Of a stretch of 64,000 bases of DNA, positions 1 through 64,000 are shown piece after piece (positions within the stretch are counted from its first letter, which is position 1; each line of letters begins with the position of its first letter). Origin of the DNA: Staphylococcus phage Fi4S2; sequence record PV037056.1. One strand, 5' to 3'. The notes below the pieces were generated by a model. It saw only the letters and a program-made list of their open reading frames with translations. It was not told where the DNA came from and ran no database searches. The position numbers were made by a program, and so were the translations under genes.

Positions 1-255
1 GGGTAGCCCCGTAACCCCTCATGCATACCCCCTTTTATGGATTTTAAAAAAGGGGTGCTTATCCCTTGACTTCTGTCGAGAAATATGCTCCCTACCTCAT
101 CCACAGATTGCCCCCACTGTCAAGCATTAATTTAATATCACCCCAGCACTCATAAACTATTATTTGTGTTTGCTTTAATCTATTTAATTAGCTTCTAGCC
201 TTCAGCAAACACAAAGAAGGACAAGACCAGCTGGCCTTGTCCTCTTCTCTCTTCA

Positions 256-1203
256 TTACTTGTTGATTTGGTCTACTATCTCTCCATCTTTGATTATAAT
301 ATACATGTAATCAGTCTCTACGATTGTGTGACCGTCAACAAGATAATAATTCTTATTAACCTCTTGCTGTGTCTCTCTAAAATAGCGCTTAGACTTGAAT
401 AGTGTTATCGTTCCATACTCAACGTTTAAAGCTGTACTAACTGGCGTTACTGCTCTAACGTCTGTAATGCCCACAGACACCCCAAAATCGTCCATCATAG
501 CGCCTGCATACCCTAAGGCCTGCAAGTCGTGTAATACCTGCACGCTGTCGTCCTGATGTGTCATAACGTCTTCTGCCTGCTCCTCTTCTATCATGTCTAT
601 GGCCTCACCAACTGTGAGAGGTTCCTCCTCCTCTTCTGTGTCTATCTCTTCCAGTTCATCTTGAAGCATTCTAGCTTCATATTCAAAGATAGCCCAGGCA
701 AGATAGTTTTTGTCCTGCGTTGAGAGTTCTAGAGGGTCGTTCTCATACATACAGATGCTATCCATTTCCATAAGAATTGCGTCCTCCTGCTCCATGTCGT
801 CCATGTCTTCCCAGTCTTCCCCGTAATACTCGGCCATGTTGCTTTCTGCTATTTCTCTTATGTCTGCCTCTGCGTCCTCGTGTCTATCGTCTGCGCTATC
901 TACTGGGAACATCTCCGATAAGTCCTGAATACCGTCCCAGCTCTCCAGCTCCTCAATTCCGTAGACCTCAGTTACAAAGTTTTTTATTTCTTCCTCGTGC
1001 TCCTCGTAATATGCTTTTGTGTCCTTGTAGTAAATTAAGTGATTAACCATCCCCGATTCACAGCCATGCGTTACAATGTTATCAAGAAGGCCTTCTGCGT
1101 CTTCTGCGTCTTGAGACATCTCTAATAAGTAGTTTATAACGTCTTGTTTTACTCCTTGAGTTTCTGCTTGCATGTTTTCTAATACTGTTAATAAATTTGT
1201 CAT
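256..1203 (-). CDS. hyper-acidic protein (D/E-rich, 315 aa); candidate DNA-mimic/anti-restriction-like early protein
   Basis: Long ORF. The protein is dominated by Asp/Glu runs (EEEEEPLTVGE..., DWEDMDDMEQED). It is preceded on the minus strand by a TTTACA-18-TATAAT promoter and GGAAGGA SD at 1204-1265. Confidence 0.55.
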   Translation of the reverse strand: MTNLLTVLENMQAETQGVKQDVINYLLEMSQDAEDAEGLLDNIVTHGCESGMVNHLIYYKDTKAYYEEHEEEIKNFVTEVYGIEELESWDGIQDLSEMFPVDSADDRHEDAEADIREIAESNMAEYYGEDWEDMDDMEQEDAILMEMDSICMYENDPLELSTQDKNYLAWAIFEYEARMLQDELEEIDTEEEEEPLTVGEAIDMIEEEQAEDVMTHQDDSVQVLHDLQALGYAGAMMDDFGVSVGITDVRAVTPVSTALNVEYGTITLFKSKRYFRETQQEVNKNYYLVDGHTIVETDYMYIIIKDGEIVDQINK

Positions 1204-1280
1204 TTTGAATATCCTTCCGAGCTCCTGCTCTGTTATTTGGTATACCTAATTATAGCATTAATTTCTAAATTCTGTAAAGC
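1204..1280 (-). promoter_or_regulatory. repeated leftward promoter cassette, copy 1 (TTTACA-18-TATAAT + SD)
   Basis: Minus-strand reading: ctTTACAgaatttagaaattaatgcTATAATtaggtataccaaataacagagcaggagctcggaaggatattcaaaATG. A near-identical block recurs at 1996-2050. Confidence 0.5.
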
Positions 1281-1318
1281 GATAAGCCCCAATTAAAGGG
1301 GCAATTTTACACCCCTTT

Positions 1319-1681
1319 TTATACTTCATACTCGAAGAAATAAGCATCTAGCTCATCCAACCATTCAAAGGATTTATACTGTTCTGTGTCCCAATCCTCA
1401 AAACCTAACTGCTCAAATGTGCCCCACTGCGTAGTGAATAAGTGCCCAATTGTACCACCTGCAACCCTTACAAGTATTTTTCCATTCTCTTTTAGGAACT
1501 CGTAAGAGCTTCCTCTGAATTTTTGGCTGATTGCTTGCCCGTTCTCTAATCCCTGCATTACCTCGATTAATCTTGTGTTATCGTTGTTATAAATTTTCAT
1601 TTGAAAAACTCCTTTGATATCTTTAGTAGTGACGTTAATCACTCTATAGAGCCACCAGGTGCGCCCTGGTAGTTCTAACAA
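1319..1681 (-). CDS. hypothetical protein (120 aa)
   Basis: ORF co-oriented with flanking genes in the G+C-richer leftward block. Confidence 0.45.
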   Translation of the reverse strand: MLELPGRTWWLYRVINVTTKDIKGVFQMKIYNNDNTRLIEVMQGLENGQAISQKFRGSSYEFLKENGKILVRVAGGTIGHLFTTQWGTFEQLGFEDWDTEQYKSFEWLDELDAYFFEYEV

Positions 1682-1684
1682 TGA

Positions 1685-1966
1685 TTAAGCTTGTGTTGCT
1701 TTGTCGTGTCTCTCTTGTGCTTCCTGGTGAGTGTCAGGGAAATCAAACGTCCTAACTGATTTAGCACCGTCAAAGCGTGTCACAGTTGTTTTTGTGTGGT
1801 AGTAACCAAAGATAGTATATTTCTTTTGAGTGCGTCTCTCACCTTCCCAGCGCTCCTCAACAAATGATGTTTTGAATTGGTCATGTGAAATGAATGACTC
1901 TCTAGTGTCTCCGTTAATGTCTGTGTACGTTACCTTGATTGATTGTAATTGATTGAAATTTTCCAT
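1685..1966 (-). CDS. hypothetical protein (93 aa)
   Basis: ORF 3 nt upstream of the 1319..1681 gene. Its upstream region (1996-2050) repeats the promoter cassette seen at 1204-1280. Confidence 0.45.
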   Translation of the reverse strand: MENFNQLQSIKVTYTDINGDTRESFISHDQFKTSFVEERWEGERRTQKKYTIFGYYHTKTTVTRFDGAKSVRTFDFPDTHQEAQERHDKATQA

Positions 1967-1989
1967 TTTTAATATCTCCTTTTGGGCTG

Positions 1990-2050
1990 TTGCCCTCTGT
2001 TATTTGGTATACCTAATGATAACACATTAGGTTTAATTCTGTAAAGCTAA
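1990..2050 (-). promoter_or_regulatory. repeated leftward promoter cassette, copy 2
   Basis: Shares ctgttatttggtatacctaat...ttctgtaaagc with 1233-1280. Minus strand gives TTTACA-18-TATCAT. Confidence 0.45.
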
Positions 2051-2352
2051 ATGACTCAATTTGTTAACTTTTTTTTTAAAACCAGTATGGCCAAAATAAA
2101 TACGTTAGCGCTGAAGCGGTTCCCAGCATTGACCAGCCGATTATTTTAAGATTCTTTTTCACTGTGTGCCCTCCTTTCCAGTTGCTGAAGTAAGTTATTT
2201 TTTCTTGCTTGGTTTCTTGCTTGCTTTCTTTTTTGGGTATCCTGCAGGTGGCATAAATTGGTTTGCCATTCTCTGCATTGCTTTTGTTTCTTCTCTCATC
2301 TCTGCACCTCCTAATTTCAATTTTAAGGGCTCTAGGTGAGCCCCTGCACCTC

Positions 2353-2571
2353 TTACATGTGTTTCATAGCGTGAGCCATGATTTGCTCTTGTGTGAGCTT
2401 CTCAAAGCCTTGATAAGTCATTCTTGCGACTGTTGCGTCTGTTTGGTTCAAGTAGTCGTAAACTTCTTTGACTGGGACAAGTCTGTCACGCTTTGCTAAG
2501 TACTTAGCAACCTTTCTTTCTACGTGCTGGGCAGTGCTTTCACCTTTCTCGAAGTTCATTGTTGGTTTCAT
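2353..2571 (-). CDS. hypothetical protein (72 aa)
   Basis: ORF. Its upstream element tcctttcgagctcctgggctcttg resembles the element upstream of the 256..1203 gene. Confidence 0.4.
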   Translation of the reverse strand: MKPTMNFEKGESTAQHVERKVAKYLAKRDRLVPVKEVYDYLNQTDATVARMTYQGFEKLTQEQIMAHAMKHM

Positions 2572-3067
2572 GTTCTCATATCCTTTCGAGCTCCTGGGCT
2601 CTTGTTTTTTGTGTTGCTGTTCTTGACACTCTTAATACTAAAGCATTAGCAACCCAATTGCAAGCATTAATTTACATTATTTCATCAAAAAGCCCACAAA
2701 CCCTTGTGGCTCTAAGGAAAAAAGTTTTTAAATAAATTACTGCAATCTAGTTTCTACCATATAAAGGGAATAAAAAGGATTTACCCCCAGCAAGAAGAAA
2801 GCACTATTTCAAATTGCAGTTAGTGAGTGCAGGGGGCAAACGGTAAACAAAAAACATACTAAACAGTGGCAAAGTCGATCGACTTTTAAAATTTAAAAAT
2901 GACATCAAAGTGATCACTTGCACCCACCTTCAAAATTTGCCCTTATATGGAAAGAAAAGTTTTTTAAAAGAATTTGAGCATATGGGTTGTGTTATGGTTC
3001 GATTTGTTATATATTAGAACCAAGCCAAACAAGGCAACCAAAAAAAAACCTAAAGGAGTTTTTCATT

Positions 3068-3415
3068 ATGACAAACCAAACACTAAACAACATTAACCAA
3101 ATGCCAGCATGGGACTTACAAGATATTTTAAACTACGCAAAGCAACAAATGATTGAGAATGACATAATCTTTCAAGATGTAACTTTAAACAATTACCAGC
3201 TACAAGAAGAGGACGGCACGGAATACTTCGAGCTTTACACTAGCACCGTAGCGATTGACTCCGAGACAACTCTCGAAGAGTTCAGAAGCCAGGTTATCGA
3301 AGCTGAGGAATTAGCAGAGACTTTCAAAGGAGCCCTGGCACTGCTACAACGTTCAATCAATGAGCACATGAAAGAAAAATATTTTGAATATGATTACATT
3401 ACAAATTTACTGTAA
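3068..3415 (+). CDS. hypothetical protein (115 aa; start refined from the 2987 track ORF)
   Basis: The ATG at 3068 is preceded by AAAGGAG SD; the track ORF starting at 2987 has no SD. Followed by a hairpin plus long T-run at 3421-3470. Confidence 0.5.
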   Translation: MTNQTLNNINQMPAWDLQDILNYAKQQMIENDIIFQDVTLNNYQLQEEDGTEYFELYTSTVAIDSETTLEEFRSQVIEAEELAETFKGALALLQRSINEHMKEKYFEYDYITNLL

Positions 3416-3420
3416 GAGCA

Positions 3421-3470
3421 GGAGCCCCTGGGGCTTCTCTCTCTTTTTTCTTTTTTTTTTATTTAATTTT
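3421..3470 (+). terminator. rho-independent terminator
   Basis: agcccctggggct hairpin followed by tctctctcttttttcttttttttt. Confidence 0.5.
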
Positions 3471-3486
3471 TTTAGGGCAACTTTGT

Positions 3487-4515
3487 GGGCTACTACTTAG
3501 AAGAATTGTGGACTACTACTTAGAAGGATTGCTAATATCCATTCTGTTGTCTATAACTACTAAGCAAACCCCTCTCATAGATAACCAATATAGATTAGGT
3601 ATTATTTATCTATTAGAAACTACTATCATATAGAGTTAGCGTAGTGTTGCTTACTCTATAGAGGTTGATAACAAACTGTCGGCTACTACTATAGTAAAAC
3701 ACAAAATGACCGCTTTCCTGAATACATTATCAGACTAGAAGCGGTTATCACATACTAACTATTTAATTATACTCATTACAACGCTATATAAATAGCTATA
3801 GCGACTAAACACTGTGGATAGCTACTATAGTAAACCCGTTACTGTTATAACTATAATCCATAACTTATAGCTTACCTGTAACTACTCTATCAGTATACCT
3901 TATCTATATAGCGCTACAGATGAAGTGTGGATAGCTACTATAGTTAATCACAGTTTTATATAGACAATGAATCCTATATACTATTGCTATTCTATAACTG
4001 AACAGTAGGTACACGCTCTAGAAGCTCTCATATACTATCGGTAACTACTTAGAATATAACCGCTTCTCTCTACTGATTGTGGACTACTACTGTATCTAAA
4101 TAGCAATTGAATAGAGTTAGCTTCAGCTGTCGGCTACTACTATAGTAATTCATGAAGCGGTTGAAAAAGTGTTTTGAAAAATTGATTTGAAATTTTGGAA
4201 ACTAAAAAGGTAGGGTGGCTACCAGGGGTACCTTCTACTCTCTATTATATATCTGAGTGATACTTACTTAGCCCTAGTCGATAGTTATTAGATTGTTATA
4301 GAGTTAAAGGAGGAACTAAATAACAGTTGAGTATTTAAGGAGTTTAGTTATGAAATTATAGAGTTAGTTTTTTAGGATAGTTGCTAGGGCTTTCTATTCA
4401 GTACCACTCAATTAGATAACAGTTAAGTTAGGAGGTCTTAACTGTTAAATACATTATAACATAGCTTGAGGATTTCTTTTTATCTTTTGCAATTTCATGG
4501 ACTACTACTGTAGAT
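3487..4515. repeat. iteron-rich non-coding region (at least 12 copies of a CTACTAC(T)-TAG(T/A)A core)
   Basis: Tandem 22-mers GGGCTACTACTTAGAAGAATTG / TGGACTACTACTTAGAAGGATTG at 3487-3531. Exact 22-bp direct repeat ctgtcggctactactatagtaa at 3677 and 4127. Exact 18-bp gtggatagctactatagt at 3814 and 3927. tggactactact at 3509, 4079 and 4499. No ORF of 60 aa or more. Confidence 0.8.
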
Positions 4516-4686
4516 ATATTGACTACAATACATAATGACGTATTTAGGATTTTAACGATGTTTATATATAACTATAATTATAGTAGTATTATAGTTCTTT
4601 AATAGTTATATAACTATAGTTACTAATAAAGGTTAATAAATTCTTAAATGTGTCATAATACTTTGTGTACAACATAAAAATAATAG

Positions 4687-4715
4687 TTGACTCTGTTCAG
4701 GATAGATGATATACT
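4687..4715 (+). promoter_or_regulatory. sigma-A-type early promoter TTGACT-17-TATACT
   Basis: Read directly; 25 nt upstream of the GAGGAGA SD of the 4747 gene. Confidence 0.6.
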
Positions 4716-4746
4716 TAGTTTACAGATATAAGAGAGGAGAATAATT

Positions 4747-5031
4747 ATGGATACAAAATACAAAGCTTTAGATTTTTCAGAGGTAGATTTATTAAATGCT
4801 TTCCACTTCTATGTAATATCAAAAGTAGATAGCATTACAGATGTTACTCAAACAGATTCAGGAGAGGTTTACTATAAAGGAGAGGTTATCTTGAAGATGG
4901 ATAAGAACCTTGTACAAATCTTTACTACCCCTATCATGGATAAGATGACTGAGGAAGATTTTAGTTTTATTGCTAGCTTCAGAAACGCATTACAAATTAT
5001 TATCAGTCAGAAAAAAAGAATTACAGAATAA
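4747..5031 (+). CDS. early small protein (94 aa)
   Basis: ORF with AGAGGAGA SD; first gene of the rightward early array. Confidence 0.55.
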   Translation: MDTKYKALDFSEVDLLNAFHFYVISKVDSITDVTQTDSGEVYYKGEVILKMDKNLVQIFTTPIMDKMTEEDFSFIASFRNALQIIISQKKRITE

Positions 5032-5094
5032 TGCTTGACATTCAATTAGAACTATAGTACACTATTATTACAAACAAATTAGGAGGAACAAATT

Positions 5095-5319
5095 ATGTTA
5101 CCATTTTTTACAAGAGTTAAGAAAGAATTAGAAGCAAAGGGTTACACAGTTACAGACAATACAGAGGAAGGTTTCTTTGTAGCAGAGAACAGCAGTAAGG
5201 TCTACACTATTGATTACAAGAATGAGGTCTTGGAAGAGTTAGATGACAAAGGACAGCTACACATTCAAGACATTAATAGTCTAGACATCACAGAAGCGGA
5301 AATCAAAGTAGCTTCATAA
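5095..5319 (+). CDS. early small protein (74 aa)
   Basis: ORF with AGGAGGA SD; upstream TTGACA-17-TACACT at 5035-5063. Confidence 0.55.
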   Translation: MLPFFTRVKKELEAKGYTVTDNTEEGFFVAENSSKVYTIDYKNEVLEELDDKGQLHIQDINSLDITEAEIKVAS

Positions 5320-5452
5320 CTAAAGAGGAACTTAGCTCTCTAGAACAATAACCGCTTCATGATAAATTGTTCCTAATCTATGATTAAGTTATAGAGGGTC
5401 AAGAGAGCTAGGCTTCTGTGGAAGCTAGAATTGAAATTAGGAGGTTAAAACT

Positions 5453-5740
5453 ATGGCACCAATCATTAATGATGCAGGTTATCCAAGAGAGGAACAGGAA
5501 ACGGTCTGCGTATATGACGCTCTGTTAGGACAGTGGGTACTCTCTTCTAGTGTAAGGAGACATATTACAAAGCTGATGAAGCAGTACCCTGAAGCGGAAG
5601 TAAAAGAACAGTACAGTAATGGAACACCTGTGTATATAGAAGTAGTATTGAATGAGGATTTAGTATCTTTCCGTAAGCCCGTATCTAAGGAAAGGAAAGA
5701 AGAAATGTCTAAACTAGCTAAGGAGCGTTTTGGTAAATAA
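5453..5740 (+). CDS. early small protein (95 aa)
   Basis: ORF with AGGAGG SD. Confidence 0.55.
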   Translation: MAPIINDAGYPREEQETVCVYDALLGQWVLSSSVRRHITKLMKQYPEAEVKEQYSNGTPVYIEVVLNEDLVSFRKPVSKERKEEMSKLAKERFGK

Positions 5741-6114
5741 TGACAACAATTAATAACCCGTTTGCTAAAGCTTTACTTAAACAAGTGGAAGCAACATATA
5801 ACAAGACAGACATTCTAGCCAATAACTCAACACTTATCCCTATCCCTAAAGAAGTCTTTGACTCCAATCAAAAGGCTAAGCAGTTTATTAAACTGATGGG
5901 TAAGATGCATAAGGATGAGAGCTTACCTATTGAGGTAAAGCTAGAGCCAACTAAGACACAAGTAAATGGTTTGACTTATACAACAATAGATGTTATCATT
6001 AGTTATGATACAACTAAGTTAGACATAGATGACTTCAAGAAGAAGTTAAGTTTGATTAATACAGAGGAGGAGCCTCAGAATGGAACTAGTAATCAAGACA
6101 TCAGTAAAGGATAA
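5740..6114 (+). CDS. early protein (124 aa)
   Basis: ORF whose ATG overlaps the upstream stop (TAATG). Confidence 0.5.
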   Translation: MTTINNPFAKALLKQVEATYNKTDILANNSTLIPIPKEVFDSNQKAKQFIKLMGKMHKDESLPIEVKLEPTKTQVNGLTYTTIDVIISYDTTKLDIDDFKKKLSLINTEEEPQNGTSNQDISKG

Positions 6115-6304
6115 CAAAGTCATTGTAGTAACTGAAGAAGAGGCAAATGGTGCAGGAAATCTTATTCAGTTATTTGCTAATATCAATGAGGACATCAAAA
6201 ATGAGAGAGCAGTTGTTGTAGCTACAGACTATAACAGACACTCTATTGCAAATGGTTACGTCAATCAAGTATATTTAGTAAGAGATACAGAGGAGGAAAA
6301 ATAA
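6080..6304 (+). CDS. early small protein (74 aa), ends ...EEEK
   Basis: ORF with GAGGAGG SD. Its 3' end forms the GAGGAGGAAAAATAATG junction cassette. Confidence 0.5.
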   Translation: MELVIKTSVKDNKVIVVTEEEANGAGNLIQLFANINEDIKNERAVVVATDYNRHSIANGYVNQVYLVRDTEEEK

Positions 6305-6504
6305 TGATGAGAGTATTAGATTACCCATATAAAGTAGCAACAGAGTTTACAGAGGAAATGAAAGAGGATAGAGAGGTACTAGGGATTGTACTAAAAGAAC
6401 TTATTAGCAAATCCTATGGTGATAAGATTACTAGTATTAACACTAGAGTCGTAGATGGTAAGGAAATCATTCAAGTTACAGCAGAACAAAAGGAGGAAAA
6501 ATAA
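6304..6504 (+). CDS. early small protein (66 aa), ends ...EEK
   Basis: Start inside the junction cassette. Its own 3' end forms the next cassette. Confidence 0.5.
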   Translation: MMRVLDYPYKVATEFTEEMKEDREVLGIVLKELISKSYGDKITSINTRVVDGKEIIQVTAEQKEEK

Positions 6505-6788
6505 TGAAAGAAGAACTTGTACAAAAACTAAATGATAAAGTAGCACAACTCAAGGAAGAAAGAATGGAGTATGCTAAGACTCATGCACAGTGTGAAGAAG
6601 AACTCCGTAGCTTAAAAAGTGAACTAGAGCAATTACTTCAAGACTATAATGGAGCAGTTACACTATTAAATGGTTCTGTGTACAGTGTCGAGAAGATTGA
6701 TGAGGAGCTTGAAGCTTACAATCAAACTACTGGAAGACCTTTATATAGAAAACCACGCTTAGAGTTATCAGTTAAAAAAGGTCATTAA
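6504..6788 (+). CDS. early small coiled-coil protein (94 aa)
   Basis: ORF starting in the junction cassette. Confidence 0.5.
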   Translation: MKEELVQKLNDKVAQLKEERMEYAKTHAQCEEELRSLKSELEQLLQDYNGAVTLLNGSVYSVEKIDEELEAYNQTTGRPLYRKPRLELSVKKGH

Positions 6789-6808
6789 AAAAAAATATCC
6801 GCTTCTTG

Positions 6809-6837
6809 TTGACAGCTTGAAGCGGGCATGATATACT
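6809..6837 (+). promoter_or_regulatory. sigma-A-type promoter TTGACA-17-TATACT embedded in a ccgcttc/gaagcgg hairpin
   Basis: Read directly. The -35 hexamer sits in the loop of the inverted repeat ccgcttc...gaagcgg. Confidence 0.55.
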
Positions 6838-6866
6838 AAGTATATAATCAATTAGGAGGAGATATT

Positions 6867-7112
6867 ATGAGTAACGTATTTGCACAAGAACAATTTATTG
6901 ACCGTTTAGAACAAGAAGGATTAGAAGTAGTTGAGGAAGATGGTTATTACACAGTAGAAGATGTAGAAGGTCATGTTATTACTATAGAGTTTAAAGATGG
7001 CACAGTATTAGTCATGGATAATGAAGTAACAGAGACAGCTTACAACGTTGAACAAATCTACTTAGCGTTCTATGCAGTGTTAGACGCACTGGATTATGAA
7101 TTTGATGAATAA
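6867..7112 (+). CDS. early small acidic protein (81 aa)
   Basis: ORF with AGGAGGAG SD. Confidence 0.55.
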   Translation: MSNVFAQEQFIDRLEQEGLEVVEEDGYYTVEDVEGHVITIEFKDGTVLVMDNEVTETAYNVEQIYLAFYAVLDALDYEFDE

Positions 7113-7117
7113 AGTTC

Positions 7118-7146
7118 TTGACACCACTCAAGGACTTTAGTATAAT
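7118..7146 (+). promoter_or_regulatory. consensus promoter TTGACA-17-TATAAT
   Basis: Perfect hexamers and 17-nt spacer. Confidence 0.7.
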
Positions 7147-7176
7147 AGTATTATAACCAGTTAGGAGGTATTAGTT

Positions 7177-7251
7177 ATGACTAGAGAACAAATGGAAATG
7201 GAACAAGCTAGACAAGATTATGTAACTGCAAAAACAATCAGAAACTTTTAA
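7177..7251 (+). CDS. micro-ORF (24 aa, MTREQMEMEQARQDYVTAKTIRNF) created by tandem duplication of a promoter-SD-start module
   Basis: ATG with AGGAGG SD. Its N-terminus MTREQM mirrors MNKEQI of the downstream gene. Not in the 60-aa track. Confidence 0.35.
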   Translation: MTREQMEMEQARQDYVTAKTIRNF

Positions 7252-7260
7252 TTATAGTTC

Positions 7261-7289
7261 TTGACACTACTCAAGAAATATAGTATACT
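7261..7289 (+). promoter_or_regulatory. promoter TTGACA-17-TATACT (second copy of the duplicated module)
   Basis: Near-identical to the 7118-7146 copy. Confidence 0.65.
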
Positions 7290-7320
7290 AGTATTACAAA
7301 CCAATTAGGAGGAGTTAGTT

Positions 7321-7719
7321 ATGAACAAAGAACAAATCATTAAAGATATATTGGAGAGAATGGAAGATAAGGGAATTTCACTTGAGAACTTATCCTTTGA
7401 TGGAGACTACAAGATTACTATAAATGATTTAGCTATAGAGTTTACGTATAGTGGAGACCAAGCAACTATCTTCTATGATGGAGGCAGTAAACGTGTAGGA
7501 TTCCTAGAGGAGGTAGCAGGAGAGGTAGTAGCATTACTACCTGTAGAAGAATGGGAAGCGGGTCAGTTAGTCAGAAAGCTAAATCATACTAGAGTATTAG
7601 TTATATCATCGTGGGACTCTGATAGTTTTAACCTACTCGATGATGAGGCATATAAACTAGAGTATCAGTACCCATACACTACAGCAGAATTAAAAGAGAT
7701 GGGATGGGAGAGAGCATAA
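7321..7719 (+). CDS. early protein, paralog family A (132 aa)
   Basis: ORF with AGGAGGAG SD. N-terminal ~50 aa similar to the 7719..8138 and 15716..16150 products. Confidence 0.55.
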   Translation: MNKEQIIKDILERMEDKGISLENLSFDGDYKITINDLAIEFTYSGDQATIFYDGGSKRVGFLEEVAGEVVALLPVEEWEAGQLVRKLNHTRVLVISSWDSDSFNLLDDEAYKLEYQYPYTTAELKEMGWERA

Positions 7720-8138
7720 TGAAATTACTAAAACAGCTTGTACAAGTACTGGATGAGAGAGGTATTCAAATAAAGAACTTAAATGTAGACGATGTGATTA
7801 ATGGAGAGTACGGAATTGAAATCAACAAAGAAATCACTATTGTCCATAGAGAAGGTTTGTATTATGCGCTATATACAGAAGATGCTAGCTTAGAGGAGAC
7901 ATATTACAGTTCTCTAACAGAAGCACTAGAAGTAGTAGCTGACTATTTAAGTAGAGTAAAGGAAGGCTCTATCGTAAAATCTTTTCTTGGCGTATTCACA
8001 TATAAAGTTATCAAACACAACAGTAAAGATTTGTATAACTTACTAAATGTAGATGACAACACCCTATTATATACAGAGTGTGAAAGTATGGACTCTATTC
8101 AAGACAAGATTAACAGAGGTCAGTTTTATGCAGAATAG
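7719..8138 (+). CDS. early protein, paralog family A (139 aa; start refined to the TAATG overlap)
   Basis: MKLLKQLVQVLDERGIQIKNL... similar to ILERMEDKGISLENL of the upstream gene. Confidence 0.5.
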   Translation: MKLLKQLVQVLDERGIQIKNLNVDDVINGEYGIEINKEITIVHREGLYYALYTEDASLEETYYSSLTEALEVVADYLSRVKEGSIVKSFLGVFTYKVIKHNSKDLYNLLNVDDNTLLYTECESMDSIQDKINRGQFYAE

Positions 8139-8316
8139 TAAATGGTACGCACTATGTGAATATAAAGGTAAAGGGAAGAATAAAAAGCCTTATCAGATAC
8201 AGGCCTCTACAAGTAAAGAAAAGCTTTTAGATAGAAAGGATAGCTTAGCTTTAGAGTATCCTGATAGAGAGTATGCAATAAAGTTAACGACAACCTTTGA
8301 CAAAGAGAGAAAGTGA
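8128..8316 (+). CDS. early small basic protein (62 aa; start refined from the 8053 track ORF)
   Basis: In-frame ATG at 8128 with AGAGGT SD; followed by a terminator. Confidence 0.45.
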   Translation: MQNSKWYALCEYKGKGKNKKPYQIQASTSKEKLLDRKDSLALEYPDREYAIKLTTTFDKERK

Positions 8317-8342
8317 AGCGGGCTTAATCCGCTTCTCTTACT
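8315..8342 (+). terminator. rho-independent terminator (gaagcgg / ccgcttc stem)
   Basis: GAAGCGG-gcttaat-CCGCTTC followed by tcttactt. Confidence 0.55.
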
Positions 8343-8446
8343 TAGAGTATATAAGTAATTGTATATTGTAAGTAGGAGTGATGACCCTACTAGATTAAAT
8401 GTTGCATATAGCCTTCTGTTTATACAGAGGGTTTTTTATTTAAATG

Positions 8447-8475
8447 TTGACATACTATAACCAGTGTGATATACT
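8447..8475 (+). promoter_or_regulatory. promoter TTGACA-17-TATACT
   Basis: Read directly. Confidence 0.6.
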
Positions 8476-8507
8476 TAATACATAAGTTAATAGGAGGAGG
8501 GTAAGTA

Positions 8508-8603
8508 GTGAGAGACTTATTAAACTTACAAATTGCTTTTTATATCGTAGTATGGTTGTTAATGATGGGCTTATTCTACACATATTTATTCTTTTATTGC
8601 TGA
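8508..8603 (+). CDS. possible 31-aa hydrophobic peptide (GTG start, MRDLLNLQIAFYIVVWLLMMGLFYTYLFFYC)
   Basis: Strong SD TAGGAGGAGGGTAAG 6 nt before the GTG, and a promoter upstream. Below the ORF-track cutoff. Confidence 0.3.
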   Translation: MRDLLNLQIAFYIVVWLLMMGLFYTYLFFYC

Positions 8604-8617
8604 CCATTAAATAATTG

Positions 8618-8646
8618 TTGACATACCCTGAGTAATATGATAAAGT
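8618..8646 (+). promoter_or_regulatory. promoter TTGACA-17-TAAAGT
   Basis: Read directly; weaker -10 hexamer. Confidence 0.45.
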
Positions 8647-8674
8647 TAACACATAGTAAAGAGGAGGAAAAGTA

Positions 8675-8890
8675 ATGGATAAGAAAACCACTATTGTATA
8701 TAAGGAAGAAGAAGATAAGACTTACATTACATCCAATGCCCCCAGGGATATGGTTAAGCTTTTGAACACGTATCCTGAAGAGTATGTAGACTCTACAGAT
8801 GAAGAAGAGTTAGGTGATGGTATTGTTAAAGTTAAAAGTATAGTGTTAACTATACCAGGAAGAGTATACAATTTTGTTAAAGTTAAGTAG
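8675..8890 (+). CDS. early small protein (71 aa)
   Basis: ORF behind a GAGGAGGAAAAGTAATG cassette. Confidence 0.5.
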   Translation: MDKKTTIVYKEEEDKTYITSNAPRDMVKLLNTYPEEYVDSTDEEELGDGIVKVKSIVLTIPGRVYNFVKVK

Positions 8891-8911
8891 TTTATATGAG
8901 GAGGAAAAGTA

Positions 8912-9097
8912 ATGGAGAATAGCGACATTATCAATAACATACTAATGGAGTTTGACCATATAGACCAAGATGAGCTAACTCATAAACAGCAAATGCTTCT
9001 AGATAGAGCAGAATCATTATTAGATGACTTATCATGGGAACTGCAAGAAGAGGAAGCGGTTGAGTTTATGAAACAGTTTAAAGAGGAGGAAAAGTAA
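8912..9097 (+). CDS. early small acidic protein (61 aa), ends ...EEEK
   Basis: ORF behind a GAGGAGGAAAAGTAATG cassette. Confidence 0.5.
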   Translation: MENSDIINNILMEFDHIDQDELTHKQQMLLDRAESLLDDLSWELQEEEAVEFMKQFKEEEK

Positions 9098-10881
9098 TGA
9101 AACTATATTTAAACAGTAATATCATAAAAGGAACACCTGAAGAGTTAGTAACTTATCAAGAACTATTAAAGGAAAGAGGCCTAGATACTGAGAAGTCATT
9201 ATTCAGTTTTGGACATATGCATCAACCAACTGAAGAGGAAGTCCAAGATACTTTCAAAGGCTTCTTTGGTTCATTGAAGCTAGATAAGTCATCTGTAGGT
9301 GCAACGGAAAGCTCTACAGAGGAAGAGGAAGAGGAAGATGATGAAGCGGACGTAGGAGAGTTCTATACAGTTGACGTAGAGAACAGCGCTCTACCAAGTG
9401 GAACCTTGTTAAAGAAAGTAGATAAGGATACGCATAAAGACTCTACAGGTCATGAATACCTATGTGTAGATTCTAACGCACTATCGCATATTGATAAAAA
9501 CTTATATCAACTAGAAGACCGCTTCAACTTTGCTACTCAGGTAGGTATTAGATTAACAGACACTACAGACCTAGCACAAGCAACTGAAGGAGAGTATTTC
9601 AAAGTAACAAAAGGATACGCAGACTTAAGTGTAGGAGACATTGTTACTATTGTTAGGGATGACAGAGATAATATGCCTCAGTGTAAGGATAAATATAGTA
9701 ACTTCTATTATCTAGAGCTACACCACCTAGAACCTGTAGAAGATGATGAAGATGCGGAAGAAAATGTTGAAGAAGACTCCATGCACGATAAAGGAGCTTT
9801 CTATACAGTAACTGAGGAGGCTAGTGAATCACCATTGCCTGTAGGGGCTATTCTCCAACATCAACAAGGCAACCTATTCATTGACTCTAGAGGACAACAG
9901 TGTATCATCTCTAGACCATCTTTTGTAGATAGAGGTAGTACACATGAGTTTGATGATTCAATTAAACAAGACCGTTTTGAACTAGCTAAAGAATTAGGTA
10001 TCCAGCTAACTTCAACTACAGACTTTGCTGTAGAAGCAAGTGATAGAACATTCCAACTTAAAGAAGATGAAATGTATTTAACTAAAGGAGACTTTGTTAA
10101 GATAGTTAGTGATGATAATGACCGCATACCTTTAGTACAAAGTATAGAAGACTCTGATAAAAAAGACTTTGTGTATATATCAACATTAGAACTGGTAGAA
10201 GATAACATAGAATCAATTCTAAGCTCTACAGATGAAGAGGAAAGTCCTTCTAGAGAACTTAAAGTAGGAGATAGAGTAAAAGTATTAAGAGCTCTAGGAG
10301 GAGCTAAAGGAGAAGCTACTGTAACTGCTGTACTAGAAGGTGGTAAGGTAGAGCTAGCAGGTAACAATAAAGAAGGTAGTTATCTATCTGATTGGAGTAA
10401 CTATATCTCAAACGTAGAGAAGATAGAGGAAGAACTCTACGACTACTATGAAGTCTTAGACCCTGACTACTTTGTTAGTAGTGTAGAGAAAGGAACTATC
10501 CTTAAAAGAACATCAAATCCCTACACTCAGTTTGATGATACCTTTATTAAGCTAGATACTTCTACAGGTATAACTCAGAGTAGTTTATTAAAGGATAGTA
10601 TTATTAAACCTGTTAAAGAAAACAAGTATACTAAAGACCGCTTTACCTTTGCTAAACAAGTAGGAGTTAACCTTACAACAACTACAGACTTTTCAGTAGA
10701 GTGTGAAGGTCATCAGTTTGAAGTTTCAGAAGATAACGATGTAGCTAACTTTACACATGGAGAAGTGCTCACTATCCTTGAGGACGATGATTCCAATGCT
10801 ATCTTTTTCCAAAACTCAGATGGTCTTGAACAGTTTGTATTATTAACAGACGTAAGAGAGATTGCTAGACCAAGTAAATAA
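9097..10881 (+). CDS. large early protein (594 aa) with three ~55-aa internal repeats (DRFxFAxxVGxxLTxTTDF...GDxVxIVxDD)
   Basis: Internal repeats at aa ~140-200, ~290-345 and ~490-545. A second repeat type (E/AFYTVxxExSxLP) occurs at aa ~95 and ~235. Terminator follows. Confidence 0.6.
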   Translation: MKLYLNSNIIKGTPEELVTYQELLKERGLDTEKSLFSFGHMHQPTEEEVQDTFKGFFGSLKLDKSSVGATESSTEEEEEEDDEADVGEFYTVDVENSALPSGTLLKKVDKDTHKDSTGHEYLCVDSNALSHIDKNLYQLEDRFNFATQVGIRLTDTTDLAQATEGEYFKVTKGYADLSVGDIVTIVRDDRDNMPQCKDKYSNFYYLELHHLEPVEDDEDAEENVEEDSMHDKGAFYTVTEEASESPLPVGAILQHQQGNLFIDSRGQQCIISRPSFVDRGSTHEFDDSIKQDRFELAKELGIQLTSTTDFAVEASDRTFQLKEDEMYLTKGDFVKIVSDDNDRIPLVQSIEDSDKKDFVYISTLELVEDNIESILSSTDEEESPSRELKVGDRVKVLRALGGAKGEATVTAVLEGGKVELAGNNKEGSYLSDWSNYISNVEKIEEELYDYYEVLDPDYFVSSVEKGTILKRTSNPYTQFDDTFIKLDTSTGITQSSLLKDSIIKPVKENKYTKDRFTFAKQVGVNLTTTTDFSVECEGHQFEVSEDNDVANFTHGEVLTILEDDDSNAIFFQNSDGLEQFVLLTDVREIARPSK

Positions 10882-10891
10882 AATAACACCT

Positions 10892-10930
10892 AACCGCTTC
10901 TAATAAAACTGAAGCGGTTCTTTTATATTT
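10892..10930 (+). terminator. rho-independent terminator (aaccgcttc / gaagcggtt)
   Basis: 9-bp stem, 10-nt loop, then cttttatattt. Confidence 0.6.
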
Positions 10931-10943
10931 GAGTAACATAACC

Positions 10944-11477
10944 TTAGTTAAAGTAACTCTTCAGTAACTTGCTTAATTTTTTATTTGTTAAGTTAGATAC
11001 AAGATGGGATAACAGCGGTATCTCTTTAGTACTTTGTATTATATAAGTGTAAGTGCTTTTCCTAGCGTCTACAAATATTAGTTCTATATTATGCTCTTTG
11101 CAATACCTTACTTTAAAGGAATCAGATTCTATAGAAGCGTAATACATTTCAGCACCTATACTACCTCTACCTATAGAGTAATGCTGTTCTCCATTAACCT
11201 CTATAACTACAGGTTTATCTGAAAGTACTCCTTTTTGTATATAAAAGTCGAACTTTCTCATAGAGTCCTTTAATCTATGCTGGAATATGAAAGGAATGTC
11301 ATTGTAGGCTAAAATAGAAGCCATTATCTTCTCAGGCTTACTATGTCTTTTAGCGGTATTAATATGACACGTCTTTAGTATAGGTGGTTCCTTTACCTTT
11401 TTTAGTTGTCTTTGTCTAGTCTTTTGATTATGCTGTATAGCTTTTTTAAGTAACTCATCATGTTTTTTCTTATTCAT
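10944..11477 (-). CDS. free-standing REase-fold (DUF559/Vsr-like) endonuclease-domain protein, copy A (177 aa from M26)
   Basis: C-terminal motifs IPF...FDFYI...VIEVNGEQHY...D...C..HNIELIF parallel the 55646..56581 product and the DUF559 pattern (IVDF...IELDGxxH...VLRF). Has its own TTGAAA-16-TATAAT promoter and GGAGG SD (11479-11545, minus strand). Inserted antisense within the rightward early array. Confidence 0.55.
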   Translation of the reverse strand: MNKKKHDELLKKAIQHNQKTRQRQLKKVKEPPILKTCHINTAKRHSKPEKIMASILAYNDIPFIFQHRLKDSMRKFDFYIQKGVLSDKPVVIEVNGEQHYSIGRGSIGAEMYYASIESDSFKVRYCKEHNIELIFVDARKSTYTYIIQSTKEIPLLSHLVSNLTNKKLSKLLKSYFN

Positions 11478-11599
11478 AGTATAACCTCCTATGTACATTA
11501 TACCATAAAACCACTTGTTTTCAATAGTAACAAAGTGTTTGACAGCCCCCACTATTATATGTTATCATTAGGTATAATCAATTTAAAGGAGGAACTATT

Positions 11600-11938
11600 A
11601 TGAGAATGGTTAGTATATATGAGTATTTCAAAGACAAGGAAGGACTACGATTGAGTGTAGGAGATAATAAAGAGGTACTGTTCGACTCAGTACGTCACCA
11701 TGGTTCTGAAGAGGAGTTGGCTCTATACTTTAAATATAAGGAGTATCCAATAGTAATAAGAGTAGATAAACCTCAAGCAGACTTAAGACTACGACTAGCT
11801 AAGCAGATAACAGGGTTACAAAAGGAGACCTTCACCCCTGTAGACAAACTAGACTCAACCTTATTAACCTACCTAGGTAAGTTTGCAGAAGAGATGGAAG
11901 AAAAAGTAGAGTATAAACTATTTGATTGGAGGGATTAG
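11600..11938 (+). CDS. early protein (112 aa)
   Basis: ORF with AAGGAGGA SD. A TATAAT lies at 11570-11575 with an upstream TTGACA at 11531. Confidence 0.5.
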   Translation: MRMVSIYEYFKDKEGLRLSVGDNKEVLFDSVRHHGSEEELALYFKYKEYPIVIRVDKPQADLRLRLAKQITGLQKETFTPVDKLDSTLLTYLGKFAEEMEEKVEYKLFDWRD

Positions 11939-11939
11939 G

Positions 11940-12041
11940 ATGCTTACAATAGGTGCATTCTTTACAGGAAGCTTTGTAGTGTTAGTATTAGCAATTATGA
12001 TAGCAGGACTAGTTACACTAGTAATGGATAACAAGAAGTAA
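11940..12041 (+). CDS. possible 33-aa membrane peptide (MLTIGAFFTGSFVVLVLAIMIAGLVTLVMDNKK)
   Basis: ATG 2 nt after the upstream stop; single predicted TM helix. Below the track cutoff. Confidence 0.3.
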   Translation: MLTIGAFFTGSFVVLVLAIMIAGLVTLVMDNKK

Positions 12042-12064
12042 ATAATAGAAGCGGAGGAGATATA

Positions 12065-12292
12065 ATGAGTTTAGTAACAGTAATAGTATTAACTGTAGTC
12101 ATAGCCATACTGTTAGGCTTAATAGCAAGTAAACTAATATTGTGGTTTGTAGATGCCTGTCAGAGAGATGAGAACAATATAACAGAGATTAGAGTAGTAT
12201 TAACTCTATTAATAGTCAGCTTAGGAGTAGACCTAGCCTTTGCTGTTGATGGAGCAGTAAGAATACAAAATAGAATCCTATACTTTTTGTAA
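12065..12292 (+). CDS. small membrane protein (75 aa, 2 TM)
   Basis: ORF with GGAGGAG SD; hydrophobic; last gene before the terminator. Confidence 0.5.
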   Translation: MSLVTVIVLTVVIAILLGLIASKLILWFVDACQRDENNITEIRVVLTLLIVSLGVDLAFAVDGAVRIQNRILYFL

Positions 12293-12295
12293 ATA

Positions 12296-12328
12296 GAAGC
12301 GGAGACCTTTACGGTCTCTTTTTTTTTG
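12296..12328 (+). terminator. rho-independent terminator (GAGACC-tttac-GGTCTC + T9)
   Basis: Perfect 6-bp stem with a 9-T run. Same stem sequence as the terminators at 55563 and 56582. Confidence 0.7.
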
Positions 12329-12516
12329 ACTATAATAGCTTGACAAATAGTGGAAAGTATGCTTTATTGACAAACTATTAATAATATGGTAGTGGTCAGA
12401 GGGGTAAAGGAGGATGAATAGTAGTGACATGGAGGCTGATAGATAGGGTCGAAGTCGGTTAGCGTGCTGGGGGCTTCCTCTACTATTCCTCTATTCTTTT
12501 CCCGTTTGATTCTTCC

Positions 12517-12951
12517 TTACTCTATTGGTTGTTCTATTACTCCCTCTCTATAACTATAGTAGATTATACCCTCTCTCATACAATACTCCCATAAATTACC
12601 TCCTTGTATATAATCTACTAGGTTGTATACAGGCATATGACCATAAGTATCCAAGACCCTATCTATAATAAGTTTAGTGTCTTGGTTTATGTCATCTAGT
12701 CCATATTTACCTGGAGCTTCTATATAATCATGTTTACTTAAATACTTATAATAATCTTCTATAGACTTTAACACAAAACCTTCTCTAGTCACATCAAACC
12801 TCTCTTGGAATAGGGGTTGTTTGTGCGTGTTAGCATACTCTGAGTATATCAAGTACAGTAGTTTTTGTATTTTTTTAGGGCTTATGTCATGTATACCTTT
12901 TTCATATGCCTCATTCACTATATGCTTTGCTATTGTTATAGGTTCTTCCAT
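12517..12951 (-). CDS. hypothetical protein (144 aa); last gene of the leftward block
   Basis: ORF. Upstream TTTTATAGGAGGAG motif 7 nt before the ATG. Confidence 0.5.
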   Translation of the reverse strand: MEEPITIAKHIVNEAYEKGIHDISPKKIQKLLYLIYSEYANTHKQPLFQERFDVTREGFVLKSIEDYYKYLSKHDYIEAPGKYGLDDINQDTKLIIDRVLDTYGHMPVYNLVDYIQGGNLWEYCMREGIIYYSYREGVIEQPIE

Positions 12952-12990
12952 TTTTATCTCCTCCTATAAAATGATTCTTTTAATTTGTCT

Positions 12991-13395
12991 TTATGCTTTC
13001 CATATTAGTCTTAGATAAATGTAAGGTGTAAACCCTACTTGACTATTTGATATTTGTGTTTTAAATCCTAGTTTCTTAAATTTCTTCTTCATATACTCTA
13101 GTTCACTTATACTATATATTTGTTCATTCATGCTTTGACCAATTGGGTAATAATATATGCCAACAGTACCTAACCAAACAGAATCTCTTCTTAAATCAGT
13201 TATAGATACGTCTTCTAACTTACTTAAGTGTTCTTCTACGATAGTATCTAACTCATCTGATGTATAAGTATCTGTATTAAACATTCTTTGACGTTCTTGT
13301 TTTTTTCTCAGCTCTTTATTATGCGCTTCATTTATTTTTTCTTTGACAGTATCTTGAATGTTTTTTGCTTTTCTTTTTCTAAACATGATTCCCAT
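12991..13395 (-). CDS. hypothetical protein, paralog family B (134 aa)
   Basis: C-terminal ELEYMKKKFKKLGFKTQ matches KLEYLKEIGQHYKKLGFKVQ of the 14496..14849 product. Confidence 0.5.
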   Translation of the reverse strand: MGIMFRKRKAKNIQDTVKEKINEAHNKELRKKQERQRMFNTDTYTSDELDTIVEEHLSKLEDVSITDLRRDSVWLGTVGIYYYPIGQSMNEQIYSISELEYMKKKFKKLGFKTQISNSQVGFTPYIYLRLIWKA

Positions 13396-13400
13396 CTCCT

Positions 13401-13679
13401 TTATGAAATATAGCCTTCTATTTCTTTGTCACTATACCCTTCCAGCTCCATTATGAATCTCATCATCAGACTTGCTTGAAACCCTGTGAACTTTTTAGTT
13501 CTATAGAATTTTTGGTTATGTTTTCTATAACATACCTTTATTAGATATATATTAACAGGTTTTAAAACTATTGTATACTCACTACCTCTACTCCATACTT
13601 GTAAGTCCTTTGTTACTTCAAATCCATGTATTTTTAAACTAAGCTTAAGTAGCTCTTTGAGGTCATTCATACCGTCCAT
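13401..13679 (-). CDS. hypothetical protein (92 aa)
   Basis: ORF co-oriented with neighbours and 5 nt from the next gene. Confidence 0.45.
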   Translation of the reverse strand: MDGMNDLKELLKLSLKIHGFEVTKDLQVWSRGSEYTIVLKPVNIYLIKVCYRKHNQKFYRTKKFTGFQASLMMRFIMELEGYSDKEIEGYIS

Positions 13680-13761
13680 CTCCTTTATTTAACTTACTAC
13701 TAGTATATAATAAAACTCTACCTAAGTCAATAGATAGAGTTAAAATAGTTATTTTGTTTTC

Positions 13762-14127
13762 TTACTTGTTATCCCATTCAAAGTCTAGTTCTAAGTCATT
13801 TATCTCCCCTGAGTTAACCTTCTCTATAAACCCTTCTAACTGGTGTTTAATAGCTGTACTAAAGTTAGATAGAGGTACTATTATAAGTGTAGAGGCCTGA
13901 ACTTTTTTATCTATTAAGAATTTTAAACAATTAGCATCTTCAGTACCTTTTACAGTTATTCTTAAATCCATACCTTTATAGCTGAACACTAAGTATAAGC
14001 TCTCATCACTACTTAAATTTTGATGGCTTACATAGGCTAGATATACCTCATCACTACCTACTTTTAATTTCATGTTTTCTCTTGCTTGAAAGTAATCACT
14101 GAGCTTACTTATGTTGTAATTATCCAT
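13762..14127 (-). CDS. hypothetical protein (121 aa)
   Basis: ORF in the array. Confidence 0.45.
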   Translation of the reverse strand: MDNYNISKLSDYFQARENMKLKVGSDEVYLAYVSHQNLSSDESLYLVFSYKGMDLRITVKGTEDANCLKFLIDKKVQASTLIIVPLSNFSTAIKHQLEGFIEKVNSGEINDLELDFEWDNK

Positions 14128-14329
14128 ATTTTACTTCCTCCTCATCAAACCACATTTCTAATACTGTATCTGTTTCTGTATCTATATATAAATTTAACTC
14201 CCCGTGCATATAATGACTAATTACAATAGAGTCTGAGAACCCTACTTCATGACCGTCCCAATCTGACAACCAATGTAATCTATCATAATCTAAATTTTGT
14301 AGTGTTATTCCTTGTTCAGTATTTAACAT
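14120..14329 (-). CDS. hypothetical protein (69 aa)
   Basis: ORF overlapping the downstream gene by 8 nt. Confidence 0.4.
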   Translation of the reverse strand: MLNTEQGITLQNLDYDRLHWLSDWDGHEVGFSDSIVISHYMHGELNLYIDTETDTVLEMWFDEEEVKYG

Positions 14330-14495
14330 TCTTTGACTCTCCTCCCAAGTTAAAAGTTAATTTGAACTTCTATTTTTACACTTGTTTCTTTTTCTTTTTT
14401 TATTCTGTAGTACTCTGCCATTAATTCAATAAATTCTTCTTGAGTCATTTTACATCCCCTTTACCTTATTTAAAGTCATACTCTCTTCATTACTC

Positions 14496-14849
14496 TTACC
14501 AACTGATGTGTATAATAGGTACTAAAGTACTATCTGTGTAACCACACCTAAAGTAATCCTTAGCTATGCCCTTCTCTAACCACTGAGGTTTCCTTACCTG
14601 TGTTTGTACTTTAAATCCTAACTTCTTATAGTGTTGACCAATCTCTTTTAAGTATTCTAACTTAGATAAAGAAAACTCCGAAGGATAATCTGTTCTTAGG
14701 TTCACAACGATGTAATCCTTACCTGAGCTACTACTGTTATTAATCAAGTAGTCTAACTTGTTATAGATATAAGTTAAGTGTTGTTCTTTAGTTACTATCT
14801 TAGAATCCTTATGCTGTTTTACTTGTTTACGTGCTTTCTTAGCGTTCAT
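14496..14849 (-). CDS. hypothetical protein, paralog family B (117 aa)
   Basis: See 12991..13395. TTTTATAAGGAG lies upstream. Confidence 0.5.
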   Translation of the reverse strand: MNAKKARKQVKQHKDSKIVTKEQHLTYIYNKLDYLINNSSSSGKDYIVVNLRTDYPSEFSLSKLEYLKEIGQHYKKLGFKVQTQVRKPQWLEKGIAKDYFRCGYTDSTLVPIIHISW

Positions 14850-14851
14850 CC

Positions 14852-15079
14852 TTAGGACTCCTTATAAAATTTATTTTTAAAAAAGCCTACTACATCCTCA
14901 CCATAGAGTACAGATAGAAATGATTTATTTCCTGTAATTCTAAAGCCACTGTCTACGATTCTATTTTCGATATAGTAACCCTCAATTTCTAGTGAAGCAT
15001 ATTTACTATTTATGTCTCCTAAAAATTCTACTTGAAATCCTAACTGATTTAATTGAACATAAATGTCTTACAAGCTCAT
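14852..15079 (-). pseudogene. remnant family-B paralog with an in-frame TAA at codon 4 (ATG AGC TTG TAA, then 71 open codons incl. QLNQLGFQVEF)
   Basis: The ATG overlaps the upstream stop (TAATG). The homologous frame runs to the TAA at 14852 but is interrupted at 15068-15070. Confidence 0.4.
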
Positions 15080-15285
15080 TATAATTCCTCCCTCTCTTTC
15101 CTGATTGCACTTAGTAGCCAATCAAGATACTTCTCACGTTGAATCTCTTCTATCTTGCTTTCAAACTTATCACGTTCTAGTCCTTGGTTTATTATTCTAG
15201 AAGCTACTGCTAGTCTCTTTGACTCTTCACTTAGATTATCCTTGTAACTGTAAGTAACTAGTGCTTTATCCAAATCTAGTTCCAT
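15079..15285 (-). CDS. hypothetical protein (68 aa)
   Basis: ORF with AAGGAGGAAAT SD. Confidence 0.45.
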   Translation of the reverse strand: MELDLDKALVTYSYKDNLSEESKRLAVASRIINQGLERDKFESKIEEIQREKYLDWLLSAIRKEREEL

Positions 15286-15298
15286 GCTATTTCCTCCT

Positions 15299-15697
15299 TT
15301 AATTAGGATTTATGAAGTCATCTACTTTCTTTTGCTTACGCTCTTCTTCCTTCAAATATTCAATTCTACGTTGTTCTTGTTGTCTCTCTTCTTCCTTTAG
15401 TCTATCTATATTAGTCTTATATAGATAATCTAAGTAATCTATAAGTTTATCAAAGTTTTTAATACCACTAATCTCATAGCTTGTTTCAATGTTAGGCATA
15501 ATACTCCCAGGCTCATAGTAATCATGTATATATTCTCTGCCTAATTTGTAACCATCTCTATAATAGTAAATAACCCTACTATACCCTACTCCTATAGGTT
15601 CATTACGTTGACCATACTCTACTATATAAGACCCTATACCCAACCTCTCTTTTTTAGCTACTGTGTCAAAAAACTTTAAAAATGTTTCATAATCCAT
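15299..15697 (-). CDS. hypothetical protein (132 aa), C-terminal charged coiled coil
   Basis: ORF with AAGGAGGAG SD. Confidence 0.45.
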   Translation of the reverse strand: MDYETFLKFFDTVAKKERLGIGSYIVEYGQRNEPIGVGYSRVIYYYRDGYKLGREYIHDYYEPGSIMPNIETSYEISGIKNFDKLIDYLDYLYKTNIDRLKEEERQQEQRRIEYLKEEERKQKKVDDFINPN

Positions 15698-15715
15698 AAT
15701 AGCTCCTCCTTAACT

Positions 15716-16150
15716 TTATTTTAATCTATCCTCTAAACTTACATTAGTATAACCCATTTTTAAATCATCTAGTGTCATTTGCTTAGATAGTTTATAATCA
15801 TTATCTAGTAATCTATAAGAACAGTATTCATTATTTGATACTGTATAGTGGTTATCTTCCTCTATTACTAAAGTAAACCATTCTCCATAGGATTCAATGT
15901 CATCCCCAGGTAGCCAATTATCTTCTGTGAGTAACTCTAAGACTTTATCTAACATTTCTACAGTAGAATAACAAGTAAATACTATATTTTTAGATACTCC
16001 ATGAACTAAAAATGAACCATGACCAATGCAAACCTTAACCTCATTGTTAATACTTAATGCTTGTTCATATAAATCTATGTGATTTAACTCAATACCTTTT
16101 TCACTCATACTTTTTGTAATTATACTTAGTAATTCTGTTGTACCAATCAT
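15716..16150 (-). CDS. hypothetical protein, paralog family A (144 aa)
   Basis: N-terminal ITKSMSEKGIELNHIDL parallels ILERMEDKGISLENL and VLDERGIQIKNL of the rightward genes 7321 and 7719. Confidence 0.5.
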   Translation of the reverse strand: MIGTTELLSIITKSMSEKGIELNHIDLYEQALSINNEVKVCIGHGSFLVHGVSKNIVFTCYSTVEMLDKVLELLTEDNWLPGDDIESYGEWFTLVIEEDNHYTVSNNEYCSYRLLDNDYKLSKQMTLDDLKMGYTNVSLEDRLK

Positions 16151-16190
16151 TATAAGTCCTCCTTATAAAATGTATGTTTTACAAACTTTC

Positions 16191-16616
16191 TTAACCAATT
16201 ACGACTACCATACTATCATCCTTTAAAACAACCCTTATAGTATCTTCATTAAACTCTCCATTATCAACAGATAAGGTTAAAGTATAATTTAACTGTTTTA
16301 AATACATATTTTGATAAGTATCGTCTTTAAATTCTTTAACTGTTATTGTAGTGTTACTATCTATAAAGGTATCTCCTGTAATGGGTAAGGTGAGGTTTAC
16401 TATATAAGCTAAATATTTACTTTGGTCAAAAGGAAGTTCTATATAACCCTTTTTAATATAGTTAGGTGGGATATAATCATTTAACTTAACTTCTAAATCT
16501 CTATATAAATCTTTAATGAAATTATATAGATTCTCGGACTCTACTTTCTTCTGCTTATCTATAAAATATTTTTCAACCTTTCTCTGCCTATTTATAATTT
16601 TCTTAACATCTGCCAT
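16191..16616 (-). CDS. hypothetical protein (141 aa)
   Basis: ORF with TTTTATAAGGAGGAG upstream. Confidence 0.45.
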   Translation of the reverse strand: MADVKKIINRQRKVEKYFIDKQKKVESENLYNFIKDLYRDLEVKLNDYIPPNYIKKGYIELPFDQSKYLAYIVNLTLPITGDTFIDSNTTITVKEFKDDTYQNMYLKQLNYTLTLSVDNGEFNEDTIRVVLKDDSMVVVIG

Positions 16617-16649
16617 TACTTCTCCTCCTTATAAAAGCTATGTTTTAAA

Positions 16650-16931
16650 CTATTCCTTTTCTATTAGCTCGTAAGTTTTATGAAAAATGTCATAATCACA
16701 AGCATAAAATTCTCCTTCAACACCCTTTATGACATAGCTGTCTTTAGGTACTACCATAGTACCTTCTAGTGTATTTACAACAAGTATATAAGTATCACTT
16801 GATTCGTAAGCTAAGTGTACTGTACCACCACTCCAATCATATAACTCTTGTTTATTATCTCCTTTATATTGCATAACATCTACTTCTACTGGTTTCTTTC
16901 TAGCTAACATTATAAGCCCTCCCATTCCCAA
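16650..16931 (-). CDS. hypothetical protein (93 aa)
   Basis: ORF in the array. Confidence 0.4.
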   Translation of the reverse strand: MGMGGLIMLARKKPVEVDVMQYKGDNKQELYDWSGGTVHLAYESSDTYILVVNTLEGTMVVPKDSYVIKGVEGEFYACDYDIFHKTYELIEKE

Positions 16932-17128
16932 AAGTCTTTTATCTTATAACCATCTAATTCATGTTTATTGCCTTTTAGTATACCCGTAATAACATACCTG
17001 TCGTGACCCTCTCTTACATATTCTTCACCCAGCTCTTCTAAGAGGTCTTTTGTATGATTTTGAGTACCTGCATATGTTGCTGTTTTACTAGCCTCCTCAA
17101 TTACATACAGAGAATAAATCTCATACAT
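16910..17128 (-). CDS. hypothetical protein (72 aa)
   Basis: ORF; its start overlaps the upstream gene stop. Confidence 0.4.
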   Translation of the reverse strand: MYEIYSLYVIEEASKTATYAGTQNHTKDLLEELGEEYVREGHDRYVITGILKGNKHELDGYKIKDFWEWEGL

Positions 17129-17907
17129 TATACATCCCCTCCGATAATTAAAGGATAGCCATCTTGTCTAGTCAATTGCTTTTTATAGTTCTCTATTGTA
17201 TCATCTAAGTGCATAATAACTACTTCTGTATTGAATTTTTTTAAGTCTTCATCTAATCTGTCACATGTCCCCATAATGTTTTTATAATAATTAGCATGTA
17301 CTGGACTTTCATTTAAAGAGGCATCTAAATATAAGCCTGTTAATCTCAACTCAGGGAATCTGTCCATAAACCAAGTGTAGTGATAAAATAAACTATCATT
17401 ACCACCTTGAAATTTTTCTGTAGTATCTCCTGAGTAAATAATCATGTCGGTATTATCTCTTATTAGAGTAATACTATACGTTTTAATTTGAGGAACATGC
17501 TTCACTTCTTCAAAGATGACTTCTACATTACCTTTATCAATATATTGTTTACCATAAGGTACTACTTCTAAATTGAACATTGATTCTTCAATACCTGAGA
17601 TTAGTAGATAATCCAATAAATCTCTTCTCAAGGTATTATAAATCAGTATATTAACCTTAACATCTTTTGCATAATACATCCACTCAATTAACGTTCCTAA
17701 GCTTCCTACATGGTCTGTGTGCATGTGTGTGATAATAATATTAACTTCTTTATACTTATCTAAACCTTTTTCTCTAAACGTGTTGAAGACTGTTGAACCA
17801 CAATCAATCATGAACACTTTATCATCCTCTATAAAGTACCAACTATTGTTTCCGTACTCCTGTGAATTAAATGCTGACCCAAAACCTAATGATTTTAATT
17901 TAAACAT
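17128..17907 (-). CDS. metallo-beta-lactamase-fold hydrolase (259 aa)
   Basis: HxHxDH motif ITHMHTDHVGSLG plus downstream His/Asp ligands, typical of the MBL / RNase Z-like superfamily. Confidence 0.65.
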   Translation of the reverse strand: MFKLKSLGFGSAFNSQEYGNNSWYFIEDDKVFMIDCGSTVFNTFREKGLDKYKEVNIIITHMHTDHVGSLGTLIEWMYYAKDVKVNILIYNTLRRDLLDYLLISGIEESMFNLEVVPYGKQYIDKGNVEVIFEEVKHVPQIKTYSITLIRDNTDMIIYSGDTTEKFQGGNDSLFYHYTWFMDRFPELRLTGLYLDASLNESPVHANYYKNIMGTCDRLDEDLKKFNTEVVIMHLDDTIENYKKQLTRQDGYPLIIGGDV

Positions 17908-17943
17908 GTTTCCTACACCCTTTTCTTTTTTATCAATAGCTTA

Positions 17944-18321
17944 TTATTCTCCACTTAATCCTTCACTTAATGCTTCTTCTAGCGCATCCATCTCTATGTC
18001 CTCATTAGCATAACCTCTACCACCATAAAACAAGTAGTTTTCATAAGCATCTCTAAAATCATAGAACTTAGATTTAGAGCTTATATTAGGATTAGCTAAA
18101 ATGTCTTCACTCTTCTCTAACCAATATTCCCTCAACTCATATATAGAAGGTTGTTCTACTTTGTCACTTCTTTTTACTATGTCTTTCTCTACCTTTAAGT
18201 CCTCTTTACTATAGTTACGTTCTTGTATCATAAACTCAGCCCACTTTTTAACATCTTCTATATCTTCATATATTTTGTCAACGTGGGATTTAACTGAACA
18301 TAGGTATACTTCATAATGCAT
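17944..18321 (-). CDS. hypothetical protein (125 aa)
   Basis: ORF in the array. Confidence 0.4.
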   Translation of the reverse strand: MHYEVYLCSVKSHVDKIYEDIEDVKKWAEFMIQERNYSKEDLKVEKDIVKRSDKVEQPSIYELREYWLEKSEDILANPNISSKSKFYDFRDAYENYLFYGGRGYANEDIEMDALEEALSEGLSGE

Positions 18322-18637
18322 CTTGATTCTCCCCCTCTTTCCATCCTATAGTAATGTAACCAATATAAGTTTCTTGGTCGTTACTGTAACTACTTACAGT
18401 ATAACCTTTATCTAATAACTTGTCAATTATCCATTCTTTTGTAGCTTCATTTATGCTGTAGTTAAAGAAGTCTGCTTTAGTACTAAAAAACCCTTTATGC
18501 GTTGCTACATGAATTTTATAGTTAACTTCACACCACATCACGTAGTATCCTCCTAGTTTGCTTACCTTCTCTCTATCCTTTCTAAAACGCTTCTTTTGTT
18601 TCTCTGATTTTCTTCTAGCTTTGTTACTATCCATCAC
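18311..18637 (-). CDS. hypothetical basic protein (108 aa)
   Basis: ORF in the array. Confidence 0.4.
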   Translation of the reverse strand: MMDSNKARRKSEKQKKRFRKDREKVSKLGGYYVMWCEVNYKIHVATHKGFFSTKADFFNYSINEATKEWIIDKLLDKGYTVSSYSNDQETYIGYITIGWKEGENQDAL

Positions 18638-18727
18638 TACTCCTCCTTGGTTAACCCTTCCTATTTAATGTACCTTTATTGTATAATAAAAAAGAACCTA
18701 AGTCAATAGGTTCTTTAATAATAAATG

Positions 18728-19240
18728 TTAACTTTTATAGAATACTTCGATAGAAACAATTTGATTACCATTTACCACTATTTGATGATTGTTTCTTTCT
18801 ACTACTAGACACTTATGCTCCCCACTTATACACTTCATAGCATTCTGTGCTAACTCTTCTAAGCTAACGTGTGGAGCAAGGTCTTCTTTATCAAAGTGCT
18901 CTCTAAACCCTTCAGTCTTGAAAATTACAATACCACTAATTTCTTTTTCAGGTTCCTCTTTACCCTCTGCAATCCTTCCCGCTAAGTCAATTTGATTGTT
19001 AAAGAACTCCAGGTCATCAACATCTGTACCTTTTAGTTTGACTCCATTAGTTCCTGGTAGTTCTTTACCAACAATAAACCGATTAAGAAAAGAAGTATAG
19101 TGTAATAACTTAAGAATTTTATCATCCTTTAGGTTTTCAACCTTACTCAATCTAGCTCTAAGTTCTTTTTGTATTTTAGCATCCACTATAACTATTACAG
19201 TTAAACCAATAACTAAAAGACATAATACTGCGTATACCAT
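18728..19240 (-). CDS. membrane-anchored protein (170 aa, N-terminal TM)
   Basis: Hydrophobic N-terminus MVYAVLCLLVIGLTVIVIV. Confidence 0.45.
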   Translation of the reverse strand: MVYAVLCLLVIGLTVIVIVDAKIQKELRARLSKVENLKDDKILKLLHYTSFLNRFIVGKELPGTNGVKLKGTDVDDLEFFNNQIDLAGRIAEGKEEPEKEISGIVIFKTEGFREHFDKEDLAPHVSLEELAQNAMKCISGEHKCLVVERNNHQIVVNGNQIVSIEVFYKS

Positions 19241-19439
19241 CTCTAATTCCTCCTTTTAATTTATAATTCATTCATATGTTCAATCATATTATCATAGATA
19301 GCAAAAAGTATGCTACCTGCAATTGGTAGGAAAAAGTCTATAGGCTCGTCATACCAAATATTTGTACCTAACCAACCAAACAAAAAGTTAAAAAATAGTA
19401 TACCACTAAAATAACCTATAAACTTCTCTAGAATATTCA

Positions 19440-19823
19440 TTACTCACCACCTCTAATAGTTGATATTAATCTTTGAATAGCTGAATACTCAGGAGCTACT
19501 ACTCCGTTAAGGTGAGCAAGTATTGTTATGAAGCCTCCTATAATAAAAATAATTATTAATGCACCTAAGATAAATGTTTTAATACCTGATTCATTATCCT
19601 CAGCACAACCTAACACACGTAAATGAGCATTATTTTCTTCTATTTCTAATTTCCTAACTTTTTTAAATAGTGGTATAGTTGCTATACCTACTAGGAACAA
19701 CACAGCACCTACGATAATCCACATAATACTCGTAGCCCAAACACCTTGAACATAATATTCAAATCCCTTACCACTTACATCTTTTAGATAATTTCCTGCT
19801 TCACTTACCAATTCCTTATCCAT
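19440..19823 (-). CDS. integral membrane protein (127 aa, at least 2 TM)
   Basis: Hydrophobic segments. Confidence 0.45.
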   Translation of the reverse strand: MDKELVSEAGNYLKDVSGKGFEYYVQGVWATSIMWIIVGAVLFLVGIATIPLFKKVRKLEIEENNAHLRVLGCAEDNESGIKTFILGALIIIFIIGGFITILAHLNGVVAPEYSAIQRLISTIRGGE

Positions 19824-20352
19824 TATCCTTTTCCTCCTTATTTACCCAAGTAGCACATAGTACCCCATCTCTATCTCTATAAATAAGAGGTTCTACATTG
19901 TTAATGTCATACTGTCTTTGGTACTTAGAGTTTGTTCTTCTTTTTTCCATTTCATTAAACTCTAGTATGTGACCTTTTAAAATAGTAAGTAATCTTTTAT
20001 TTAGTTTATCATTATCTTCTAACCTTAGTTTATTTCTAGGAACCCAACAGTAACCAGCAGAACCGACAAGAAGTGTAACTTTCTCATTAGATACATAACC
20101 TTTCATGTCTAGTGATAGTACTAAATGAGTAAAGCTAGGTCTAAACTCTCTATCTGAATCTAAAAACATTCTATGCAACTTGTTTTCCATAGTATCTAAT
20201 TTCTCTTTACGTTCATTTTTTCCTAGCATCATGTATCTGTCTGTGTATGGGCTATCTGTTAGTAGCTCCCTTTTATAGACTTTTAGTTCACTAAAATCAA
20301 TCATTAGTAGACTCCTCCTCATCCTTATCAAGAGCGCCACCCTCGTATTCAA
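19816..20352 (-). CDS. hypothetical protein (178 aa)
   Basis: ORF overlapping its neighbour by 8 nt. Confidence 0.4.
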   Translation of the reverse strand: MNTRVALLIRMRRSLLMIDFSELKVYKRELLTDSPYTDRYMMLGKNERKEKLDTMENKLHRMFLDSDREFRPSFTHLVLSLDMKGYVSNEKVTLLVGSAGYCWVPRNKLRLEDNDKLNKRLLTILKGHILEFNEMEKRRTNSKYQRQYDINNVEPLIYRDRDGVLCATWVNKEEKDNG

Positions 20353-20469
20353 ATCTCTCCAACTGTTCTCTTAGTTCTTTGTTTTCTCTTCTAAGTTCCT
20401 CATTTTCCTTTATTAAAGCTTCTTGGTAATCGTAGTCATATTTATTCATATAAATAACCTCCTAGAATT

Positions 20470-20805
20470 TTAATCCCAATTTATTCCTAAATCTAAAACC
20501 TCAGATGTCAAGTCTTCCTCATACTTCATCATAGACTCAATTAAACCTCCTAGATTTTTATGGCTTCTGTAGGTATGAGAATCCTTTAGAATGAATTCCC
20601 CACAAGGATTCTCTTCCATACTTACTACCTCTCTATCAACATATGTTCTTGTTACAAATAATTTAATAGCAATGTCCTTTTTTGTGAAGAATAAAAAGAA
20701 AGAAGTACTCCCTAAATGAACATCGTCTAATTCATACCCTTTAATAGATTTTCCTTTATTAAGTAAAAAGTAGTTATAAACTTTAATAATATTATCCTTT
20801 TTCAT
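20470..20805 (-). CDS. hypothetical protein (111 aa)
   Basis: ORF with GGAGGAT SD. Confidence 0.4.
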   Translation of the reverse strand: MKKDNIIKVYNYFLLNKGKSIKGYELDDVHLGSTSFFLFFTKKDIAIKLFVTRTYVDREVVSMEENPCGEFILKDSHTYRSHKNLGGLIESMMKYEEDLTSEVLDLGINWD

Positions 20806-20816
20806 TATTTATCCTC

Positions 20817-21386
20817 CTATTCAAATGACTCTAGATAATCATCTAGCTCTCTTTGTTTAGCTTCCATCTCACTTTGTAGTCCTGCATTGTCAATCTCACT
20901 TTGTAACTTATCTACAACTTTTGAATCAGGGTAAAGCTCTCCTTGACTGTTATCCCCTTCTATACCTTCATTGCTTAGCTCAAAGTCTATGCCATCAATC
21001 TCCCCTTTATAGTTTAAGCTAGCAATATACTCTTCACCTTTAGGATTCACATAACTAACAGCTTTCCCAGGGTTCATTGTCCATGTATTACCTTCTTGGT
21101 CAACGATTCCATTAACATCTTTACCTTCATCAATCATGTTCAATACATCTACCATTTCAGGTGTTGTGTTTTCCTCTGTAGTATTGCTTTGCTCAGAGCT
21201 TTGATTGTTATCATCACCTTTTGATGTTGGTTGCTCTGTTGAGCTTTCTCCTTTCTTGTTTTGATGTGTTACTTTGTTACTGCTTAATTCCTTAACATTG
21301 TCTCTAGTGTCAAAGTAGGCAAATATTCCAAAACCTAATGCTCCTATAAGTGCTACTGCTATAATTGTTAATAATACATTTTTCAT
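20817..21386 (-). CDS. membrane-anchored/secreted protein (189 aa): N-terminal TM, polar S/T/N/E-rich linker, C-terminal domain
   Basis: MKNVLLTIIAVALIGALGFGIFAYF followed by a low-complexity linker. Confidence 0.45.
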   Translation of the reverse strand: MKNVLLTIIAVALIGALGFGIFAYFDTRDNVKELSSNKVTHQNKKGESSTEQPTSKGDDNNQSSEQSNTTEENTTPEMVDVLNMIDEGKDVNGIVDQEGNTWTMNPGKAVSYVNPKGEEYIASLNYKGEIDGIDFELSNEGIEGDNSQGELYPDSKVVDKLQSEIDNAGLQSEMEAKQRELDDYLESFE

Positions 21387-21397
21387 AATTTTACCTC

Positions 21398-21685
21398 CTA
21401 TTTAAGCAATTTCTGCATAATTGCTTTTACATTTTTATTATCACTTGTTGCTACGTAAGGCATGTCATTAATTCTCATGCCAACACGGTCATGGTATTTA
21501 AAGTACTCTTTAAACAATACGTTTAAACTATAACTTAGTCGATAAATGTCAGTATCCTCATAAGATACTTTTAATGACATCCAATCTTTATGTGTCACTG
21601 TCGATACTTCTACACCTACAAATACGTCCGTAATATTTTCATCTACTAATTCTTTTTTTAATTTAATAATGACTTCCATTTTCAA
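21398..21685 (-). CDS. hypothetical protein (95 aa)
   Basis: ORF with GGAGGAAT SD. Confidence 0.4.
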   Translation of the reverse strand: MKMEVIIKLKKELVDENITDVFVGVEVSTVTHKDWMSLKVSYEDTDIYRLSYSLNVLFKEYFKYHDRVGMRINDMPYVATSDNKNVKAIMQKLLK

Positions 21686-21747
21686 TTCCTCCTTGTTTTG
21701 TATAATACTACTATAGCATGTTACTTTTTCTATGTCAACAACTTTCT

Positions 21748-22047
21748 TTAAATTCTGTTATACATTTCTTTACATAGGTGTCTGATGAAGAGTGCCATTG
21801 CATAGTTCATATTAACATCTTCATTTTTAAGGTAAAACTCATATATGAAATCCCATGAGATAAAAGATATATAAGAGTCTGCTACTGCACTACCTTTTCT
21901 AGCTTCAAAACTTAGAACTCCATCTTTATAACTGTTAACTTTAAATTCTGAATCAGCATTTAGCTTCTTAGGGAAGTGTAACCATCCTTTTTCATAAAGG
22001 TATTCTATCGAGTTATCAAATGCTCTTTTTGCTATATCTTGTTTCAT
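21748..22047 (-). CDS. hypothetical protein (99 aa; start refined to M14 behind AAGGAGG)
   Basis: The ORF-track start has no SD. The internal ATG at 22047 has AAGGAGG + 7 nt. Confidence 0.4.
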   Translation of the reverse strand: MKQDIAKRAFDNSIEYLYEKGWLHFPKKLNADSEFKVNSYKDGVLSFEARKGSAVADSYISFISWDFIYEFYLKNEDVNMNYAMALFIRHLCKEMYNRI

Positions 22048-22115
22048 AAATAAAACCTCCTTAATGTTTATACTATAAGTATACACTAAGGAGATTAGTA
22101 AGTCAACTATTTTAT

Positions 22116-22883
22116 TTAATTTGTAACACCATATTGTTTATTGTATTCTGTGATAGTACCTCTGTTCTCTAATTCCTCAAAACGTTCATCCATTTCATGA
22201 TTACGTAGAATACTCTCTACTACTTCTACCACAGGATGTCTTTGAACTTCCGTTAAGTTAAGGTGGTCAAAGAACTTCTTGTCTTTATCCTTTTTATATA
22301 GACCATCTAGTAATTGATACAAACCATTGCTCTCAGGTTTTCTTAGTGTCTTGTCATCACACTGAGCAAAGTTACCTAAGAAAATAAATTTACTGTTATT
22401 ACCAGCTCTAGTAGCAATTGCACTGATTGTGTTTATGTCTAAGTTTTGAGCCTCATCAATAATGAAGTATACATCATTTAGTGAACGACCACGTATAGAC
22501 TGAATAGAGTCGAAGAACACTTTCTTACGTGATTCATCTTGACCTTCCATTAATATATAGTCTTTAATATTACTCTTCTTATCCATGACTTCTAGGTTAT
22601 CCATAAAAGGAGCTACGAACGGGAAAATCTTGTCTTGAGAGTCACCTGGTAAGAACCCTTGAGCCATTCCTATCTCTACTTGTAGTCTAGTGTAAATAAG
22701 CTTACGGTAATCTCTCTGCTCAATGACTTGCTCTAATCCTACTGCTTGAGAGATTAATGATTTACCACAACCACTTTGTCCTGAAATAAAAGTAAAAGGT
22801 TTGTTGTTTGTTAAATATTGAAAAGCTAGCTTTTGCTCCTCATTTTGAGCACTAATTCCAAAATATGACATATAATGTACCAT
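22116..22883 (-). CDS. phoH: PhoH-like ATPase (255 aa)
   Basis: Walker A GQSGCGKS and the PhoH-family GFLPGD motif. Confidence 0.75.
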   Translation of the reverse strand: MVHYMSYFGISAQNEEQKLAFQYLTNNKPFTFISGQSGCGKSLISQAVGLEQVIEQRDYRKLIYTRLQVEIGMAQGFLPGDSQDKIFPFVAPFMDNLEVMDKKSNIKDYILMEGQDESRKKVFFDSIQSIRGRSLNDVYFIIDEAQNLDINTISAIATRAGNNSKFIFLGNFAQCDDKTLRKPESNGLYQLLDGLYKKDKDKKFFDHLNLTEVQRHPVVEVVESILRNHEMDERFEELENRGTITEYNKQYGVTN

Positions 22884-22914
22884 CCTCTTTTAATTTATTT
22901 AACTTCAGTTCTTC

Positions 22915-23094
22915 CTATAATATAATACTTATGATAAATGCTGAGGTGTATAGAGTTACTACCACACCAGCTAGTATAGCATCAATCTTATCATTCTTCT
23001 TTATACTATGAACAATAATGAAAATATTAGCACCTATAAAGGCAACCATTATTAATGACATGAATACTATAGCCATAATCATTCCTACACTCAT
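22915..23094 (-). CDS. possible small membrane protein (59 aa, 2 TM)
   Basis: Read from the sequence: MSVGMIMAIVFMSLIMVAFIGANIFIIVHSIKKNDKIDAILAGVVVTLYTSAFIISIIL. Just under the 60-aa track cutoff. Confidence 0.3.
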   Translation of the reverse strand: MSVGMIMAIVFMSLIMVAFIGANIFIIVHSIKKNDKIDAILAGVVVTLYTSAFIISIIL

Positions 23095-23103
23095 CTACTC
23101 ACC

Positions 23104-23502
23104 TCAAATCCATAAGTAACCAAAAATCATTTTAAGGTCATCAAAGATAAGTTTTTTATAGTACTCATCTTGTTCATCGTTGTCTGTATCTAGCCACTTT
23201 TTAATGTTTTCTCTAATAAATTTAATTACGTTCTCTTCAGTTCTGTTGTTGCCATCACTGCAATTGAATATTCTATAGTCCAAGTCTACCCTAACTCCAG
23301 CTTCCTGTAAGAATAATCCTAATTGTGCATATAACTGAACCATAAAGTATCTATCAAAGTTTACCATTGCATTACTTGTAAAACCATAGTGAGCAAACTG
23401 TGCTTCCTCTTCAGGTGTTTTAGGTGCAGGGCTAATATTGTGTAGTTCTTTGTCCGTGTCCGATAAGTTCAATCCTTCATACAAAGTTCCTTTAAAGTTC
23501 AT
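23104..23502 (-). CDS. hypothetical protein (132 aa)
   Basis: ORF with AGGAGGAAT SD. Confidence 0.4.
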   Translation of the reverse strand: MNFKGTLYEGLNLSDTDKELHNISPAPKTPEEEAQFAHYGFTSNAMVNFDRYFMVQLYAQLGLFLQEAGVRVDLDYRIFNCSDGNNRTEENVIKFIRENIKKWLDTDNDEQDEYYKKLIFDDLKMIFGYLWI

Positions 23503-23577
23503 ATAATTCCTCCTATTTAGCTTTTTTAGCTTGAATTTTTCTTTGGTACTCTTTTAAGGCTTGTCTTTGACTAGGTG

Positions 23578-23976
23578 TTAACATTCAAGTTCCTCCTTTA
23601 CCTCATCGACTGTATCTCCAAACTCATTTACAATGTCTAAAGCTAAGTCATTCAACTGAATATTAGGGTTGTCTCTGATGATAGCTATACCTATGATAAA
23701 GGCATATATAGATGTAGAATCCATATAATTACCATTACCTAACTTCAGAGACTCTTTAACCTTTAAGAACAGCTTAGCTTGACTTTCTGAATCAAACTTA
23801 GTATTGTAAGCAATCCACTTGCCTTTAATAACTTCAATCTTTAATTCAGCGGGTTCATACCCTTCTGAATCTGCATAGTCTAAAGCTTCTTCATTAGAGT
23901 CAAAGTCTTTAAACCAACCATTACCTGTTCTGAGTGTTAATCTATAGATGTCTTTTTCTTTTTTGATACTATCCAT
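23578..23976 (-). CDS. hypothetical protein (132 aa)
   Basis: ORF with GGAGGT SD. Confidence 0.4.
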   Translation of the reverse strand: MDSIKKEKDIYRLTLRTGNGWFKDFDSNEEALDYADSEGYEPAELKIEVIKGKWIAYNTKFDSESQAKLFLKVKESLKLGNGNYMDSTSIYAFIIGIAIIRDNPNIQLNDLALDIVNEFGDTVDEVKEELEC

Positions 23977-23991
23977 AACAATAACCTCCTA

Positions 23992-24468
23992 TTAATTTAG
24001 CTCACTAAATGCTCCATGTCTCTCAAATCCTGTAACTAAACTCTTATACTCCCTTTTAAATACCTTATAGTTGTTTGTCATAATTGTAAAGTTTTCAAAC
24101 TCCTCTTGCTTAGATAACTTATTAACCCCAAAGTATTCTTCAATATAAGTAATATGAGGTAAGTCAAGTACATTCTCTGTAGAGCCATCATCTAGTTCAT
24201 GATACATGAGCACGCCTACTAGTGAATCTGCTGTGGATGACAAAGGTCTCTCTTTGTCAGACTTATACACGTAATCATAACTACTTGTTAAGTTATCTGT
24301 CTTATATACTATTAAAACATCACTACTAGTTAGGAACTCTCCAAATTTATCCTCTGTTTCTTTGTATAAACACTTACTACCCTCTTTATACTCAAACCAT
24401 AATACATCTTCTAAAGGTATAAAGAAGCTTTCTAAATTCTCTAACTGTAACTCTAAATAAGTTTTCAT
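23992..24468 (-). CDS. hypothetical protein (158 aa)
   Basis: ORF 2 nt from its neighbour. Confidence 0.4.
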   Translation of the reverse strand: MKTYLELQLENLESFFIPLEDVLWFEYKEGSKCLYKETEDKFGEFLTSSDVLIVYKTDNLTSSYDYVYKSDKERPLSSTADSLVGVLMYHELDDGSTENVLDLPHITYIEEYFGVNKLSKQEEFENFTIMTNNYKVFKREYKSLVTGFERHGAFSELN

Positions 24469-24469
24469 A

Positions 24470-24775
24470 TTATCTCTCCTTAGGTACTATTTTGTTGTTT
24501 TCTATGTCGATTCCACCTTTAATACTTAAATAATCAGCTACACCTCTGCATGATTTATTAGGTGTGCAGTGACAAAACCAACTACTAGCGCAATCTACTT
24601 GCAATTCAGTTTCTTGCTCTGATAATCCTTTTGTAATTTCATAATACATGTCAGTAGAAGGGCAGTCACTACATCTCTTTTCTCTTAGTGGTAAATGTTC
24701 CCCACCTGCTTTGTGTTTCTCAAAGAAATCTTTTTGGTCAAATGGTTCATGTTTAATGCTTACTAGTTTACTCAT
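24470..24775 (-). CDS. Cys-rich small protein (101 aa), possible Zn-binding
   Basis: CSDCPS ... CASSWFCHCTPNKSC cysteine cluster. Confidence 0.4.
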   Translation of the reverse strand: MSKLVSIKHEPFDQKDFFEKHKAGGEHLPLREKRCSDCPSTDMYYEITKGLSEQETELQVDCASSWFCHCTPNKSCRGVADYLSIKGGIDIENNKIVPKER

Positions 24776-25192
24776 CTACTCCACCAACCCTTTCTCCCGT
24801 GTCCAAATGAGTGTAAGTGTGAGGTCATCATTTAAGATATAAAAAGCTCGTGTTGGACACTCATCCACATCTTTAGCTCTTCTTATACTTGTATTTTTGC
24901 ACATCAACACCTTATTACTTCCTTCACTACTGCTTAAGGTATCTTCATACAATTCTACTAATTCAGGTAGCACTGTATCTTCCGTTAATTCTTCATTGAT
25001 TTCTATAGTGAAAGTATCACTTTTATCTACTGTGTTTGAAAATTGAGGCAACCCTGAGTCATTAAAAAACACTTCTGAAATATACTCTGTATCATCAACA
25101 GCTCTATACCATTTATTTGTTACATCGTTTTCAAATCCCCACGCAATCAACTGTGATAAATTCATAGTTTTCTTAGTTTTAATTTTAACCAT
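24776..25192 (-). CDS. hypothetical protein (138 aa)
   Basis: ORF abutting its neighbours. Confidence 0.4.
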   Translation of the reverse strand: MVKIKTKKTMNLSQLIAWGFENDVTNKWYRAVDDTEYISEVFFNDSGLPQFSNTVDKSDTFTIEINEELTEDTVLPELVELYEDTLSSSEGSNKVLMCKNTSIRRAKDVDECPTRAFYILNDDLTLTLIWTREKGLVE

Positions 25193-25193
25193 A

Positions 25194-25598
25194 TTATTTT
25201 TCCTCCCTTATATGATACATACTTAGTATTTCTTCTTTAATGTCTTCATCAAAGTTTTTAAAGTATGAACTAGTTCTATTATACTTGCTAGGTTTAGCTC
25301 TGTCAATACATCCTATACTTAGTCTATTTTTAACATTGTTCAGTCTAGTACGACCCCCTAAACTCTCATACATAACCTCTAGTTCTTCTAAATGAGCTTT
25401 TTTAAGTCTACGCTCTTGTAGAAATCTCTGTGTGTGTAAGTACATTTGTGTACCTTCTGATGCGCTAAAGTTGGTATCTGCAATTTTATTAAATATGCGT
25501 ACCATATCCTCATCCAATTTCTTTATCTCCAGTTTATACATTTCTATTGATGACTCTAAATCAGCTAACTCTGCATAAATAATCTCAATTGAGTTCAT
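25194..25598 (-). CDS. hypothetical protein (134 aa)
   Basis: ORF in the array. Confidence 0.4.
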   Translation of the reverse strand: MNSIEIIYAELADLESSIEMYKLEIKKLDEDMVRIFNKIADTNFSASEGTQMYLHTQRFLQERRLKKAHLEELEVMYESLGGRTRLNNVKNRLSIGCIDRAKPSKYNRTSSYFKNFDEDIKEEILSMYHIREEK

Positions 25599-26265
25599 TA
25601 ACGTTTACCCCCTTATCAGTTAAGTAGTTCTTAATAGCAACATACTCTCTCATACCACCAAGACGTTCAAATTCCTTTTTCATAGAAGCTAATGATGTGC
25701 TCTTTTCTATTTCTCTAGACTTTCTTACTTGATACTGTAAAGCTTTCATAACATTGTACATGTCCGAAGCCCCCATCACTTCTGACTCTATTGTATGATA
25801 GATGTCTTGTATCTCTTTGTTGTAAGAGTTAAAATCTTTATCCTGTGAGTTCTCTTTCTCTAATATGGAATTTTTAAGCTCTTTCATATGTCTAAACTTA
25901 TTCACATGTTTATCTTCAGGATTTGGTTTCTTCAAAAGCTTTTGGTATTTCTTTGGTATCTTACCCATCTCATTTTCCTCCTTCTTTAATAACCGTTTTA
26001 CGTAATCAGAGCCAAAGTTCTTACTTGCATACATAGAAGTCAGTTGCTTAGCTGTATAATTTACGTAGCTGTGTTCGTGGAAATAACTTTGTAATTTTCC
26101 TATAATCTCATTACTTTGCTTTTTTAGCTTATCACGTTCTGCTACTATCTTACGAGGTATTGTGTTGCCCTCAACTAACGTATTAGGGTTAACTAATAGT
26201 TGCTCCTTCATAGGCTTTACTTCCTCTAGTATAGATATTACGTAGTCTGTATTAAAATCTTCCAT
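25585..26265 (-). CDS. hypothetical protein (226 aa)
   Basis: ORF in the array. Confidence 0.4.
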   Translation of the reverse strand: MEDFNTDYVISILEEVKPMKEQLLVNPNTLVEGNTIPRKIVAERDKLKKQSNEIIGKLQSYFHEHSYVNYTAKQLTSMYASKNFGSDYVKRLLKKEENEMGKIPKKYQKLLKKPNPEDKHVNKFRHMKELKNSILEKENSQDKDFNSYNKEIQDIYHTIESEVMGASDMYNVMKALQYQVRKSREIEKSTSLASMKKEFERLGGMREYVAIKNYLTDKGVNVNELN

Positions 26266-26322
26266 TATAATGCCCTCTTCCTTTTATATCTCTGCCACCT
26301 TTTTAGGTAGCAGGTAAGATGA

Positions 26323-26745
26323 TTATAACAACTCTGTCATAACTTTGTCAAGTTCTTCTACTTCATCTCTTGTAACTTGAATAAAGTTATTATTAATTTC
26401 AAAGTTAATAATGTCTGCTCCTTGAACATAAAACAAGTTCTTGATAAAGTCTCCAACAACTGATACGATTTCTTCCTTAGTTACAAACTCTAAGTCATAA
26501 AACCAAGTTACTTTACGTCCTAATCTTGCAAAGTATCTATCGTTCATTGTTCTAGTCTTACGGACTAATAATCCTGTAGCTTCTTCTGATGAGAAGTCCA
26601 CATCTGCAAACTCTGATTCAATTGCGTTCCCTAATACTTCATTAACATCGTAGTAGTCATCCATAAACCTTGCATCTACATAGTTATTACCTTCTGTATC
26701 TGATTCAGGTACTAATACTGAGATTCTATTTTTTAATACTAACAT
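26323..26745 (-). CDS. hypothetical acidic protein (140 aa)
   Basis: ORF in the array. Confidence 0.4.
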   Translation of the reverse strand: MLVLKNRISVLVPESDTEGNNYVDARFMDDYYDVNEVLGNAIESEFADVDFSSEEATGLLVRKTRTMNDRYFARLGRKVTWFYDLEFVTKEEIVSVVGDFIKNLFYVQGADIINFEINNNFIQVTRDEVEELDKVMTELL

Positions 26746-26893
26746 TAAAATTCCCCATTTCCTTTATGTTTTTGTTTTCTAGTATACTTGGTCTTGTCTT
26801 GCTTAATCTGAGTTTGAGGTTTTATCTCCCAAGTTGCTCTTGTCTGACTAAGCTTTCCTATAGTAGTTCTTTTTCTTTTCAATATAAACCCTC

Positions 26894-27076
26894 CTAGTAG
26901 TAAAAATACTGCATTGCTGACGCTCTACCCATCAAGTAGAACGTTAAAGCTGTCCATATCAATAATATACCACATATTACTAATGTTGGAATTGTGATTT
27001 CATAATCAGGTGTCAAACTTCTAAATAAGAAGATGACCATCGGAATTGCGAAAATGATAAAAATTAAAAGCATCAT
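26894..27076 (-). CDS. small membrane protein (60 aa, 2 TM)
   Basis: Entirely hydrophobic apart from a short loop. Confidence 0.4.
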   Translation of the reverse strand: MMLLIFIIFAIPMVIFLFRSLTPDYEITIPTLVICGILLIWTALTFYLMGRASAMQYFYY

Positions 27077-27228
27077 CTTAAAAACCTCTTTTCTTTTTTT
27101 TTGTTAAATAAAGTATAACATATAAGTTTTTGTAAGTCAATAACTTTCTAAACTTTTTTTTTGTTATCTTTACTACATCTATAATGGTACAGCATATAAC
27201 ACTAAAAGTCAATAAAAAAAGAAGCTAG

Positions 27229-28131
27229 TTATTTAGCTTCTTTCTTCTTCTTGTCATTAAATGAGGCAATGACACCATTATATTTAGTTACTAGTAGATT
27301 ATAAGTGTATCTAGATACAGGCTCTGAAGTTTCTTTTAGTGCCATGTCACTGTCTACTTCTTTATTGTACTTTCTAATCATTTTGTTATACGTCCCTGCT
27401 TTAGTTTTTACCGTACTACCAACAGGTCTATATTTGTCTATAGTTTCCCTATCAAGTCTAGGAGTATGGCTACCATCTTCACTACTCAATGTGTTCCCTT
27501 TCTTTACTTCTTCTCCTACAGAGTATGCTAATTTTTCAGTATCACCTTCATACTCATAGGTTAAATCCAATACTTTATTCTGCTCTCGAACATTTAAAGC
27601 TTTTTTCTTTGTGTCATCAGATAAGTTAACAAAACTGCTATACTGATTCCCTAGTAAAGAATATGTAACTACTAGCTGATTCATTACGTGCTTCACAAAA
27701 GTATCCTTTGTTATATTTGGAGCCGATGCAATAGCACTAAGATTCTTGGCTGTTAACTCATAAATCTCTCCTGTGTTGACTAATATACGATAGAGGGTTT
27801 GACTATCTTTATCCAACGCTTTATAGTCTATAGAATCCTTATAAGTTTCTGTAGCATTATGTATTTCTTTCTCAGCTTTAGCTAACCTTTTACCATACTC
27901 ATGTATTTGGTCTGTATCATCTACGACACTCTCTAAATCTTCTACCTTAGACTCATTTATAGCATGGTTAAGTGTATTGATATAGTTAGTATCTTGTTGA
28001 GAGAAGTTCTGTTGTGTATGACCTGTAAAAGAGTCTATACCTCTTTTTACACTACTATCTTCCCAGCTACAAGAAGCTAATAGCGGGGTGCACAAAACTA
28101 CAACCCCTAACAACTTTAATAGTTTACGCAT
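27229..28131 (-). CDS. putative lipoprotein (300 aa)
   Basis: Signal peptide with lipobox: MRKLLKLLGVVVLCTPLLAS-C. Confidence 0.6.
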   Translation of the reverse strand: MRKLLKLLGVVVLCTPLLASCSWEDSSVKRGIDSFTGHTQQNFSQQDTNYINTLNHAINESKVEDLESVVDDTDQIHEYGKRLAKAEKEIHNATETYKDSIDYKALDKDSQTLYRILVNTGEIYELTAKNLSAIASAPNITKDTFVKHVMNQLVVTYSLLGNQYSSFVNLSDDTKKKALNVREQNKVLDLTYEYEGDTEKLAYSVGEEVKKGNTLSSEDGSHTPRLDRETIDKYRPVGSTVKTKAGTYNKMIRKYNKEVDSDMALKETSEPVSRYTYNLLVTKYNGVIASFNDKKKKEAK

Positions 28132-28188
28132 GAAAACACCTACACTTTCTTTAGTTTATCACTAATATAGTAAGTGTAGGTTAGTTTG

Positions 28189-28680
28189 TTACTTATATTG
28201 TTTTGGTAGTATTCTTAAACTACTGTCATAGATTGAAATGTCTAGCTCAGCGTGATTGTCATCATGTTGATTATAAAATGCTGTAACAATCTTACCAAGT
28301 TGTACATCAACTACTAAAAGTAGTCTACATAAATGACCTTGGTGTGTAATCAACTCAGGATACTCTACTAATAAAGTTTTATAAGAAGGTACTCCTTGAT
28401 AGAACTTTGTTGAGTACTCAATGATATAGTCTTTGAAGAAGTTTGCATCTCCTATTGAATTATACAACTTAGGCATGTCAATAAATTGACCAATCTTCTC
28501 CTTAGCATGTGCAGAAAACACAAAGCTTTCTCTAACAATAAGTGAGCCTTGTAATAATCTTGCACAATGTACCTTCTCTTCCGTAGTCATTTGTGTATAG
28601 TGTTTTCTGTCTGTCGCTGTTACTTGGTCTGTTCTCTTCTCTGAATAAAATAACTTGTCGTCATATCGCTTATTTTCCAT
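28189..28680 (-). CDS. hypothetical protein (163 aa)
   Basis: ORF in the array. Confidence 0.4.
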   Translation of the reverse strand: MENKRYDDKLFYSEKRTDQVTATDRKHYTQMTTEEKVHCARLLQGSLIVRESFVFSAHAKEKIGQFIDMPKLYNSIGDANFFKDYIIEYSTKFYQGVPSYKTLLVEYPELITHQGHLCRLLLVVDVQLGKIVTAFYNQHDDNHAELDISIYDSSLRILPKQYK

Positions 28681-28771
28681 AATTGGTTTCCTCTTTTCTT
28701 TAGTATACTAATAATATATCATAAAGTCTTAACCTCGTCAAGCAAAAATTAAGACTTTATGTAATTTTTTT

Positions 28772-29551
28772 TTATTTTCTGTAAGCTACAGCTAAGGGTT
28801 CATATTTTCCTTCTAACATCATATTGATTAAATCTTCTTTTACAATGTAAATAACTCTGACATTATGAATGATACTATTTTTAACACCAGCTTGATTTAA
28901 CTTAGTTCCTACTGTTAACTTAACTAAACCTCCACCTGAATAACTAGCATTGACAACACGTAAGTTGTCATATGTTAAAGTCTTGATAAGATTCAGGTAC
29001 TCTGTTTCAATAGAAGCTTCAAGTAGTTGCTGTGGTGTCTCTACGCTTCCTTTCAAGCTTACAAGGTTGTTTATACCCTTACTTTCCTTTGTAACTAAGG
29101 CTAGTCTAGTTGAATAAGCCTCATCTAAATGTACTTTAAGTGTTAATCCATTTACGCTAATACTTGATTCTGCTATTTCCTTAGTAATAGGTCTAACTCT
29201 GATTAACTCAGAATAGACTAAAGATGTGAACGTCTCAATGAGGTTATCTTTATCCTCTACCAGTTCATCTATAACTACGCTTCTTCTGAAGAACAGCCAT
29301 GGAATAGTTTTTGCCTCTACAATAAAGTCTGTAGCCTTTTGTATTCTTTCAGCAAAACCCTCAGCTAACTCATGTAGCTTTTCATCATCTTTCATTATAT
29401 AGCTTTCAAGTGTGGTAGCTATTTCTCTATTAGTAACTTGGATACTTACGTTCTTTCCTATAAGAACCAAGGGTATGATTGCAGATACTTCATATTCTTT
29501 TTGGTCTCTAATCTCTTCTATAACTCTCTTTGCTTTACGTAGTTTAAACAT
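28772..29551 (-). CDS. hypothetical protein (259 aa)
   Basis: ORF in the array. Confidence 0.4.
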   Translation of the reverse strand: MFKLRKAKRVIEEIRDQKEYEVSAIIPLVLIGKNVSIQVTNREIATTLESYIMKDDEKLHELAEGFAERIQKATDFIVEAKTIPWLFFRRSVVIDELVEDKDNLIETFTSLVYSELIRVRPITKEIAESSISVNGLTLKVHLDEAYSTRLALVTKESKGINNLVSLKGSVETPQQLLEASIETEYLNLIKTLTYDNLRVVNASYSGGGLVKLTVGTKLNQAGVKNSIIHNVRVIYIVKEDLINMMLEGKYEPLAVAYRK

Positions 29552-29620
29552 TAAAAATTCCTCCTTATTTAATTACTATCTAAAGTATACAGCATGGAGG
29601 AATTAGTGTCAAGCATTATT

Positions 29621-30493
29621 TTAAATTTTTAATTTAGGGTTGAAGGAGAATAACATAAAGGCTTTCTTGGCCTCTGATACTCTGTATCTTGGATGAGACT
29701 TATCCCTTAGGATATAATACTGTTGCTTACGGAACAACGCTGTATTAGATTTGTAGAGGTACTCGTGCTTAACTAAATACTTTGTTATGTCTCTAACCTC
29801 TGAAACTGACATTGAAGTATCCTTAGCCATGTCTTCAAAAGAGGGTGTGTAAGTTCTTTTTGACTCATCTAAAATAAATCCTTTTTCTTGAGATAATCTT
29901 TGATGCTCCAACATAATAATTACATACTCTAAATCAGGTAAATCTGCAAATTTACTAATTTGATTATCTGTAATAAAACTGGTAGCTATACTATCAATCA
30001 GTTTATTTACAACATCTGATTGTTTTGTAGTCTCTAGTCTACCTCCTATTCTACAACGTGGACACTTAGCACTCTCATTGTTGTCATAAGTAATACAGAT
30101 ACTATTACATTCTTTATTAGAACAATTCATAAAAGAATGTGAGACTTGTAGTAATTGCATATTCCTTGTTATCTCTTTCAGTATAGGTTCATAGTATTCA
30201 GTACTTAGATAGCTTACAAGCCTATTAGTACCTAAAAGATGATGTGCAAGTCCTGAAGCTTGAAAGACAATATAGCCTTCATCAATAATGTCTTTTAGCT
30301 CTGCAAGAACTTCATTACTGTCATTATAGCTCAAAGCTAAAGCAACTTTTTTATCAGAGTCTAAAGCTTCTGTATTATCTAAGTATAATAGGCTGAGCTC
30401 ATTTGTAGATAAGCTTTCATCTACGGTAAAGGGTATTTCCATAAGTGTTAAAAAGTGTCTCCATGATGTTAGTAGGCTATCCATCATTTTCAT
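29621..30493 (-). CDS. hypothetical protein (290 aa) with a C-x3-C...C-x2-C zinc-ribbon-like cluster
   Basis: CSNKECNSICITYDNNESAKCPRCRIGG. Confidence 0.4.
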   Translation of the reverse strand: MKMMDSLLTSWRHFLTLMEIPFTVDESLSTNELSLLYLDNTEALDSDKKVALALSYNDSNEVLAELKDIIDEGYIVFQASGLAHHLLGTNRLVSYLSTEYYEPILKEITRNMQLLQVSHSFMNCSNKECNSICITYDNNESAKCPRCRIGGRLETTKQSDVVNKLIDSIATSFITDNQISKFADLPDLEYVIIMLEHQRLSQEKGFILDESKRTYTPSFEDMAKDTSMSVSEVRDITKYLVKHEYLYKSNTALFRKQQYYILRDKSHPRYRVSEAKKAFMLFSFNPKLKI

Positions 30494-30950
30494 CCCCTAT
30501 TCTTGCCCTATCTATAGAAAGTTTATCTAAAGTATCATCTATACCATTCATGATATAGCCAGGGTCATCTAAGTTATCTAAGAAGTGTTTAGCTTCCATT
30601 TCAAATTCATTGTAAAGTGTTCTAGTCATGTTGTTTGTTAATATAAGTGATAGTATATAAGACACACCTTCTTCATCATTACTGATATATTCAGGTAAGC
30701 TAAATGTTACAAGACCTGATGTGATAGGATGTAGTACTCCTTCCTTGTCAACTAATAAGTAGGTTAATCTCGTGCGATAAGTATTTAACAAATCTTCTTC
30801 CTCAATAAGTTCGATGAAAGGTATATGGATAGCTAAATTATAATCCTCATTCTTGTGAGTGATATAATAATTTGTAAATAAACCTCCCATACGATTTAAT
30901 ACCTTACTCATAGTAACTACTAATTCTTTAGTTCTAATAAATGATTCCAT
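30477..30950 (-). CDS. hypothetical protein (157 aa)
   Basis: ORF overlapping its neighbour by 17 nt. Confidence 0.4.
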   Translation of the reverse strand: MESFIRTKELVVTMSKVLNRMGGLFTNYYITHKNEDYNLAIHIPFIELIEEEDLLNTYRTRLTYLLVDKEGVLHPITSGLVTFSLPEYISNDEEGVSYILSLILTNNMTRTLYNEFEMEAKHFLDNLDDPGYIMNGIDDTLDKLSIDRARIGDENDG

Positions 30951-30968
30951 GTATTACGCCTCCCAATT

Positions 30969-31382
30969 TTATAGCTCTAGTTTACCTTTAATAACTTGTT
31001 TTATCTTATCGTAAAGCAATGATTCTACATGATACTTTACAATATTACTGTCATTTAATTCAAACTTATGTTGTAACCACTCTTTTGACCTTTCATTGGT
31101 GGGAGTACCATAATAATGATAGGTATTCATTGATGACAAATCAAATTTCAACATAGCTTTAATGTCTGAGGTAAACTGTTTAATAACATCCTCTTCTTGG
31201 TTTAAATCCTTGCTTAATCTACTAATTAATGGTTTGGTGTCTGCATTCACGATACATGTTAATGTTTTGGTACGCTCATTTTCTTCTTGTTCTCTATCCC
31301 AATATACTTCTACTAACGTTGTTTCTTGAGCATAAGGGAATATAGTACCTGAAAAGAAGTCACTCTGTATAATTAGTTTCAT
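30969..31382 (-). CDS. hypothetical protein (137 aa)
   Basis: ORF in the array. Confidence 0.4.
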   Translation of the reverse strand: MKLIIQSDFFSGTIFPYAQETTLVEVYWDREQEENERTKTLTCIVNADTKPLISRLSKDLNQEEDVIKQFTSDIKAMLKFDLSSMNTYHYYGTPTNERSKEWLQHKFELNDSNIVKYHVESLLYDKIKQVIKGKLEL

Positions 31383-31415
31383 GTAAATTACCCTCCTTAA
31401 TAAAGTAGAGGTAAT

Positions 31416-31838
31416 CTAATGATTACCTCTTTCACCTTCTACCCTACTGAAGCTATACTTAAAATCGTAGGAGCCTCCTGCACTGTCTTCAGTTGTCCGT
31501 GTTAACTTGTATGTACTACCTACTCTAAAGTCTGAGCCTTTAAAATAAGTCGTATCTACACTATTATCACTAACTCTACCATAGACATAATCAGGTATAT
31601 CCTCCTCGAAAGTAGCAATACCTCCACTTAGCTTTGTTAAGTGAACAGTTCTTATAACCGTAACACCATCATCACTTGTACTAGTAACTTCTGTTCCTGC
31701 ATCATCAGAGGTGTGGCTATCAGGTTGCTTTGCAAAAACAAAAAGCCCAATTGCTAAGGTAATAAGTACTAAAGATATAGGTAGAATGTGATTAAAGATA
31801 TTGCTTTTCTTCTTTAGTCTTTGAGCCATTTCTCTCAC
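31416..31838 (-). CDS. secreted/membrane-anchored protein (140 aa)
   Basis: N-terminal TM ILPISLVLITLAIGLFVFA. Confidence 0.4.
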   Translation of the reverse strand: MREMAQRLKKKSNIFNHILPISLVLITLAIGLFVFAKQPDSHTSDDAGTEVTSTSDDGVTVIRTVHLTKLSGGIATFEEDIPDYVYGRVSDNSVDTTYFKGSDFRVGSTYKLTRTTEDSAGGSYDFKYSFSRVEGERGNH

Positions 31839-31872
31839 CTCAGAGACTAATATAGGAAGACCGTTGAAGTGC

Positions 31873-32619
31873 TTAACTTAAAGCACTACCAACGATTTGT
31901 CCTGTTAAGGGTAGGTAAAATACATAGTCATCATCTACAGAGTTTAAATAGGAAGTTTTATCCTCTAACTCTTTATGAATCTGTTCTTTATTACTGGAGT
32001 GGTAAGAGGTAAGTAACTTATCAATCTGACTTTCTAATACTTTCTTATCTAATAACTTTAAGTCTGTAGTATATAAGGTAGTCATTAATACAGACTCATC
32101 TGTTGGTGCTATTGTTTGATATAGTTCTGCATCCATCTCAGATATAGGTTTTAATTTACCACCTTGGATTAACTCTTTTAATAGAGAAACCCATATGTCA
32201 TTATTTGTTACTACTTCATCTATAAAGAATAGAGGGTATACAAGTCTATAGAGCTTTTTCAAGCTAGGTTTAGTTGCTTGTGGCATTTGAATACCATTGT
32301 CTATAGCTAAGCCATCATTCAAACCGATGATAGTGATTCCTGATTCTACGTCAGGAGCAATAACAACATCTTCAATTGTACCGTCTTGAGTAGTAAAAGT
32401 TTCAATACCACTAAGGCAAGAATCTAGTACCTCATCAGAGCTGAATAAGTTGCTTTCCAATTCATCTAATGAGTATAGACCCTCATCTAGGTCTTCTACT
32501 TCTTCCTCTACTAAGTCTGCATTTAGCTTAGGGTTACTTTCTATTGGTTTATTAATATTCTTCTTTCCATTGCGCAGGTTATTAATGATGTCGTTATAAC
32601 TTTCATACTCTTGACTCAT
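31873..32619 (-). CDS. hypothetical acidic protein (248 aa)
   Basis: ORF in the array. Confidence 0.4.
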   Translation of the reverse strand: MSQEYESYNDIINNLRNGKKNINKPIESNPKLNADLVEEEVEDLDEGLYSLDELESNLFSSDEVLDSCLSGIETFTTQDGTIEDVVIAPDVESGITIIGLNDGLAIDNGIQMPQATKPSLKKLYRLVYPLFFIDEVVTNNDIWVSLLKELIQGGKLKPISEMDAELYQTIAPTDESVLMTTLYTTDLKLLDKKVLESQIDKLLTSYHSSNKEQIHKELEDKTSYLNSVDDDYVFYLPLTGQIVGSALS

Positions 32620-32630
32620 ATAAGTTCCTC

Positions 32631-33086
32631 CTAGTTTGTTTTTCTAGAACCACCATTTGCATTATTAGCGCTACTAGTTCTTACAATATTACGCTTACGG
32701 TCTACGTTTAAGCTATCTAAGATGTAGTAAACTTGATTACGTTTTAATTTGTGTGTCCACATTACAAACTCTAAAGAAGAGTTTTCATAGTCCTTTAGAA
32801 ACTGCTTTAATCTATTTTCATCATTCAAGATGTATTTTACTTTTTCATAAGTTCTACTTTCTCTTCTCTGAGGTACATTATTCTTTCTAAGAATCGTATA
32901 CAACTGACCAGCAGATATGCTAAAGTCTTCTGCAATCGTCTTAAAAGGAGTCCCTTTAATATAAGAGTTACAAATGTCAACTTCCTTGCCTTTACTCTTA
33001 TTAGTTTTTTGATGCTTATCTTTTACTGATACCTTTTTCTCATCACTAATCTTTTCTAAATGTTTTTTATTTACTTCAATGTCCAT
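32631..33086 (-). CDS. putative HTH DNA-binding protein (151 aa)
   Basis: Basic protein with a helix-turn-helix-like segment: TIAEDFSISAGQLYTILRKNNV. Confidence 0.35.
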   Translation of the reverse strand: MDIEVNKKHLEKISDEKKVSVKDKHQKTNKSKGKEVDICNSYIKGTPFKTIAEDFSISAGQLYTILRKNNVPQRRESRTYEKVKYILNDENRLKQFLKDYENSSLEFVMWTHKLKRNQVYYILDSLNVDRKRNIVRTSSANNANGGSRKTN

Positions 33087-33097
33087 AACTATTCCTC

Positions 33098-33589
33098 CTA
33101 TTTTTGAAGTTTTACTTCTTCTGATTGGTAGAGATACTCATCTCCTGATAATTCAAACAGATAGTCTGATTCATTAACTAAATGTTGGTATATTGCTGTA
33201 ACCAGTGCTACATCAGTCTCTCCTGTATCAGCTCTGTTATAAATTACCTTATCTCCAACTCTTATGTCAGTATAATACTTAATAAATGTTTTGTCAAGGA
33301 AAACATCAAACTTTTTCAAAGTATTTAATGTAATGTCTGATACTGTCCAGTATTTTTGGAAGAATGTATCGACATCATCTTTATAAGATTCTAAAGAAGT
33401 CATAGTATATTGATGGTCATCATCACTTATTCTAACTAAAACATCTTTTTTTGAACGTTCAGCACCAATAATCCTGATTGTCTCACCTTTGGTATATAGC
33501 GTATCTATAATCTCTACCATAGATGTTAATTTCTTAGGTGTAATCAGTTCTTTATAATCATCTTCAATTTGTTCTTTAGTAAATGGCAT
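33098..33589 (-). CDS. hypothetical protein (163 aa)
   Basis: ORF in the array. Confidence 0.4.
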   Translation of the reverse strand: MPFTKEQIEDDYKELITPKKLTSMVEIIDTLYTKGETIRIIGAERSKKDVLVRISDDDHQYTMTSLESYKDDVDTFFQKYWTVSDITLNTLKKFDVFLDKTFIKYYTDIRVGDKVIYNRADTGETDVALVTAIYQHLVNESDYLFELSGDEYLYQSEEVKLQK

Positions 33590-33600
33590 ATTTAGTCCCC

Positions 33601-34518
33601 CTATAGTCTTATGTCTGTATTCTCTACAGCTTTCATTAATCTCTTACCTTCATCAGTTAAGTCCATATTTCTATAGAACTCTTCTTCTTTTTCTTTCATT
33701 GCATCTAATATTACTTCATGTAACTCTTCAGGTACGTGTTCCATCATAGCTTCAATCATAGCTGATTCTTTAGCTACTTGTTTTAGCTGTATTTCTTTCA
33801 TAGCATTTAAGGTTAATCCTTGAAGTTTGTTTCCTGTTAATTTAGCACGCAGTTCAATAGCTTTCATCATAATAGGTGCATCTACATAATCCACAGTTTG
33901 AATGGTTCTAAATCCTTTGTCTATCACAGCCTCTAAGACTTCTATGTCACTCACTGTTTTTTCAAACTTATCAAAAGAACCATCATAATGGCTTAACATG
34001 TCCCCTACCTTGCTAGAGTCTGCTTCTCTATCTAAAATACTAACTATTTTACTAGAAGGCTTTCTACCATCTATAAGCTCACCTAAATCCATACCTGTTT
34101 CCAATGATTCTTGTCGTTTCTGTTTGTATCTAGTTATAGAAGCTTTAGATAGCTCTAAGTCATAACGCTCACATAAGCTAATAATATAACTGTAAGAACG
34201 ACCTTCATCCAAAGCATTATCAACTTTAGCTCTTAATGGTTTATTGTCATAAAGCTTTTGGATTAAGCTTTCTCTCCCTGCTTTCTTTTTAGGCTCTTCC
34301 TCTTCTTCCTCTTCTTCCTTTTCTTCTTCTGTACTTTGAGCTTCATCTAAACGCTCTTTATAATCTTCTAGGAATGAAGATAGGTCTTCTGTGATGTCTT
34401 CTGTTACATCTTCCCACCCATCTTTATTACTATCCTCATTTAATTCTTCCTCAACATCCTTCTTATTTGGTTCTTTATTCTCTTCTTGTCCTTTAATGCG
34501 TAGCTTTTTTCTTGACAT
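33601..34518 (-). CDS. hypothetical protein with poly-Glu tract (305 aa; start refined to M22 with GGAG SD)
   Basis: ORF; the EEKEEEEEEEE run is encoded by a (GAA/GAG) repeat at ~34290-34330. Confidence 0.4.
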   Translation of the reverse strand: MSRKKLRIKGQEENKEPNKKDVEEELNEDSNKDGWEDVTEDITEDLSSFLEDYKERLDEAQSTEEEKEEEEEEEEPKKKAGRESLIQKLYDNKPLRAKVDNALDEGRSYSYIISLCERYDLELSKASITRYKQKRQESLETGMDLGELIDGRKPSSKIVSILDREADSSKVGDMLSHYDGSFDKFEKTVSDIEVLEAVIDKGFRTIQTVDYVDAPIMMKAIELRAKLTGNKLQGLTLNAMKEIQLKQVAKESAMIEAMMEHVPEELHEVILDAMKEKEEEFYRNMDLTDEGKRLMKAVENTDIRL

Positions 34519-34852
34519 ACTATTGACTCCTCTTCTATTTTTAGTTGTTTTAATTGTAACAGTAAAACACAATAAAAACAATAGTTATTTAAACCCCTAT
34601 ATTATCGCATTTCATAGTATTTCATAATGATTAAAGGTGTTAACTATAAAAATTTGTTATATTTCATAAATCGGGGGTCTATAGTAGAAAACCCTACTGT
34701 TATGTATATAACATTTTTATTATGTAAAATGAAAAACCTATAGAAAAAAGTAATAGGTCTTACCGTTTCATCATAAATAATATAACAACTCTGAAACAAG
34801 ATTATAAAAGCATACTGATTAGTGTAGTATAACCAGTATGCAATGCTGGACT

Positions 34853-35764
34853 TTAACCAAAATACACTTCTATTTGCTCTCCATTTTGAAGATTTATGAC
34901 TAGTTTGTAGGCTCTAGTATACTTATCTACTTCTACAAAATCTGAGTTTTTAATAGCAGTGTGTTTAAACATTAAGTTAGATTCACCACTAAATATAGCT
35001 ACATAGGGTTCCTCATCTAAACTATCAATGTCAGCTACTCTAGCTACAATACCTAAGTCTGTCGTATCTAGCAATCTATGTTTAGCACCACTCTTACTTT
35101 CCATCATAACTCCGATAATACGTCTACCAAAGAAAGCACTGTCCTCAATTACTTTTAAAAACTTAATTGTTTCTAATCTCTTTAAGGTTTTTCCACTTAA
35201 AGAACCTAGTAACGTTTGACCATCATACTCTTTCTCCATCAAAGCTATATATAACGTAACATAAGTGTCTAAGTAAGTTACTGTAAACATGTATACTGTC
35301 AACTCTACGCCCTTAGTTACTTTGTAAGTTGTCTTTTTCATCTGTTTCTCACTATCAAATAGTAACAAAGCGTTACAGTCGTATGTCAATTCATCTGTAA
35401 TTTCTAAGGCTCTAGATACATCTTGAAAGCTTCCTATAGAACCTGCACTTCTTACTTCCTCTCCTGTCTCTGAATCCATAGGAGTATAGGTATCTTGTTT
35501 AGTCCATAGTATAGAACCTACACCACTGTCTATTAAGCTACCATTTAAGTCCCTAAGCATTCCTAACTGAGCTTTTGTAGGTGTTAATAGTACCTGTGTT
35601 GAGAAGGATTTACCATCTATAGCAGGCTCAAACAAAGCAGGCTCTGCTCTAATACCTATAGCACTATCCGAGTCTAATCTAACTCCTACTAGCTCTTTAC
35701 TATTTAAATCTTTATTTAATTGTGAAAATGTTGTATTGTGGTCTTTTGCTTTTAATCCTAACAC
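34853..35764 (-). CDS. hypothetical protein (303 aa)
   Basis: ORF in the array. Confidence 0.4.
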   Translation of the reverse strand: MLGLKAKDHNTTFSQLNKDLNSKELVGVRLDSDSAIGIRAEPALFEPAIDGKSFSTQVLLTPTKAQLGMLRDLNGSLIDSGVGSILWTKQDTYTPMDSETGEEVRSAGSIGSFQDVSRALEITDELTYDCNALLLFDSEKQMKKTTYKVTKGVELTVYMFTVTYLDTYVTLYIALMEKEYDGQTLLGSLSGKTLKRLETIKFLKVIEDSAFFGRRIIGVMMESKSGAKHRLLDTTDLGIVARVADIDSLDEEPYVAIFSGESNLMFKHTAIKNSDFVEVDKYTRAYKLVINLQNGEQIEVYFG

Positions 35765-35770
35765 TATCCA

Positions 35771-36178
35771 TCAACCTTTCTGTTTGAATGATATAATTAA
35801 TATGTCTTTTTTAAATGTATATTGCTGTCTTATACTTACCTTACCTATTACAACATTGCCATACTTTACATAATAACTCAATGTATCTGTTGTTAAAGTA
35901 CTATCTGAGGCATACTGTTTGAGGTGTAAGTACTTACGATTAATTGTACTATAATTAGCTACAATGTCAAGAGCATATTTTTCTTTTAATTCCATTTGAG
36001 CATCTGTTAGCTTATCGAACATCTTGGTGCACACTAGCGTATACTTACCTTTTTCTCTTGTTTTAGGGTGTGCCATTGTTCTGTTAGAGCCTACACCACT
36101 GTTTTTATACCTAGCTAAAACACGTTTAGTTGAATAGTGAGAGGACTTGCCTTTATTCATATTTTTATAGTTCATCAT
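35771..36178 (-). CDS. hypothetical basic protein (135 aa)
   Basis: ORF in the array. Confidence 0.4.
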   Translation of the reverse strand: MMNYKNMNKGKSSHYSTKRVLARYKNSGVGSNRTMAHPKTREKGKYTLVCTKMFDKLTDAQMELKEKYALDIVANYSTINRKYLHLKQYASDSTLTTDTLSYYVKYGNVVIGKVSIRQQYTFKKDILIISFKQKG

Positions 36179-36989
36179 TGAAATCTCCTCTGTACTTCAA
36201 TTCAGCAGGTTTACGGTATTGGAAAGGATGTTTAGAAACCTGTTTCTCAGAGTCCTTGATACCTAATACCATTGCCTTACCAAATAATGCTTTTAGTTGT
36301 TTATCATTTCTTACACCAATCATGTCTTGAATGATGGCAGGTTTTCTTAATGAGTTATTTAACATACCACGTGCTTCATGTCTTAGTTTGTCATGAGGCA
36401 TAACTTTATCTTTAGATGATGAGTTGTTTTTAAATCTATCTTTACCATGCATACGTATCAATTCAGCTTTCCATAGTACATCTAGCATGTGATAGTTAGA
36501 ATGTATTGGAGAGGGCATAGCTTGTTTGTACTTACCAAATATAGGCTCTCCCTCAAAAGATATATAGCTGATAATACCTACATGATTATGTTTGTATCTT
36601 TTTATTACTTGCTCTACCTTATCAATAAAGTCATCATGACAAACTACGTATACATACTCACAAACTAAGCTATACATACGTAGTTGTTTATTAAGTCGAG
36701 TGGTAGAGTCTCTTTCTGTCTTAATCTCTAGACCTATAGAAGTTCCTTCAGTGTCTATCATTAAACAATCCATGATACATTTACCTCTCATAATTGCTTT
36801 CTCAAAGATTGCAACCCTAAGGTCATCATCCTTAACTAACCCTTCTTCTCTCTCAAACATGTGAGATAAATAGAGTAAGCCATCTTTTATGTCCTGTTCA
36901 TAGTAACGTTCTTCTTTAGCTTTCTTGACTTCTTTTTCATTATCTACAAACTCACTTCTATACTTATCTTTTTTTACTCTCATAACCAC
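36165..36989 (-). CDS. putative PD-(D/E)xK-family nuclease (274 aa)
   Basis: MIDTEGTSIGLEIKTERD provides a D-x(n)-E-x-K arrangement typical of the restriction-endonuclease-like fold. Weak, motif-level call only. Confidence 0.35.
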   Translation of the reverse strand: MVMRVKKDKYRSEFVDNEKEVKKAKEERYYEQDIKDGLLYLSHMFEREEGLVKDDDLRVAIFEKAIMRGKCIMDCLMIDTEGTSIGLEIKTERDSTTRLNKQLRMYSLVCEYVYVVCHDDFIDKVEQVIKRYKHNHVGIISYISFEGEPIFGKYKQAMPSPIHSNYHMLDVLWKAELIRMHGKDRFKNNSSSKDKVMPHDKLRHEARGMLNNSLRKPAIIQDMIGVRNDKQLKALFGKAMVLGIKDSEKQVSKHPFQYRKPAELKYRGDFNDEL

Positions 36990-37498
36990 ATGTCACTACC
37001 TTTTTTAGCTAACTCATCTTTTAGTATAGCTGTAGGTGTAATGTAAGTTTTGACCCATTCAATAGACTCTAAGGAGATAAATACCATTGTTATCTTCTCT
37101 TCTATCATTTCTTTTTTTGCATAATCCCATGTACTTGGTTCTCTCTCAAAGAACCCTAGACCTTCTTTACCTGTAACTGTATCTATACCAGGTACAATAG
37201 GTGCTATAAAGAGTGGTGGGTTAGTTCTTCTTATTTTCTTACCAGTTGTTCTAGGTAATACTTTCTTCAGGGCATCACTTAAAGCTGTACCCCCTACAAT
37301 ACCAGTAGTTTGTTGTTCTATTGTAAAATCTTTGATAGGTTCTTTACCATCTTCAACATCTGCAACACCATAAACAATAACAATACCTTTGTCATCTTCA
37401 GGTATCTCTACAATATAAAAAGGCTTTCCTTTAAAGTAAAGGATACCTCGTTGCATGAGTGTAGCAGGTGACTTGCTATTCTTAATATTAATTTTCAT
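36980..37498 (-). CDS. hypothetical protein (172 aa)
   Basis: ORF in the array. Confidence 0.4.
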   Translation of the reverse strand: MKINIKNSKSPATLMQRGILYFKGKPFYIVEIPEDDKGIVIVYGVADVEDGKEPIKDFTIEQQTTGIVGGTALSDALKKVLPRTTGKKIRRTNPPLFIAPIVPGIDTVTGKEGLGFFEREPSTWDYAKKEMIEEKITMVFISLESIEWVKTYITPTAILKDELAKKGSDMWL

Positions 37499-37573
37499 AC
37501 ACTATCTTCCTTCCTTTAGTATTATTAATAGTATACCATACATATTAATATAAGTAAACAAAAAACCAAGAAA

Positions 37574-37954
37574 TTAATCTTGGCTTTGACTTTGTTTTTT
37601 CATATAGTTTGCTTGTGCGATAGACATGATTAGGATATATACAATTCTAAATAAGGAGCCTATAAGCATAATAAATACTATTTTTAATAGTACAAATATT
37701 AAGCTATTCATAACTAAGGCAGGAGGTATCACTACTAGTATAAAGTATCCGACAACTAGACCTACCATACATAACCCTTCTCTTAGTAAAGTATTGACAA
37801 AGTGGTAGGCTGTTAAACCATTACCACCTTGCTCTTTTAACATCCTGCTGTTAGATATGTCAGCAAAGATGGATGACATCATGAAGGTAACACGCTGTAG
37901 TAATAATGTTATTAAGATAACTAGTTCTACCAATACCATATTAAGCATCTCCAT
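37574..37954 (-). CDS. integral membrane protein (126 aa, 3-4 TM)
   Basis: Hydrophobic throughout. Confidence 0.45.
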   Translation of the reverse strand: MEMLNMVLVELVILITLLLQRVTFMMSSIFADISNSRMLKEQGGNGLTAYHFVNTLLREGLCMVGLVVGYFILVVIPPALVMNSLIFVLLKIVFIMLIGSLFRIVYILIMSIAQANYMKKQSQSQD

Positions 37955-39200
37955 TCAAGAATACTGGAATTATCTCAGGTGAGCGTTTTTCATTGTCTGA
38001 TAAAATCATAACTGTTTGACTAGGGCTTGTATAACCAAACATATGCTCCTTAGAGTAGTTATTATACCCAATAGGGCTAGAGTTAACTACATGTAAGCTA
38101 TGCTTGTTCTCTTGAATAACATAGAAGTGATGTACATGACCAGTAATTAAGATGTCTACAGACTGACTATTAGGTAGTTTGTGCATTACAGGTTTTTTAT
38201 TAGGTAAAGACTCCCCGTGATTTAAGGCAATGTTATAGTTATATACCGTATCAACTGCATTGTGAATGTCTTTTCTGTTATCTATAATGTTTACACCTTG
38301 GAAAGCACCATGTTCTTGTAAGAATAATAGTTGGTCTAAAGCAATGTAAGCTACACTGTCATTGTAAATCTTATCATTCTTATTACCTTGTAGTCTATCG
38401 TGATTACCATGGACGATACTGAAAGTAACGTTACCATACTTGTTAAGGTCTTCAATGATGTCAGCTAGTAACCTAATACCCTTAGCAATCTGTTCAGATA
38501 ATGTAAACTCTGTCTCAAATGCTTGGTTAACATTTCTCATAGAAACGTGCTCAATAAGGTCTCCTACAAAGTAGATACGGAAGTTTGAGATATTTCTATC
38601 AGCAATCATTTCATGTACTCTATCTAAGTAAGTTTTTAAACGTTTTTTAAGTACCTCAAAGTTATACCCATCTGATAAAGAGTCAGTAAACGCAAAGCCT
38701 ACATGGAAGTCAGACAAGGTAAGCACCATAGTCTCTGAATCATCTTCCACAAAGTTAACCACTTCAGGTTTTTTATACTCAACAACATCAAAGTCACTGA
38801 ATGCATCCTCTAAGTCTACTTTAAGGTTATTCATTAGTGATGCCATATAAGCTCCACTCTTCATTACCTTATTAAAGTGTCGCATAGAAGCACGCTGTTC
38901 TTCCTGTGCAATAATAGATGGTGTTACCTCATTGATGTAGTCATTAGACTCAAATACCTGCTCTGATTTATAGTCTCTCAAGTCTTCTAACTTATATTCC
39001 CCTTGAATAGCTTTTGTAATGATTTCATCATAAGTAGGGTCATTAGCTAAGTCGTTGTATAGTTCTTGTATCTCCAAAGCGGGCATACGTTCATAACCTA
39101 GTTTATTTACTGCTATCTTGTTTACCTTTGCTGATGTGATTTTATTTTCTGTAGCTAATAACACTCCAAAAATTATTGCATACTGTTTTTCCATTTCCAT
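37941..39200 (-). CDS. calcineurin-like metallophosphoesterase (419 aa)
   Basis: Phosphoesterase motifs GDLIEH, GNHD and GHVHH in the C-terminal two-thirds. Confidence 0.65.
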   Translation of the reverse strand: MEMEKQYAIIFGVLLATENKITSAKVNKIAVNKLGYERMPALEIQELYNDLANDPTYDEIITKAIQGEYKLEDLRDYKSEQVFESNDYINEVTPSIIAQEEQRASMRHFNKVMKSGAYMASLMNNLKVDLEDAFSDFDVVEYKKPEVVNFVEDDSETMVLTLSDFHVGFAFTDSLSDGYNFEVLKKRLKTYLDRVHEMIADRNISNFRIYFVGDLIEHVSMRNVNQAFETEFTLSEQIAKGIRLLADIIEDLNKYGNVTFSIVHGNHDRLQGNKNDKIYNDSVAYIALDQLLFLQEHGAFQGVNIIDNRKDIHNAVDTVYNYNIALNHGESLPNKKPVMHKLPNSQSVDILITGHVHHFYVIQENKHSLHVVNSSPIGYNNYSKEHMFGYTSPSQTVMILSDNEKRSPEIIPVFLNGDA

Positions 39201-39229
39201 AAAGAAAATTCCTCCTGATTATGTTTTAT

Positions 39230-40120
39230 TTAAAATTTTGTTATGTCTTCTCTAGTTGTTAAATACTCGAACAGCTTATCACCTATCATTGAATTTACAG
39301 GACTGAAGTACACACTAGAGGCATGTGAGTTTCCTCTACCATTATCAGGATTGATAATTCTAGCTATAGCATCAGCTGATATATTCTCTGTTCTAATTAC
39401 TAACTTGTCAGATTTAGGTAAATGCTTACCTACAATTACAACCTTCTTATTGTACTGACTTAAGCTCGTGTTATTCATTATAGCATGAGCTACTTCATTT
39501 GTAAAGCGTTCTGCATAAAGAAAGGCTATACCTACATCATCTTTGTTATAAATCTGAGCTGACTGTTGTTTATGTGTAAGGTATTCCTGTCTTTGTTTAT
39601 GTACTTGCTCTATGATATACACATGTTGTTTAATTAAGTTAGTTACATTGTACTCTGCTTGAGTAAAGATGTCTATAAATCTTTCTTTATAGGTCTCTAA
39701 CAGGTCTCTGATAACTAATACCATTCTATCAGACAAATCATATTTATGATAACTATCAAGTAAGTTTACAATCGTGTCTGCCTCGACACCTAAGAGTAAA
39801 GCTAAGTGATGTATAGGTGCCTTAACAGAGTTATCTACATAAGAGCGTTGGTCAGGTATCATGTCACCATAACTGCACGTGTGTACAATCTCCATACCTC
39901 TATACGTACTTTCTACTTGATTTACAGGTCTTCTATCACGTTTTTCTTTGTAAGGAAACCCAAAGAGAACAATTTTATCTACATTGCCTAAGTTCTCTTT
40001 AGTTAGGTCTTTAAAGTCAAACTTATAACGATAGTGTATCTCTGCTTCTTCCTCTCTTAATAAGTAAGGTACATAATAGCTATCAGGCAATCCCTTATTT
40101 AAAATAGCTAATGTTTTCAT
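39230..40120 (-). CDS. hypothetical protein (296 aa)
   Basis: ORF in the array. Confidence 0.4.
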   Translation of the reverse strand: MKTLAILNKGLPDSYYVPYLLREEEAEIHYRYKFDFKDLTKENLGNVDKIVLFGFPYKEKRDRRPVNQVESTYRGMEIVHTCSYGDMIPDQRSYVDNSVKAPIHHLALLLGVEADTIVNLLDSYHKYDLSDRMVLVIRDLLETYKERFIDIFTQAEYNVTNLIKQHVYIIEQVHKQRQEYLTHKQQSAQIYNKDDVGIAFLYAERFTNEVAHAIMNNTSLSQYNKKVVIVGKHLPKSDKLVIRTENISADAIARIINPDNGRGNSHASSVYFSPVNSMIGDKLFEYLTTREDITKF

Positions 40121-40121
40121 A

Positions 40122-40361
40122 CTATTCCTCCTTTTTTACAAACACATAACCAATGACTGTATCATCTACATCTGAGATACCTTGCTCTTTTAAGATGTAG
40201 TTATGTTCTCTTGCAGTAGTATCTGTGAAGTTCATGATACTCTCAGCCTTACCTGATAAGACAAAAGGTGCATCTAACACCAATTCAATCTCAGGGTCTC
40301 CTTCTTTCATAGCTTTCTTAATCTTTGGCATGTCGTTAATGTTTCTCAGTACTAACTTCAT
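40122..40361 (-). CDS. hypothetical protein (79 aa)
   Basis: ORF in the array. Confidence 0.4.
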   Translation of the reverse strand: MKLVLRNINDMPKIKKAMKEGDPEIELVLDAPFVLSGKAESIMNFTDTTAREHNYILKEQGISDVDDTVIGYVFVKKEE

Positions 40362-40363
40362 AT

Positions 40364-40864
40364 TTATTCCTCCTCTAGACTATTAAAAAATTCATAAGTT
40401 TTTTGTATCTTATTACATTCTACCATGTTACCTTTATTTCTGTCAAGCCCTATTTTTAAGAAATCTTCAAGGGAACCTTTCCAACATCCTGCAAATACTG
40501 TATCCTCTGTCACGTTATAAGTAGCTTTACCCCAATATGTCCCTATATTATCAACTGAATAGAGCTCTATACCTTCTAAGTTAGTGATATGAGCTTCTGT
40601 AAAGTCATTACCGCTTATCTCACAATCATCTAAGAAGAGTGTAGAAGAGAAGTCTGTATACTCAAAATTATTGTCCTCTATTCTACAGTGCTTAAATATA
40701 CAACCTCTAAATGAAGCTTCTTCTAAATCCTTATTAATTAGTGTTACATTTTCTAGCTTTTTATTTCTTAAGTCCAATCTCTCTCCTGATTTACCATTAC
40801 TATCTAACCATTCATAGTGTAAACTACAGAGTATTGCCATGTCTTTTTGGTTTACTGTTTTCAT
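40364..40864 (-). CDS. pentapeptide-repeat protein (166 aa)
   Basis: About 15 consecutive 5-residue repeats with L/F/I at the central position (RLDLR NKKLE NVTLI NKDLE EASFR GCIFK HCRIE DNNFE YTDFS ...). Confidence 0.6.
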   Translation of the reverse strand: MKTVNQKDMAILCSLHYEWLDSNGKSGERLDLRNKKLENVTLINKDLEEASFRGCIFKHCRIEDNNFEYTDFSSTLFLDDCEISGNDFTEAHITNLEGIELYSVDNIGTYWGKATYNVTEDTVFAGCWKGSLEDFLKIGLDRNKGNMVECNKIQKTYEFFNSLEEE

Positions 40865-40966
40865 ATTTTACATACTCCTCCTTCATATGTATCTACTATA
40901 TCACACTCTTGATAAAAAGTCAAAAAAAAGACTAGGAAATTAATCCTAGCCTATCTACTAACCTTA

Positions 40967-41182
40967 TTATGCTGGTGCTGAAGCATTTGTCGTAAATGCA
41001 GGTACATCTACTTTTTTAGATTCCTTAGAACCATCCGTGAAGGATACTTGGAAATCACCTTCTGCATAGTCAGTGCCTGCTGTAAGCCCAGTAATCTCTA
41101 CTGTGGTAGCTCCTGTGCCACTAACTTCTTGTTGAGCAACTTCTTCTCCTGATTTCTTGTATACTTTTAATGTTTTAGCCAT
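40967..41182 (-). CDS. small Ig/FN3-like domain protein (71 aa), paralog of the 41202..41723 N-terminus
   Basis: LKVYKKSGEEV...TVEITGLTAGTDYAEGDFQVSFTDGSKESKKVDVPAFTT versus LNLYKGTELV...EVLIEGLKSNTNFAKGDYKVSFSNDSGESNKVDVPSFKT. Confidence 0.5.
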   Translation of the reverse strand: MAKTLKVYKKSGEEVAQQEVSGTGATTVEITGLTAGTDYAEGDFQVSFTDGSKESKKVDVPAFTTNASAPA

Positions 41183-41201
41183 TATTTAATCATCCTTCCT
41201 A

Positions 41202-41723
41202 TTAGTCTACTGAAATTGTAGCTGACTCTTCTGCTGGTGTTACATTTACATTAGTAGGTTCTGCTGGTGCTGGTACAGTTACGTTTACTGTTACTTCTGA
41301 AGAAGCATTACCATCGTTAGATGCTACTAAAATTGTTGTACTACCTTCACCTACAGCAGTAATCTGACCACTGCCATCAACTGTCGCTACTGCTTCATTG
41401 TTTGAGACAAATCCTAAAGTCTTATCAGAAGCATTGTTTGGTGTTACTGTAGCACTAATAGTAGCTGTTCCACCCACTTCTAAGTCTTCTGTAGCATTAG
41501 TTACTTGAATAGCTGATACTAAAATAGCTAAAGTCTTGAAGCTTGGGACATCTACTTTATTAGACTCACCACTATCATTACTGAAAGAAACCTTATAGTC
41601 ACCTTTGGCAAAGTTTGTATTAGACTTTAACCCTTCGATAAGCACTTCAGTAGCACCTTCTTGGTTTGCATCTACAGATTTTACTAGTTCGGTTCCCTTA
41701 TACAAGTTTAGTTTGTTTGCCAT
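41202..41723 (-). CDS. Ig-like (Big_2) domain protein (173 aa)
   Basis: C-terminal Big_2-type segment: LGFVSNNEAVATVDGSGQITAVGEGSTTILVASNDGN...VTV. Confidence 0.6.
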   Translation of the reverse strand: MANKLNLYKGTELVKSVDANQEGATEVLIEGLKSNTNFAKGDYKVSFSNDSGESNKVDVPSFKTLAILVSAIQVTNATEDLEVGGTATISATVTPNNASDKTLGFVSNNEAVATVDGSGQITAVGEGSTTILVASNDGNASSEVTVNVTVPAPAEPTNVNVTPAEESATISVD

Positions 41724-41791
41724 TTGTACATCTCTCCAGTTGTTTTAAAATATTTATAATCAGCAGAGTTGCCCCTGCTGTTATATGCTAC

Positions 41792-42637
41792 CTATTCTGC
41801 TGATACATTAGCGCTTGTCTCTTGTGCATCTACTTGGACATTTGTAGGTGCTTCAGGTTCTTGACTACCTGTGCTAGGCTTTACTGTTACTGTAGATGTA
41901 GCACGTAATTTACCATCAGCTGTTGTAACAGTGATAGTTGCTGTACCTTCTGCTACAGCTGTAATAAGACCTGTGCTGTTAATCTTAGCTACCGTCTCTT
42001 TAGAAGATGTCAGTACAACATCTTTATTAGAAGCATAAGTAGGTGTAATAAGCGTTAAGATTTGTTCTGTTTCACCAATATTTAATTCAACAGACTCTTT
42101 ATCAAATGCTACAGATTGTACGTGAGCATTCTTATCGAATTTACCTTTAACAATTTCTTCTGAAGCTTGAGCGTTAGTTTCTACTAAGTTACCAAAAGCC
42201 TCTGCATGAGCTACTGAAGAGAAGCTACCTTCACCGTCAGCAATCATAATGTGGTAAACTGTCATAGAGAAACGTGAGCTAGCAAAAGCTAAGAATGCTT
42301 GAAGTACAGCATGTTCTTTTGTTTGCTTTCCAACACTTTCTTGTTTAATGATAGGATGTTGGAATGGGTCATCCATAGTACTAACTACAAAGTGTACTTC
42401 CTCTCCATCTGTCATGATGATTGGAGATTTCTTAAACACTTTAAGCTCATTAGCTCCTGTAGTTTCAATAGGGTAAACACCATACTCTTCTCCATCTTTT
42501 TGAACTAGGTAAGAATAGAACCCTTCATAAGTTCCTGTGTAACCATCAGGTGTTGTCTTTACTTGTAAATATGTGTTATCAATAGCTGGGGCACTCTCTT
42601 TGATGATTTCAAGAATGTCTTTTGATTCAACTGCCAT
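41792..42637 (-). CDS. Ig-like (Big_2) domain protein (281 aa)
   Basis: C-terminal Big_2 segment: VVLTSSKETVAKINSTGLITAVAEGTATITVTTADGKLRATSTVTV. Confidence 0.6.
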   Translation of the reverse strand: MAVESKDILEIIKESAPAIDNTYLQVKTTPDGYTGTYEGFYSYLVQKDGEEYGVYPIETTGANELKVFKKSPIIMTDGEEVHFVVSTMDDPFQHPIIKQESVGKQTKEHAVLQAFLAFASSRFSMTVYHIMIADGEGSFSSVAHAEAFGNLVETNAQASEEIVKGKFDKNAHVQSVAFDKESVELNIGETEQILTLITPTYASNKDVVLTSSKETVAKINSTGLITAVAEGTATITVTTADGKLRATSTVTVKPSTGSQEPEAPTNVQVDAQETSANVSAE

Positions 42638-42667
42638 AGACTTTCAATCCTCTCTTATGTATATATT

Positions 42668-43012
42668 TTATTTATTTTGCTGTTTGTACTCTTTTTTATC
42701 GGGTATAGCCTGTTTAGCAACTTCTGCTCTAGCACGTCCGCCTTTAGTGATGTTAAGGTTTTTATACGCTGTAACAGCAATTGCAATAGTTGAGATAATT
42801 AAGTTTACATATGAAGCTAATTCATCATCTGTAATACCTAATAGTGAGTTACCAGTAATAGATGTATAAACCATGTTTAGTAATGTAATGATAGCTACTA
42901 CTAATGGTGTAAATTGTAGGTAGTTAACTCTAGTCTCTTTAGCACCAGGTACGTAAACCTCAACTGTATCTAATTTTTCTGTTGCTTGGTCTTTATCAAT
43001 AGGAGTTCCCAC
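42668..43012 (-). CDS. membrane protein (114 aa, 2 TM)
   Basis: Two hydrophobic helices flanked by charged termini. Confidence 0.45.
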   Translation of the reverse strand: MGTPIDKDQATEKLDTVEVYVPGAKETRVNYLQFTPLVVAIITLLNMVYTSITGNSLLGITDDELASYVNLIISTIAIAVTAYKNLNITKGGRARAEVAKQAIPDKKEYKQQNK

Positions 43013-43103
43013 GAAAAATTCCCCTTTCTGTATTTGTTTTCAAAATTAATATAGCACTACTGTAGTGAGCCTTATAGACAATATAGCAGAAAGGGCAGGG
43101 TAG

Positions 43104-43757
43104 TTACAAGTTATCTACCTTAGTATTAACGTGTCCTTTTTCATTTATTCCTAGGTTTGGAGACAAAGCTTCAAACTCTTTACAACGGTCTTTAATGTAT
43201 GTATAAAGACTATTGTAAGCCTCTACAACTTCTTTACGATTTATGTTTTCTGACTTAGAAATGATAGATATGATTCTAGGGTGTTCTAACTTGTATTTAT
43301 TACTAACTAAATAAGAGAGTAGTAACTTTTGAAGGTCAGTAAACTCCCCTTCCTCAATAACATAACTAAAGAGCTCTGCATCTTCTAATGAGTCATCTGT
43401 AGCTTCTGCTAACATCTCAATAGAATCATCGTTACTACCTAAGAATTCATTGTGTTCTTTTTTAACTCTATTCTTTACATAGCTTTCTTTTACACGTAGA
43501 CTTAGTTTGGTTTTTATATAACCAGGAAAATCTACAGAAGAACCAACATTGTATTCCTTAGTTAACAAGATAAACTGCTCATCTATATACTCTCTCAGTT
43601 CTTCTTTCTTGACATGGTTATCAAATCTCCAAGCATGTTGTTGATAGATAGCGTGTCTTAGATTAGCATACTGAAGATATAGTTTATCTAAGTCTCTTTG
43701 GAATGTAACATTAAGTCCATCTGTATCAGTAATGTATCTATTACCATTAGACTTCAT
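43104..43757 (-). CDS. sigma-70-family-like RNA polymerase sigma factor (217 aa)
   Basis: Region-2-like EELREYIDEQFILLTKEYNVGSSVDFPGYIKTKLSLRVK and a C-terminal region-4-like HTH. The size fits phage middle-gene sigma factors. Confidence 0.5.
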   Translation of the reverse strand: MKSNGNRYITDTDGLNVTFQRDLDKLYLQYANLRHAIYQQHAWRFDNHVKKEELREYIDEQFILLTKEYNVGSSVDFPGYIKTKLSLRVKESYVKNRVKKEHNEFLGSNDDSIEMLAEATDDSLEDAELFSYVIEEGEFTDLQKLLLSYLVSNKYKLEHPRIISIISKSENINRKEVVEAYNSLYTYIKDRCKEFEALSPNLGINEKGHVNTKVDNL

Positions 43758-44094
43758 ATGGGTTTTCCTTTACAGGTACGATACGTTTTTTAATTGTAGG
43801 GTTCGTGATATATAGGTCTGAGTAATGAATAGTTTCAGGTACTTTAACTACCTCACCTAAATACCATACTTCAGAGTATCCTCCAACCCATCTATCTCCT
43901 ACATAATTAATATAAATCTTAGTTGAGCTAGAACTAGGGAAACTGCTATCTTCAACTAAGATTGGTTCTCCTGATTCAAACCATTCTTGCATTCTACGTT
44001 TAATGTCTATGTAAGGGATAGGGGTCTTATTGACCCCTTCTTGCTTTAAGTACTCTTCTACAGCTTGCTCAAACTTAGTCTTCTGTGCTTCCAT
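43747..44094 (-). CDS. hypothetical protein (115 aa)
   Basis: ORF overlapping both neighbours. Confidence 0.4.
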   Translation of the reverse strand: MEAQKTKFEQAVEEYLKQEGVNKTPIPYIDIKRRMQEWFESGEPILVEDSSFPSSSSTKIYINYVGDRWVGGYSEVWYLGEVVKVPETIHYSDLYITNPTIKKRIVPVKENPYEV

Positions 44095-45403
44095 CTGTAC
44101 TTACCTCACTTTCTTCTGCTTGTGAGTTCTCTGTAGCTTCTTTCTCTTCAAACAAACGTTTTAGTTCTTTCATACCTAGCTTATCAGAAACGTCAATTAG
44201 CTGATTATTAAATGCAGGGTATCCTTTTTGGAACATCTTGAAGTAAGTTCTACCTACAATCTCTTCAATTAGTTCAGGGTCTTCATTATAGTAAAAGAAC
44301 ATTGTCCAGTCTTTCATGTATTTCTTATGTTCTTGACCATGCTTATCTACAAACACTTTCCAAGAACCTCTAGAATCTAAAATCTTATTGTTGTCTGCTG
44401 ACATAGCAAAGTTAACCATAGGGTCAAAACCATTAATCTCTGTACCATCATCTAACTCATATTCACTAGCAATGAAAGCTTTAGCTTTTTGGTTAGGTCT
44501 AGATACTTTAGATTTTTTAGTTGTTACTTGCATGTTATGTCCTACATAGTCACCATATTGGCTAGCAGAAGTAGGTTTTTTCTGATTAAACTTACTAGCA
44601 TCTACTTGGTTAACTAGTAATTGAAGTGATACAACGTGTTCAAGAGCTTTACCTCCTGGAGAATCAATGTTATCTCCATGACCAAAGCTACCACCCATGA
44701 CATCACGAGCTTGGTTGATACAAACTAAAGCTACGTTATAACCATTTACTAATGGTGTTACTTTGTTAAAGAATTTAGCTAGAGATTTAGCTTTTAAACC
44801 AGGTCTTTCTGAGTCATAGTCACTTTCCATTTCTACTTTAGAAGAAGTGGCCGCTATTGAGTCCCATATGATTAAAAGAGGTGTATTGGGGCTGTTATCT
44901 CTAAATACCTTTAAGAGGTTCTCAATCTTCTCACCAATAATTTCTACTGTAAGTGGGTCTACCATGTTAGTTTTAGGATTAAATTCAGGCTGAATAGCAA
45001 AAACCTTTTCAGTGTCAATCCCTAACTGAGTTAAACGGTTTATGTCACTAGTTCCTTCTACGTCAATCCATACAGTTACTACATCAAGGTCACTAGCTTG
45101 TTTTGATAAGGCTAAAGCAAATGTACTCTTACCTGATGCCTTCTTACCAAAAATCTCAGTTACACGACCAAAAGGAATGCCTCCTCCTAAAATCCTATCA
45201 TATTGAGGAATACCTGTAGGTAGCCAATTAGATACATTAGCGTAAGTGTTATCTCTCATTAGTGTTAGACCTACGTCCTTACCTAGTTTTAATACTGATA
45301 AGGCATCTAGTGGTTCTCCTGCCACCTGTGTTGTGTTTGTATTTTCACTTTGTTTTTTACGTGACATGTATATAAAACTCCTTTTTTTATATAATTTATT
45401 CAA
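44075..45403 (-). CDS. RecA/UvsX-like recombinase (442 aa)
   Basis: PTGIPQYDRILGGGIPFGRVTEIFGKKASGKSTFALAL...VWIDVEGT matches the RecA core: the GGlPxGRiveIyGpesSGKTT Walker A region and the IDaE segment. Confidence 0.75.
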   Translation of the reverse strand: MNKLYKKRSFIYMSRKKQSENTNTTQVAGEPLDALSVLKLGKDVGLTLMRDNTYANVSNWLPTGIPQYDRILGGGIPFGRVTEIFGKKASGKSTFALALSKQASDLDVVTVWIDVEGTSDINRLTQLGIDTEKVFAIQPEFNPKTNMVDPLTVEIIGEKIENLLKVFRDNSPNTPLLIIWDSIAATSSKVEMESDYDSERPGLKAKSLAKFFNKVTPLVNGYNVALVCINQARDVMGGSFGHGDNIDSPGGKALEHVVSLQLLVNQVDASKFNQKKPTSASQYGDYVGHNMQVTTKKSKVSRPNQKAKAFIASEYELDDGTEINGFDPMVNFAMSADNNKILDSRGSWKVFVDKHGQEHKKYMKDWTMFFYYNEDPELIEEIVGRTYFKMFQKGYPAFNNQLIDVSDKLGMKELKRLFEEKEATENSQAEESEVSTDGSTED

Positions 45404-45442
45404 AATGAAAGCTAGGTTATCACCTAGCTTATAAAGTTACTA

Positions 45443-46633
45443 TTAACCGTTTAATACATCATCTAGTAATGACTGCACATCATCAGGCATGTTATCCTGA
45501 GTTGGCTGTTGTGGAGGTTCTACATTTGTATTAGGTTGTTGTGGCTGTTGTTGTTGTTGTTGTTGTTGTTGTGGCTGAGTCTGTTGAGGTTGAGCCACTT
45601 CAGGTTGTGCTTGTTGTTGACTTACTGGAGTACCTTGATATTGATTTACTCCTGGTTGATTGTATTGACCAACCTGTCCTTGCTGTTGTTGGTTATAAGA
45701 CTGTTGTGGTTGTTGCGGTTGTTGCGGTTGTTGCTGTACAGGCTGTTGTACTGGTTGTTGTACTGGTTGTTGAGGTGGTACATTAGCCTGTGCTTGTTGA
45801 TTAGATTGTTGTGGTGTAGCTTGTGATTTAAATGGTGAGTTGTAATCAGGAGTAGCTCCTTGACCACTATCTTCACCCATCATTGGTTGTTGTGCTTCTA
45901 CATAAGGTGCTACAAACTTGTCAATTACTGTATCTGATGTTGTTTTAGACAACTCTTGTAAGTCTGCTGAGTTCTCTTTCCATCCTTGAGGTAATGGAGG
46001 TAACACAACATTAGTGTATGGTTGAATTGTCCATTTCTTAACTTGGTCTGATTGTTTTGGTTTCTCAAACTTAACTAATGTACCAAAGTCTTCTGATACA
46101 AAGCTGTAGTCTGACGTACAACCTGCTGGACGTAATTTAGCGTCACCAATTAATTTCATCAAATCAACATAAGCACCATTTGGAATCTCCATAGGTTGAA
46201 CAATTGGATTTCCTTGTGCATCTACATTATATTGGAATCCTTGGTTTGTTTCAAATACTTTAATCACGTTAAACATAAATGTAGGTTTTAATGAAGGTGT
46301 GAATCTACCTAATGGGTATCCTTTTTGTAACCACTCATTTAATTTAGCTTCTGCATAAGTTGAGTTATCATCAAGAGGTACTTGAATTGATTGATACTTT
46401 GTTTGACCTTCTTTAGGGAAAGATACTAACGCTTTACGAGTCATAACTCCAAAATGACCGTCAGGTTGTACAACAGGTACAACACGTACATAAATTTCAT
46501 ACCCGTCAGCTTTTCCTTTACCCATTTGAATGTGTGGATGAGGTTGTTTGTATCTATCCTGATTACCTTCTCCGTTACCACCGTTGTTATCGAATTTATT
46601 GATTTCTGATTGTACTAAGTCTGCAAATGACAT
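45443..46633 (-). CDS. putative ssDNA-binding protein (396 aa) with a Q/P-rich low-complexity region (polyQ9) and an acidic C-terminal tail
   Basis: Position between the recombinase and the polymerase. The acidic tail ...DDVQSLLDDVLNG is SSB/gp32-like. The Q-rich tract is encoded by (CAA)n, seen as (TTG)9 on the + strand at ~45541-45570. The function is inferred, not motif-proven. Confidence 0.3.
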   Translation of the reverse strand: MSFADLVQSEINKFDNNGGNGEGNQDRYKQPHPHIQMGKGKADGYEIYVRVVPVVQPDGHFGVMTRKALVSFPKEGQTKYQSIQVPLDDNSTYAEAKLNEWLQKGYPLGRFTPSLKPTFMFNVIKVFETNQGFQYNVDAQGNPIVQPMEIPNGAYVDLMKLIGDAKLRPAGCTSDYSFVSEDFGTLVKFEKPKQSDQVKKWTIQPYTNVVLPPLPQGWKENSADLQELSKTTSDTVIDKFVAPYVEAQQPMMGEDSGQGATPDYNSPFKSQATPQQSNQQAQANVPPQQPVQQPVQQPVQQQPQQPQQPQQSYNQQQQGQVGQYNQPGVNQYQGTPVSQQQAQPEVAQPQQTQPQQQQQQQQQPQQPNTNVEPPQQPTQDNMPDDVQSLLDDVLNG

Positions 46634-46715
46634 ATTAAATGTCCTCCTCTAATTTGTTTTATTATTTGTTACTTATTTAGTATAACATAGCTGTTTAAGC
46701 ATGTCAACCCTTATT

Positions 46716-47210
46716 TTAATTTATTTTCCAATCTCTTGTTCCGTGCTCAATGTCTTTACGTAAATGAGCTGTGTATTGAACTAACATGTCTTTACGTTGC
46801 TCAAATGCTTTAAGAATTGTCTTAAGTTGCTCTTTTTGATAAGTTAATGTATTAACATTATGTTGTTGGTCAGTATACTTTTGTCTAGTCATAATCTCTG
46901 CCTCAATAACGTCTTTAGTAGGTGGCTTATCTCCTCTAGCTTTATACTCCTGTCTAATAGATAAGTTAAGCTCACTTCCTATCATAGAAAGCCTTGTTTC
47001 AGCTTCCTCTAAGTAAAAGCTAATACGGTTAAAAACATCTGCATAGCGTCTATACTTTACGTGCTGTTCCTTTAACTCTGAGTTAGCATTATAATCATTT
47101 ACGGACAAGTCTTGTAAGACATCGTAGTCTATGTACTGTCCTTGATTATCTACTACCCTAATAACATCATGGTTTATTGCATCTACTCTAATCTCTAACA
47201 GATTGTTCAC
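46716..47210 (-). CDS. hypothetical protein (164 aa)
   Basis: ORF in the array. Confidence 0.4.
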   Translation of the reverse strand: MNNLLEIRVDAINHDVIRVVDNQGQYIDYDVLQDLSVNDYNANSELKEQHVKYRRYADVFNRISFYLEEAETRLSMIGSELNLSIRQEYKARGDKPPTKDVIEAEIMTRQKYTDQQHNVNTLTYQKEQLKTILKAFEQRKDMLVQYTAHLRKDIEHGTRDWKIN

Positions 47211-47276
47211 AACAACACTCCTTTCTTCTTACTTTAATAACTATACCATACGAGTTAATAGAAGTCAAGACCTATT

Positions 47277-47955
47277 TTAAATATTTCTATATAGGTCTTT
47301 TTGTGACTCTACTTTATCCACTAAAGTATCGTACTGCTCTTTAGTAATAACTTTTGACTGTTTTGTATACTTGAGTTTAGCTAGGTCTCCATAAAACTTA
47401 AGGTACCCTTTTACTGAATTAAATGTGTTATAATCTTCAGGATGTAAATCAACCATGTCATTATAACTAGCACCTATTTCAGCATCTGCTGTTACAGGGA
47501 ATCTCATACGCTCACCATTGCGTTCAATGAATAAGAAGTCATACGGTAAGTTTTCCATAATATACTTAACAGCTTTAGAAACCTCTAGTACCTCATCTTC
47601 AGGAGAATCTACAACAATACTATCATGTACTGTTAGTATAAGTTTAGACTTATAATTGTGTTTTGTCAAGAAGTCATCAATAAAAGTTAAGGCCATATTA
47701 GTTAAATAAGCACCTGTACCTTGAATAATAGCATTAAAAGATTGTCTTAAGGCTCTATTCTTTATTTGATTATCTCTACTTTGTGCTCCTTTAAGAATAC
47801 GTCTATGACCGTGCATAGTCTCTACATAGCCTACTTTAATAGCCTGCTGATGCACATCATCAATAGCTTGTTTTACCTGTGGCTTAGTTCTATAGTATTG
47901 CTCAAATATACTCTCTGCCTCTTCTACAGACATGTCATTCTTAGCAGAGAATGAC
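47277..47955 (-). CDS. polA: family-A DNA polymerase, 3' exon (motif C region)
   Basis: ...SFSAKNDMSVEEAESIFEQYYRTKPQV...GYVETMHGHRRIL...RALRQSFNAIIQGTGA...TVHDSIVVD corresponds to the Pol I region after motif B through motif C (HDE). The in-frame stop lies at 47970-47972, so the exon begins about 47955. Confidence 0.7.

Positions 47956-64000: not shown

Follow-up and report, generated by a model that had tools for sequence, protein, structure and literature searches.

A local, unidirectional repeat array as a candidate terminal-repeat boundary in a Staphylococcus Twortvirinae phage

An ORF-free gap near the left end of the 64-kb window analysed here (the whole stretch of Staphylococcus phage Fi4S2 DNA, numbered from its first letter) carries a family of short direct repeats. 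The best explanation, in our view, is that these are the boundary or leader repeats of the phage's long terminal repeat (LTR), most likely serving terminus formation and packaging recognition. We give that statement as a whole roughly even chances, and the identity of the locus as an LTR boundary is more secure than the part in which terminase binds the repeats. The family is strictly localised, it stands beside LTR-type genes and a Chi-rich domain, it has a word in common with phage K, and its central copies are dispensable. From this we infer both a terminus at the array and terminase binding by the repeats.

The repeat has the 21-nt consensus TGTSGR-NNN-CTACT-N-TAG, or TGTSGR-NNN-CTACT-N-TAG-WA in extended form, and is present in nine strong copies and one weak copy within 3484-4516. 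We built a weight matrix from the nine 21-nt copies, which score 17-27 bits when each is left out in turn, and scanned the whole 64-kb window on both strands (128 kb of strand). Sites of at least 12 bits start at 3484, 3507, 3548 (the weak copy), 3677, 3813, 3926, 4036, 4078, 4128 and 4496, every one on the plus strand; no such site was found on either strand of the 64 kb outside 3484-4516. The array is thus genuine, confined to one locus and of a single orientation. A sequence-only reading of this DNA had described it as a localised array rather than a motif spread at equal density through the genome, and the confinement of the matrix sites bears this out. Its tally of at least 12 copies was generous: the family is present, and beyond the nine strong copies and the weak one there are a few AACTACT fragments. 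Shorter words behave similarly, with six of the seven window matches of TGTSGRCTACTACT inside the array, and CTACTATAGT matching six times (0.63 expected), four of them in the array.

Spacing between the strong copies is irregular (23, 170, 136, 113, 110, 42, 50 and 368 nt). Copies 1 and 2 are tandem plus-strand 23-mers, TTGTGGGCTACTACTTAGAAGAA and TTGTGGACTACTACTTAGAAGGA, which make 2.1 copies over 3483-3531; the tandem pair had been recognised earlier at 3487-3531, with a unit of 22 nt that should read 23. The weak copy, also on the plus strand and identified by the matrix, starts at 3548. The remaining copies, all on the plus strand, are copy 3 (CTGTCGGCTACTACTATAGTAA, 3676-3697, 29.3 bits), copy 4 (CTGTGGATAGCTACTATAGTAA, 3812-3833, 26.4 bits), copy 5 (GTGTGGATAGCTACTATAGTTA, 3925-3946, 26.6 bits), copy 6 (CTATCGGTAACTACTTAGAATA, 21.3 bits, running directly into the minus-strand Chi site CCGCTTC at 4060-4066, the whole spanning 4035-4066), copy 7 (TTGTGGACTACTACTGTATCTA, 4077-4098, 25.8 bits), copy 8 (identical to copy 3 and with the Chi site GAAGCGG after it, at 4154, the whole spanning 4127-4160) and copy 9 (TCATGGACTACTACTGTAGATA, 4495-4516, 25.6 bits). 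The exact direct repeats reported among them are present, with slight shifts in position: the 22-mer CTGTCGGCTACTACTATAGTAA lies at 3676 and 4127 (given as 3677 and 4127), GTGGATAGCTACTATAGT at 3814 and 3927 as given, and TGGACTACTACT at 3509, 4080 and 4498 (given as 3509, 4079 and 4499). A single inverted copy of the motif core, the minus-strand 12-mer CTACTATAGTTA at 12551-12562, lies near the far edge of the Chi-rich domain. It was equalled in 26 of 300 shuffles and falls within the 3' end of an ORF with a SocA_Panacea domain; it might be a bracketing repeat, but taken alone it is not significant.

Where does the array lie in the genome? The window belongs to a Staphylococcus Twortvirinae phage for which Staphylococcus phage vB_SsapH-Golestan-100 (Herelleviridae, Twortvirinae) is the one isolate relative with a sequence, at 94-97% identity where the two can be aligned. 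Golestan-100 was the only relative found in the INPHARED phage collection, and searches of IMG/VR, GTDB genomes and JGI metagenomes returned random single matches or nothing. Homologues of the first early protein led to about 20 further contigs in Logan/ENA. To the left of the array are minus-strand, unique-side genes (256-2571) and a plus-strand 115-aa ORF (3068-3415). To its right, small plus-strand genes follow one another behind consensus sigma-70 promoters from 4747 to about 12290, and a minus-strand gene block occupies 12517-55102. Window positions 7146-10433 match the annotated terminal repeat_regions of Stab22 and Stab23, and the first-promoter module of K, Stab20, Stab22 and Stab23 matches 6806-6858. 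Because of these matches, the plus-strand block is probably the equivalent of the Twort-like LTR with its host-takeover genes, and the gap its left edge. Gene layout, the LTR-gene homology downstream and the Chi-rich domain would all put the unique/LTR junction at the array.

The gap itself measures 1331 nt (3416-4746), and its longest ORF is a 41-aa frame with a GTG start, in keeping with its earlier description as ORF-free. Its left edge is the plus-strand intrinsic terminator of the 115-aa ORF (3420-3475), made of the stem AGGAGCCCCTGGGGCTTCT and a long T-rich tract; among relatives the stem is kept and the loop varies. A 13-nt unit, TTGAAAAAGTGxT, follows copy 8 in 2.5 tandem copies on the plus strand (4161-4192) and is present in every relative contig that reads across it. 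The G-rich palindromic element GGTAGGGTGGCTACCAGGGGTACC at 4209-4236 resembles a minus-strand terminator and is the least conserved 40 nt of the gap (identity 0.53); it includes GGTAG-GGTGG-CTACC at 4209-4223, the palindrome already noticed near 4210. Further right, a conserved plus-strand hairpin, AACAGTTAAG-N9-CTTAACTGTT, has a 10-bp stem and AGGAGG in its loop (4418-4446). It is identical in 12 contigs, and the L132/L133 lineage carries T>C in one arm and A>G in the other. An AT-rich tract with overlapping short palindromes (4550-4625; GC is 0.25 in 4401-4800) lies directly upstream of the first early promoter, the plus-strand TTGACT-17-TATACT with an extended -10 TG at 4687-4715, which drives a 94-aa gene (4747-5031). 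Both the tract and the promoter at 4687 had been read correctly from the letters, as had a difference in G+C between the flanks, which is a modest step from 0.41 (1-2000) to about 0.33 (after 4000). The array copies themselves were rejected as promoters: promoter-like matches within the gap are at chance level (11 against 9.8 expected), and other matches of CTACTATAG, at 26858 and 34679, have no promoter context.

Repeats at this junction have a precedent in the Kayvirus genus. The unique genome of phage K ends in tandem 35-mers, TATTAYTACTACTAAGTACCTTTGTTATGTACTAC, that contain TACTACTAAGTACC, and the last of them runs into TAAGTACCTG/GGAATTC, the slash marking the LTR start. The left terminus of K was mapped by read-start pile-ups (PMC3896407). 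Kayvirus 812 may have as few as 2 repeat copies or more than 20, its mutant 812h1 has none, and the authors suggest a role for the repeats in replication and packaging (PMC6445280). On sequence comparison, our array most likely corresponds, in this lineage, to the 35-bp repeats with CTACTAC that stand against the left terminus of K. The locus is most likely a variant, outside Kayvirus, of one known from K and 812, where its role is likewise unproven. The K unit, TAYTACTACTAAGTACC, is related to the array motif through the common word ACTACTWAG, which is exclusive to the locus in the sequence examined. It occurs four times in the window, always in the array (both strands searched), and three times in K, always in the junction repeats (plus strand of the first 50 kb, plus the junction). 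The best nhmmer match of the K pre-LTR tandem repeat in the window falls at 3479-3566, a weak match (E=0.19), and beyond it and the 9-mer we found no alignable similarity to the K junction. The K leader can be aligned to 4572-4681 (z=4.6 against mononucleotide shuffles), an alignment recovered by neither blastn nor nhmmer. Twort, too, repeats its terminus motif: CCCCAGAACTTTTTC recurs about 340 nt upstream of the LTR start, within a 520-nt ORF-free stretch.

The likeness to K and 812 extends to arrangement. In both cases CTACTAC-rich repeats of one orientation lie between the last unique genes and the early-gene LTR, after them come non-coding leader DNA with Chi sites of the host and the first early promoter, and natural variants can do without some or all of them. 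However, the copies in our phage are mostly dispersed over 1 kb with unique spacers, whereas those of K and 812 are purely tandem, and the unit is 21-23 nt rather than 35. The tandem number is fixed at two instead of variable, variation taking the form of a swap with an HNH cassette. In addition, Kayvirus LTRs are bracketed by the 12-bp inverted repeats TAAGTACCTGGG and CCCAGGTACTTA (PMC6022877); these were absent near either presumed boundary in our window with up to two mismatches allowed, which counts against the boundary reading, as does the fixed tandem number. The terminus has been mapped in K; for our phage, sequence comparison gives candidate positions. Of the three roles first offered for the array, the comparison with K, Stab22, Stab23 and Twort favours the terminal-repeat boundary; an iteron-type origin fares poorly, and regulator sites are doubtful.

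The relatives also provide a natural test of which copies matter. A central 612-nt segment (3531-4142), with the weak copy at 3548 and copies 3-7, is one of two alternative alleles. The other has in its place a minus-strand gene for a 187-aa HNH_3 endonuclease. This gene is carried by Golestan-100 and by contigs L128/129, L130, L132, L134, L137 and L139, and the repeats by our window and by L131, L135, L136 and L150/151. The breakpoints of the swap fall directly after tandem copy 2 and within or just before copy 8, and we found no HNH remnant or pseudogene in the window. Because the HNH gene takes their place in a viable isolate as well as in metagenomic relatives, the central copies are, judged by these genomes, dispensable for a plaque-forming phage (Golestan-100), and at most the outer copies can be essential. 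The swap weighs against the reading of the array as boundary and packaging repeats. The outer copies are retained: the tandem pair has exactly two copies in all nine contigs covering that part, with CTACTTAGA invariant and the 6 nt before it hypervariable, and copy 9 is kept in 14 of 14 covering contigs, HNH-bearing ones included. Across the four HNH-less lineages, in which the AT-rich tract is about 100% conserved, the motif core CTACTNTAG is invariant at 49 of 51 columns against 79% for the segment background (permutation p ~0.04). In the 5' half of the motif variation exceeds that of the background, and identical variants turn up in different copies and lineages.

If the array is the non-coding boundary where the right end of the unique genome joins the redundant early-gene block, a sequence-specific cut would make the left genome end here or nearby. 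The repeats would then act as redundant putative binding sites for the small terminase subunit or for an accessory end-binding protein. Pointing all the same way, they would set the direction of packaging, and the protein bound to them would fix where the cut falls. The Chi sites between them would shield the ends from RexAB/AddAB and favour the joining of LTRs by RecA. It speaks against this scheme that the terminase genes do not adjoin the array.

We considered four candidate termini. One, at about 3431 within the terminator, has CCCCTG/GGGCTTCTCTC, which resembles CCTG/GGAATTCTTTTACCTCTC of K; a second, at about 3530 after the tandem pair, is suggested by analogy with K. The others are at about 4225, where a G-run is followed by CTTCTACTCTC and contig L133 starts, and at about 4512, after copy 9. 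That these sites, spread from about 3431 to about 4512, are indistinguishable from one another also weakens the boundary reading. The start of L133 at 4225 loses weight because three contigs begin 40-45 nt further on (window equivalents 4264 for L148 and L149, 4269 for L152), beside the hypervariable segment, and the breaks at 4225-4269 are better explained by strain microdiversity at the least conserved 40 nt. A comparison of the left and right candidate boundaries gave no significant direct or inverted similarity, and the G-rich element (4210-4236) resembles the presumed right boundary (12250-12650) no better than shuffles do. A direct 13-mer, ATTTTTTTAGGGC, at 3466 and 12869 was discarded as not significant, its copy at 12869 lying in coding sequence. 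The Golestan-100 paper gives no terminus position.

The array lies at the edge of a Chi-dense domain, and this pattern is a more surprising by-product of the analysis than the array itself. GAAGCGG/CCGCTTC is the Staphylococcus aureus Chi sequence recognised by RexAB/AddAB, according to Halpern 2007 as cited in PMC8022716 and PMC11442139. Our counts cover the 64-kb window, the first 50 kb of K, the Stab22 LTR and several junction fragments. The window contains 19 copies of GAAGCGG (13 plus, 6 minus), all within 2113-12296, where composition-matched 7-mers average 0.5; the other ~52 kb have none. K shows the same confinement over its first 50 kb: all 20 copies lie inside the LTR (129-7921) and none within 8487-50000. 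The Stab22 LTR has 33. In K, Stab22, Stab23 and Twort, no Chi site was found in the 1.3-2.8 kb before the right LTR, and the first Chi lies 128-247 nt inside the LTR.

Within our gap, several hairpin arms in and around it read GAAGCGG/CCGCTTC, and copies 3, 6 and 8 are each followed by Chi within 8-12 nt (3706/3738, 4060 and 4154). After copy 3 the sites form an inverted pair (3706-3744), ACCGCTTTC, which is imperfect in the window and a perfect CCGCTTC in L131 and L136, with GAAGCGG at 3738. Plus-strand Chi sites face an enzyme that enters at the right end and minus-strand sites one that enters at the left end. Both orientations occur within the LTR, and thus both virion ends would be protected. 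If Chi marks the LTR interior, the LTR would start to the left of 3706 and most of the array would be LTR leader, unlike the repeats of K, which lie outside its LTR, and this difference counts against the boundary reading. A more far-reaching and decidedly tentative reading joins the repeats and the interleaved Chi sites into one functional unit and takes Twortvirinae terminal repeats to be dedicated Chi cassettes. At either end of the virion DNA such cassettes would halt RexAB/AddAB and bring in RecA, leading to LTR-LTR recombination, concatemers and recombination-dependent replication, and a phage protein bound to the 21-mers would mark where the zone ends on its inner side, the terminase cut, or both.

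Could the repeats be near-neutral debris of duplication? This is the strongest rival to the LTR boundary, and we consider it unlikely. It holds that the gap is a dispensable spacer at the end of the genome, prone to recombination, in which a leader module of repeat and Chi spread by segmental duplication and gene conversion and which a free-standing HNH homing endonuclease overwrites from time to time, the repeats having no sequence-specific function. Copies 3 and 8, exact 22-mers each followed by GAAGCGGTT with intervening lengths that differ, look like a segmental duplication with a deletion, and the variable 5' half with its circulating variants fits the same history, as does a locus that is a hot spot for an HNH element. 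So do the absence of copies 3-7 from at least seven HNH-bearing contigs, the plaque-forming isolate among them, and the existence of kayvirus 812h1 without any repeats (PMC6445280). However, debris would not be expected to keep a core invariant at 49 of 51 columns, to hold strictly to one orientation, to leave the outer copies undecayed in 9-14 contigs, or to have ACTACTWAG kept at the same junction by K, which belongs to an unrelated genus. Taken together, a conserved core, one orientation throughout and a word in common with K point to some constraint.

More doubtful still is that the repeats serve a protein other than terminase, either a dimeric phage regulator of the early promoter or of HNH expression, or a nucleoid-type or end-protecting protein that acts together with Chi. 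A dimer would suit the perfect 10-bp palindrome TACTATAGTA inside copies 3, 4 and 8 and CTAC-T-GTAG inside copy 9; copies 1, 2 and 6, however, are non-palindromic. The three copies with Chi 8-12 nt after them are consistent with such a protein, and so is the place of copy 9, in DNA that hardly varies and about 190 nt ahead of the first early promoter. Most copies, on the other hand, lie 0.5-1.2 kb from the nearest convincing promoter, and the remaining early promoters of the window have no motif. The flanking ORFs gave no informative family, and no initiator or DNA-binding gene was found adjoining the array.

We think it improbable that the array is an iteron-type origin, at which an initiator would bind the direct repeats and melt the AT-rich tract at 4550-4625. 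The repeats resemble those of lambda ori and theta plasmids in being ~20-nt direct repeats in one orientation (about 21 nt here, within the 17-22 nt typical of iterons) with an AT-rich tract nearby. But the copies are unevenly spaced, without helical phasing, the AT-rich tract is found past copy 9 and next to a promoter, half of the copies are dispensable, and no initiator gene is adjacent. A GC-skew analysis, proposed with the original description, gave over the 64-kb window a local cumulative minimum near 4 kb that would suit an origin. However, skew tracks gene orientation: its sign changes at about 4, 12 and 55 kb, and each change coincides with a switch in gene orientation. A DnaA-box cluster was rejected. 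With up to one mismatch to TTATCCACA the window has 27 matches against 20 expected, and within the motif it is the variable half that looks like a box; only two copies resemble a DnaA box, at 8 of 9 positions, and the likeness is neither conserved nor enriched. Finally, the origin of one kayvirus has been proposed at an AT-rich locus elsewhere (PMC8952766), which also argues against an origin at the array.

Least probable is that the gap gives rise to a structured non-coding RNA or to small RNAs, for which the hairpin at 4418-4446 with its one compensatory change and the abundant ~500-nt non-coding RNAs encoded elsewhere in the phage K genome (PMC11598898) offer some precedent. Against it, the Rfam 15 covariance search gave no relevant match (Ysr197 only, 16.5 bits against a gathering threshold of 167, E=0.54, at 4984-5051, outside the array), the promoter-like matches in the gap are at chance, no one plausible transcript would take in the repeats, and phages can do without the central part.

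Boundary repeats of this kind would have parallels among better-known phages. The pacL and pacR boxes of SPP1, the pac hexamer repeats of P1 and the R sites of lambda cosB are terminase recognition arrays. Like our array they are clustered, redundant short repeats; they adjoin a sequence-specific terminase cut, as ours would, and their orientation sets polarity. In contrast, protein binding is demonstrated in those systems and the sites lie in or near terminase genes, whereas here the terminase genes are far away and the binding is putative; moreover, our phage has neither cos nor headful ends but long exact terminal repeats. In T7 and T3, short-repeat arrays flank the terminal repeat, and the T5 terminal repeat has a non-coding region rich in repeats and palindromes, whose function is debated. 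In these virulent phages, too, non-coding DNA in or beside a direct terminal repeat carries short-repeat arrays, but their sequences, hosts and families are unrelated to ours. In T5 the region is found at the inner end of the segment injected first; it has DnaA boxes, for which our array gives no support.

What would a boundary role for the array mean? SPO1/Twort-like phages are workhorses of anti-staphylococcal phage therapy, and we know of no mechanism established for how they recognise and duplicate their multi-kilobase exact terminal repeats. This locus gives a defined candidate recognition motif together with natural 'deletion mutants', in which an HNH gene stands for five copies, and the 9-mer in common with phage K points to a conserved junction feature. 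If the repeats are neutral debris, the region is ordinary. The confinement of Chi to the LTR offers a cheap, sequence-only marker of LTR extent in collapsed assemblies and a testable idea of how these phages cope with RexAB. If terminal repeats do act as Chi cassettes, end protection, replication start and terminus formation would be linked in one element.

The array of 21-nt repeats (plus strand, 3484-4516) does not have the same centre in every lineage. The central 612 nt (3531-4142) have an alternative allele, a free-standing gene for a 187-aa HNH_3 endonuclease that lies on the minus strand and carries its own terminator. This allele is found in Golestan-100 (L001 1476-2083) and in the metagenomic relatives' contigs L128 (6790-7400), L130, L132, L134, L137, and L139. 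Its breakpoints coincide with repeat copies of the array, and its coding sequence contains a conserved CCGCTTC, the reverse complement of GAAGCGG, the S. aureus Chi site for RexAB/AddAB.

Golestan-100 differs in a second way. Its 135014-136433 (L001 1-1420) is inverted relative to window 2060-3475 and to all metagenomic relatives. The inverted segment is bounded by A/T runs; besides the 115-aa ORF it contains a gene for 72 aa and a single Chi site. The Golestan-100 record ends at this segment, and the other early genes map to other parts of the record. Either the DNA is truly rearranged here or the assembly is at fault.

Three further elements occupy the gap. Directly after the Chi site at 4154, a 13-nt A-tract unit, TTGAAAAAGTGTT, is present in 2.5 tandem copies (4161-4192), and these units are found in all relative contigs read across that stretch. 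A hypervariable, G-rich palindromic element follows at 4209-4260, between two highly conserved stretches; its GGGTGGCTA, GGGGTACTACC, and AGGGGTACC modules are shuffled from lineage to lineage, and four independent metagenomic contigs begin in or just past it. Finally, a hairpin with a perfect 10-bp stem and AGGAGG in its loop (4418-4446) is identical in 12 contigs. In the lineage represented by contigs L132 and L133 it has a two-sided change that keeps 9 of the 10 pairs. The hairpin has neither a T-run nor an ORF downstream.

Repeats also occur near the long terminal repeat (LTR) boundaries of other phages. In Twort, the terminus motif CCCCAGAACTTTTTC has a second copy ~340 nt before the true start of the LTR (L146 1197-1215 and 1536-1554; Twort 130196-130553), which lies within a 520-nt ORF-free, strongly purine-rich stretch. 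In phage K, four direct AAGTCAACA repeats lie just outside the right LTR boundary (8504-8634; L127 905-1035), and thus short-repeat arrays flank both K boundaries.

Within the early block lies a promoter module with Chi flanks (6798-6836; CCGCTTC-ttg-TTGACA-gctt-GAAGCGG-gcatga-TATACT), a homologue by blastn (E=4e-6) of the promoter that comes first in the LTRs of K, Stab20, Stab22, and Stab23. The module's distance from the left terminus is 200-400 nt in these four phages. In the window it lies 2.1 kb into the block, so in this lineage roughly eight additional early genes stand to the left of the module. Farther right, a 594-aa ORF (9097-10881) contains three diverged internal repeat copies of at least 67 nt, 61-73% identical, at 9515-10700. 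The product of the first minus-strand gene past the Chi-rich domain (12517-12951) has an antitoxin-like SocA_Panacea domain (Pfam E=8e-9).

The 10-kb early-gene/LTR region (2113-12296) has 19 copies of GAAGCGG, 13 on the plus strand and 6 on the minus strand, and the remaining ~52 kb of the window has none. Similarly, all 20 copies in the first 50,000 nt of phage K fall within its 8.5-kb LTR, and the Stab22 LTR contains 33. This distribution suggests that the LTRs may serve as Chi cassettes, which would counter RexAB/AddAB and promote concatemerisation driven by RecA. The distribution of GAAGCGG is also a possible sequence-only marker for how far the LTR extends.
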